A stretch of DNA of 64,000 nt from Macrostomum hystrix (taxonomy: Eukaryota > Animalia > Platyhelminthes): NCBI GenBank assembly GCA_950097015.1, contig CATNEN010000002.1, positions 4,216,001-4,280,000 on the forward strand, written 5' to 3'. Both the position numbers and the translations under genes were made by a program. How positions within the stretch are numbered: position 1 is the stretch's first letter; every line of letters begins with the position of its first letter. Below, piece by piece: positions 1 to 64,000 of the stretch. The notes under the pieces were generated by a model, which was given only the letters and a program-made list of their open reading frames with translations, had not been told where the DNA came from and ran no database searches.

Positions 1-11
1 TTGCGACTTAC

Positions 12-60
12 CTTGCTTGGCCCTCATTTCATCCAGCCGGTTCGGCCGGGTGTTGCGCAT
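12..60 (-). CDS. Probable first coding exon (MRNTRPNRLDEMRAKQ...) of a gene running off the left edge; weakly resembles a syntaxin N-peptide
   Basis: ATG at 60-58 and a 49-bp open frame ending at a consensus donor, AAG|GTAAGT (GT at 11-10). The syntaxin resemblance (cf. MTKDRLAALxAAQ) rests on 16 residues only. Confidence 0.4.
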
Positions 61-242
61 GTATGGTTTAAAGTGAAACACTTTGGTATGAATATTGGAG
101 CAGAATCAAGGAAAAAACCTCAACCTTGTTCAACATAGTTTGTATATAATACTCAGAAGTGTTCTTTCATTATTTAATAAACCATATGGAGACAAAGGCA
201 ATCCTACACTTCCATTCGGTAAATTATTTTCACATTTGAATT

Positions 243-1401
243 CGTACCACTGAGTCAAATGACGTCGATTGGCAATGTGTCTATGGCCAAAAGTTTGAGC
301 GAACAGAGTTTAAAGGGGTGTCAGTTTAAGGGAACTGTTGCTTGTGAGCTGCTTGTTTTATTGAGCTTCAATTTCTCATCTTTCTGTCTTCATTGCCATG
401 GCTGGGCAACCTGCAGCACCCGGGTTCATCATCCCGTTAAACGAGGTTCGAAACACCACCAAGCTACTCAATCTCAACATGTCGCTACAGGATCTGCACA
501 TCGTCACCCAGGACACGCTGTCTGCAATGCAGTGGTTGGCGAAGTACCATCTGCTTGGCAACACTCGCAACTGTCCATGTGGAACAAACATGAGGCTGCA
601 GCGGCGCCAGGGAGAACGCTACATCGACGGATACATGTGGGACTGTCAAGCGTGCCATGCCCAAGTGAATATCCACAAGTCTCCTTCTTTGAGGGTTCGC
701 ACTTGAAGTTGGTCCAGATTGTCGACCTGACGTACTGGTGGTCCCTGGAGACTAAGTCGGCAGAGGCAATGAGCCAGTGTGGCATTGGCAGTTGGAGTAC
801 AATCGTGGACTGGCACCAGTTCCTGAGGGATATATGCCAACAATTCCTCATTGACCACCAGCTCGAACTTGGCGGCCCTGGCAAGGAGGTGGAGATCGAC
901 GAGTCAAAGTTTATGCATGGTAAGTACCATCAGGGGGCCTGGCGCGAGGGCCACTGGGTCCTGGGTATGGTCGAGCGTGGCTCTAACAAGTGCATGATGA
1001 CAGTCATTCCGGATTGCTCTGCCGCCACCTTGGTACCAATCATCCAACGGTTTGTACTACCGGGTACGCGCATCATCACCGATGGATGGTTGGTGTACGC
1101 TGGTCTACCCAACTACGTCTTGGTGAACCATCGGCTGCACTTCATAGATCCAGCGGACCCAACAGTCCAAACCAACACTGTGGAGGGCACATGGGCCCAG
1201 GCGAAGCGCAAGATCGGCAATATGCATGGCACGAGCAACACTCTTCAACGCACACATTGAGGAATTTCTCTGGCGTCGTCTGTATCCCCAATGTCCATTT
1301 GGGGCTATCCTGTACTGGATTGGACATTACTATCCATTGTAGACACCTTAATGACCTGCAGACACACTCTAAGTGACTATGCGCTCTAACAGACTGCTAC
1401 C
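243..1401 (+). mobile_element. Merlin (eukaryotic IS1595/ISXO2-like) DNA transposon, decayed; ends approximate
   Basis: Contains an ISXO2-type transposase. Imperfect ends are (C)GTACCA...TGTGTCT at 243-282 and the reverse complement GGTAGCA...TGTGTCT ending at 1401. No TSD found. Confidence 0.6.
398..1342 (+). pseudogene. Merlin/ISXO2-family DDE transposase with two frameshifts
   Basis: Frame 1 (398-~680) has the zinc finger CPCG...WDCQAC. Frame 2 has SFFEGSHL, GGPGKEVEIDES, IITDGW and VNH...TNTVEGTW, so the D-D-E triad is intact. Frame 3 ends HIEEFLWRRLYPQCPFGAILYWIGHYYPL* (TAG 1340-1342). Confidence 0.85.
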
Positions 1402-1630
1402 ATGTTCCACTGTTTCAGTTTTGTTTGTTACATTGTTATTTAACACGCCTGTTCAAAATTCAGTGTCAAAATAATTTACTGAACGGAAGTGTAGGATTGC
1501 CGAGACAAATACTAAGAATTCAAGAGAGAGAACTAGAAAGTATTGCTGTACACTTGAGATCATTAGTAGTGCTTTTCAGAAAGTCAATACTCAGAAATAC
1601 ATACAATAAAGCTCTTTAATATATATTAGG

Positions 1631-2101
1631 GGTCCCAGGTCATTTCAGTGACAAGACATTTCAGTGACAGTCATTTCGGTGACAGAATTGGTCAGTTCAG
1701 TGACAACTATTTTTGCACCTAAATATGCTAAGAAAACAGCCTTCCACGATCCAGCAGCTGCTTAAAGCCTGCACTCGCCTTGTCAATCCAAAACTTGAAA
1801 AATGTTTATTATACACATTTAATTAGGAACAAATAACTATTGAAACTATTGACTAGGGCCTACTCATTAAATAATTTAATAATTTAACTCATTTAAAGTA
1901 AAACCCAGACTTTAACATAGCAATGCAGCTTCTTATTAATACTTTTAGCATTATTTAATTAATATTTTATGTGTGCATAGTTAAAATGGAAGGCAGTTTT
2001 TTAGCATATTAAGGTGCAAAAATAGTTGTCACCAATCTGACCAATTGTGTCACCGAAATGACTGTCACCGAAATGTCTTGTCACCGAAATGACCTGGGGC
2101 C
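1631..2101. mobile_element. 471-bp MITE with ~115-bp terminal inverted repeats and an 8-bp TSD (ATATTAGG)
   Basis: The TIRs (1631-1746 and 1987-2101) are near-perfect reverse complements built from TTTC(A/G)GTGAC sub-repeats. ATATTAGG lies at 1623-1630 and 2102-2109. No coding capacity. Confidence 0.9.
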
Positions 2102-2961
2102 ATATTAGGTACATTCTGAGAGATTAATTCTAAAAAAACATTGAAATAACTGAAAATATGCTTGCTACAACTTATATGTTTAAAAGAGGGTATTAGAAGA
2201 AAGAACTAATCTACAACTTTGTTGGCATCGGGAAAAACTTTTGAATAGTAAATAATCCTAGGATATATTCAGTGACATCATATCGTTAGGGTGATTAAAT
2301 TAAATAGGGAAGCATTATGGCAACTTTAGTGGCATCATTGAGATAAAAAAATACTAAGAAGTTAGGCCTCCGACGCATAGTGCCTAGCCTACAATATAAC
2401 TAAGCAAAATGGCCTACAAAGTGGCCTAACTAGACAATGCCTAGCACACAGTTTACAAAAAGGACAACAGGCTTTATCAACAAGCTTACATACAAACAAA
2501 CTCACCAGCTTTAGCAGCCTTACTACCACGGCCCCGTCCACGTCCTCTACCACGGCCGCGTGCCATTTTGATTGATTAAGAAGTATGAAAATATTAATTT
2601 GAAGCCAACTAGATAAAGACAAAAGTTGATTCTTTGATTCATCATTTTAAAGAATAGAACTATAGAATTGTCAGACAAATTACTTTTTTGTCATTTAAAA
2701 CAAAAAATATACCGTTTTATAAGAAGTGAGAATAAAAATGAGTAAAATAAATACCACAATCAAAACTTTTAAACTGTTTAGTGCTTAAGAGCTAAGAAAA
2801 ATTTCTGTAATAATTTTTTCTTAAATTATTTAAAGATGTCAACAGATGCGTTTTACTCGTGGTCATAATTATTGTCATGGTCAACTTGTCCGATACTATC
2901 GTGATATTTAAACTAGAGTTTTAATTTCCTTGCGATTTCTGTAACTTCAAAAAAAGTAAAA

Positions 2962-5900
2962 ATGAATGACACAGATCACCTCGATCTGTACAATATTGGT
3001 GAGGAAGAGGACTTTAAAACCGAGCCTGAGGTAAGCCAAACTTTAATATTTGTATCATAATTTCATAGACAACCATTTTGCATTACTGTTATATAATTTT
3101 TATGCAACAAAGAATTATACAACTGCAACTCACAAAGCAAAAAATCTTGAAGTAAGCTCTAGAACGTGCTGGGCCTGAATTTTATAGTTAAGAATTATCC
3201 TAAAGGTTAGGCCTATGGCTTCTTTCATGTCACTGCTGCCCAAAAAAAATAATTATTAGAATTTGCTAATCGCTATAGCTTATTGAGACAATTAATAGGC
3301 CATATAAAAAAGTGGGCATAAATTTACTTTTGTTTGCAAATTTTTTTTCTTCTTTTAAAATCTTGAATGATGAAGTGGATAACGTGACTTAATGTCAACT
3401 GGTAACAAAACTGGTGGGAAGCATTTTTAAATGGCACTGAGCATTGCTCAGTTCTGTTCAATGCAGTCCTGACTGTCTCAGATTCCTAAACTGGGTAATA
3501 TTGACAAATCCAGTACAGAATGCTGCCAAAAGCCTTGTCAGGCCCCAGGTGAAGGCATTGCCATAGATACTTTTGAGTGTGCGATTCAAAGAGGGCATAG
3601 CTAATGCCATGCCACATAGTCTCGTCCGTACTTGCCATCACTTCCATCAGATCCCTTGAGTTCATATTTAGTTCTGTCAGTGCCTGTGCTGGCAGAACTT
3701 CATTTGGTGGCACAATCCACAATGGTCTTGGGGGCTGTCTAGCCATTTGCAAACCAGAAAAGTCTCAAAGCCTCTAAAATCCAAACTATAGTGAGGGCTC
3801 AAAAAAACTCAGCCAAATTTTTGTGTCCAAAACAACTTTACACGACTAGGCCCTACTATGGGCCATAGACAACTCCCATTCGTCATTCCATGTCATTGGC
3901 ACCATTTTAAAAGAGGAAAAAAAATTGTGAATAAAAGTATATTTACTCCAAAAAGTGTTATAGGTTCTATTAATTTAAACCTAAACACAATTTTAAAACT
4001 TTTACATATTCACAAATTTACATGGCAGAGCTTATTCTCATGTTCCCATGCCGATAATTTCAATTTTATTTACACAGATCTGTGCCAATAATTTTCTGCT
4101 TATCCACATGGCAGCTTACATAAATAGGTCTACAACTAAGAAAATTGTTCAGCAAAAGCATTGGGACATCGTTTTAACTCTCAAGAATTTAACGCCTAAG
4201 TCCAAAGGACCCACAATTGTAAAGATTTGCAGAGGAAAGCGAGGAACTAGTTAGCATGCTTTTGTCAAGTTTCTGAAACCTTAATTTCGTATGGGAACAA
4301 GTCAGTAGTATTATTTGCGCATGTGCATCATATCATATTTCAAGCGTGTCTGCAATACAAATGTCAGTGCGATTCTTCATGCGATTGTTAGCAACATTAC
4401 ATGTTATTCAAAATTAATGATTCTTTGAAATTTAACATGTGCATTGCTTGTAATTAATAGAGGCCCTACTACAGGTACTGCAGGTTCTGGAAAACATGTA
4501 TGGCCAGTTGTATATATAGTACATGAAAACTGCTACACAGTTCCTGTAAAATATGTGCTTTTTAAGTTCTTAAAGTTATCGGCAAAACAAGCTGCCGTGT
4601 GGATAAGCAGAAAATTATCGGCACGGATCCGTGTGGATAAAATTGAAATTATTGGCATGGGACCATGGGAATAAGCACTTCCTATTTACATTGCTACCAG
4701 AGTCCAGACTAATAATGGTTTCTGATTCTTTCTATTCTATTTGTATTCTGTCATCTTTTGTGATAATAACTTTAGAATAGTTTAGTCTCTAAAATAAACT
4801 TCATACAAACTCATTTGCCATATGCAGAATTATTAAATTTTTTTCTGCAGAAAATGTCATATTGATTGGTCACTTACTTACTTTAACACCCTTTATATTC
4901 ATAATTTAGGTCAGGAAGTGGTCTCACTTAGCCCTTAGGCATGGCTGGGTGTCTGCAATGCACTTAAGATAAAAAGGGTTTTCAGGCCAAGAATTTTGTT
5001 GCCTTGTCTTGCATAATATTAGCTTATTATTATTTATAGTAGATATTAAAATATGTATAATCTTTATATTAGTATGTGAAGCAATCCTTTGTATTATTAT
5101 ACCAAACCATTTTCTTTTTCTCTCAACTCAATTAGGAGCCAGAGAATGATGATGGTGACATGGCTGGCAGTGGCTCTGCATCTGAGCAGCCAGTCTCCGC
5201 TGGCAATGGCGCCAGCTCCAGCAAGAGCAGTGGTGTCATCAAACTGTCAGGCATCACTGGCAGCGCCAGCTCTGTGAACGATTCTGGCGATTCCAATCAG
5301 GCAGCCTCTAGCACCAATGGTGGCCAACAGCAGCAGCAGCAGTATGGCCGCAAGGTGGCCATGTATGTTGGCAATCTAACCTGGTGGACTACAGATGAAG
5401 ACATGATGTCCTGCATGCGCGAACTAAACATCAGCGATGTGATTGAGATCAAATTTCACGAGAACCGGCAGAATGGCCAATCCAAAGGCTTCTGTGTGCT
5501 GGTTGTCGGCTCGGAGCAGTCCAGCCGCACCGTAATGGATCGCCTGCCAAAGATGGAGCTGCATGGTCAGCAGCCGATGGTGATGCACTGCAACAAGCAA
5601 ACTCTGCAGTACTTTGAACAGCAGGCAGGTGGCAGCAATGGCGGCAGCAGTGGCGGCGGTCGAACCGGCGGTCGGGACGACGCCAGTGCTAGTAGCGGCG
5701 GCGGTGGCTCGCAGGGCGGCATGCAGATGCAGCGTGACGGCTATCGTGGAGGCGGAGGCCAGGGCATGCGACAGTCGGGCATGCAGCAGGCTCAGTCTGG
5801 CTACAGGCAGCAGCCGCAGCCGCTTATGGCATCGGCTGCCCAGCCACAGTCTCAGCTGGCCCAGCAGATGGCCCAGCAGATGCAGCAGCAGCAGGCGCAA

Positions 5901-7091
5901 ATGCTAGCTTATCAGCAGCGCATGGCTATGGCCGCTCAGCAGCAGCCGCCGCCGCAGTTCATGCGTCCCGGCATGCCGCCACCGCAGGCTGCGCCTTTCA
6001 TTCGGCCGCCTGGCATGATGATGCCACCTGGAGGGCCGCACATGCCGCCGCCTCAGCAACCGATGCAGCCAATGCCCGGCATGCCACCGCCCGGCTCAGC
6101 AGCTGGTCCCGGCATCCCAGGCGGCCCGCCGCAGGGCATGATGATGCAGGGCCGGCCGCCTATGCCCGGCATGCCGTCAGGTATGCCTGGTATGCCACCG
6201 GGAATGCCGCAGCAGCAGAACCCGCAGGGCGGTCCGCCACAGCAGCAGCCGCCGCACAGCATGCCCGGCATGCCGCCACCTGGAGCAGCTGCGCCCCACA
6301 TTAATCCGGCATTCTTTCCCAGGCCACAAATGCCAGGTGGACCGCCCGGCGCTCCTGGCATGCCGCCGCAGCATATGCAGCAGCAGCAGGGCCAGCCTCA
6401 GCCTGGCATGATGCCCGGCGGTCCGCAGCAGCAGCAGCAGCAGCTGGACATGTTCGGCAGGCCCATAGCGCCAGGAGCATATATGCCGCATCCGCAGCAG
6501 CAGCAGCATCAGCCGCCAGTTTCCATGCCTGGTGTCAACTCAGCAGCTCCGGGTATGCCGCAGTCCACTAGCGCTGCAGCCGCCGCCGGCTTGTCAGAAT
6601 CTGACGCCGAGGAGATGCTGGCAAGGAACAAGACTGTCTGCAGCTCCGCCATCAGCCGGGCAGTTCAGGACGCTGCAGCTGGCGACTACGCCGCTGCCAT
6701 CGAGACCCTGGTGACGGCCATCTCGCTGATTAAGCAGAGCAAGTTGGCAGGCGACGATCGCTGCGCCATCCTCATCAACTCGCTGCAGGACACTCTCCAC
6801 GGCATCGAGAGCAAGAGTTACGGCAGTAGCCAGAAGACCAGCGGACGCAGCGGTGGCGGCGGCGGCGGCGGATCCAGCAGTCGCCGGCGCCGGTCCTACA
6901 GTCGGTCTGGCAGCGACGAGCCAGACGATCGGGTTGTCAGCGGCAGCAGCAAGCGATCGCGCAGTCGCAGCCGCGACGGCGGCGGCAGCAAACGACGCAG
7001 GAGCCGAGACCGCGACCGCTACGACTACGAGAGCGGCGGCGGCGGCAGCAGCAGCCGGCGTCATGGAGAGCGCTCGTCCTACAGGCACTAG
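2962..7091 (+). CDS. CPSF6: Cleavage and polyadenylation specificity factor 6 (CFIm68)-like, join(2962..3030,5136..7091), 674 aa
   Basis: Exon 1 is MNDTDHLDLYNIGEEEDF (cf. MADGVDHIDIY), with donor GTAAGC at 3031 and an in-phase acceptor TTAG at 5135. The protein has the RRM MYVGNLTWWTTDEDM...ENRQNGQSKGF, a Pro/Gln-rich region with PHINPAFF, the conserved helix block SSAISRAVQDAAAGDY...IETLVTAISLIKQSK...LQDTLHGIESKSY, and an RS/RD tail. Confidence 0.93.
3401..3903 (-). mobile_element. Internally deleted Merlin derivative in CPSF6 intron 1; carries an 86-codon in-frame N/C-terminal fusion ORF (3746-3486)
   Basis: MARQPPRPLWIVPPNEV...LNMNSRDL aligns with the N-terminus of the 398 transposase (MAGQPAAPGFIIPLNEV...LNMSLQDL). 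HGISYALFESHTQKYLW...FGSILYWICQYYPV* aligns with its C-terminus. The ends begin GGTGCCA and GGTAACA, and TGTCTATGGCC lies 32 bp inside the 5' end. No TSD found. Confidence 0.7.
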
Positions 7092-10000
7092 GCAATTTAG
7101 TCGGGATCAGTGAGCAGGGAGAAAGGAAGAAAGTTGCGTAGGTATCCTCTGTACCCGCGTGTGCCAGCGCGCTGAATTATCTACGTGAGTTTGCTGCATA
7201 ATTGCTTTGTGTTTTGTTATTTTTATTGTCTAAATCGACAATGTGTTTTTGTGCATGTGTGCTCGTTCATTTTATAACCTAGATTAATTATGCGGCTTTT
7301 CAAATCGTTGGTTCTATTAGCTTTGTAGGATCAATGTGTTTGGCATTCGAATTCTTTATTAGTCTATAGTCTCATAATTTTCTGTTATGCTAAAGGATAT
7401 AAGTTTGAATTGTCTTAACAAAAATGGAGTTAGGTGTTAGTAGTGATTTCCTGTACAAATGTCGTTTAGGTGATTTCTAATCTTCTGTTTTCAGTGTAAA
7501 ATGGGTCGCAATGCTGTTTCAAACAAATTAGCTAGCTAGTCAACAAACGCATTGTTTACTAATTTAAGCAGCAATCTCAATTCTAAAGTCTCTTTACTAG
7601 CAATTCAAATTGTTCCGGTGAAAATGTTTTATTAGGAACTTTTTCAAAACAGTAGGCACGCGCATGTACTATTGTTCGCCTATCCGCCCTGTTCAATTTA
7701 TCTTCTTTAATTAGCTTGAATGTAGCTAGCTGGGTTTTGTTTTCATTTATTTATAATCTTGTCCGGCTTGCACTGTTCAGTTAGTCTTTCACTTTGTATA
7801 CTGTCTTGGAAAGCAGATGTGTTTTTAGGAAATTTATTACTCAACATATTAAAGGCATTTAGTACAGTAAACTAATAATTATACCAATGATATGCAATCT
7901 TTCAACTGTCAATCCCTGTTTACTGGGGTGACATCATTATCTATTGATCTAAGTCTTCTTTTATCCTTATCTAATCTTCCCAGATCCTCATATTATTAAT
8001 GGTCCCTAAATCTTACTGTTTATCATGTTTTCCAGCGCCCAAAGTACGTATGTTTTGTCTATTTAGGTTTCCGAAAAATCCCAAGTCTTTCATTGTCCCG
8101 TAAGATATGACCGGTGCTACTGCATTTGTTCATGGCTACTGGCCTTAATCCTTAACAAATCCTTGCTGAATGAGTTCTGGAAAATTTAATTTGTTAGACT
8201 TTATTAACTAGCCTAAAAGCTTCCACTAATGGTGCTTACCTAGAGTTAACAAGTGCACGTTGTTATTAATTTAGTGATGCGAATTTTTTGCAACAATGGC
8301 TACAGCCATCCATAGCTAGGCTGGTTGATGATAATGTTGCTAACAAACACGATTGTGTAAGTATGTCTATTTAAAATTAGTATCCCAGTGTAGACTTTTT
8401 TATGCACTTTTAAAGATACATTACAGAGGCTGCACTTTGTGTGGGTTCAAATTTTACAATTAAAATGCGTTCTGCTTACTTTTAGTAGCAGTATTTGAAA
8501 CAAAATTTCGTGGTAATTTTTTACTGCTCAGTCTAGTGTTCCCCGTGTTCAAGTGTTCCCTAGTTTAAAATATGTAGATTAGAAATAAATATAATTAATT
8601 TAATATTCTTTATAAAGCGACCCTGTGTGATAACCAACCGCGTCCGCACTCACCGAACATCATCTTAAACATTCTATCCATATTTATATCTACTATTTGT
8701 TTAGTTTATTATGCATTCAGTGAAATTATTACGTTTTTTATTTACTTTTCGGGGTAATATTTCACGTTGCTGTCGAGATTCTCAAGTTAATTAGTTCTCC
8801 GTGTATCCGCGTTCTGTCTGGACAATCGCCTTATATTATGCCAAGGGTTTTTCACTGTCTTAGCGTTTGTGCGATATTTTGCACGAACTATTGCTAATTC
8901 TGAAGGTTAAACCAGATTTTGTTGATCTTTTTTTAATTCCTTGTAAGATAAATTAAATGAGTGTTCAGTTATTTATGTTTAGTCTTATTTTAAGCATACA
9001 TTTATCTGTAAAGTTGAAATACCTCCTAGAAGTAAACGTACGCATTTGGCCCTTCAAAATATTGTCTCTGGTCAAAGTAACTCTGTGATTTCCAATCAGC
9101 GTTGGTTTGTGTACAGTGATGCACAATCTGCAGCCAAGTCGCGGTCCTTTGGACAAAGGTGAACAAACATGCCATTGCAATAATACATTTCAATCAAATA
9201 AATCGCCTAGGATTTTCAAGGACTAACCAGGGAGGTCATTTTTGTAGTTAATTTCGTTGATGCCATGACATTTTTTATATTATAATGTTGCTTACCTTTG
9301 CTGCTCTCCGTTATTTCTACAGGCTCCTCGAATTTGTGTCGTCAACTGGTTGCTACGGCGTCGGATCTGATTTGATATGGATCGATCGATGGATTAACTA
9401 ATCCGTCTCTTGTAATTTTCTTTAGCGCTCGTGGCTGATCAATTTATAAAACCCGTGGCATTAAGTCTTCTAATAATTGTTCTAATATCAATCCCAGTCT
9501 CCTTGTTAATCCCCATTATTCCCTATTAAACTGACTAATCACCTTTATATTTTCTTTTGTGTTTTATATTTTAAGCGAACATACTTATAACAAGCTGTAA
9601 AATTATATTTTTTTGTTTCATTGTTTTCTTGCTGCAGCTTTTGTTATTGTCTTAACAAAATCGTTAATCCATAGCGGTGTCTGTGTGAGATTGCCCCTGT
9701 TGCTGCTCATTGTTGTTAATTCGCTCTGTTGTTTGTCTGTTCTGTGTGTACATGTATTATTAGCTTAGCTGCAGTTAGTTGACGTTCTGTCACCTTGAAT
9801 TTAAGTTAATTGGTTCAAATATTCCTGCTTAGGTAAATGTACTAATGTCAACATCTACTAATTTTGAACGTTTAGATTTTACATTAAGGACATTAGGAAA
9901 ATCTCATCTCATAATGAAATTTATATGAACTTCAACAAAACTCGTTTAATTGCTGCGTTGGTTTTTAACAACCAGGTGAAAACGTATCGCCATCCTTTTA

Positions 10001-10222
10001 ATGTTAGCTGTTTGCAACATTGCTACTATACACATTGCTACTCATGTTTCATCTGTTACTCTCTTGGGGATCGAAGGAAATAAAACGAGGTAAAAATCCC
10101 ACTGCGCTTTGTCAAGTAAAGTCGTGAAGATAAATTATTCCGATTGACTTTTAACGTTTTCATTTCCTTCTTTTTTCATGACGTGTTTGTATAGCCTTCT
10201 TAGAAGTCAGATGTTAACAATT

Positions 10223-12807
10223 AGGATAACTCATTGATTCATGAGGATCTGAGAGGAGAGCTCCCCGATTCATGAGGATCTGAGAGGAGAGCTCACCCCT
10301 CATTGATTCATGAGGATCTGAGAGGATAGCTCACTGATTCATGAGGATCTGAGAGGATAGCTCATTGATTCATGAGGATCTGAGAGGATAGCTCACTGAT
10401 TCATGAGGATCTGAGAGGATAGCTCATTGATTCATGAGGATCTGAGAGGATAGCTTACTGATTCATGAGGATCTGAGAGGATAGCTCATTGATTCATGAG
10501 GATCTGAGAGGATAGCTCACTGATTCATGAGGATCTGAGAGGAGAGCTTACTGATTCATGAGGATCTGAGAGGATAGCTCATTGATTCATGAGGATCTGA
10601 GAGGAGAGCTCATTGATTCATGAGGATCTGAGAGGATAGCTCACTGATTCATGAGGATCTGAGAGGATAGCTCACTGATTCATGAGGATCTGAGAGGAGA
10701 GCTCATTGATTCATGAGGATCTGAGAGGATAGCTCACTGATTCATGAGGATCTGAGAGGATAGCTCACTGATTCATGAGGATCTGAGAGGATAGCTCTCT
10801 GATTCATGAGGATCTGAGAGGATAGCTCACTGATTCATGAGGATCTGAGAGGATAGCTCACTGATTCATGAGGATCTGAGAGGAGAGCTCACTGATTCAT
10901 GAGGATCTGAGAGGATAGCTCACTGATTCATGAGGATCTGAGAGGATAGCTCACTGATTCATGAGGATCTGAGAGGATAGCTCATTGATTCATGAGGATC
11001 TGAGAGGATAGCTCACTGATTCATGAGGATCTGAGAGGATAGCTCATTGATTCATGAGGATCTGAGAGGATAGCTCATTGATTCATGAGGATCTGAGAGG
11101 AGAGCTCACCCCTCATTGATTCATGAGGATCTGAGAGGATAGCTCATTGATTCATGAGGATCTGAGAGGAGAGCTCACCCCTCATTGATTCATGAGGATC
11201 TGAGAGGAGAGCTCACCCCTCATTGATTCATGAGGATCTGAGAAGATAGCTCACTGATTCATGAGGATCTGAGAGGATAGCTCATTGATTCATGAGGATC
11301 TGAGAGGATAGCTCACTGATTCATGAGGATCTGAGAGGATAGCTCACTGATTCATGAGGATCTGAGAGGATAGCTCACTGATTCATGAGGATCTGAGAGG
11401 ATAGCTCATTGATTCATGAGGATATGAGAGGATAGCTCACTGATTCATGAGGATCTGAGAGGATAGCTCACTGATTCATGAGGATCTGAGAGGATAGCTC
11501 ACTGATTCATGAGGATCTGAGAGGATAGCTCACTGATTCATGAGGATCTGAGAGGATAGCTCACTGATTCATGAGGATCTGAGAGGAGAGCTCACTGATT
11601 CATGAGGATCTGAGAGGATAGCTCACTGATTCATGAGGATCTGAGAGGATAGCTCACTGATTCATGAGGATCTGAGAGGATAGCTCACTGATTCATGAGG
11701 ATCTGAGAGGATAGCTCACTGATTCATGAGGATCTGAGAGGATAGCTCATTGATTCATGAGGATCTGAGAGGAGAGCTCACTGATTCATGAGGATCTGAG
11801 AGGATAGCTCACTGATTCATGAGGATCTGAGAGGATAGCTCACTGATTCATGAGGATCTGAGAGGATAGCTCACTGATTCATGAGGATCTGAGAGGATAG
11901 CTCACTGATTCATGAGGATCTGAGAGGATAGCTCACTGATTCATGAGGATCTGAGAGGAGAGCTCACTGATTCATGAGGATCTGAGAGGATAGCTCACTG
12001 ATTCATGAGGATCTGAGAGGATAGCTCACTGATTCATGAGGATCTGAGAGGATAGCTCACTGATTCATGAGGATCTGAGAGGATAGCTCACTGATTCATG
12101 AGGATCTGAGAGGATAGCTCATTGATTCATGAGGATCTGAGAGGATAGCTCACTGATTCATGAGGATCTGAGAGGATAGCTCACTGATTCATGAGGATCT
12201 GAGAGGATAGCTCATTGATTCATGAGGATCTGAGAGGATAGCTCATTGATTCATGAGGATCTGAGAGGATAGCTCACTGATTCATGAGGATCTGAGAGGA
12301 TAGCTCATTGATTCATGAGGATCTGAGAGGATAGCTCACTGATTCATGAGGATCTGAGAGGATAGCTCACTGATTCATGAGGATCTGAGAGGATAGCTCA
12401 CTGATTCATGAGGATCTGAGAGGATAGCTCATTGATTCATGAGGATCTGAGAGGATAGCTCACTGATTCATGAGGATCTGAGAGGAGAGCTCAATAATTC
12501 ATGAGGATCTGAGAGGAGAGCTCAATAATTCATGAGGATCTGAGAGGAGAGCTCAATAATTCATGAGGATCTGAGAGGATAGCTCACTGATTCATGAGGA
12601 TCTGAGAGGAGAGCTCACTGATTCATGAGGATCTGAGAGGAGAGCTCACTGATTCATGAGGATCTGAGAGGAGAGCTCATTGATTCATGAGGATCTGAGA
12701 GAATAGCTCACTGATTCATGAGGATCTGAGAGGAGAGCTCACTGATTCATGAGGATCTGAGAGGAGAGCTCACTGATTCATGAGGATCTGAGAGGAGAGC
12801 TCACTGA
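10223..12807. repeat. Tandem minisatellite, 31-bp unit GATTCATGAGGATCTGAGAGGATAGCTCACT, ~83 copies
   Basis: Head-to-tail units without spacers. Variants include ACT/ATT, GGATAG/GGAGAG and an occasional short CCCTCA-type insertion. Confidence 0.97.
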
Positions 12808-13821
12808 ACTAGCAGTAGAAATATACGCTCCAGAGTAAGAAAGTAGTAAATGAAATCTCATAGTCTCATTGAGTGTGGGAAAATCATTGTTTTTTATGAT
12901 TTTAGCTACTAAATCACCCAAACATGCGGAATGAAGTTTCACGTAGCTGCAAAAAACTGACTTAAAATGGTGTTACAATTACATGTTTTATAGTTTAATT
13001 CTAAAATATGTGCTTCTGTAATCCGCAGATTGTGTTTGGGGCATGGCGACCAGCGAGTTTTCCCATTGGTTCCGCTGTCCTTATTGGCTTGGAATGTGTC
13101 TATAAAAAGTCTAGAGTTTATTTGATGTGCAATGTGGTGAATCTGGTTCGGGTGGTGAAACAGTCAACTTTCAATAAGGATATTTGGTGAGTTATTAGTT
13201 ACATTTCAGCTTTTAAAGGAATAAACATTTGATTATCTACACTTTTTTTCTGCATATAATCACAGGGTTCTTAAATCTATTAAGTCTGTGCGTCAAAGAA
13301 GCTTTAGTTTAGAAACTGCTCGTTATGGTTCGATCCTTATTAGAAAAGGTATATTTCAATTCTATTTTCCCACCATTTAGTGGTTGCAAAAGCAACGCAA
13401 TGTCATTTACTGTACAAGAATTGCAGGAGGACTGCCGCAACCACCCGCTGTGATTTTACATTAGTGAGTAAGAATAACATTAAATATTCAAATCCACTTC
13501 TCGTATTGTATATGCATGAGAGCTTAGCATAATGTGAGAAAGATGTTAACAAATTGCACATCATTTGAGAACAATTAAAGCGTTTGAAGGCGGCTGCGGA
13601 CTACTGCAGAAAGCTGAACAGCGCTTTTTGTCACAAACTATAGACAGCTTGTCAAAATTTGTGCAACTTTTAGACTCACTGCAAGCCTGCAAGCTACTAA
13701 GTGACGGCACTTTTTCCAAGGACATTGAAATGGTGGGAAAGAATTGAGTTTCAGGTCGAAAATTTATCTCCCCATTTTCGTGACAGCTCCCTCACCTCTC
13801 AGGTCTACTCTCACCCGACCT

Positions 13822-14345
13822 TCTCATCTCTCTCCTCCTCTCCTCTCCCCTCTTCTTCTCTCCCCTCTTCTTCTCTCCCCTCTCTCCTCTTCCCTATCAT
13901 TTTTTTGCCTCTTCTTCTCTCTTCTTCTCTCCCCTCTTCCTCTCTCCCCTCTTCTTCTCTTCCCTCTTCTTCTCTCTCCTCCTCTCCTCTCCCCTCTTCT
14001 TCTCTCCCCTCTTCTTCTCTCCCCTCTCTCCTCTTCCCTATCATTTTTTGCCTCTTCTTCTCTCCTCTTCTTCTCTCCCCTCTTCCTCTCTCCCCTCTTC
14101 TTCTCTTCCCCCTTCCTCTCTCCCCTCTTCTTCTCTCTCCTCTTCTTCTCTCCCCTCTCTCCTCTTCCCTATTATTTTTTGCCTCTTCTTCTCTCCTTTT
14201 CTTCTCTCCCCTCTGTCCTCTTCCCTATCATTTTTTGCCTCTTCTTCTCTCCTCTTCTTCTCTCCCTTCTTCTTCTCTTCCCTCTTCTTCTCATCCGTCT
14301 TCTTCTCTCCCCTCTTCTTCTCTCTCCTCTTCTTCTCTCTTGTTC
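13822..14345. repeat. CT-rich (polypyrimidine/polypurine) array, ~15-bp unit CTCTTCTTCTCTCCC with a recurring CCTATCATTTTTTG block
   Basis: Read directly from the sequence. It produces spurious S/L/P-rich and E/R/G-rich ORFs. Confidence 0.92.
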
Positions 14346-15341
14346 TCCCCACCTGGTTAAATTGTTATCAGCTTGCTGCAATGCCTGTTGATTGCAAAAT
14401 ATTTTGAAAAGAATCCTATGCGAACAGAAAACTAAAGTGAGTTGCTACCCGGTTCTGCCTATCAACAAGAAAAACTATCTGCATATTTTCAGCGTCACAG
14501 CCACAGCCACTAAACAGTTTGCTTTGCTTTTCTTGTCCTTTGCTCTGACAGGGATACAGTTAATTTCTTACAGTTCGTTTTTAATTGCTTTGCTCGGCAA
14601 TGCCATTCTGCAGGCTTTGGGGTTTCAATTGTTCTCAGCTATACAACCGCGCGCGTGTCTCGAAAAGTGAGTTTTTTCTCACCCGCTCTGTGGCCAAAAC
14701 ACTGCGCCCGATACTGATTCACTTCTCAAAGGCAATTTTTTTTCATTTCTTATTCTAAGGCCATAAAGCCTGCCTATCCAATACCATACTAGCGCCTTCA
14801 CCACCGCCTCAAGAGGTTGTCTGGACAATTGTCTACATCGCCTGGTTGTATCGCAGCCACTGCAGCTCGATCTGCTGCTTTTAGACAGACTAAAAGACCA
14901 GCTTGCTAAAGCTGCATCTATTCGAGCTCGTGTAATAGCCGCACTTCATGGCTAAGAAGTGACGATGATAGGTGTCTGCTGCTGAGAGACTGGTGAAGCG
15001 AGGTCTCACTGATATAAGGAGTCCACACAAGAAGGTTGAGATAAGAAAGAAACTGCTTATGTAGACAGTGCGTGACAAAGTAGACAAGTTTTTTAGCATG
15101 AGACTATACATTCCTTTGGCACACCCGAGTATCTCTAGACTGACTAACGGTTAAAGGTGTTAGCAATAGTTTAAATTAATCTGCTGGACAAGCAACGGAG
15201 ATTTGTCAAAGTCAACACTTTTAAAGAAAAGTTAATATTGATTTTCTCAATTGCTTGGCGAAATGTACAGACGATGGCCGGACGATCGGTGAGTGCATTG
15301 CTCAAATCTCACACTCACATCAGCTGCACCGTCACCATACC

Positions 15342-16088
15342 CCACTGCCTCACACACTGCCTCACACACTGCCTCACACACTGCCTCACACACTGCCTCA
15401 CACACTGCCTCATACACTGCCTCACACACTGCCTCACACACTGCCTCACACACACACACACACACACTGTCCCATTGCCTCACACACTGTCCCATTGCCT
15501 CACACACTGTCCCATTGCCTCACACACTGTCCCATTGCCTCACACACTGTCCCATTGCCTCACACACTGTCCCATTGCCTCACACACTGTCCCACTGCCT
15601 CACACACTGTCCCATTGCCTCACACACTGTCCCATTGCCTCACACACTGTCCCATTGCCTCACACACTGTCCCACTGCCTCACACACTGTCCCACTGCCT
15701 CACACACTGTCCCATTGCCTCACACACTGTCCCACTGCCTCACACACTGTCCCACTGCCTCACACACTGTCCCACTGCCTCACACACTGTCCCACTGCCT
15801 CACACACTGTTCCATTGCCTCACACACTGTCCCACTGCCTCACACACTGCCTCACACACTGCCTCACACACTGCCTCACACACTGCCTCACACACTGCCT
15901 CACACACTGCCTCACACACTGTCCCACTGCCTCACACACTGTTCCATTGCCTCACACACTGTCCCACTGCCTCACACACTGTCCCATTGCCTCACACACT
16001 GTCCCACTGCCTCACACACTGTCCCACTGCCTCACACACTGTCCCACTGCCTCACACACTGTCCCACTGCCTCACACACTGTCCCACT
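15342..16088 (+). repeat. Minisatellite of mixed 12-bp (CTGCCTCACACA) and 20-bp (CTGTCCCATTGCCTCACACA) units
   Basis: Read directly from the sequence. Confidence 0.95.
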
Positions 16089-16766
16089 TCCTTATCCAGT
16101 GTCCAACACTATAAGCAGAAGCGCAATCTCGCCAACGCCCAAGACTCCCTAATCAGCTCTAATCCCCAGTTATCCCAACTGAGTCCATATCATTTGGTCA
16201 CTACGGAATGAGCACAGCCATGTGGATTGAGGCTGCTTGAGTCCACTCATAACTGAATAATTTAGTTGCATCCCAACTTACTTGTGGCAGTCTCTGGGCA
16301 GTTGATTCTGTCCCATAGCAGGAGGCGAGAGTGCGTTTGTGTGTTTATCCTGTGCTTATTACAAAGCAGAAGCTAATATTCTGCGGACTGCATCAATACA
16401 AGGCTAATTTCCAATAACCCGCACTGCCAATCGAAGCGGAAGCTCATTCATAATTCATCCGTGCTCATCGTTGAAGCGATGAGAATTTGAGTTGGGTTTT
16501 GCAGCCAGGGCCGTGTGCTCAATTTTCTTGCCATTTTTGCCAACAATGAGACCTTAGTTCTACAGATGAAATTGGCATGCAATCAACACTTGGTAAAAAC
16601 TTTGAAGCTAATTAAAAGGGAAATTCTAGAAATTCTAGATGACTTTGGGCAAAGACATGGATTTTTTTGTTGGTGATAGAATCGGATTATAGTCAGCTGA
16701 TCATTCTAGAAAATTGGAAAATGCCCCTGACAGTACTTTTCCAAAAAACATTCCGACAGTCTAATA

Positions 16767-18244
16767 TGGGACAGTGTGTGAGGCAGTGTGTGAGGCAGTG
16801 TGTGAGACAGTGTGTGAGGCAGTGTGTGAGGCAGTGTGTGAGGCAGTGGGACAGTGTGTGAGGCAATGGAACAGTGTGTGAGGCAGTGGGACAGTGTGTG
16901 AGGCAGTGTGTGAGGCAGTGTGTGAGGCAGTGTGTGAGGCAGTGTGTGAGGCAGTGTGTGAGGCAGTGTGTGAGGCAGTGGGACAGTGTGTGAGGCAATG
17001 GAACAGTGTGTGAGGCAGTGGGACAGTGTGTGAGGCAGTGTGTGAGGCAGTGTGTGAGGCAGTGTATGAGGCAGTGTGTGAGGCAGTGTGTGAGGCAGTG
17101 TGTGAGGCAGTGTGTGAGGCAGTGTGTGAGGCAGTGTGTGAGGCAGTGTGTGAGGCAGTGTGTGAGGCAGTGTGTGAGGCAGTGCGTGAGGCAGTGTCTG
17201 AGGCAGTGTGTGAGGCAGTGTCTGAGGCAGTGTCTGAGGCAGTTTGTGAGGCAGTGCGTGAGGCAGTGTCTGAGGCAGTGTGTGAGGCAGTGTGTGAGGC
17301 AGTGTCTGAGGCAGTGTCTGAGGCAGTGTGTGAGGCAGTGTGTGAGGCAGTGTGTGAGGCAGTGTGTGAGGCAGTGTGTGAGGCAGTGTGTGAGGCAGTG
17401 TGTGAGGCAGTGTGTGAGGCAGGAGGCAGTGTGTGAGGCAGTGTGTGAGGCAGTGTCTGAGGCAGCGTCTGAGGCAGTTTGTGAGGCAGTGTGTGAGGCA
17501 GTGTATGAGGCAGTGTATGAGGCAGTGTGTGAGGCAGTGGGACAGTGTGTGAGGCGGTGTGTGAGGCAGTGTGTGAGGCAGTGGGACAGTGTGTGAGGCA
17601 GTGTGTGAGGCAGTGTGTGAGGCAGTGTGACAGTGTCTGAGCAGTGTGTGAGGCAGTGTCTGAGGCAGCGTCTGAGGCAGTTTGTGAGGCAGTGTGTGAG
17701 GCAGTGGGACAGTGTGTGAGGCGGTGTGTGAGGCAGTGGGACAGTGTGTGAGACGGTGGGGTGTGTGAGGTGTGTGAGGCAGTGGGACAGTGTGTGAGGC
17801 GGTGTGTGAGGCAGTGGGACAGTGTGTGAGACGGTGGGGTGTGTGAGGTGTGTGAGGCAGTGGGACAGTGTGTGAGGCGGTGTGTGAGGCAGTGGGACAG
17901 TGTGTGAGACGGTGGGGTGTGTGAGGTGTGTGAGGCAGTGGGACAGTGTGTGAGGCGGTGTGTGAGGCAGTGGGACAGTGTGTGAGACGGTGGGGTGTGT
18001 GAGGTGTGTGAGGCAGTGGGACAGTGTGTGAGGCGGTGTGTGAGGCAGTGGGACAGTGTGTGAGACGGTGGGGTGTGTGAGGTGTGTGAGGCAGTGGGAC
18101 AGTGTGTGAGGCGGTGTGTGAGGCAGTGGGACAGTGTGTGAGGCAGTGTATGAGGCAGTGTGTGAGGCAGTGGGACAGTGTGTGAGGCGGTGTGTGAGGC
18201 AGTGGGACAGTGTGTGAGACGGTGGGGTGTGTGAGGTGTGTGAG
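16767..18244 (-). repeat. Same 12/20-bp minisatellite family as 15342-16088, in inverted orientation, with a higher-order unit in its right third
   Basis: TGTGTGAGGCAG and TGTGTGAGGCAGTGGGACAG are reverse complements of the left-array units. Confidence 0.95.
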
Positions 18245-18611
18245 GGATAATTAGAGACTTGTGAGTAGTTGTCATATTTGCCACGTTTGGCAAAGCAAGT
18301 TACACTTGTTTTTTTCTTTGCTTTGTAAAAATTGTGAAAACTTGATTGTGACTGAAAATGTTACTTTCATAAACAATACTGAGTTATTGTAGTTGAGACA
18401 GTGAGTATACCTTTCCGTGGGTTAATTGAGGTTACCCTGGGTGGCTTAGTAAGAAGAATTTTGCTAAGCCGCTTTTCTATTGCTTCCAACACGTACTCCG
18501 TGTGTCAGGACAAAAAAGGATTTTGAATTGGCAAATGTCCTACCAAATCTCACAGCGCTTCACAATAAAACGAGAGTTAGGATTTTCAATATTCCCGAGC
18601 ATGTCAAATCC

Positions 18612-19036
18612 ACAGCCACCACATCCTCCATTCCTTCAGCTGACTGCAGCCACCACATCCTCCATTCCTTCAGCTGACTGCAGCCACTACATCCTCCATT
18701 CCTTCAGCTGATTGCAGCCACCACATCCTCCATTCCTTCAGCTGACTGCAGCCACTACATCCTCCATTCCTTCAGCTGACTGCAGCCACTACATCCTCCA
18801 TTCCTTCAGCTGACTGCAGCCACTACATCCTCCATTCCTTCAGCTGACTGCAGCCACCACATCCTCCATTCCTTCAGCTGACTGCAGCCACTACATCCTC
18901 CATTCCTTCAGCTGACTGCAGCCACCACATCCTCCATTCCTTCAGCTGACTGCAGCCACCACATCCTCCATTCCTTCAGCTGACTGCAGCCACCACATCC
19001 TCCATTCCTTCAGCTGACTGCAGCCACTACATCCTC
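18612..19036. repeat. Tandem repeat, 34-bp unit CAGCCAC(C/T)ACATCCTCCATTCCTTCAGCTGACTG, ~12 copies
   Basis: Read directly from the sequence; period is 34 (18613 to 18647). Confidence 0.95.
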
Positions 19037-20329
19037 ATGCCATTGAGTTGCTACTGGATGGTGTATTATTCATTTCTGAAAGCATTTTATGTTCATCTGA
19101 CTAGAGTGACTAGGAAAGCTGAAATTCTGGCAGGCAGAGCTCACAATACGAGTATACCTAGACAAAAGTGAGCAGTTTTTGGTCGTACAAATGCACTAAA
19201 AGCAGTTTTTGGTTTCGACGCCAGAAGCAACGGCAAGCAGACAGCAGCAGAAATGATAGACAGGATTTAGCCTGTCCATCAAACTGACCGCAGGGAACCC
19301 ACAGCCCTGCTGTGAGCACAGCGGTAGCAAATGCATTATAAGATTGCCTGAAATGTTGTCTTCATTTCTACTTGAGTGCTGCGTTGAAAACAGCGAACTA
19401 GCTAAAAAAGAATTCGAGTGTAAGTGCGTGAAATGCTTGAGCAGTGCTGGCGTGTTACTTTGGTTGCCGAGTGTAAACAGCTCGGTCTCTTAATGTCCTC
19501 TATTTACCCAAAAAGCTTTGTTCTGCGATGGCCTTCTAAATACTGATTAAACAAAGACCTAAAGTTGATTTAGTAAAGGTTTGGGTAGTATTTCAAAGTA
19601 ATGGCGTTGCCGCACTTCGGAAAGCGAGAAAGATTAAACAAAAAAACTATTTTTTAGGAATTCTAATTAAAGGTACAACCAGAGCCTCATACTGAGCTTC
19701 TAGTTCTCTTTCCTGCGAACATCGCTGCTCTCCACTGCGCTCCTCCGCTTGCCGATAAGTTCTTTATTTCCCAGCACGTGACCAATCACAGACAATGGTG
19801 ATCTAGTTCCATTCTTGAAATTAGACATGCGTGTATCGTCGTTTCTAGGAAATTATTATTTTTCAAGACAGAATTTTTTAAACTAAACGTTGCGCGAAAC
19901 TATGCAAGCGAGAAAGGGGGAGCTGTTCTGCTGGTCGTTAGAAAGTCAAGGCCCAGGTAAAAATGGCATAGGAAAAACTTTTACCTAGCTAGAGCAAACT
20001 CATATTTGAGCAGCGGGTGCCGCCGCCGACGCTGCCGCTGCAGCTGCTGCTGCTGAAGCTTGTATGTGTGCGTGCCCTGCCGCGATAGCACAGTGTCTGT
20101 GTTTCTGTGTATAAAAGGTAAATAGGAAAACAGAAAAGAGTTTAGCCTGCGCACAGTTCAGATAGTCTCCACTTTTCCTGTGTGTTTTAATAAAGCGAAA
20201 CTCAACAAAAACTAGAGCTAGATCTGAGAGCTGTTCCATACAGCGGCTTTGCTTCAATTTTTTAGCTGGTCCGGATCGCCTGGTCCTCCAGCTGCTGCAG
20301 CGGGAGCTGGCGATTGCCGCCAACTGAGC

Positions 20330-22568
20330 ATGAGTCGACTCGCTATAGATAGGTTGCGTCATCAGCAAGAGCAGGAGCAGCAGCAGCAATCGAGACTTCC
20401 ACCACCGCAGCATCGAGTGATTCGAAGGCGGCATACGCCACCGTCGCTTTCACTGACGGCGCCGCCACCGCCTCCGCGTTCGCCTTCGCAACTGCGTCTG
20501 CCGCAGTCGCAGCGGCAGCAGTTTTTGCCCTTCTCTGCGTCGCATCGAGAAGATTCGCTGACATCTGGCATTGTCAGCGACGAGAGCTGCTCAGTCGTGG
20601 CCGGAGCCACCGCCGCTGCCAGTTGCGGCCCCTCAGTCCATTTTGGTGACACCCTGGTTCATCTTATACCGTCGCGATGCTCAGACGCATCGTCAACAGA
20701 GGAGCACGTCGATAATGACGACATCAGATACAGAGATTACGACGAAAATGACGACGGCATCGACTTTGAAGAATGTGACAGCGACGAAACACAATTTAGA
20801 GTCTTGAAATCCACATCGCCGAAGTTTGTTGATATTGACATCGACGCCGTGGGCGACTCGACCGAGGTCGAACAGCAGAATCTCGAAGACAGCGTCATGC
20901 GGAGGGTGGCCACGGATGTTCAGGCTAGCCGAAGGTTCTACCGACTGTGCTACAACGTGGACAGCGGCAGTGGCAGCGGTAGCTGCAGAGGAACCGGAAG
21001 GGACACTGTTGGCACCTCTGCTATGGCTCAAACAGGTGAGACTCAGAATTCAGTACTGATATCAATATCATGAATTGGTTTATACTCAAACAACAAAACA
21101 TTTTCATTTTCAATTAGAAGCGCCAGCAGATGAACTCGCCGGGTCGCTGTATTCCTCAGGCAAGTGCATTCGATGGCTGCAGCACCAGCAGCAGGAGCCT
21201 GAGCAGCGGCCTCAGCTGCCAGAACGAGTCCTCCTGCTGGCCTTCAGCTACCTGGACTCGCCCCAGCTGTGCCGCTGTGCAGCTGTTTGCCGCACCTGGT
21301 ACCGCCTGGCGTGGCACCCGGCCCTGTGGACTGGCCTCGAGATCCTCGACTCCCGCCTGGACGCCAACGCAGCCATCGACAGCGTGACGAAGATTCTCAG
21401 CTACGCCAGCTACCCGCACTGCCTCGGCCTGCTGCGAGTCAGTGTCGCCAATTCCGTCACGCTGACGGACAGAGCGCTCAGCCTGCTCGGCTCCAGGTGT
21501 CCACGACTTCAGCGGGCAGAGTTTCGTGCCTGTCCTCGACTCACGGGCCTCGGCGCGCGGGAACTTCTGCACGGCTGTCGACGCTTGCACCGGCTGCGTC
21601 TGGCCTCCTGCCACGGTGTCACCCTGGCACTGCCAGTGACAGCGCCGCGACTCGACAACCTGGAAGTGATAGACTGTCGCAGCATTGACGATTCCAGCCT
21701 TCGAGCTCTAGGCGACGGTTTGTGTCCGCGTCTCGCTCGTCTGAGCTTGCGAAACTGTCCAGCTGTCACTGACGACGGCTTGGCTGCGCTTGGTGCCGGC
21801 GGAGGCTGTCCCGGACTGAGGGAGCTTCGCCTGACCAACTTCGGCTGCGCTATCAGCGAGGTGGGTCTCGAACGCCTGTTGAAGCGCTGCGGAAAGAGGC
21901 TTCGCTGCCTCGCGCTGGTTCGCTGTGACGGGGTGAGTTGATGTAACTTTGGTTGCATGAGCACAGCCATGTGCACTTGCTATTGTCAAGATCGTAAAAT
22001 ATATTCCAAGAAGACAATTATAATCAGATAGTGTATTTCAACACATTTCAGATCAACGACGCCGCTGTCTTTCGCATCGCTGTGCGAGCAACCAACCTGC
22101 ACCAGCTGAGCCTTCGCGACTGCTGGCGGGTCACCGATCTGGGACTCGAGCGCTTGGCCCGAGGCCTCGGACCGGCCGGGCCGCCGCTCGAGCTGGACGC
22201 AAGCGGTTGCGACATCACCGACGACGCTGTCGAGGCTCTGGCCAGCGCTGGCGGCTGCGCTGCCAGATTAGTTAGACTGTGCCTGCGGGGCTGCGATTGC
22301 ATCACTGATCAGGTGAGTGGTAATCTTCCTGTCTGTGAACTATCTCTGTCTAGATTGGTGTTCGTTTTAGATGAAGAGTTGTTATAAATCATGTTTTGGA
22401 CGTTACCTTCGAACACCAATGCCGCAGGGTCTCTCGGCTCTCGCTGCCCACGGTTGTCCCCAGCTGACCTACCTGAACTTGCTGGGCTGCAGCGTGTCGC
22501 CACATGCAGTGCTCAGCGCAAGGTCCGCCCTGCCAGCAAGCGCAGTCGTGCACTTTAGCCTGGCCTAA
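20330..22568 (+). CDS. FBXL7: F-box/leucine-rich-repeat protein, FBXL7-like, join(20330..21035,21118..21932,22052..22312,22428..22568), ~640 aa
   Basis: The F-box is LPERVLLLAFSYLDSPQLCRCAAVCRTWYRLAWHPALW (the FBXL7-type RCARVCRRWYxLAWDPxLW). Cys-containing LRRs follow (LSLRNCPAVTDDGL, LSLRDCWRVTDLGL, LCLRGCDCITDQGL, LTYLNLLGC). All three introns are GT-AG and phase-compatible. The start codon and the paralog assignment are inferred. Confidence 0.85.
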
Positions 22569-22780
22569 ATAGCATCACTAATGTCAGGCCAGATTATTTC
22601 TTAATCGACTGATTTGGACTTTGGAACAATAAGATTATTTCTTGTCGGATAACCGATATTGCTGATGAATATTTGTTGCCATGCTTGCATATTTCGATGC
22701 GAATGTACGAGCTCGTATGAGTATATATTTTTGCGAGTGCCGATATGAATGTTGATGATGATTCGAACTTCGATGTCTCG

Positions 22781-22935
22781 AAGAACGTCGACGTCTATAC
22801 GAACGTCGACACCTATACGAACCACGACGTCTATACGAACGTCGACGCCTATACGAACCACGACGCCTATACGAACCACGACGTCTATACGAACGTCGAT
22901 GTATATACGAACGTCTGTGTCTATACGAACGTTAA
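22781..22935. repeat. Short degenerate 18-bp tandem repeat (GAAC(G/C)(T/A)CGACG(T/C)CTATAC) in the 3' flank of the F-box gene
   Basis: Read directly from the sequence; about 8 copies. Confidence 0.85.
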
Positions 22936-23744
22936 TTTATATTCTTTCGTCGACGTCACTGGGAAGTAGAACGTCGATATCTAGAGGAGACTTTGACGTG
23001 AATGGTCTGCGAACTACACAAAAATATTTATCGAAATTGACAGTCAATCATGCTTTTTGCTTCGCACATTGATTAATTAATGCAGCAGTTTCACATGCCT
23101 TTGTAACAATGCAATCCATTTGCAGCATTTGTGTCATTCTAAGCACCGATTGTTAATTGTTTTTTTTATCATGCCTGTTTTTTGTGACAAATGCAAACAT
23201 TGTGTTGCAATGTAGCTAAATATATTCGGTCAACCTCAGAAATACAAAATTTACCTCATAAAGTCTCACCTCAAATATAAAATGGTTGTTTTTTGCTCTT
23301 CAGAGTCCTTTTACGAGTAGTATTTTAAATCAAAACATTTTTGACGAAAATAAATTCAAAACAAGTGAATGAATTCGATTTTTAAAAAGTACCCGCATAG
23401 AGTAGTGGGCTAGTTCAGTAGAAGTGACTTTTCATGAATGATGCCAAGAAATAAATATCTTGGTTATTTCTTCAGCCTTTCAACCTCATTCAACAGAAAA
23501 AGTCTATTCAGGACGCAACCCATTGTCCCAATTCAACGGACAGGTGTCCATACATGCCAGTCGCTAATTAAGATTCTTGCCTCTGAGTAGCTGGTTCTGC
23601 TGTCCAATTAGTTATTGTCAGATACTGTTCAGGCACTCAGTCTATTCAGCTTACCTGTCTATCTAATTGTCCATCTGCTGTCCATCAGCTTATCAATCTA
23701 ATCTCGATGCATCTATCCATTTATTTATCTAGCTCGTCGCTTAA

Positions 23745-23826
23745 GGCTTTTTAGCCTAGTGGTTAGTTGTCTGACTAACGACTAGAAGATGTGTGACCTT
23801 TAGCTAGACACTTAACTCTTAGTTCA
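23745..23826 (+). mobile_element. Truncated tRNA-derived SINE head (same family as 61394-61714), with the B-box region deleted
   Basis: TAGCCTAGTGGTTAG (A-box) is followed by GTGACCTTTAGCTAGACACTTAACTCT, which matches GTGTCCTTTAGCAAGACATTTAGCTCT in the 61 kb copy. Confidence 0.55.
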
Positions 23827-23854
23827 AGATGAAATTCGGGGCTTAATCTCGATT

Positions 23855-24780
23855 TTTTAAGGCGAGAAACCAGCCTTTTGCCCTGAAGGATCGGGTCGAG
23901 AGCCGCGAGATGGAACAAGGTATCCTTGTGCCGGTAAAAAGCTCACCTGTTGTTCCTGTGCTCAAGGCGGACGGCTCGGTGCGGGTCTGTGCTGACTTTA
24001 AACAGACGGTCAACCCGACTGTAGAGATGGACTCGTATCCCTTACCACGGTTCGAGGAGATCCGAAACTGTGGATTTGTCTCAGGCCTACATGCAGCTGC
24101 CGCTAGATGAGGCATCGCAGGAAATCTGCACGATCAATAGGCACAAGGGACTCCTGCGGTACACCCGGCAATTCCATTTGGTGTCTCTCCAGCAGTTGAA
24201 ATTTTTCAGCGCCGAATGGACTGCCTGCTGCAAGGCATTGCCGGCACTGCCGGCTTCATTGATGACTTCATTATCACGGGCAAGGACGATGACAGCCATC
24301 TGAATTCTTTGAAGCAAGTGCTGGAAGCCGTCATCAGCCACAAGATCGGAAGTGTTGTCCGGCCAATCGCCTTTGTTTCTCGCTCTCATCACGACGCCGA
24401 AAAGAATTACTCGCAGCTGGAGAAGGAGGCGTTCGCAGTCGTATCCGCTGTCAAGAAGTTTCACGCCTACCTGTTCGGTCGGGCAGTCTTGCTGATGAGT
24501 GATCACAAACCTTAACTTGGTCTCCTTGCTGAGAACAAAGCGATGCCAGCTCTCGCCCCAGGGAGGGTCCATAGGTGGACACTGCTGCTTTCAGGCTACA
24601 GCTATCGCATGGTGCACCGCGCTGGTACCTCTGTTGTGCGCTGATGCCCTGAGCCGCTTACCGCTGCTAGGTTCCGGCGCTCCAGGTGCTGCACCAGTGC
24701 AATGCGGGGGCGTCTCGCACGAAATCGTTGACCAGAGGCTACTTCTGGTGGCTGGACACAGAGACGACGCTTCCGCAGCT
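23855..24780 (+). pseudogene. Decayed Ty3/Gypsy LTR-retrotransposon pol fragment (RT + RNase H)
   Basis: Motifs are spread over shifting frames: FFKARNQPFALKDRVE, SPVVPVLKADGSVRVCADFKQTVN, YPLPR, DLSQAYMQL, FIDDFII (YxDD), RPIAFVSR...EKNYSQLEKEAFAVV...KKFHAYLFG...SDHKP and ADALSRLP. There are multiple internal deletions and no LTRs were found. Confidence 0.9.
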
Positions 24781-26750
24781 TCATATTTAGTTTAATTTCT
24801 GGAAATATTGTTTCAAATTTTTTTATTATCCACGTTAACTGATTTCGAGACATGTTGTTTAATTAACCATCGCTTTTAATTATATTAACTTGAAAATCAA
24901 ACATTTAAATTCTGATCAGTTAGTCGCTGTGTCACTACGCACTTAGCAACTATTTGATGGAATGAACGAATTAATACATGCATAGAGATTCTATTGGGTG
25001 TCAGCACAGGAGCTTTTGTGCGATTGATCCAAAATAAAAAAAAACGGTGTCGCTATATTACAGCATGCATTGCTAATGCAATGAGATGCAAACTATCAGG
25101 TCCCTTTGGGAATGGATTGATAGAGAAAACTTTGCACGACTGTCTACACCACAAAAAATCGATTTCAGGCGAGTTAGAAAATCAAAATGCGGATGAAAAC
25201 GATGGAATAAGATATTGAAAAGAATAGCATTCTCGTAAAAGTGCTGCTAAGTTCTAATCAGTTGGCTAGAATCATTCGAACTCCAAGCTTCATAGTGTAG
25301 GTCAGTGCTTTCGATGCAAAGCACCAGAGTCAAATGTTGGTTTTTTCACAGCCTCAAATAATTACATTGCGGAGCTAAACCTGATTAAATATTTTTCCGA
25401 AAACCAATTTCGGTCCGTTGATGCTGCTGTTTGACAGGGCAGCTGCTAAGCAGGGAAGATGAAATTACTGAGCGATGCGATATAATCCTCCACTCGCTCA
25501 GCCCACGGGAACCAAAGAAGGAAGAAAAAAGATTTATCACTGCCATGTGCAATGGCGTGATTGATTTCTTCGAGATAATTTGCCTATTTTAAGTCGCAGC
25601 GCGCACTTGTCTCTCACGCGGGGAGGCCCTGCAGCTCGTCGTATTTTCCAGTTAGGACTGACGACGAGGCGTCACTCGAGAACGGAGCTGCGTGGTATGA
25701 TAAACTAGTTCCACCCATGATCAACTACGACTCTAATGCAAACTGCGTTTTCACCAGGTTTGCTGGCTGGCCTTGGTATGGAATAGCCGAGACCAAATTG
25801 TCTGTCAATACACGGAGGAAATCAAGGAAGTGAACACTCCGAAATGGTTCTTGTACAGCCGCAATTGGCTTTCATTGCTGCTGCTTCCCTTTCATATGGT
25901 ATGCGCTTAAAGTGCGTTTTATATGTGAATTATTCTAGCCTGAACTGAAGCACAGAGTTCTGTTTTTCTTCTGTTTTCTCTTCACTTCGAAAACATGGAC
26001 AATCCAGACTTCATCCCACCGCTGCCACCAGGAACCCGGAGGAGCTACCGTTAACTCTAAAATTTTAATGTCCCTTTTGAATGCAATCAGAATAGCTAGG
26101 GCTTATTGTCTTCTAGAACTTGTATAATCCCGATCTCCCATAACTACCTGGAGGAAAACCTGGCCTTAAGCATGTCATTCTATAATGACCTATTGATCCA
26201 GTTTATATGAAGCAAGGCCAAATGGTTGGTTCTTTTATACTAAAAAAGTTTCACTTCTAAATTGGCTTTCTAACTAATGAGTCCGAAAGTGTTGGCCCAC
26301 AATCTCTCTGCATTGCCTGCATTCTAAATTGCAAACGCGAGATCTTGTGTGCGCGAGCTAAAGATTATGAAGCATCTGGCCGACAGCCAATAGGAAATGG
26401 GAAAGGAAAAATGGCGGTTTCTAGCACTCGCTGAAGGGATAGAGATGGAGAGATGAGAAGGGGAGACGCATCGCTATGAGTAGATTCTTAAAATCCCGGG
26501 TCCAAGCCACGACAGGCGACTCGCAGCCAGAGAGATTTTCTTCATTCCGCGCCTCGTTTATCATCATTTCCGATCCATCTGGAGAGTTGCCACTGTTTCT
26601 TTCAACTACAAAAGCTTGGATCCCTCGAAGACACTGTTGCAGACTAAGAGCTCATTGGGATTCGCACTACCAGCATCAGGTACGCTCAGAGCAGTAAACC
26701 AGACAAAAAAGAAAATACTTCAATTCTAACTTTCTCACCAAACGCCAGCA

Positions 26751-27656
26751 ATGCGGTCGCTGCTCATCCTGACGATTGCTCTGCTTTCCGCGATGATGTG
26801 AGTTCAAGACAGCTCAGAGTTTCTTGCAATCTCATTTTCGAGAGAGATTTTCCTAGCCCTAAGAAATCTTTCTAGGAAGACAAAAAATACTCGTACTAGC
26901 ATCCTTTGTTAGCCGTACAGTAAGAAATTTAACTTTAGCTTTGACGGTCGATTTTGTATAGGGCTTCGGGGTACAATAACTGTTAGACATGACTGGACTT
27001 GTTGAAGCCTCATTGGTTGGAGAAATATGTGGTTAATGCGGTCCGGTTATTCAAAAATGGATAGCTCATTTCGGGATTATCAATTTCAATTGATACATTA
27101 GTTTAATTACTTCATCATGTGTAATACATGTTAAAGGGTCTTGATAAGATGATAATTGATCACTTATTTAGGTTGCTTCTACTATATAGACATCTTTCTG
27201 TTTAATTTCAGATGCTCAGTTTCGTGCGCTGATCATCATCACGAAGATTACAAGGCTCTCCAGCAGGCTGATGATAGTTTGAGCTCCGACAAGCGCTTCA
27301 CTAGGTACCCCGACTTCATGCTCGACCGTGGCATCTTGAAGAAGCGCTTCACGAGGTACCCGGACTTCATGCTCGACCGCGGCATCCTGAAGAAGCGCTT
27401 CACGAGGTACCCGGACTTCATGCTCGACCGTGGCATCTTGAAGAAACGCTTCACGAGGTACCCGGACTTCATGCTCGACCGCGGCATCCTGAAACGCTTC
27501 ACAAGGTACCCGGACTTCATGCTCGACCGCGGCATCCTGAAGAAGCGCTTCACGAGGTACCCGGACTTCATGCTCGACCGCGGCATCCTGAAACGCTTCA
27601 CGAGGTACCCGGACTTCATGCTCGACCGCGGCATCCTGAAGAAGCGCTCAGAGTAA
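26751..27656 (+). CDS. Neuropeptide prohormone, join(26751..26797,27212..27656), 163 aa: signal peptide plus 7 copies of FTRYPDFMLDRGIL flanked by KR/KKR
   Basis: Exon 1 is MRSLLILTIALLSAM with donor GTGAGT at 26798 (phase 2). The acceptor TTTCAG at 27211 is in phase and completes a signal-like MRSLLILTIALLSAMICSVSCA. An acidic spacer and dibasic convertase sites follow. All differences between copies are synonymous or whole-codon. Confidence 0.9.
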
Positions 27657-28696
27657 ACAAAACAGTGTGCCGAGTGACGATTAGCAGACTGCTATTTTCA
27701 AAAGATGAAAGGAATGCTGTTTTGAAACAAATAGTTTGCACTGACCTTCCATCTTTTTGACTGAAACCAGAGCTTAATTAATTCCCGCCAAACATGGTAA
27801 AAAGCAGTTGGCTTACCCCCATTCTAAAGTGACGCCGTACAACCGAAAGCAGAGAAGCAATATGAAGCTCTGACATATCGACCCATAAGCTCAATAAACA
27901 TATAATCAGAAGAGAAAGTCCGCAGTTCGATTCAACTGCCTGGCTTTCTTTTAAGCCGCAATACAGTTTGTTTGTTACCTTGCTCTCTTAAATTTATTTG
28001 GATCGTTACTCTAATAAATAGTATAGAATAGTATAGTTGATTCGTTGTTCCTATCAAGTCTCTATCTAGTCTCTATACCTCTAGAAACTTCATTTTGTAC
28101 TAGCATAAAACAACTAGCCTCCTGGAGTTAGTTTGGAGCACAATATTCAAATAATACCTCGCAGAAGGTCAACATGTAAGACTGTTCGATAACAAGACCT
28201 CCCAGTTTCACCGCCGCACTGTTGCGTCCGGGGTTCGGGAGATGCACGTCCTCATATCACGGCGATTCGGCACGTCTTCCTTTTTGGAATAAAAAAACCC
28301 ATGAGCAGTCTCAATGTGGACGGCTCGAACTCGAACTCAATGTGGACGGTGTTCTGCTTTATTATCGAATCTACTTGTCCTGCTTTGCCTTTTGCTATGC
28401 TGCTGCTATAGCCCCCATCTAAAGCCAAGTGGTTTCTGGTTAGTTTTTTTCGAATCCCTCGAATTCGCTTATCTATTTCTGTGGGCAAACATTCAGTGGG
28501 CGGGAGCTGTTGCCGCATCTTTGACTGTATTTAATGTGAGTTGGAAGGCTGGAATAAAGTTTAGCACAGAGTGCCTCTAATCTAGAACCTGCGATAGCTT
28601 CGTTCTACTTTGAAAACCGGCAGTGCACAGGCTGCAGAAGTGCTTCAACAGAAAACCCGCAGCTCAGCATTGCTTGCTCCAGATTCTGAATACCCG

Positions 28697-31600
28697 ATGA
28701 GCATTCAACCACCCGAAGCGGTGGAAGCCGACCCTGTGTCAGTGGGCAACGGCGATCAAATCCCGGCTTCAGCTCCGCCTGAGCTTCGCACAATTATTAG
28801 ACAGAACAGAGGCCGACACTCTGGCTGGCAGCGGCTGAAGACATTCATCGGTGACAGCGGCGGCGGACGCGACACAGGCAGCAGTGGCGGTGGCGGTGGC
28901 GGTGGCGGCAGTGGTGTCGACAGCAGCAGCAGTGCCACTGTCGGCGGTGGCGCCAGACCTCGTCGAAAAACAAAGCGTTGTACGGCCGATACCGAGTCCT
29001 CAAACTGTTCAGCCCTGAATCGACTGGATCCTAATCGCGACACTATTAGCAGCCTGCTGCACACGCAGCCACCGGCAAACTGTGCAGAGAGCTGGCGCTT
29101 CTTGGCCATCCTGTTCAAGTGCCTGTTTTCATCCAAGGTGTTCCCAGACACGCAAAGTGAGCAGCTCTATCAAATGTACTTTCGCAGGCTGAACCACCGT
29201 CTGCTACTGGTGCTGGTGGCGACCTTGGCTCTGCTCAGCGTTGGCGCCGCCGTCACCCAGCTGCCGCAGATTGTGCGCGGACTATCGGCAACCTCCTTGC
29301 TGAAGCTGTGCATCAGCGCTGTCGCCGGAGTCGGCTTCTGCGGCCTCCTAGCTGGCATGCTTCGCTGCCGGGTTGGACTAACGAGGCAGCAGCACCTGAG
29401 CTACGGCCTGATGGTCTGCTTCCTGCTGCTGCAGCTCGCCAACCTTGTGCGCCTACCGGACGACCAAGATCCCCTGTGCTGGAAGACCAGCAGCGGCCTC
29501 TTCACCAGCTGCTTGCTAATCATCATTGCCTACCTGTTTCTGCCCCTCAGAGTGCGCAGCCTGCTGGGCTGCTGCGGCCTTGTCACTGCTGTGCACCTGT
29601 TGACCCGACTCACTGGCATGGACCGGCCTGACTTTGGCGCTGGGGTGAGCACTTTATCTGGCGGCTGCAGCTGAATAGTGCATCGGGCCCAACAGGGCTA
29701 GGTGTAAATATTACCTTTTTTCAATGCGAGTTTACTGTTGACAACTTTCATCATAAATGTGGCGTTGCTTTCACCAACCAATACCACGGTTGCCTGTTTA
29801 AATACCAAGTTTACATACTCAAGAACTCGGGCCAACTTCTTCTGAAATAATAATCAAGTCGCCAGCCCTTCATGCCATCGAGATATTCAACGGCTCTGTT
29901 TTTTTAGGGAAAACTATTTTTAGGGAATCCATGGCCAGCTAGAGGCACTCTGCTGACAAGTGCTGACGGCGTTGGGGTGGTAACTGATTGGTTGACAGAC
30001 TCGAAGAGGGTCTTGTGGTTGAGCCACGTCCCATATTGAGGCTTGATCAGAGAAATGGGAGAAATTTGCCTCATTTCTATTATTGATTGTTCACAAGCTA
30101 CATCTTATCTACGCCTTTCCTCGTTAGTTTCATTATCCGAATCAGTCTAATTGAGTACTAAATAGTGAATGAGATTAATGTATCTGATTCGGGAATAAGT
30201 GTTTGAAGATAATATAACGGCTAAGCTGCAGAATATTTTATTTCGGCAGGAACCTATAGTACAAAGACGTAGAAACACTGAAGCAGTTTTTTTACTGGAA
30301 TTTTTCTCAGCACTGCTCAGCAGAGGAGTTTTTCATCTAATATAAAATTTAGTTTCTGTTGCTAGAGCTTGATAGAATGCTAGCTTGGTGTTATTGACTG
30401 CTCGTTCTAGAAAACTGCTAATTGACCTAGCTTCCAAAACAAAATGGCTTCCTTCTGACTGACCCTAACCTTAATCGAGAAGTCGAAAAAATAGTCGAAA
30501 GGGGAGACTTGGCACGACTTGGCAAGGTCACCTAAGGTCACTTCATCGGAGCGTCAAATCACGCCACTTCCCGTTAAGTGTGCCAAACTTGAGACTGTCA
30601 GCTGATTAGGCTTACGGCGAATTCTAAAAAAAAGTGAGCAAACGACTCGATATATAGCAATAACGAAAACAGCGACTATGACAGTTTATAATGGGCTGTC
30701 CAACAATGATATCGCTGTCTAACTAATAGCGCCTAGAGCAACTCCGACCAACTCGATGCTCACAGGCCTCTAATTAGCACCGACAAGCCGCGCGCCGTAT
30801 CCGGCCCGCCCGTATCTGGCCCATTTGCTGTCCCCTGCTACGCCAATCGAGCTCCGGTCTAGCTACTTTACCCCATTGACGAATCCCCTCAGGGGTGTTC
30901 GCAGTGTCTTTTTTCTGTCCTCGTCCTCATTTTGGAGCTCTCACTGGCCGGGATAAAATACTTTTAGATAGATTTGGATACTGAAATTGTGAATGTGTAA
31001 GAATGAGTAGCAAAGACCAGAAGTCATGGGCTGGAGTGGATTAGGGGCATGAACTGGTACGGATTAGTGAGCTGATCCGCGTCAGCGCGAACGCCCGCCA
31101 GCTCGGTAATTTCCTCTTTAAATTTCTCCTCAAAGTCCATCTTTGTCTCAATCGACGCTCTCCAGATGAGTTCTTAATTATTTATTTAACACGTTTCTAA
31201 AGTTACAAAGCTGATTTAAAGAAGCTAAATTCACTAAAAACCAAAAAATAGTTTCTAGGAGCCAATTCACCACACATAATTTGATTTTAAGCTCAATTTC
31301 GTTTAATCTCGTTTCCTGTCAGTTAAACATAAGATGCTTTTAGAATGTACATCGTGTTTCAGTCTCCAAAATATTATGAAAGAATATGACTGGTCCATGT
31401 ACATTGAATTTTGTCCCTTTCGCCAATCATGGAGCCAGTTGCCGATCGAATGTACATAGAATTTCATCCCCGTCTATTATGAAGCCAGTTGCCTATTGAA
31501 TGTACATTGAATTTCGTGCCCCGCCTAGCATAAAGCCAGTTGCCTATCAAATCTACATTGAAATTTGACCCCGCCTAGCGCGTGAAGTCAGTTGCCTATC

Positions 31601-34600
31601 GAAAGTACATTGAATTTCTTCCCCCGCCTAGCATAAAGCCAGTTGACTATAAAATGTACATTGAATTTCGACCTCGCCCAGCATTAAGCTTGTAATTAAC
31701 GCACATTGAACATCCTCCCCTTGAAAAACTTATCGCTGGACCCACTTTAACAATCCTCAGTTGGCAGCGAACGCCTTCACCCTACTGGCCGCGAACATCA
31801 TCGGGTTGTTTGTACACGGACCAGTTGAAATGGGTCGCAGACAGACGTTCCTGGAGACGCGACGCTACGTGGACGCCAGGCTGCACGCTGAACTGGAGAA
31901 GGACAAGCAGGTGGCAAATCTTTTGAGGGGCTGTCCATTGCTTTAAAATGAAATGGAATTTAGAATTCGCATCCTAACCGTATGCTGTCCGTTGTGAGAA
32001 TGCTTGAGAACTCAGTTCATGGTTTTTGGGGAAGCCAGACAACCGGCTGGGAAAAGAAAATCAGGAAGTCCCACTGTGGCATCATCAAAAAGGTGACAAT
32101 GTCTGTCGATCGTCATGGTTAAATATCCCCTTTATCCTGAAAGCTTAGGATGCATTTTCAATTCTGCCCCCAACTCCCCGACACCTGGAGTGCCTCATTT
32201 TCCCCAATGCGATCCCCTGGGTCTGATATTGAATTTTCACATCTTTTACCTCCTCTCATCGACGCCGACAATGGCAGATCTGATTACCCCTGCCAGTAGA
32301 TAGCTCTGTGGACCACGGTTGAGTAAGATTTGAGCAGAGATTAAGAAAACTATGAGATTATTTCTAGATAGTTTGCAACCAAAGCTTAGTCTCAGAATTC
32401 ATCTGTCTCTCTTCTCTCATTGATCAATGCCAAATCAATTTTGTTGGCAGATAGAAATTTGGTCGGGTCCCTGTGCTATTCAAATATTTTCAGGGGCCAA
32501 GAAAGATTAGATCAATATGAAATAGGAACCAGGTGTTATTTTGGGAAAACTAAATAAACTTGAGCTGTTGTCCTTAAAACAATAATTTTCAGGATCGTCT
32601 AATTCTGTCTGTACTGCCGGGTCACGTGGCATTACCGCTGCTTTATCCGGAGAAGAATCAGTATCCAAAGTCGGTGTTTAACAAGGTCTACATTCAGAGG
32701 CACGATAATGTCAGGTAGGCCAATTTTTATTTACTTCTAACTTTGAAGAGCCAATTAGCGAATAGGGGAGTAGGGGAACTACTTCTTGAAGCTCCGATTG
32801 GCTGAAGAGAAAAAACATTTTTGGCCCAGCCAATCAGAGCGCATGGAATCACTTTGGGAACAGTCGATGACTCATAAAGTCGTTTGAAAAATGTCCAAAA
32901 AGCATGGAACTAGGGCCAATTAAATAGCTCACCTGCTCTGAGATGTAGGTCTGGCTCACCGAACAGCATCAGGTGATAGGGCCGGGTCCTTGGGGTAGAA
33001 GGAAGGAGTAAAGTCGGAGTCACGTAAAGAAAACACACGAATCGTACATTGTATAGTCGGTTGAGCAAACGGTTGATGCCAGATAACAGGAATGGAATTG
33101 GAAGACTGAATAAAACTTGGTCAACAATCGCATATTGCTGGTGAAGAACTTTTTTAGAAAAGTTTTTTTCCAGAAATTTTTCTACACTGTAAAGGCATGC
33201 TATTACTTTCTTGTAGGGATGTAAGAAGAGGGGCTTGGGAAAGAAAATTTGGAAAGTATTTGACTGTCACAAATGTCTAAAAAGGCGGACAGCCCTCTTG
33301 AGAAATGTAAGACCAGGTGTGATGTTGTCAGTGCATTTTTTTTGGTGTATTTTCTGAAGATTTTTCACAAGGACACACGCACGTGTGTGTGGGCTTTAAG
33401 CCAAGTTAGTAAAACCTGGTTTGGGGCTGATGACCTCAATCACTGTTCTCCGTCAAACCCGGAATCTCCACTGCAGTATCCTCTTCGCCGACATTTGCGG
33501 CTTTACAACTCTCTGCCGCCAGAACGACCCCCAGTTCATCGTTGGCCTCCTAAACGTGCTGTTTGCCCGATTCGATCGACTAGCCGAGTCGAACAAGTGC
33601 CTGAGAATCAAACTGCTTGGAGACTGCTACTACTGTGTGTCCGGACTGCCGGAGGCGAGGCCGGATCACGCGAGGTGCTGCGTGGAGATGGGCTTGGATA
33701 TGATCTCTACCATATCGTGAGTCTGCTCAATGGCTGGTTGGTTGGTTGGTTGGTTGGTTGGTTGGTTGGTTGGTTGGTTGGTTGGTCTCAATTTGCTTAT
33801 TTAGAAGTGGCACCACCTGATACTCTTGGCATGAAGACCAATTAATTGGCAGTCTTTGAGTGTGTCGAATACGCTAGATTTCCAATCACATATCTGCATC
33901 TGCATAAGAGCTTATACAGCCTATCTATCATGTTACAGTAACTTAAGCATGTTCTCACAATTTGAGAATTAGATAAGACGTGGCCTGCAACTGACTTTTC
34001 TCGGAGTCATAAAATCAGGTTATAAATAAATAAACAAAATTTAAAGCCGGTCACCGATTGTCGTTTTCAATTATTCACAAAGAAAATTTGGCTGACCAGA
34101 CTACAAAATGTGATCGAAAAGGAACCAAAAAGGAAAATTTTCTGTGGGATTAAAATAGTATTATATTCCCCTGACGTAAGGTCTTTGATATGCTTTGATT
34201 TACCCAGATGAAGCAAAATTATGCTTCGAATTCATGCAACGCTGGAGGATTAACCGTTCCACAAATCAATTAGCTCGTATATATTTTACTACTTCTCGAT
34301 CCGCTTCATACTCGTATAGAACTTTTTGAGCACAGTAGGCTTAAGTAAGGTAGGTTTCGGCCTTGCAGGTTTGAGCACTGTAGGTTTCAGCACTGAAGGT
34401 TTCAGCACTGTAGGTTTGAACACTGTAGTAGGTTTGAGCAACCTAGGTTTGAGCACTGTAGGTTTGAACACTCCGTTTCAGCACTGTAGGTTTGAACACT
34501 GTAGTAGGTTTGAGCAACCTAGGTTTGAGCACTGTAGGTTTGAACACTCAGTTTGAGCAATGTAGGTCTGGGCACTTTAGGTTTGAGAATTTTAGGTTTG

Positions 34601-35923
34601 AGCACTTTAGGTTTGAGCACTGTAGTAGGTTTGAGCACTGCAGTAGGTTTGAGCAACCTAGGTTTGAGCACTGTACGTTTGAGCACTTTAGGTTTGAGCA
34701 CTTTAGGTTTGAGCACTGTAGGTTTAAGCACTGTAGGTTTGAGCACTGTAGGTTTGAGCACTGTAGGCTTAAGCACTTTAGGTTTGAGCACTTTAGGTTT
34801 GAGCACTGTAGGTTTGAGCACTTTAGGTTTGAGCACTTTAGGTTTGAACACTCCGTTTCAGCACTGTAGGTTTGAACACTGTAGGTTTGAACACTCAGTT
34901 TGAGCAATGTAGGTCTGGGCACTTTAGGTTTGAGAATTTTAGGTTTGAGCACTTTAGGTTTGAGCACTGTAGTAGGTTTGAGCACTGCAGTAGGTTTGAG
35001 CAACCTAGGTTTGAGCACTGTACGTTTGAGCACTTTAGGTTTGAGCACTTTAGGTTTGAGCACTGTAGGTTTAAGCACTGTAGGTTTGAGCACTGTAGGT
35101 TTGAGCACTGTAGGCTTAAGCACTTTAGGTTTGAGCACTTTAGGTTTGAGCACTTTAGGTTTGAGCACTTTAGGTTTGAGTACTGTAGGTTTGAGCACTG
35201 CAGGTTTGAGCACTATTGGTTTTAGAATAGTAGGTTTAAGCACAGAAGGTTTGAGCACTGTAGGTTTGAGATTTTGAGAGTTCAGAGTTCAGACCTTTAC
35301 GTTTAATTTGAGCATATTCTGACACTGCTCACTCGATGCCACCAAAGTCTGGTTCGCGTGATGACGGAGGCCCCTGTGGACATGCGAGTCGGCATCCACA
35401 CTGGAAGGGTCCTGTGCGGAGTTCTCGGCCTGGTCAAGTGGCAATTCGATGTCTGGTCTCGCGACGTCTACCTGGCTGAGATTCTGGAGTCCAGCGGTCT
35501 GCCTGGCCGAGTGCACATCACCGAGCAGACACGGGACTGCCTGGATGGCGCCTACCTAGTAGAGGACGGCGACGGGGCTAGTCGGCATCCGTACCTGCGC
35601 GAGCATCAGGTGAGATGGCGGTTGAAATCCAAGTATCACACCCAGTACATGGCTCTAAAATTTGACACATGTTAGACATGATGCCAACCTGTGAGACACG
35701 ATTCTAACCTCTAAGACAGGATTCTAACCTGTTAGATACGATTTCAACCTGTTAGACGCTATTCAAAGTTGTTAGATACGATTATAATGTATTACACATC
35801 ATTTACGGAACTATCATTTAACTTGCTTAAAATATTATCCAATCCAATCAACAGGTTAAGACATTTCTTGTCCTGCCGCCAACACAGCAGCAGGAGCAGC
35901 AGCAGCAGCAACAGCAGCAACAA

Positions 35924-35958
<35 letters not shown>

Positions 35959-38900
35959 GCAGCAGGAGCAGCAGGAGCAGCAGCAGCAACAGCAAAATCG
36001 GAATCCGCAGAATTGCAGAATCTGCGCCCCGGCTGGAGGCGCCGTCCGTGGAAGACGATCGGCCTCGCACATTCACAAAAGGTATCAAATTATTGATTGA
36101 CTGATTGATTGATTGATTAGTTGATTGATTGATTGATTTTCGAATATTACCATTAGCTGCCGTATCATAATAAATTGAATTGAGCTACGTGGTCACACTC
36201 GTTGGTTAAAGCATTTTTTTATTATCTGTAAATGACAGTAAAACCCGTGAAGAACAAACAAATTTTGTTTTAAAAAAATTGAAGTTTTTTCCGCGAGTTG
36301 ACAAACTTAAGTGGGCTTTCGCCTCCTTTGACAGAAGTTGCCAAGGTCGCGATTTGAGAACACACGCTAATTGACATGCGTAAGAGGTGCTTCGACTCAA
36401 GCTGTTCTTATCATGGTCTTGTGTGCTCACAATCAGATTGCTATTTGCTTAACTTACTTGCCTATTTATCCACTGGTTGCCATAGCAACTAGAGTGCATA
36501 ACGACGCATGAGTCCTGAAATATTTAGCTTTTCAAATCTACCATTCTCTACTCTATCAAACTCAAATCTACCATTCTCTACTCTATCAAACTCAAATCTA
36601 CCATTCTCTACTCTATTATACTCAAATATACCATTCTCTACTCTATCATACTCAAATCTACCATTCTCTACTCTATTATACTCAAATCTACCATTCTCTA
36701 CTCTATTATACTCAAATCTACCATTCTCTACTCTATTATACTCAAATCTACCATTCTCTACTCTATCATACTCAAATCTACCATTCTCTACTCTATTATA
36801 CTCAAATCTACCATTCTCTACTCTATCATACTCAAATCTACCATTCTCTACTCTATTATACTCAAATCTACCATTCTCTACTCTATTATACTCAAATCTA
36901 CCATTCTCTACTCTATTATACTCAAATCTACCATTCTCTACTCTATTATACTCAAATCTACCATTCTCTACTCTATTATACTCAAATCTACCATTCTCTA
37001 CTCTATCATACTCAAATCTACCATTCTCTACTCTATTATACTCACATCTACCATTCTCTACTATACTCTTCCCTACTCAAATCTACCATGCCATACTCTA
37101 CTCTACTCAAATCTACCTTCTCTAACTCTACCCTACTCAAACACAGATTGCACAGCCTACTCTAGCTGTATAACTCAACAGGCCATTGCTCAAATGAGCC
37201 ACAGATGAGCAGTGCTCAATATTGTCTTCATCCGCAGACTCGGCGTGAACAACCAGGGCGATCGCAGCCGCAGCGTCACAGACGACGACATCAACTCGGA
37301 TCTGAGCAGGGCCATTCTGTCTCACTCTATTGACAGACTGTATCGTGAGCACTGCCATCCGATCACTCTGCGATTCAAGACTTGCCGGCTGCAGAAGATG
37401 GTGAGAATCACGACCTGGATCAGGGTCATCGTCAGGGACAGTGTGTGGGTCATTTTGTGGGTTGAGGTCATGGTCTTGGGTCATGGTATGTGTCAGGATA
37501 ATTGCGAGGGTCAGGAACATTTTTAGGGTCATTGTCTCGGTCGTTGTCAAGGTAATTGTCATGGCCTTTGTTATGGTCATTGTCATGTTCATTATCAAAG
37601 TGATTGTCTGGGTCATGGTCAGCGTCATTGTCTGGGTCATTGTCTGAATCATTGTCTGGGTCATTGTCTGGATCATTGTCTGGGTCATTGTCTGGGTCAT
37701 TGTCTGGGTCATTGTCTGGGTCATTGTCTGAATCATTGTCTGGGTCATTGTCTGGATCATTGTCTGGGTCATTGTCTGGGTCATTGTCTGGATCATTGTC
37801 TGGGTCATTGTCTGGGTCATTGTCTGGGTCATTGTCTGGGTCATTGTCTGGGTCATTGTCTGGGTCATTGTCTGGGTCATTGTCTGGATCATTGTCTGGA
37901 TCATTGTCTGGGTCATTGTCTGGATCATTGCCTGGGTCATTGTCTGTGTCATTATCATGTTCAGAGTTAATGACTGTCTAACTGATAACCAGTCAGTGCA
38001 GTTTTATGAATCTGACAGGTAAAACAAATTTGAAACCTTACTGATAAACTTGACGCAGTAAAGCGAATAGCAACAACCGCAAAGGGCTCATTTTAGCTAC
38101 CCAACCGAATTCCCATCTCCTGCCAGTTCGCCTACGTGAGAGATCCCTACTTCTCCATTGAGATCAGCGGCGTCTTGTTGGCCTTTTTCTGCGGCACTTT
38201 CTGTGTCCAGCTGATCGTTCAGAAATGGTGAGTGCGCTGCGCACCCGTGCCTAGTTTTGGTTTGGCAAATTTGTGAACTCTTTGCTTTTTGTTTGTGAAT
38301 TAAGAATTCGAAATTTTTGAACCCTCCATCCTGACTCTCCCTAAATCTCACCCTGCCTCTTGCTCTCACCCTGCCTCTCGCTCTATCTCACCCTGTTTCT
38401 CCCGCTCTCTCACCCTGTCTCTCCCTTTAATTATCTCACCCTGTCTCTCCCTCTCTATCTCACCCTGCCTCTCGCTCTATCTCAACTGTCTGTCCCTTTA
38501 TCTCACCCTGTCTCTCCCTTTATCTCACCCCGTCTCTCGCTCTATCTCACCCTACATTTCCCTCCCGCACAAGTCCACTTATCCGGGCCGAAATTCCCTG
38601 TGAAAAATAGTCTATTGAAAATCTTTCGCTTCGCAGAGACTAAACCGTCCTGTCTGGCTGTCTGGCTGTCTGAGTGTCGCAACTTGCCAATTAATTTAAG
38701 CAATTTATATATATATATATAAGCGAAACCATATATTATTAATTAATCGCCAATGATATAAATAGGTAAAGGACTCTTTTTGTTAGACATCGCACAGTAG
38801 CTTTAGCATAGACAGAAGCAATATGACCACGTCAGAGGGTAAAATTGTCACTGACACTGACAGAGGAGTAAATAAACACAAGCGTCACAATTCTCCACTC

Positions 38901-41900
38901 AATAACCTCCCCTCAATCAGACTCCCCAGGTAGACTCAAACAGACTCGAAATGCAACCTCATCTTTGAGTGCAGGACACTTGTTCTTTAACATTCATATA
39001 TCATCATATAGGCTTAGAGCTATCAATCAAATCTATTGAAGACACGCCTAAGGAAACTAGAAATAAAATCTGAAACACCTCGACCCCTCCCCAGCTCAAT
39101 GGCGATGGTGCCAATTTACCTGTTCTCATTCGTCACGCTGATCACGCTGTTTGCCTGCGCTGTGGCTTTCACAACCGACCGAATGGTAAATAAAATAAAA
39201 AAAGAGAAAATACTCACTCTCGTCTACTTACAGTAGAAATGTCAGAAACTCATCTTCTAAGTTTAAGTTTCTTATCTGAATGTTTTTTTCAATTTCAGAA
39301 AATTGCCAGCAAGAAAATCTGGTCGATTTTTGTCAATGGATCAATTCTGATTGGAATGGTTGCAAATTTTGTTTCAATTTTGGTACCGAAGGTGAGTCAA
39401 TGTCTTGGTTCGACTAGGGAACAATGCTTGACCCGCAGTGAGAAAAAATTTGTCACAATATTATTTAGATAAATTGACACAATGTCCTCCAGATAGATAG
39501 ACACAATGTCCTCCATGTAGATAGACACAATGTCCTCCAGATAGATAGACACAATGTCCTCCAGATAGATAGACACAATGTCCTCCATGTAGATAGACAC
39601 AATGTCCTCCAGATAGATAGACACAATGTCCTCCAGATAGATAGACAGATTGTCCTCCAGATTGATAGATACAATGTCCTCCATGTAGACAGACACAATG
39701 TCCTCCATGTAGACAGACACAATGTCCTTAATGTAGAGAGACACAATGTCCTCCATGAAAATAGACACAATGTCCTCCATGTAGACAGACACAATGTCCT
39801 CCATGTAGACAGACACAATGTCCTTAATGTAGAGAGACACAATGTCCTCCATGAAAATAGACACAATGTCCTCCATGTAGACAGACACAATGTCCTCCAT
39901 GTAGACAGACACAATGTCCTTAATGTAGAGAGACACAATGTCCTCCATGAAAATAGACACAATGTCCTCCATGTAGACAGACACAATGTCCTCCAGGTAG
40001 ATGGCCACTATTTATTTATACATAATAATAATAATACAATATAATAATTTCAGCTATATGAAGAGCGATGTGACCTTCAGAATCACATCGAAACTGTTTA
40101 TAACAACAATTGGACATTGTTCTGCACGAACAGCACGAAGGTTGACAGCCTGTGCCATCGCCCAGATTTGGCTGTTCCCGAGGTAAATCGGGTGGCATGT
40201 TGGCAGAGGGTCAAAGTAGCTAGTGGTTTGAGCTGGAAACTTATAATTTCCAATCGTTGTACTTAATTTAATCAGAACCCAAATCCCCTTAACTATCACT
40301 TCAATTCCAGTACACAATGTACTCAGCGTCGCTGACAATTATAAGTCTGACATGCTTCACGTACAGCACTTTCCTGTGGAAGTGGGTCGTAGGTCTTCTG
40401 TTCTCAGGAGTGTACCTGGCGGCCAGCTATTTTGCCTTCTATTCCGAGTTTCAAAATGTGGATCTGGTGCAAAAGCAATGCTGCGACGATAGGGACAATT
40501 TTCCGCTTCTGTGGCTCAACTGCGGCTTGTTGATCCTGTCGGCGCTGTTGATAGTGATTGTTCAATCTCACCTGGCTGAAATCACCGTCCGTCTAGACTT
40601 CCTGTGGAAATTCCAGGCCTTCGAAGAGAACGAGAAGACTGAAGAGATGAAGCGAAGGAACCAGGCCCTGGTTGACAACATTCTGCCCCCGCATGTGGCC
40701 AGTCATTTCCTCAACTCGGAGGACATCTACTCAGAGCAGTGCACTGAGACCACGGTGATCTTCGCGTCCATTTGCAATTTCTCCGAGTACTACCTGGAGG
40801 TGGCCCAAACTGACGAGATTGTCTGCTGCCTAGTACTGAACGAGATGCTGTCAGACTTTGACGACCTTCAGAGGCAGTTCCGCTGCGTGGAAAAGATCAA
40901 GACGATTGGCTCGACCTACATGGCTGCCGCTGGACTGTCAGCCGACACCAGGTGTCGCAATGACACCAGAGCTCATGTTGCTCAAACTGCCGACTTTGCG
41001 CTGGCTCTGCTGCGCCTCATCTGCGTGCACAACAGGCACCTGTACACCTCCTTCAAGATGCGCATTGGTGAGATGTCACACAATAATAATAACATTCGCA
41101 GGAGGGCTGTGGGCAATGACACAAAACTTGATGACAGTAGATCCACAGCCAGCGAGCGAGGAGGCAGTTCTGCCCATTCCACTGACTCCTGAGCACACAC
41201 GCACAGAGATACTGTACGCAGGCACACACTCACACAGGCGTGTACATCTGCCCTGACTTTCTCATCGTCAGACGTCAAGATCCCAAGCCTTCTCTCGGCG
41301 CTCTAGGCCTCGCCGCGGAATCGAGCTCAGGGACGAAAGGCTAACGCGTTAGACCGCTCTGCCACTCACCCCTGGAGATGCCCCATTGGAACCAAACGTG
41401 CGCGTTTAGGAGCTGGTAGATTGCTGAGTGACAGAGTGATCAATGTCCTAGATTGCTGAGTGACAGAGTGATCAATGTCCTAGATTGCTGAGTGACAGAG
41501 TGATCAATGTCCTAGATTGCTGAGTGACAGAGTGATCAATGTCCTAGATTGCTGAGTGACAGAGTGATCAATGTCCTAGATTGCTGAGTGACAGAGTGAT
41601 CAATGTCCTAGATTGCTGAGTGACAGAGTGCATGATCAACGTCCTAGTGATCGACTTCGCGGCGAGGCAACATTAATTTTTTGTCTCAGATAGAAGTACA
41701 AGTGTATGTTGTGTGAGTAGTATGTGACTCACACAAGGGTGTGAGTAGGAGACGTTACAGATTGGATTGAACGCTCGAACCATCTTCCGCATCAATCGCA
41801 GGCATCAATCACGGAGTGGTCATCGCTGGCGTGATCGCCACCCGCAAGCCGCAGTATGACATCTGGGGTGACACCGTGAATATCGCATCTCGGATGGAGA

Positions 41901-42106
41901 GCAGCGGGCTGGAGAATCGAATCCAGGTGACTGGCACCGTGCAGAAGCTGCTGCAGCCACGCGGGTACAACTTCGAGACCAGGGGCTCCATCACTGTCAA
42001 GGGCGTGGGCTTGCTCACTACTCACTTTCTACTCAACGGACCTGTGGATCCGACAATCTTTGTTCGTCAAGCCTTGCCGGATGTTGTTCTGGCTGACAAT
42101 CTGTAA
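28697..42106 (+). CDS. Transmembrane class III adenylate cyclase, 13 exons: 28697-29644, 31761-31910, 32593-32714, 33477-33716, 35348-35609, 35855-36081, 37238-37400, 38127-38227, 39095-39185, 39299-39391, 40054-40182, 40311-41067, 41802-42106 (~1195 aa)
   Basis: C1a is [36 protein letters not shown] and MRVGIHTG...WQFDVWS. C2a is [15 protein letters not shown] and [19 protein letters not shown]. There are two hydrophobic TM clusters. All junctions are GT-AG and phase-compatible, and the exons sum to 3588 nt. The ADCY paralog is not assignable. The start ATG and the small TM exons are less certain. Confidence 0.92.
31395..31700. repeat. Degenerate ~58-60-bp tandem repeat (TACATTGAATTT...CCCGCCTAGCATAAAGCCAGTTGCCTAT) in adenylate cyclase intron 1
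   Basis: About 5-6 diverged copies are visible. Confidence 0.75.
34328..35275. repeat. 15-bp minisatellite (AGGTTTGAGCACT(G/T)T) with a ~347-bp higher-order duplication, adenylate cyclase intron 4
   Basis: Read directly; the marker ACTCAGTTTGAGCAATGTAGGTCTGGG recurs at 34546 and 34893. Confidence 0.95.
36531..37135. repeat. 30-bp minisatellite CTCAAATCTACCATTCTCTACTCTAT(T/C)ATA, ~18 copies, adenylate cyclase intron 6
   Basis: Read directly from the sequence. Confidence 0.95.
37548..37952. repeat. 12-bp minisatellite GG(G/A)TCATTGTCT, adenylate cyclase intron 7
   Basis: Read directly; the left flank grades into degenerate monomers. Confidence 0.93.
38335..38555. repeat. Degenerate CT-rich repeat (CTCTATCTCACCCTG...), adenylate cyclase intron 8
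   Basis: Read directly from the sequence. Confidence 0.8.
39470..39998. repeat. 24-bp minisatellite AGACACAATGTCCTCCA(GA/TG)TAGA(T/C), ~22 copies, with a 3-unit higher-order pattern, adenylate cyclase intron 10
   Basis: Read directly from the sequence. Confidence 0.95.
41143..41372 (-). mobile_element. tRNA-derived SINE (family B), internally deleted copy in adenylate cyclase intron 12
   Basis: The minus strand reads GAGTGGCAGAGCGGTCTAACGCG...GAGCTCGATTCC (A/B boxes). The body CTGACGATGAGAAAGTCAG...GTACAGTATCT...CAGGAGTCAG...ATGGGCAGAA is shared with 62241-62535. Confidence 0.75.
41417..41645. repeat. 32-bp tandem repeat TAGATTGCTGAGTGACAGAGTGATCAATGTCC, 7 copies
   Basis: Read directly; period is 32 (41417 to 41449). 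Confidence 0.95.
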
Positions 42107-42114
42107 TTCGGTAC

Positions 42115-42345
42115 ATAGGGGTTCCTGAGCTCGAATCCGCGCTGACGTCGCTTGTGGGCTTGTCGTGCAATTTACGCCCTTTTGAGGGCCAACACCTCAA
42201 GTCTCATTTTCAGGTAGTCCAGTGATAGAAAACTATTATTATCCAATAGTGTAGCTGTAAAACTTCAACCAGCTGTAGGCCCCTGCAGTCCATGGACTGA
42301 ACAGCTGGACACAGCTGTACATCTGTGCAGAACTAAACGTTTACG
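42115..42345 (+). mobile_element. SINE remnant just 3' of the adenylate cyclase stop, carrying blocks from both SINE families
   Basis: GCTTGTGGGCTTGTCGTGCA...TTGAGGGCCAAC matches 62338-62380. CAGTCCATGGACTGAACAGCTG matches the minus strand at ~61506-61527. Confidence 0.55.
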
Positions 42346-42878
42346 TACGAGCTGTACATTTGGACAAACATTATGTAATTTAGCACATCAATTTCTCGCC
42401 TTGTACGTGTAAATATATATTTCGCTTTTCTCTCATTTGTAAGGTATAAGGTGTAAGGTAACATTGAATTTTTGTTTTAACTTTCTGTTCAGAACAAGAG
42501 TGTTTCTGTTCGCGCAAAAGTAAATGAAATTCAGTCAATATCTAAACTTGTCTACTTCAGAACTGCTTGAATCGATTGAAGTATATCTTTGATATTCATT
42601 CATGTGAAAAATATTATAATTAGAAACATGCGAAAGTTATTATTTTCACAGCAAAAATTTAGCTGTAACTGATTTGGAAGAGTACAGCCTCAGCGAAAAA
42701 ATCCAATTTTTCTGAATCTAATCCAAAGAGACGGAATTTAACGTAGTTTAATAGTTTAATTTTTTAAACAGATAACGAATTTTAGTACGCATACGAAAGC
42801 AGCCAAATTTTATGGAAATCAACCGTATCTTCTTAACTGTTCATGTACTACCTTTAGCCTTGTAAAACAATCCCATTC

Positions 42879-43071
42879 TCACTTCCTTATTTTCCCCCGT
42901 CGCTTCCGATTTGCGCCACCCGGAACTTTGAGCTTGGGCGCCTCTCGTAGGCCAAGCAGACTCAATGCTTGAGACACCGTGTGAGTAGCGTCTATGGCCT
43001 GATGCACCTTTGTGTAGCCGCTGAGTTTGCTAGTCGGTTGCACGGCTGTCTGTTGCTGTGCTTCTTGGGCT

Positions 43072-43118
<47 letters not shown>

Positions 43119-43289
43119 ATTTCTCGCCCTGATAACAGCCTCCATAGATGGCTGCTTCTGCTTTTCTGTCTTCTGCTTTGGCCTCAATTTCAATTGCTTG
43201 CCATGAGCAGCAGCGGTGGCGGTGGCGGCAGTGGCACCACTCGAGCTGGCAACTTTGGCAGCCTTCTTTACCACCTGTTTGGCCCTCAT
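42879..43289 (-). CDS. Uncharacterised small basic protein (136 aa) with a polyQ tract and a Lys/Arg-rich C-terminus
   Basis: ATG at 43289, downstream of a pyrimidine-rich ...CTACAG acceptor (~43330). The ORF is GC-rich in an AT-rich setting and ends RKRRGKIRK* (NLS/NoLS-like). I recognise no family. Confidence 0.6.
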
Positions 43290-44529
43290 TGCCTGAGTCG
43301 TTTTTTGGTGATAAAAAGTTAGTCTCCACACTGTAGAAGAGGTAAATAAGGCAAGCAGGAACACGAACCCAGCTCAGCAGTTTCAGATCGAAGTCATTAT
43401 GCTTGCTTCCACACACCCACCCCCTTCACTAGCAATGGTCCACCGTCCAGCATGAGTCTGCAGAAAGTGCTGACACACTGCTAGAGTGTACAGTACGGAA
43501 TACATCTGCGAGAATTTCAACTTTTCCATCCCGCCCCTTTCTTCCCCCCCCCAGAGTCCTGCAGCTTCACTGTCTCGAGTGTAAAGGAAAGCCGGATCTC
43601 AGAACTCTGAAGCAAAAAAACCGTCTATTACCTCCCCTACCAATGAGCTGTTCTCCGTTACCCAGGGAGATGTTAAGGACGCTTTCTGCTCCACTGTTGC
43701 AACCAAAAAACACCCACTGAAATTTACTCACCTAAAGAATTATTGTGACTTTGGAACTACAGACACAATTTCCTATCAATGGGAATTAAACAAGCAGCTT
43801 TGCTAAAGACATTACTTCTCGAGGACACCGTTCTCAAAGACATTCTTCTCAAAGATACCATTCTCAAAGAGATCCTGAGTAAGACCCCTTCTAAAGACAC
43901 ATTTTAGTCAAAATTATACTCATACAACGAGAAGTCATATTTTGCGAGACTGCAGAGATGTGAAAAATTAATTAATATCATAATAAATCAATAAATACCT
44001 TTAAAATCCACGAAAGTTCTGCTTTAAAACCGATTAACTTGTCACTTCTTGTGTATAAACTGTCGCAAAGATTCGAAAGTTTTATTGTTAATAATTGGCA
44101 AGTTTTGCAGAGAACACAATTAGACACAGGATTATGTGTGGCTAGTGCTTGTTATTGCTTGCGCTTTGTACAATGCTTCTCAATTAATAAACTAGCCGAA
44201 AATTTATATTTAAAGCTCTATTGTACTAAAGAATAGGATAGAAAGTTGAACAAGCAGAATAATTGGAAAATGCTTCTCAATGGGCAGTTAGTTGCTAAGT
44301 GAAAGCTGTAAGCAACCTTGTGAGACAGTTTGGAAGTAAGAGATTGTCTTATTTCGAGTGTAGAACTACTAACAAACAATTCATACGAGTTACTCGTACA
44401 ATAGCTTCTTCTAGTGTTCTGTAATTTATTCCTCTTACAATGGCATGAGATTGTCAAGACTTGTATATTTAATTAGCTTCTAATACCTTATAAAGCGTTC
44501 AAACGGACACTTTCGATAATATTAATTCT

Positions 44530-45420
44530 CAGAGACACCCTTTCAAAGGACACACTTCCAAAGGACACCCTTCCCGAGGACAACCTTCCTTTGGACACCC
44601 TTCCTTTGGACACCATTCCTTTGGACACCCTTCCCAAGGACACTCTTTCTTTGGACACCTTCTTTTGGACACCCTTCTCAAGGGCACCCTTCGTAAGGAC
44701 ACCCTTCCCAAGGATACCCTCCCTTGGACACCATTTTAAAGGACACCATTCGCAAGGAGATCATTACTTTGGACACTCTTCCTTTGGACACCGTTCCCGA
44801 GGACACCCTCCTTTGGACAATCTTCCAAAGGACATCCTTCCAAAGGACAAACTTCCCAAGGACACCCTTCCCAAGGACACCCTTCCCAAAGGACACCCTT
44901 CCCAAGGACACCCTTCGTAAGGACACCCTTCCCAAGGACACCCTTCGTAAGGACACCCTTCCCAAGGATACCCTCCCTTGGACACCATTTTAAAGGACAC
45001 CCTTCGCAAGGACATCATTCCTTTGGACACCCTTCCGTTGGACACCGTTCCCGAGGACACCCTCCTTTGGACACCCTTCCAAAGAACGTCCTTCCAAAGG
45101 ACAACCTTCCCAAGGACACCCTTCCCAAGGACACCCTTCCCAAGGACACCCTTCGTAAGGACACCCTTCCCAAGGATACCCTCCCTTGGACACCATTTTA
45201 AAGGACACCCTTCGCAAGGACATCATTCCTTTGGACACCCTTCCTTTGGACACCATTCCCGAGGACACCATCCTTTGGACACCCTTCCAAAGGACATCCT
45301 TCCAAAGGACAACCTTCCCAAGGACACCCTTCCCAAGGGCACCCTTCGCAAGGACACCCTTCCTTTGGACACCCTTCCCAGGGACACCCTTCCTTTGGAC
45401 ATCTGCGAAATGACACCCTT
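44530..45420. repeat. ~15-16-bp minisatellite GGACACCCTT(C/T)CC(A/T)(A/T) with higher-order blocks; degenerate relatives at 43800-43905 and 45420-45620
   Basis: Read directly; the marker CCATTTTAAAGG recurs at 44731, 44985 and 45193. Confidence 0.92.
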
Positions 45421-46125
45421 ACCAAGGACTCAATCTTTAAAGACACTTCACAAAGACAACCTTACAAAACAAAACTTCCAAAGACATCAGAGACACTTTT
45501 TCCAAAGACACCATTCTCAAATTCACCCATATTTAGGCAGCCGGCCTTCTTTCATGATTATGACACAGTTTCTCGGTACACCCTGACTAAAGATACCTGT
45601 CTGAAGACACCCTGTAGACATTTATGTTTACGTGATTTACTAGCCATGACTAGCAGAACTCTACGCTCGTACTTAGCATTCGTTAGTGTGAGTGGCACAA
45701 TGAGCGGTCCCACGTCCTACCTAACTTTTATGCTCTACTGCAAGTATAGTACCAAGTACCAAGTACCAAGTACTATAGTACCAAGATAAAGGAATGCTCG
45801 TATTTCTTGATAGCAAACACAAACAACCGATTGAGTATTTTGCGCATTCAAGCCTTCGTGGACTTCAGTCTAGGCGCGAGTCTTATCAGGTACCTGATCA
45901 ATTTTAACTTACTTAATATTGCTACTCTATGCAGATTTGCACATGCTTAGACAAACGTAATACCCACCAGCAGATAAGATAAGGGCTCTAAACTGCTGCA
46001 ATGCGTTTTACAGTTTGTAAATTTATTAACTTAACAACAGAAAGCAGAGCGACAAGAAAGTATTTGGCCATTCTGCCCAGCTTGTCTTTAGGGCCACCTT
46101 TAGGTTTAAGTAATTTAGCAACTTA

Positions 46126-46990
46126 ACAGGTTATTTAGTAATCCAAGCACTTACCACTCAGGTTATTTAGTAATCCAAGCACTTACCACTCATGTTATTT
46201 AGTGATCCAAGCACTTACCACCCAGGTCATTTAGTAATCCAAGCACTTACCACCCAGGTTATTTAGTAATCCAAGCACTTACCACCCAGGTTATTTAGTA
46301 ATCCAAGCACTTACCACTCAGGTTATTTAGTGATCCAAGCACTTACCACCCAGGTTATTTAGTAATCCAAGCACTTACCACTCAGGTTATTTAGTGATCC
46401 AAGCACTTACCACCCAGGTTATTTAGTGATCCAAGCACTTACCACCCAGGTTATTTAGTGATCCAAGCACTTACCACCCAGGTTATTTAGTGATCCAAGC
46501 ACTTACCACCCAGGTTATTTAGTGATCCAAGCACTTACCACCCAGGTTATTTAGTAATCCAAGCACTTACCACTCAGGTTATTTAGTGATCCAAGCACTT
46601 ACCACCCAGGTTATTTAGTAATCCAAGCACTTACCACCCAGGTTATTTAGTAATCCAAGCACTTACCACCCAGGTTATTTAGTAATCCAAGCACTTACCA
46701 CCCAGGTTATTTAGTGATCCAAGCACTTACCACCCAGGTTATTTAGTAATCCAAGCACTTACCACCCAGGTTATTTAGTAATCCAAGCACTTACCACCCA
46801 GGTTATTTAGTGATCCAAGCACTTACCACCCAGGTTATTTAGTAATCCAAGCACTTACCACCCAGGTTATTTAGTGATCCAAGCACTTACCACCCAGGTT
46901 ATTTAGTAATCCAAGCACTTACCACCCAGGTTATTTAGTGATCCAAGCACTTACCACCCAGGTTATTTAGTGATCCAAGCACTTACCACA
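46126..46990. repeat. 32-bp minisatellite CAGGTTATTTAGT(A/G)ATCCAAGCACTTACCAC(C/T), ~27 copies
   Basis: Read directly; period is 32. Confidence 0.96.
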
Positions 46991-47505
46991 CTAGCTACTT
47001 TGCCTCAAAATCAATAGATGCATGTAGCTTGAAGTAAATAATGATAAAATTGTTCCTATCAATTGCTAGCTGAGCACAGCTTGGTTTGAGCTAATCTGTG
47101 GCTTGAGATCAAATCAAATGTCAACAGCCTATGACTGTCTGTTTGCCATCGTATGCATGCGTGGGTGTTCTAAATGCAATCAATTTGTTTTGTGACACAA
47201 AGAGTTAACCATTGTGAGCATTAACGATCAAAGTGCTTTGTAAATTATTCTGAGTAATATGTCTGCTTTGCGAGCCATAAGCCGTAAATGAAGGTCAAAC
47301 TATCACTCACTAACCACACTGTGTGTACTGAAACTCATTGTGGAAACAGGCTGTAATTAATTAATTAGCTACAATAGTACACATTACACTAAGCTTGCAA
47401 AACTGTCTCTACTAATGCGTAAATAACTGACCAAGGGTACACATGACACGACCCACAAAAAGTGCAATTTATCAAGCTGTTTTGTTTATTTTTAATTACC
47501 AAGAA

Positions 47506-48328
47506 GATTCTAGCCACTGTTCTTGGTGCGATTCTAGCTACTGTTCTTGGTGCGATTCTAGCTACTGTTCTTGGTGCGATTCTAGCTACTGTTCTTGGTG
47601 CGATTCTAGCTACTGTTCTTGGTGCGATTCTAGCTACAGTTCTTGGTGCGATTCTAGCTACTGTTCTTGGTGCGATTCTAGCTACTGTTCTTGGTGCGAT
47701 TCTAGCTACTGTTCTTGGTGCGATTCTAGCTACTGTTCTTGGTGCGATTCTAGCTACTGTTCTTGGTGCGATTCTAGCTACTGTTCTTGGTGCGATTCTA
47801 GCTACTGTTCTTGGTGCGATTCTAGCCACTGTTCTTGGTGTGCTTCTAGCTACTGTTCTTGGTGCGATTCTAGCTACTGTTCTTGGTGCGATTCTAGCCA
47901 CTGTTCTTGGTGCGCTTCTAGCTACTGTTCTTGGTGCGATTCTAGCTACTGCTCTTGGTGCGATTCTAGCTACTGTTCTTGGTGCGATTCTAGCCACTGT
48001 TCTTGGTGCGCTTCTAGCTACTGTTCTTGGTGCGATTCTAGCTACTGCTCTTGGTGCGATTCTAGCCACTGTTCTTGGTGCGCTTCTAGCTACTGTTCTT
48101 GGTGCGATTCTAGCTACTGCTCTTGGTGCGATTCTAGCTACTGCTCCTGGTGCGATTCTAGCTACTGCTCTTGGTGCGATTCTAGCTACTGTTCTTGGTG
48201 CGATTTTAGCTACTGTTCTTGGTGCGATTCTAGCTACTGTTCTTGGTGCGATTCTAGCTACAGTTCTTGGTGCGATTCTAGCTACAGTTTTTGGTGCGAT
48301 TCTAGCTACTGCTCTTGGTGCGATTCTA
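47506..48328. repeat. 24-bp minisatellite GATTCTAGCTACTGTTCTTGGTGC, ~34 copies
   Basis: Read directly from the sequence. Confidence 0.96.
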
Positions 48329-48841
48329 CCTATTGTTCGTCCTTCTTATCCTATGGGTATAAAATACGAGCTTGAAACGAGTGATAAGTATACTTTAAGT
48401 AAAAATTAATTTGTATTCTGGAACACAATTTTCAAATTAATTATTTTTAAAGGTCAAGAAATGTTACAGCTCACAGTAAAGCGTTGTTAGAAAAGCGGTT
48501 CAAAGCAAACAATTGACTTCGTTCGAAGCGAGAAAACAAACAATTTAGAAAATCAACGCAAACACTACAGCTACAGTAGATCCGTCACGATCCTACACAC
48601 GCGGCTAGATAATATGATTAAATAAGTATTCACATAACTAGTTTTAGACAGAAAAATCATTGCTAATCATCCGCTCTGGTAAACAAGATCTAAAAGTACA
48701 TTAGAAATTCCATGAACATCGCGAACGCATAGATAGCGGACTATAATTACTGGCTACTTGACAGCAAATAGAAACTAACAGTTCCGCTCTCGAAGCTTAG
48801 TTCGATAAGTGCAGGGAAAGAATGAGCAGCTCAACGGCCTC

Positions 48842-49993
48842 TCACGATGGCGCCGCCTGTCGCCGCTTCTTCGCACTGTCGGATCCGTTGGCCCGGACTT
48901 CCTTGGGCTTGTCTGCTGCCTCCTTTTCCTCCTCGGTTGATTCCTCCGAGTCCGATCGGGAGTCTTGCCGATTCCCGCTGAGTACAACTCTCAGAGCAAC
49001 CTTGCCGATAAAGTAGGACCAGATGATGTGCAGCGCCTGCAGAACAAGCAGGCAGGCCTGCAGACAGCGGAGAGCCGGGCTGCTGCCGCACTCCGAGTTT
49101 AACTCAGTCAGGGCTGTCAGGACAATGCGGAAAGGATACAGAATCAGCCGGGTGACGAACCAGACCGTCATGAAGGTGACAAATGCCGGGTCGCTGAGCC
49201 AGCGCAGCTTTGTGTAGCTGCCAATTTTGGCAAGGTGGAACAGCGGATCGACGGCGTCGTGCAGCGCCAGGATTAGCGCACCAATGCGGGTGAAGTTCAA
49301 GGACCAGCTGAACACCATCAGGATAATGGTGATGCAGTGGTGCAGCAGCATCTCTTTGAAATCCTTGCGCTTCGTGTCGTTGAACACGGTGGCCAGGGCG
49401 GTCCAGTAGTAGCCTAGCTCCACCATGTAGTACCAGTACACATCATCGGTCACGTGATGCTCCGGCCAGCCGCGCCAGATCTCGATGGTGCTCCACAAGT
49501 AGGGCTTGCTCCACAGCACAGCGACGCCATAGAAGAAGCTGATTAAATAGAATGTCAGCTGCCAGGCACTTTCGGCGAATTTCGTTAACTGGCTGGAGCG
49601 GTCGCGGTTGCGACGGACTCGGAACCAGTTGCTAACGAACAGCTCCGAGCGATCAATGGTCTTCGACAGGCTCTGATAGTCGACGCTCTCGCCGCTGCGC
49701 TTGCTACGCTGGAAGGCTTGTTCGAGACGGCGATCCTCCTTGCTCTTGGGCTGGTAGGTGACCGGGTCTTGCAGTCCCAGCCGACAGCCGAGCGGTCGAA
49801 ACAGCAGCCAATCGAGCAGGTGACGAATGCCAAATAGGACGGCCGCGCAGACGAACGAATACTTCAGGTCGGACAGGCGGGCTTTGAACACCGACGGGGT
49901 TGGATCCGACTGGCGTTCCAGACTGCGCCACGTGTAGCCGGGAGGCAGCCAGAAGCTCTCAGTCCAAAAGAAATCATAGAGAAACTCGGCCAT
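48842..49993 (-). CDS. CERS: Ceramide synthase (LAG1/LASS family, CerS5/6-like, with Hox-like and TLC domains), 383 aa, intronless CDS
   Basis: It has the N-terminal FWTESFWLPPGYTW, a homeobox-like VSNWFRVRRNRDR, KFAESAWQ, the Lag1 motif RKDFKEMLLHH...RIGALILALHDAVD, and the C-terminal DSRSDSEE phospho-motif. Confidence 0.96.
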   Translation of the reverse strand: MAEFLYDFFWTESFWLPPGYTWRSLERQSDPTPSVFKARLSDLKYSFVCAAVLFGIRHLLDWLLFRPLGCRLGLQDPVTYQPKSKEDRRLEQAFQRSKRSGESVDYQSLSKTIDRSELFVSNWFRVRRNRDRSSQLTKFAESAWQLTFYLISFFYGVAVLWSKPYLWSTIEIWRGWPEHHVTDDVYWYYMVELGYYWTALATVFNDTKRKDFKEMLLHHCITIILMVFSWSLNFTRIGALILALHDAVDPLFHLAKIGSYTKLRWLSDPAFVTFMTVWFVTRLILYPFRIVLTALTELNSECGSSPALRCLQACLLVLQALHIIWSYFIGKVALRVVLSGNRQDSRSDSEESTEEEKEAADKPKEVRANGSDSAKKRRQAAPS

Positions 49994-52900
49994 GGCTGTT
50001 CTGCCTAGTGTCTGGTGTTTCTTCTGCGTCCGTGCGGCAGAAAGATTTCTTTCACGCTCTCCTAAAGCTTTGCCTGAATGTAATTATTCTGCTGTAGAAT
50101 TCTACCACTCTGTTACGGCAGGGGTTAAAGTAGCCGGATTTGTTTATTTGCGCAGACTAGCTAAAATACATGTTGTGCAGTTTATGCACGCCTTAGCTTA
50201 CGGTCGGTGCCTAACACAAGCCTCATAACGCTTCATAATTATATAAACTGTACGCTTTAGGACCACGCTGGCTACGGGTGTTCTGAAAGGCGTTTTATCA
50301 GACGGGTCTCACCTTGTGGAACAGGCTAGTCTTACCAATGTACAGAGGGAAAGAAATAACTAGCAGAGATTACAGTGTTCTACAGTGTTTTTATACTGTG
50401 GTCCGACTAATAAATTCCCGAGTACATTAAAATCAACACTGTGGGGATAGACTGACAATCGCAGAAAATATCAGTTCTGCTATTAGGAATAAAGAAACTT
50501 ATGTGAAACGTACTATTTGACAAGGTCGTTAGTATAGTTTGCGAACTATGTTGTCTGTCTTTCTTTGTTGCTAAATTTAGCTAGTCTGACTGGTGGCCTA
50601 ATTCTGCAGAGATGCTGAGCGATGCTGAGCTGCGCGAATTGCCAGGCTTCTTCTGAAATGCGGCATTTGGATAGGGTTAAGCACTATTACCCGGGTACAA
50701 AAGTGTTTCATATGCATATAGAATGGGCTTGAAAGAATTAAGCGCTTTGTACACTTATACACAGCTAAGCATGGTTCCATGACCATCTATCTTATGCACT
50801 TTTAACTGCGGCAAAACTATTAGAATGTCAATTTAGTCAAGGCAGGTCAAAAAATTCCAATGCTCGTTTTTATTTATTAAAATACCGATTTCCTGATAGC
50901 CCTACGTTTTTCTAGACTAAATGTATTTGGTATTGATGTGACTGCAGCCATGCCTGTACATATTCTGTTTGAGTTGGTGTACTGTCACTCACCTGGCTAG
51001 CTACAAGATTAGCGCTGCTGCTGCTGCTGCTGCTGTGTGCTCCGCTGTTGCGATTTGTGTCTGCGAGAAGGGGATTATCACTAACACACGGGAGGACGTG
51101 GACCATGCCACTAGTCTTTTCGCAGGCTGTCTGACTTAGCAGAATTTCCTTAGCCAGACTGACAGAGCCCAATCTGCTGGGCTCCGGGTTTCTCTCTGAG
51201 GTGGGCACGACAGTTTCTTGTGTTCTTAGCTTGCTGAGAGGGAGTGAGACGGAGAGTGCCTTTCTTCCTTTCAACCGACTCCTCCTTGGCCGGGAGTTTG
51301 GTGCCTTTCAGTGCTGTTTTGGCTTGAAAAAAGCTGGGAGAGGCCGCGTATGAGAATAGCAAAGTAGCGTATGTCGCTTCACACTCTGAGCTATTTTTGA
51401 ACTCAGGGAGGGCAGAGTTGGAGCTGACTTTGACTGGCTAAGGGTAAGGCCACGAGGGGAGCCAGTTAGTAAGGGCTGGGTTTGGGAGCACTGGACGCTA
51501 TTTATTTTAGCAGTTTCTCGCCAACCTCCGCCGATTTCTCTCCACACGCCGCGGGTAAGGGGGGGAGAAGAATAAGCGGCTGATTGGGAAGCAAGCAGCG
51601 CTAAAGGTGGGCAGGAGGGGAGAAGGAAGAGGGGAGAGAGGAGAAACGAGGTGGGCAGACGGGCAGTATGGTCCTGGGCTGACTCAACGCATTTAGCTTT
51701 CTACCCGCTAACCAATCAGCTGCGGCCCATCCTCATTGCTGGAGGATTCTCCACTCAAGGACAAACCATTTTTTATAAATGCATCATTTTCTGCTAGGAA
51801 ACATGCATACAGCGCGTGCTTATCATTTATCAAATAGCCCTGTTGGGGCAACTGAAGGAGAATGTTAATAGTGCTTAAAATGGCACCACCCATCTGTGGT
51901 CAAGGTGGGTCTGAGGTTGGCTTTGACTGGCAGACAGGGATTAGTTAAGACCATTGTCGTCTTATGTATTTTGTATTCTCAATCGACGGGGAAGTCACAC
52001 CCCAAGCATCAAAGCTAAAGGCAAGTGGGAAAATTATCCCAATTCCAATTATATTATGAAGGCGTGGCTGCAGCTGTGCTTCTTGCAATGGCTGCGAAGG
52101 CTTCGTTTCTACGCTCGTAAATTATATTTTGCTAAGTATTACTAAGTACTTGACGCAACTGTGTCTGTACCCAATGAACTGTTTACTCTGGAATAAAATC
52201 TGCATTCAGTATAGGCTGGCCAGCTATAGAAGCTAAAAATAGAGCCGTGCCTCGATCGCTGCGTATATTAAGCTAGCAGCAGTTGTTTACATGTTGCTTC
52301 AAGCGACCACTTCGAAAATTTTAACATTTTGACAACCAGACTACAATATAGGCCTTCTTGCTTTACATTTCATTATTAGCTGTAAATGTTTAAAAAAGCC
52401 TTGTCATAGAAACGCTAAAGCTTGTTAAAACCAAAATTTATTTATCTAGCAGCTAGTATGTTATTAGCACTAAAGCAGAGGTTATCAAGTGTCAAAGGTG
52501 TAGACTCAGCTTTAACCAACCCTTATTATTATATGTTTCATTCAGTAGTTGCACAAGCGACAATAAATAAGCAAATGTTATCGATAACAGGAAGTGAGCA
52601 GTTACGCTGGCCGCACAAATACCACTGAAACACATTTTTAACGCGTAGAAACTTACGGAAATTGTTCACTAGTCAGTAATTATAACTCTGATCTGGTGTC
52701 CACCTCTTCCTTGCTTTTGTTAAAATAGAGGCAGGCAAGAACAAATTTGACGACAATATCTACCGTACACTGGAAGTTATAATGTTATAGCTTGTTTAAA
52801 TATTTTGGATGCCATGTTCTTGAGTCAGATATGGCAGAAAAACTGAGAAAGCTTCTATTGGCTAGTGTCTTTGTCTAGTTACTTTCCGATTCTTTCTTGA

Positions 52901-53352
52901 ACATTTAGCTGATAATGTAGTTTGAATCGATGGTCGAAACGGCAGGATCGCGCTCTCTGCGACTGTCTATGGCCAAAAAGGAGACACTTGCATGGAAGTG
53001 TGTGAAATTTTTCCGCAGCATTTCTCGGCTAACACAAAACTAGCTGAAACCACCACAGGTACTAAATACCATAGATAGTTCACTTAGCACTATCTTTATA
53101 TTTGCTTTATTTTCTGTCCTGACATGAAAATATGGCTGGCTTATCGTGTCACATTCGCGAAACTTTGCTGCTTTCAATAATTTTTTCTATGGCCAATCTT
53201 GGCATTGGATTATGCTTTATAAAAATATGCTTAGCAGAAGCTATAAACCGAATTAGCGAAAAATTTTGCCCTCCCCAATGAAAACGTATAGCCTTGGCCA
53301 TAGACAACCGAAATCAATCGACTTGTAAGTTAGCAGTCGAGTGGGATGAGAC

Positions 53353-54646
53353 CACAGACCAAGAAATATAACTAGACTGCGCATGAGGGTAAAAAAAGTT
53401 GTGCCTTTTTCCTAGTAGGAAAAGTGGCACCCCCCACGATCGATAATTGTGCCCGGGCCTTTCTTCTTACCCTCAGCCAACTCAGCTTGTCGGGGTCTCT
53501 TTTTTCTTTATGTTCGTAACTAGTAAAAATTCAGACTCAGTAAGAAATAAGATTAACAAATTAACAACTACAGATTCATTTTTAATTCATCTAGAAATTT
53601 TTGTATCTAGAATGCCGCTGCTTCGTTTAACATGCACTTGGCCTTTAGATCCAGAATTGCGTCCTTCAATGTTTTGGCTCTCTGTTTAATTTGCCTGTGC
53701 TTTGAGCGCAGAGATCGAATTTTTCTGTACTTGCTCTGTACCGTCCGACGCAGGATTTCAATGGCCTTAGCACTTTTCTTAGATCTCTTATGAGCAGCCA
53801 AAAGCCTATTGTATCTGCAACTCAGGTTTTTTAGGACTCTCACCTTTTTTTCGAATTGTTCTCTGGCCACACAGTTGGCATGCAGTTCTTGTAGGGGTTG
53901 TTCTGGTTCATCTGCCTCCGTGTCAGTTGGCTGAGCCTTCGTCTTGCTACATTCCGGCGCTTTCAAAAATGCAGCAAAGTCAACTTCCTGAGCAGCGGCG
54001 GCGGTGGCTGTTTTTCGCTTCTTTTCAACAGGCAGCAGGCGGTCAGGGAGCGTCGGGAAGATAGAAGGAACAGCATTTGGATACAGCCGCCTTCTTGTGG
54101 TGGGCAGAAAGCCGGCTAGTTGTTCCTTGAAGCAAGACTCTGCAAAGTGGACCGAGCAGACTTGGGTGGTCGCCGATGGTTTGAACTCCGACGCAACGCA
54201 ACCAGCCACTTTCTCTTCATTTCAGTCTCCTTTGGAAAAAATGGAAGGACACTGCCGGAGACATTGACGAGTTGTTCGAGCAGCCTAGAGCGCAGCAAAA
54301 GCTGCCGTGACTTTTTCTGCTAGGCAGTTTTGAAGAATTAGATTCTTCCATGGCAGTTCGATTTGGTGAGGATTGATCTAGATTAGACTGAAGCAGCTTG
54401 CTTTGTATTTCAAGTATGTGTTTTATAAGTTTATATTTTTGGCCCCAGACCACGTTAATATATAGCTATATATCAACGCAGGCGAAAAGAAAAGCAGGCC
54501 TGTACCCTAACTTCTTGCCCAAGCACAATTATCGATCGTTTTCGAGTAGGGAGAGAGGGACCATTTTTTTCCACTGTCATTTGGTCAAAAACAAGCCCAA
54601 GAAAGAAATGCGGGATGCGCAGTCTAGTTATATTTCTTGGTCTGTG
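53353..54646 (-). mobile_element. 1294-bp internally deleted P-superfamily (THAP) DNA transposon with perfect 32-bp TIRs and an 8-bp TSD (GATGAGAC)
   Basis: The TIR CACAGACCAAGAAATATAACTAGACTGCGCAT lies at 53353-53384, with its reverse complement at 54615-54646. GATGAGAC lies at 53345-53352 and 54647-54654. A perfect 17-bp subterminal inverted repeat lies at 53436-53452 / 54523-54539. Confidence 0.92.
53607..54351 (-). pseudogene. THAP-domain + coiled-coil N-terminal part of a P-element (THAP9-like) transposase, with two apparent 1-bp deletions
   Basis: Three frames join to give MEE...FCCALGCSN...VSFHF/FPKETEMKRKWLVALRR/EFKPSATTQVCSVHFAESCF...RRRLYPNAVPSIF, which is the C2CH THAP signature with the AVPxIF box. 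A basic coiled coil follows. No RNase H catalytic core is present. Confidence 0.88.
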
Positions 54647-54699
54647 GATGAGACACATTGGAGTTAAATGGTTGAGGGCGGAGACAGCGAAGGGAAAGA

Positions 54700-55230
54700 C
54701 TTTATACTTCGCGATTGAAACCAGCAAACAGCAGGACTGACAACAACACCGCAAGGGCAATCCAGACAGGTGGCATTTCAATAGCAGGTCGTCTAATGCA
54801 GAAGGTCAGGCGTCATGCCGTCTGGCTGGAAGCTGCTCAGTACATTGGCGGCTATATGTGCTTAAGCAAAGCCGAGTTCTTGACTGTCAGCTGTGCAACT
54901 CTTTGCTTACAACATCTGCACCTGTGGGAGTTCACATTCAGCACAAGACGTACCCGCATGCATTTCGCGGGTTAACGGCACCATCGCTTGTGGCTCTTGT
55001 TGCATTTATGAGGACTGAGGCCGCCGTTACAGCCCTGCAACCCAGCTTCATGATCCAGCCACGTGTGGCAGATCGTTTTAAGGAGCCTCCTCTGGACACA
55101 ATTAAAATCACTAAATTACACACGGGTGCTAAATCAAGTGTTTCATACATTCGCTCACCTGCGGCTGCACAACTGGTGCCGTCGCGAAAAGAGGAATCTG
55201 CGTGCGCGGTTGCTCAGAAAAAAGAAGACC
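54700..55230 (+). pseudogene. Degenerate C-terminal fragment of a P-element/THAP9-like transposase
   Basis: Frameshifted segments read AAQYIGGYMC / VLDCQLCNSLL...HIQHKTYPHAFRGLTAPSL. This follows the THAP9 C-terminal pattern YIAGY...CxxC...L...K...GLxxPS. An upstream DNNTARAI resembles the NNNPTAxQF motif. Confidence 0.6.
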
Positions 55231-56436
55231 ATGTACTTATTATAACTATTTCCCCTTTCATATCCTGCTTTTCTCACTTGAATTGCTCGAGAAATATTGT
55301 TTGAACGTTTAATGAATGACAAATATTTCGGTACTCAGTACAAAACTCAATAATTAATCAATGCAAAAACATAGGAAAAATGGAATTCGAGCGTTTAAAA
55401 TTCTTTGAACCTTGATTTTCTGTATTTTTTCGTAATCAAGTAATTAAGTAATAACAACGTATATAAAACAAATAAGTACGTTCATAATACCGACCATAAA
55501 GTAATTTTCTTTAAAAATCGTTAAGTGAACCAATCTTGTGGTATTTTAGTATCTGTGACCGAAACACTCGTGGCGAGAAAATGTCCATATAAAAATATCA
55601 CTCATTTCCCATTTGGCCATAGACAGTCGCAGAAAGCGCGTGTCGGCCGTTTCGACCTTATTTCGATATGCATAGGCAATGAAATACCATGCGCAACTCT
55701 TGTAATTCAGCAAATATTATGATATTATCAAGTTGCCAGCAAAATATTAATTGCTTAATGAATTCAGCCATAATTCAGACAATTTAGCAAAAATTGCGGA
55801 AGACTTTGCATTGTTTCTTTTCGAGTCTACCGTTAAAATGTATTTCACTTTTAGAATGCCGCGAGGATAAATATAGAAAACGAGCTTTCTAAAATAAAAA
55901 AACTAGATTTAGTCCCGGTAAAAGTGACTACAAGCAGATAATAATATAACACATTTTAGGAGTATAAATATAGTAGGCATCGTTTATTGGATTTGCTTAA
56001 TTATCTGCTAAGTCATTGAGCTACAAAGCTACTTTTTAAAAATAAGATATGCACTTGCAGGCTACAACTAAGTTGAGGCAGATTACAGCTTTATTGGTAT
56101 ATTAAAACTGAGCAAACAATTTGTAGTTTTTGTTTGAATGATGACGCACACTGAAACAAATTAAATACGCGCAGCTCTCACAGACTGCAAAAGATGTTTG
56201 AGACTTAAAAATCAATGCTTTAGCTAATTTGAATCACGTGCACAAGAATAAGGATAATTGTTGCAAAATACGGAAGTAATAGCCAATTTACTGCCCGCTC
56301 AACCAACCTGACATATTGACCCGACAAAATACAAACAAAAGCTATAAATAGAACACATCGTCATCCATCATAAGGCCACGACGCTCACCACCATTTCTAA
56401 AAAAATATCACAGGCTATACAATTAGCTCAATCATG

Positions 56437-56698
56437 CGCCCAATGCGTGCTTTGAAGTCACGCGCCCAATGCGTGCTTTGGAGTCACGCACCCAATGCGT
56501 GCTTTGGAGTCACGCACCCAATGCGTGCTTTGGAGTCACGCACCCAATGCGTGCTTTGGAGTCACGCACCCAATGCGTGCTTTGGAGTCACGCACCCAAT
56601 GCGTGCTTTGGAGTCACGCACCCAATGCGTGCTTTGGAGTCACGCACCCAATGCGTGCTTTGGAGTCACGCGCCCAATGCGTGCTTTGGAGTCACGCG
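56437..56698. repeat. 26-bp tandem repeat CCCAATGCGTGCTTTGGAGTCACGCA, ~10 copies
   Basis: Read directly from the sequence. Confidence 0.95.
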
Positions 56699-56885
56699 TC
56701 GGGTGTCTGACGGATTTCAGCAAGCGTGAATGCGCCCCACGCGTAAGACACTTTTCGAATTTCATAAAACTCTAGCCTTAAAAAATCGAAATTAAATATG
56801 ACACCGTGCAGAGAGTTACAGAGTAGCGTTTGCTAGCATTTGCGGTCTACCGAGGAATTAAAAAAAGCAGTCCAAAAATGTAAGT

Positions 56886-59800
56886 TTACTTCCGACGATA
56901 GTCCATCGGATCAGTGATTTTAGAATTCTCATCGAATGCCTCAATGCACAGAACCACCAGCCGGCTGTCGCAGGTGATCTCGCGGGACTGGAACAGGCTG
57001 CCACTCAGCAGGTTGGTGGCACGGCCGGTTTCCATCCGATCCCGGTTGCTGAAGCCCTCGCAGTTAGGCTCCGACATGCCCTGCGACCTTCGAATACCCT
57101 GCCAGGCCAGGATCTCCTCGCTGCGGATGGCAGAGAGGAGGATAGCGACATTGTGCATCATTATTGATTTTTTAATTGAACTTAAATCACGCACGACTTC
57201 CGTGACAAATGAAAAGCTTGGGGCAAGTGAGCAAAAAAGTGCTCGAGTGTTTATCAAGCACTATTAAAAACTCACCGGCCTATGTTCTCCGTCCAGTCTG
57301 CGATGTCTTTGCCACTGAAGTCCTGAATCTGGATGCGATTGTTCCAGTTGCCATCAAGCAGCATGTCTTGAAAGCTGTTAAACAGCTTCTGGCCCTGTTT
57401 TGAGAAGAGACGTTGAAATTTTTGTTGTTTCTCCTATAGCCAAGCCTCTCTTCGTAATTCGTTTCACTTTCATCTTGCTGGCTGCGACAAGAGAAAAAAA
57501 TTTCAATTTTGCGCAAAAATACTCACATGAAAATTGACCACAGGTACCGTGGTTCGCTGGGACATTTGTACCACAGTGTCTAGTCTGTTGTACATGCCGT
57601 TCAGGAACACCTTGAAGTAGCTCCTAGCTAGGCCGGCTTTTTGCGCAGCGTCCTGACAGGCGTAGTCGCCCGCTAGAATGCTGGAGGCGCTGCGATAGTA
57701 CAGGTCGCCCGGCATCGTGAATGGCAGCGCTACTAGGCGAAGCTGTTCATGTTTTTTTGGGGCATTGGGGTTGACGTCAGCTCGCTCCCCTCTCTTGGCA
57801 TACTTGTGCGCCCCTTCTAATTCCGCTCTACTCATCCGCCCGCTCTCCAGTCCCTTCTTCGCTCTCCGGCTTCTTCTCCCTACTCATCCATCCCTCTTCC
57901 GCCCCACTCATCCATCCCTCTTCCGTCCCACTCATCCATCCTTCTTCCCCACTAATCATCCGCCCTTCTTCCCCACTACTCATCCGCCCTTCTTCCCCAC
58001 TACTCATCCGCCCCTTCTTCCCCACTACTCATCCGCCCTTCTTCCCCACTAATCATCCGCCCTTCTTCCCCACTACTCATCCGCCCCTTCTTCCACACTA
58101 CTCATCCGCCCCTTCTTCCGCTCTACTCATCCGCCCCTTCTTCCATACTACTCATCCGCCCCTTCTTCCCCACTACTCATCCGCCCCTTCTTCCCCACTA
58201 ATCTTCCGCCCTTCTTCCCCACTACTCATCCGCCCCTTCTTCCACACTACTCATCCGCCCCTTCTTCCACACTACTCATCCGCCCCTTCTTCCCCACTAA
58301 TCATCCGCCCTTCTGCCCCACTACTCATCCGCCCCTTCTTCCACACTACTCATCCGCCCCTTCTTCCGCTCTACTCATCCGCCCCTTCTTCCACACTACT
58401 CATCCGCCCCTTCTTCCCCACTACTCATCCGCCCCTTCTTCCCCACTAATCTTCCGCCCTTCTTCCCCACTACTCATCCGCCCCTTCTTCCACACTACTC
58501 ATCCGCCCCTTCTTCCGCACTACTCATCCGCCCCTTCTTCCACACTACTGATCCGCCCCTTCTTCCCCACTACTCATCCGCCCCTTCTTCCGCTCTACTC
58601 ATCCGCCCCTTCTTCCACACTACTCATCCGCCCCTTCTTCCCCACTACTCATCCGCCCCTTCTTCCCCACTACTCATCCGCCCCTTCTTCCCCACTAATC
58701 TTCCGCCCTTCTTCCCCACTACTCATCCGCCCCTTCTTCCACACTACTCATCCGCCCCTTCTTCCGCTCTACTCATCCGCCCCTTCTTCCCCACTACTCA
58801 TCCGCCCCTTCTTACCCACTACTCATCCGCCCCTTCTTCCGCTCTACTCATCCGCCCCTTCTTCCCCACTACTGATCCGCCCCTTCTTCCCCACTATTCA
58901 TCCGCCCCTTCTTCCGCTCTACTCATCCGCCCCTTCTTCTCCCTACTGATCCGCCCCTTCTTCCGCTCTACTCATCCGCCCCTTCTTCCGCTCTACTCAT
59001 CCGCCCCTTCTCCCGCTCTACTCATCCGCCCCTTCTTCCGCTCTACTCATCCGCCCCTTCTTCCGCTCTACTCATCAGAGCACACTCACCCTGGGTCCAG
59101 AGATGACGTTGGATCTGAAAATGGGTGCCTGCGGCGCTCTGGTACTCCTGGCTGTTGGAGACGACTGAAGCAGAAAAAAAAAATTCAATATTTTTTACTA
59201 TTTAAAATAGAGTGAAAATCAATCACTACCTTCTATTTTACTAAATCGACTTACCGGGAATGGCATTCTTCTCGATCGCCTGTCCTGAAAATTTTGTGTT
59301 GTGCGAAACGGCTGTGAATTGGGTTCTAAAAGTACAACACCCCTGAGACAGCTTGTTTTAGCAATCCTTGAGGCTTAGCGCTTTGAGCAGCCCCAAATCC
59401 TTTGAGTCAACACGGTCCAGTGGGGTGGGGGTAAGTTAAGCTGCAGACTACAGCTTGACACGGGACTGAGTATCCGACAGCTCACAATAGTTATTTTTCA
59501 AGCCCCCTAAAGCTTGTCTTGCAAAAGTACTTTTAAAAAATGAGCAAGAGAGTTTAGAAATATGAGATCAGAATGAACAGAACAATAACAAAGAGCATAT
59601 CGCTAACGAGAAAAGATTTACATACGTCGATAATCCTTTCTTAATCCGCTTTTAATCCCAACCCAACCAGTCCTAAATCCACCTTAATTCTCCAGTAGTT
59701 AATATCAATCCGAGCCTACTAAATAATCAATTTTATATCCACCATTGATCCAAACTCCAACTTAATCCACCAGCAACCCAATATCAGTCCACCTACAATC

Positions 59801-62800
59801 CATCCTTAATCCACCAGCAACCCAATATCAGTCCACCCTCAATCCATCCTTAATCCGCCAGCAACCCAATATCAGTCCACCTACAATCCATCCTTAATCC
59901 ACCAGCAACCCAATATCAGTCCACCTACAATCCATCCTTAATCCACCAGCAACCCAATATCAGTCCACCTACAATCCATCCTTAATCCACCAGCAACCCA
60001 ATATCAGTCCACCCTCAATCCATCCTTAATCCACCAGCAACCCAATATCAGTCCACCCTCAATCCATCCTTAATCCGCCAGCAACCCAATATCAGTCCAC
60101 CCTCAATCCATCCTTAATCCGCCAGCAACCCAATATCAGTCCATCTACAATCCATCCTTAATCCACCAGCAACCCAATATCAGTCCACCCTCAATCCATC
60201 CTTAATCCGCCAGCAACCCAATATCAGTCCACCCTCAATCCATCCTTAATCCACCAGCAACCCAATATCAGTCCATCTACAATCCATCCTTAATCCACCA
60301 GCAACCCAATATCAGTCCATCTACAATCCATCCTTAATCCGCCAGCAACCCAATATCAGTCCACCCTCAATCCATCCTTAATCCGCCAGCAACCCAATAT
60401 CAGTCCACCCTCAATCCATCCTTAATCCGCCAGCAACCCAATATCAGTCCATCTACAATCCATCCTTAATCCACCAGCAACCCAATATCAGTCCACCCTC
60501 AATCCATCCTTAATCCGCCAGCAACCCAATATCAGTCCACCCTCAATCCATCCTTAATCCACCAGCAACCCAATATCAGTCCATCTACAATCCATCCTTA
60601 ATCCGCCAGCAACCCAATATCAGTCCATCTACAATCCATCCTTAATCCGCCAGCAACCCAATATCAGTCCATCTACAATCCATCCTTAATCCACCAGCAA
60701 CCCAATATCAGTCCACCTACAATCCATTCTTAATCCACCAGCAACCCAATATCAGTCCACCTACAATCCATCCTTAATCCACCAGCAACCCAATATCAGT
60801 CCACCTACAATCCATCCTTAATCCGCCAGCAACCCAATATCAGTCCACCTACAATCCATCCTTAATCCGCTTTTACCCTTCAACCGCCACTTACCGTGAA
60901 TCTGGCCACGCTAATCCATTCGTTGTTCTGGTGATCTATTTTTAGAAACAGCTCCTTGTCCTCGGCCGTGTACGCGATGGCGCCCTCCGGAAGCGCGTAG
61001 CTAATGTCAGAGAAGGACTTGTACGTGTCTATGATGCGCTGCAGAAAGGGTGAATTTCCGGTGGGGAGGGCTATGTTGGTTGAGTTCGATCTGAGTTCAG
61101 TTTAATTGTGTTGAGTTGGACAGGGGCTGCAATAAAATTAATTTGTCAATCAATTCCTTGCGTTTTCAGTTCAACAACAACACCGATGCACCAAATCAAG
61201 AAGCGGATTCTTCATTACTACTTTATCACAGACGAAACGCAATCTTGTGATCTACTTTAAGTAGAATAGGCGATTTTTTATGAACAAAAAGTGTTAAAAA
61301 AGTTGATTTTGAATGGCATTTTTTGGATTAGAAGAGGATTCATGTTAGATTAGTAGCAGATCAATGTTAGATTAGCTGCCGATCGATGTTGGATTAATAA
61401 TAATAATATTAATTAATAATAATTGATTACACCTGCCCCAATAGGGCTAGATGTGCAGCCGACAGCACAGCCGCGCTATTGCGCGGCGCATCTGAAGGCT
61501 GCGTACAGCTGTTCAGTCCATGGACTGGGGGGACGCCACACCCACCTTCAATTATCCCAGCTGATGCTGGTACCCATTTAACAGCTGGGTGAACTGAAGC
61601 AATGCAGAGCTAAATGTCTTGCTAAAGGACACAAATTGTTTCAGTGGATTCGGGAATCGAACCCCCGACCTTTAAGTCGTGAGTCCGACGCCCTAACCAC
61701 TAGGCTGCAACCTCTTGGATTAGGGGTGGATTAATGTTGGATTCGGGGTTTATTATGATTGGATATGGTGATGATTCAGAGTAGATTATGGATTAAGGAT
61801 TCAGGATTCGGGTCGGAATGAGTACACCCATTGAGTAATCCCTGAGACTCACAACACCGGCCAAGTTCAAGAGCATGGCGGTGCCCAGGCTGGTGTCGGG
61901 CTGGTTGTTGCTGTTCGATTGGCTCTGTTGTCGGCAGCCGCAGCGGCCCGGCTCGCCTTTCTCTCCTCTCTCGCCAGGCGGTGGCGACGGCAGGTTGAGC
62001 AGAGCCTGATTGAGCTGGTCCGTGACCAAGCTGCGCAGGGTGCCAATGTCCACACTGCCGGGTTCGCCTTTCTCGCCAGCTGGACCAGGAGAACCGGTGA
62101 CACCTGTGCACAGGTCAATGCTGCAGACTCCACGCGGACCTGTTAGGCCCGGCTCGCCCTGTTTGACAGGTTGATCATTGACAGTACAAATCAATAACAA
62201 TTGGTCATAGAGAGTATCTTATGAGCACTAGTCATTAAAAGCAGAGCGGTCTAACGCGTCTGCCTCTCGCACCACGGTCCCTAAGTTCGATTCCACGGCG
62301 AGGCCACATTCATTTGGGGCGCAGCCGCGGAGAGAAGGCTTGTGGGCTTGTCGTGCAGTTTATGCTCTTGAGGGCCAACCTTCTCAAGGTACAGTGAGAG
62401 TGTACACTGCCTGACGATGAGAAAGTCAGTGCAGATGTACACACCTGTGTGAGCGTGTGCCTGCGTACAGTATCTGTGTGCGTGTGTGCACAGGAGTCAG
62501 CGAAATGGGCAGAATTGCCTCTCCACTGGCTGCGGGTCTGGTGTCACCAAATGGTGATGCATTCCCATGTTTATGCATGTTTATAGGTCAGTAAGGGTAA
62601 TACCCTTACATGTAAGTCTATTTAAATCTACAGATCTTATGATTTATTTCAAAATCAATTGCTCACCTTAACTCCAGCGGGTCCTTGCGGCCCCTGAGAA
62701 ATAAAAGTACAAAAAGTTTAAAAAAAACTGCATGAGATTTTAACTGCTTTTTTATCCTTTAATTATGAGAAAATCTGGTTTATTTTGCAACTTACAATGT

Positions 62801-63427
62801 CACCTTTTGGCCCGGGTGCTCCAGGTGCTTGAGTCGCCCTGGTGTTGACGCAGTCGGACAGATTGGGGCAGCTGCCAGGCGGACCCTGCGGACCCCTGTC
62901 TCCCTGGAAATTTGATGTCATTGGAAACACTTTTAGAAACAGCAGTAGAAAAACTGCCGGGCAAGTTGTCTCATCAGATAGAGCGGAAAATTGTAGCCAC
63001 TGTTCTGAATTTTCATCGCGATTAATTGAATATTTAGAAAAATACTCAAAAATAAAAATGTGGGTTCTTGACATACCCTTGAGGTCTGTCTTACTGCGTT
63101 AACGCATTACAAATTGCGTTACTTTTTTAAACTGCTGGATGGGGTACAAGTCCATGAAAATGGGCTGCTACTTAAATTCTGATACCCCATTTCGTATTGT
63201 GACGAATTGTGACCCCATTGGGAAAAAACACTGCTTATAACACGACGATAAAACTTGTTCTACGAGCGTACTACCTCAATGTTGGCTTCCTCTAGTAGCA
63301 AATTTACCTTTTCTCCCTTGATCAAAATCGGCTGTCCGGCTGCCCTTGACGGAGGCGAAAGAGATCTGCCACTCGACGATGTGGCGCTTGTTGGCGGTGA
63401 ATCGGTGGTTGTCAACTTTGAGGACAC
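56886..63427 (-). CDS. COL18A1: 3' part of a collagen XV/XVIII (multiplexin) gene with trimerization and endostatin domains; exons 63427-63308, 62903-62796, 62693-62667, 62158-61853, 61038-60895, 59284-59255, 59164-59090, 57742-57527, 57394-57276, 57120-56886 (5' end outside the window)
   Basis: Gly-X-Y runs (KGEKGDRGPQGPPG and others) lead into a trimerization-like domain, LPEGAIAYTAEDKELFLKI...EWISV. The endostatin domain reads GPRLRLVALP...AGDYACQDAAQKAGL...VPVVNF, IQDFSGKDI, LAWQG...NCEGF...TGRATNLLSGSLF...CDSRLVVLCIE. All junctions are GT-AG and in phase. The symbol denotes the family; XV and XVIII cannot be separated here. Confidence 0.88.
57826..59076. repeat. 25-bp minisatellite CTACTCATCCGCCCCTTCTTCC(C/A/G)C(A/T), ~50 copies, filling a multiplexin intron
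   Basis: Read directly from the sequence. Confidence 0.96.
59762..60870. repeat. 44-bp minisatellite CC(A/G)CCAGCAACCCAATATCAGTCCA(C/T)C(T/C)(A/T)CAATCCATCCTTAAT, ~25 copies, in a multiplexin intron
   Basis: Read directly; period is 44 (59767 to 59811). Confidence 0.96.
61394..61714 (-). mobile_element. tRNA-derived SINE (family A) with an (ATT)n tail
   Basis: The minus strand has a head GCAGCCTAGTGGTTAGGGCG...GGTTCGATTCCCG (Pol III A/B boxes). The body TGTGTCCTTTAGCAAGACATTTAGCTC...CACCCAGCTGTTAAATGGGTAC is typical of SINE2 cores. The ATT-repeat tail is at ~61394-61422. Confidence 0.8.
62241..62535 (+). mobile_element. tRNA-derived SINE (family B) in a multiplexin intron
   Basis: The head is GCAGAGCGGTCTAACGCG...AAGTTCGATTCC (Leu/Ser-tRNA-like). 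The body is homologous to the copy at 41143-41372. Confidence 0.75.
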
Positions 63428-64000
63428 CTGTAAAATGAAGCGCGTGTTACACCTGGATGCTGAATTCCTATTTCGAAGGCAAACACACAGTGTAACCTCG
63501 CAAGGTCGTGTCGCGATAAGATATCAATTATCTTGCTTTAAAAGAATGAAAAAAGCGAACAGTTGGTTCTGGCGTATCAGTTTGTGAACCAGATGAAAAG
63601 CATCAGTGAATATACGTCAGCAGATATTTTATTCCCCTTGAGGGGATATGAAGCAGTCTGGGGGATATGATTGACGTAAAACAAACGTTGAATAAACCCA
63701 ATGCTTGGACTGATTGATCCAGGGTTCTAATAGATTTTGCTGATAATATGAGATATGGTTCGAATATCTGCATAGAAGAAACGCATGCGAAGAATTTTCA
63801 TTCGGGCTGGAGAGTAAAAGTAATTGATTGCTTGATATTAAAGCTATTTAAGGATGGAATATTTGATGGAGAAGCGATGATGGAGATGGTAGAGAAGGAG
63901 AAAGAGAGGGAGAGAGGGAGAGAGGACACTGCCCATTGGATTTCAAAAATCTAATGTTGGAATCGATTCCGATATGTTTCGAAAAAATTGAAATCCTGAT

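Follow-up and report, generated by a model that had tools for sequence, protein, structure and literature searches.

A two-exon locus of Macrostomum hystrix predicted to encode a secreted precursor with seven copies of one 14-residue peptide

Gene organization and neighbouring features

We analysed a stretch of 64,000 nucleotides of the Macrostomum hystrix genome (contig CATNEN010000002.1, positions 4,216,001 to 4,280,000), referred to below as the window. All coordinates are those of the window unless indicated otherwise. The locus described here carries the following features:

26727..26729, plus strand: in-frame TAA, seven codons before the ATG, which closes the frame upstream
26751..26797, plus strand: coding part of exon 1, 47 nt, made up from the ATG of 15 codons plus 2 nt
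26798..27211, plus strand: intron of 414 nt, GTGAGT...TTTCAG, phase 2, 35% GC
27212-27656, plus strand: exon 2, with the spacer, the seven-copy array, KKR-SE and TAA
27212..27296, plus strand: start of exon 2, with ...SVSCA as the predicted signal-peptide c-region, followed by the acidic His-rich spacer, which has the first KR at its end
27297..27638, plus strand: peptide array, seven identical 14-residue peptides of 42 nt each
27639..27656, plus strand: 3' end of the coding sequence, with the final KKR, a Ser-Glu dipeptide and the TAA stop
27893..27898, plus strand: AATAAA, candidate polyadenylation signal, 237 nt past the stop; nearest AATAAA 3' of the gene on this strand

The ATG, as read from the window DNA, lies at position 26751 on the plus strand, 461 nt 5' of exon 2. 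Exon 1 encodes MRSLLILTIALLSAM and leaves a trailing 'AT'. Its product starts Met-Arg-Ser, with Arg2 directly after Met, and continues into a hydrophobic run of 12-13 residues (mean Kyte-Doolittle value of 2.67 across residues 4-15); exon 1 is predicted to carry the n- and h-regions of a signal peptide. The donor reads GAT/GTGAGT, with its intronic part starting at 26798, and reading through it leads to a TGA one codon later. The acceptor, ...CTTTCTGTTTAATTTCAG, is pyrimidine-rich and followed by the exon after its CAG, the last base of which is 27211. The frame of exon 2 has no ATG 5' of the repeats and meets two in-frame stops just upstream of 27212. Since the split codon AT/A encodes Ile, exon 2 is in phase with exon 1. 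The initial annotation of this DNA, made from the letters alone, had proposed that a 47-bp exon is joined in phase to the exon starting at 27212. This proposal held at the sequence level, as the donor, the acceptor and the split Ile codon were all located at the positions given above and the protein of Macrostomum lignano presented in the next section is colinear with the spliced product. At the other end of the gene, the polyadenylation role of the AATAAA at 27893..27898 is putative, this hexamer being frequent in the window (78 matches).

The spacer part of exon 2 comprises 28 residues, is acidic and His-rich, and ends in KR. It is followed by seven copies of the 14-mer FTRYPDFMLDRGIL, with units starting at 27297, 27348, 27399, 27450, 27498, 27549 and 27597. 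All seven copies are flanked by dibasic KR or KKR sites; the linkers between copies read, in order, KKR, KKR, KKR, KR, KKR and KR, and KKR-SE comes after copy 7. Every copy ends in ...G-I-L and is immediately followed by K, and the Gly that serves for amidation is absent before the basic sites. Tandem Repeats Finder assigned the array a period of 51 nt (7.1 copies) and a higher-order period of 99 nt. Hence the arrangement initially described for the product, namely a predicted signal peptide, an acidic spacer, seven dibasic-flanked copies and a KKR-SE end, is present in each of its parts.

Several other coding features lie in the window. Two adenylyl cyclase exons were identified on the plus strand, at 28610-29674 and 40317-41192, encoding a Pfam AC_N domain and then the cyclase catalytic domain; the first of them follows the prohormone gene at a distance of about 950 nt, and long minisatellite-filled stretches separate the two exons. 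Also on the plus strand are a 333-residue ORF at 259-1260 with an ISXO2-like (IS1595-type) DDE transposase domain (E 6e-16) in an animal genome, an uninterrupted 643-residue ORF at 5160-7091 that combines an RRM with a CPSF6-like RSLD domain and is possibly an intronless gene of the CPSF6/7 type, and an ORF at 21075-21941 with an F-box plus LRR. The minus strand carries a ceramide-synthase-like ORF with a TLC domain (48842-49993) and an ORF with a THAP domain (53607-54209). The minisatellites of the window, many of which produce long spurious ORFs, include an 82-copy 31-mer at 10223-12807 and an unrelated array at 31397-31689 that also has a period of 51 nt.

Conservation in Macrostomum lignano and variation between copies

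Exon 2 was searched against 5.8 billion proteins with a word index and against 1.84 billion representatives with HMMER, with no length limit. Both protein searches revealed the same single true relative, PAA83947.1 of M. lignano (UniProt A0A267GET4, BOX15_Mlig001732g5), a protein of 114 residues deposited as 'hypothetical protein'. The protein encoded in the window was itself absent from the searched collections, in which only the M. lignano gene model was found.

The two precursors are orthologous. The pre-pro part is 44 residues long in both species, and the spliced M. hystrix model is colinear, residue for residue, with the independently modelled M. lignano protein. The leader of PAA83947.1 is identical to the exon 1 product at 10 of 15 positions (pair E 6e-5), and its spacer has the same length as that of M. 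hystrix with 11 identical residues out of 28, so that leader and spacer are only 38-67% identical. Both precursors have the same dibasic KR/KKR sites and the same KKR-SE end. PAA83947.1, which remains uncharacterised and unnamed, differs in having four copies of the peptide instead of seven; three of the four match the 14-mer in full, and the last one carries Asp in place of Gly.

With flanks that are about 49% identical, the probability that 14 residues stay unchanged by chance is about 5e-5. Neutral arrays that are homogenised separately in each species are expected to diverge. The combination of a conserved peptide with diverged flanks in M. lignano thus constitutes the main evidence for the gene, for its splice junction and for purifying selection. 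Judged from this comparison, the peptide and its cleavage sites are under purifying selection between the two Macrostomum species.

Minisatellites abound in the window (50 Tandem Repeats Finder rows), and many of them have a period divisible by 3 and can be read over long distances without a stop. The array could in principle be one more open minisatellite, and the upstream 'exon' a chance ATG followed by a GT. We consider this highly improbable, as the same peptide array is found in M. lignano together with a colinear leader and spacer, as the array contains no non-synonymous variants whereas these make up 50-100% of the variants in control satellites, and as the exons have a GC content of 55-57% compared to 35% in the intron. 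Furthermore, the precursor locus is single-copy in the M. hystrix genome. A search of this genome with exon 2 returned 92 matches; besides the gene and its antisense frame, most of them contain stop codons, and the six stop-free matches that were inspected proved to be minisatellites, open in several frames and with many amino-acid differences.

Variation between the copies points in the same direction with less force. The 42-nt unit has four variable sites with five distinct variants (ACT/ACG/ACA, CCC/CCG, CGT/CGC and TTG/CTG), all of them synonymous. In the linkers, AAG/AAA is likewise synonymous, and length differences consist of whole K codons. Because only about 22% of sites are synonymous, the ratio of 5 synonymous to 0 non-synonymous variants in the sense frame is unlikely to arise by chance (about 5e-4). 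In contrast, six neighbouring satellites with a period that is a multiple of 3 exhibited 50-100% non-synonymous variants in every frame. The claim that the copies of this array differ only synonymously, unlike the satellites around it, was thus borne out for the pattern itself and for the contrast with the six satellites. As an argument for coding, it is weaker than originally presented: the events are few (five variants), the 99-nt higher-order period indicates recent pairwise duplication, so that the identity of the copies partly reflects their youth, and one antisense frame scores almost as high, with 4 synonymous changes against 1 conservative change.

This antisense frame raises the question of the coding strand. 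An ORF on the minus strand (27634-27248), encoding repeats of MPRSSMKSGYLVKRF..., is open over 128 codons, and its ratio of 4 to 1 arises in a frame that has its third positions in common with the sense frame; for this reason the variation test alone hardly separates the strands. Conversely, the minus-strand frame begins inside the repeat and is devoid of a leader, a splice partner and cleavage sites, and the protein deposited for M. lignano is the sense product, whose conserved N-terminal leader lies outside the repeat. It is the leader, the splice sites and the protein of M. lignano that decide the question in favour of the plus strand, and coding from the minus strand is extremely improbable.

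Together, these observations indicate that the locus is a real two-exon gene, predicted to encode a secreted precursor of the prohormone type of about 162 residues.

Relatives beyond the genus and a family of environmental repeat proteins

Outside Macrostomum, neither the word index nor HMMER revealed true relatives of the precursor. HMMER returned 26 matches at E values up to 0.001. Six of these, beyond the orthologue, were examined and corresponded to repeat artefacts (TPR proteins, satellites) or to unnamed environmental proteins. A Pfam scan of exon 2 gave only a sub-threshold HTH_45 match, considered as noise. No short transcript fragments were recovered when the word index was queried with the initial 60 residues encoded by exon 2, a result that says little given that tandem repeats assemble poorly. 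Six 4-residue words of the peptide were absent from the supplements of the planarian prohormone catalogue (PMC2953531), from the npp set of Taenia crassiceps and from a Schistosoma mansoni set. A full-text literature search for the peptide gave no match, the coverage of flatworm catalogues being incomplete; the one 6-residue word that did match in the literature falls in an RNA-dependent RNA polymerase of a nematode and has no bearing on the peptide. When the M. lignano protein was used in a language-model feature search, all look-alikes were neuropeptide precursors, belonging to several unrelated families and with scores of 0.84-0.88. We treat these look-alikes as a lead and not as evidence.

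The initial annotation had matched the peptide to no named neuropeptide family. The Pfam and HMMER searches, the planarian, cestode and schistosome lists and the literature all agree with it, within the incomplete coverage of the catalogues. Its suggestion of a new or lineage-specific signalling system fared less uniformly: relatives were found only within Macrostomum, but the M. lignano protein was already in databases, unnamed. As far as can be seen from these searches, the family is apparently restricted to Macrostomum and the peptide undescribed, even though an orthologue had been deposited without a name.

One of the environmental proteins, P0025, requires closer consideration, since it was matched by HMMER at E 9e-4 over the whole library. 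P0025 is part of a family of at least 37 unnamed environmental proteins (P0025 and P0027-P0062) drawn from ENA, JGI, Logan and a marine eukaryote catalogue, one of them originating from run ERR1719232. All of them combine a signal peptide with 5-15 repeat units that end in [GA]-x-[LM]-R-S-[LT]-R-S, often followed by a C-terminal tail of the form Y-D-x-L-A-L-R-Y-L; the units follow the pattern ...P-D-[YF]-L-R-N-x-G-I-[LM]-R-S-[TL]-R-S. These proteins look like prohormones of planktonic animals, judging by their layout. A literature search for the motifs of the family gave no match.

The M. hystrix gene could belong to this wider undescribed family of secreted repeat peptides, most of which come from marine plankton. 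Such membership would be a point of classification and is compatible with the prohormone explanation. Besides the overall build and the unit length (16-18 residues in the environmental proteins), some family members are closer to the Macrostomum peptide than P0025 itself, with PDF or PDY, three residues, GIL or GIM and a basic residue, and some have RSTR where Macrostomum has RFTR. The pattern P-D-[FY]-x4-G-I-[LM]-basic is common to the Macrostomum peptide and some members. A profile-profile alignment with hhalign gave a probability of 94% and a score of 53. However, when the 14-mer was permuted and the basic linkers were kept, 4 of 300 permutations reached the observed score (p ~0.013), which is far too weak because P0025 was picked among 1.8 billion proteins. 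Other matches at similar E-values are plain repeat artefacts, again TPR proteins and satellites. Moreover, a 20-bp junk minisatellite of the same genome reads RDYLSDRGII by chance, with no similarity at the DNA level.

This minisatellite lies at G000:C11:6018345-6019740 in the M. hystrix assembly. Its period of 20 bp gives, through the three frames, a 20-residue unit, RDYLSDRGIIYQTEGLSIRQ, and its chance likeness to the core of the peptide is a warning on E-values that are driven by repeats.

The units of the P0025 family also differ from those of the Macrostomum precursor in how they are bounded, being flanked by R-S-x-R-S there and by KR or KKR here. Macrostomum has G-I-L followed by K-(K)-R-F-T-R instead of R-S-[TL]-R-S, and its precursor ends in KKR-SE instead of a tail of the P0025 type; neither R-S-L-R-S, the best-kept element of the family, nor the C-terminal tail Y-D-x-L-[AT]-L-R-Y-L is found in it. 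After the controls by permutation, by the chance satellite and by conserved elements, homology with P0025 was not established. We regard membership of the gene in this family as rather unlikely and true homology between the two as doubtful, on the alignments above. Still less probable is the specific proposal that the 14-mer represents the first recognisable flatworm member of an undescribed family of secreted signalling peptides defined by P-D-[FY]-x4-G-I-[LM] with basic or R-x-x-R flanks. If this were true, the peptide would belong to an old signalling system that is absent from all catalogues searched.

Proposed processing, role and comparison with known prohormones

For this precursor we infer transcription, splicing, signal-peptide cleavage, processing, neuronal expression and signalling from sequence, and the following route is proposed. 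The leader would bring the precursor into the secretory pathway and would probably be removed after Ala22 (Ala22/Asp). Cleavage after residue 22 is suggested by the presence, in the two species alike, of Ala at position 22 (-1) and of a small residue at position 20 (-3). Proprotein convertases of the subtilisin type would then cut after every KR or KKR, and a carboxypeptidase would trim the basic residues, yielding seven copies of FTRYPDFMLDRGIL with a free C-terminus. As no Gly precedes any of the basic sites, the C-terminus is expected to be free and not amidated, in agreement with the non-amidated peptide predicted by the initial annotation. Furthermore, the preceding Arg forms with F-T-R an R-x-x-R site (RFTR), which makes a second cut possible; this cut may yield the 11-mer YPDFMLDRGIL. 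The calculated [M+H]+ is 1743.889 for the 14-mer and 1339.671 for the 11-mer, and the net charge is 0 and -1, respectively.

With respect to the processing enzymes, the proprotein-convertase P domain (PF01483) gave 13 matches at about nine places in the genome, all of them over the family cut-off. In M. lignano, the nervous system expresses a homologue of PC2, and hatchlings in which this homologue is knocked down do not survive (PMC4490696).

The released peptide would most likely act as an intercellular signal, a neuropeptide or peptide hormone, through some receptor. On the strength of the precursor's layout, we consider a neuropeptide or peptide hormone precursor the most likely identity of the product, with a probability of roughly 0.68. 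Regarding the original designation as a neuropeptide, the prohormone architecture on which it was based is present, and the label itself follows from that architecture.

The same convertase-processed gene could instead serve an exocrine or reproductive function, its product being a gland secretion, a seminal-fluid peptide, a pheromone or a defence peptide. Repeats flanked by dibasic sites and preceded by a signal peptide also occur in non-neuronal peptides such as yeast alpha-factor and amphibian skin peptides, and by analogy the predicted signal peptide and dibasic-flanked repeats found here would fit a non-neuronal secreted peptide as well. The seeming confinement of the family to a single genus is common among fast-evolving reproductive or ecological peptides. 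Yet the peptide is fully conserved between two Macrostomum species while its flanks have diverged, unlike fast-evolving reproductive proteins. With a net charge of 0 for the 14-mer and -1 for the 11-mer, it also differs from cationic antimicrobial peptides, which argues against an antimicrobial role, and the language-model look-alikes, a weak indication, are neuropeptide precursors. We therefore hold a non-neuronal product to be unlikely, and the neuropeptide or peptide hormone reading is retained below.

Macrostomum is used in the laboratory to study regeneration, stem cells and sexual conflict, and RNAi and transgenesis are established in it. A peptide that M. hystrix and M. lignano share without change, and of which each precursor carries seven or four copies, makes a good candidate for a signal in behaviour or physiology. 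Peptidomics, in situ hybridisation, RNAi and receptor deorphanisation thereby gain a concrete target. The locus also illustrates that small two-exon prohormone genes are readily overlooked, or left unnamed, in such genomes. The gene does not alter the knowledge of how prohormone systems work.

Among known systems, the non-amidated peptides of the pedal peptide/orcokinin type are 13-20 residues long, come from multi-copy precursors, contain acidic residues and have a Gly in their second half. The M. hystrix product, as predicted, resembles them in being a non-amidated multi-copy peptide of that size with acidic residues and a Gly in its second half. The pedal peptide/orcokinin family is defined, however, by an N-terminal F/L-D-x-I/L core and a C-terminus of the family type; the M. 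hystrix peptide lacks both the F/L-D-x-I type motif and the aromatic C-terminal part, and Pfam and HMMER gave no link. Compared to the planarian NPP/SPP and FMRFamide-like precursors, the M. hystrix precursor has no amidation signal and no Pfam match. Conversely, it shares with multi-copy invertebrate prohormones (planarian NPP/SPP, Collins et al. 2010, PMC2953531; FMRFamide-like) a predicted signal peptide, a spacer and tandem copies of the peptide, and resembles them further in its dibasic convertase sites between copies and in being encoded by a small gene with few introns.
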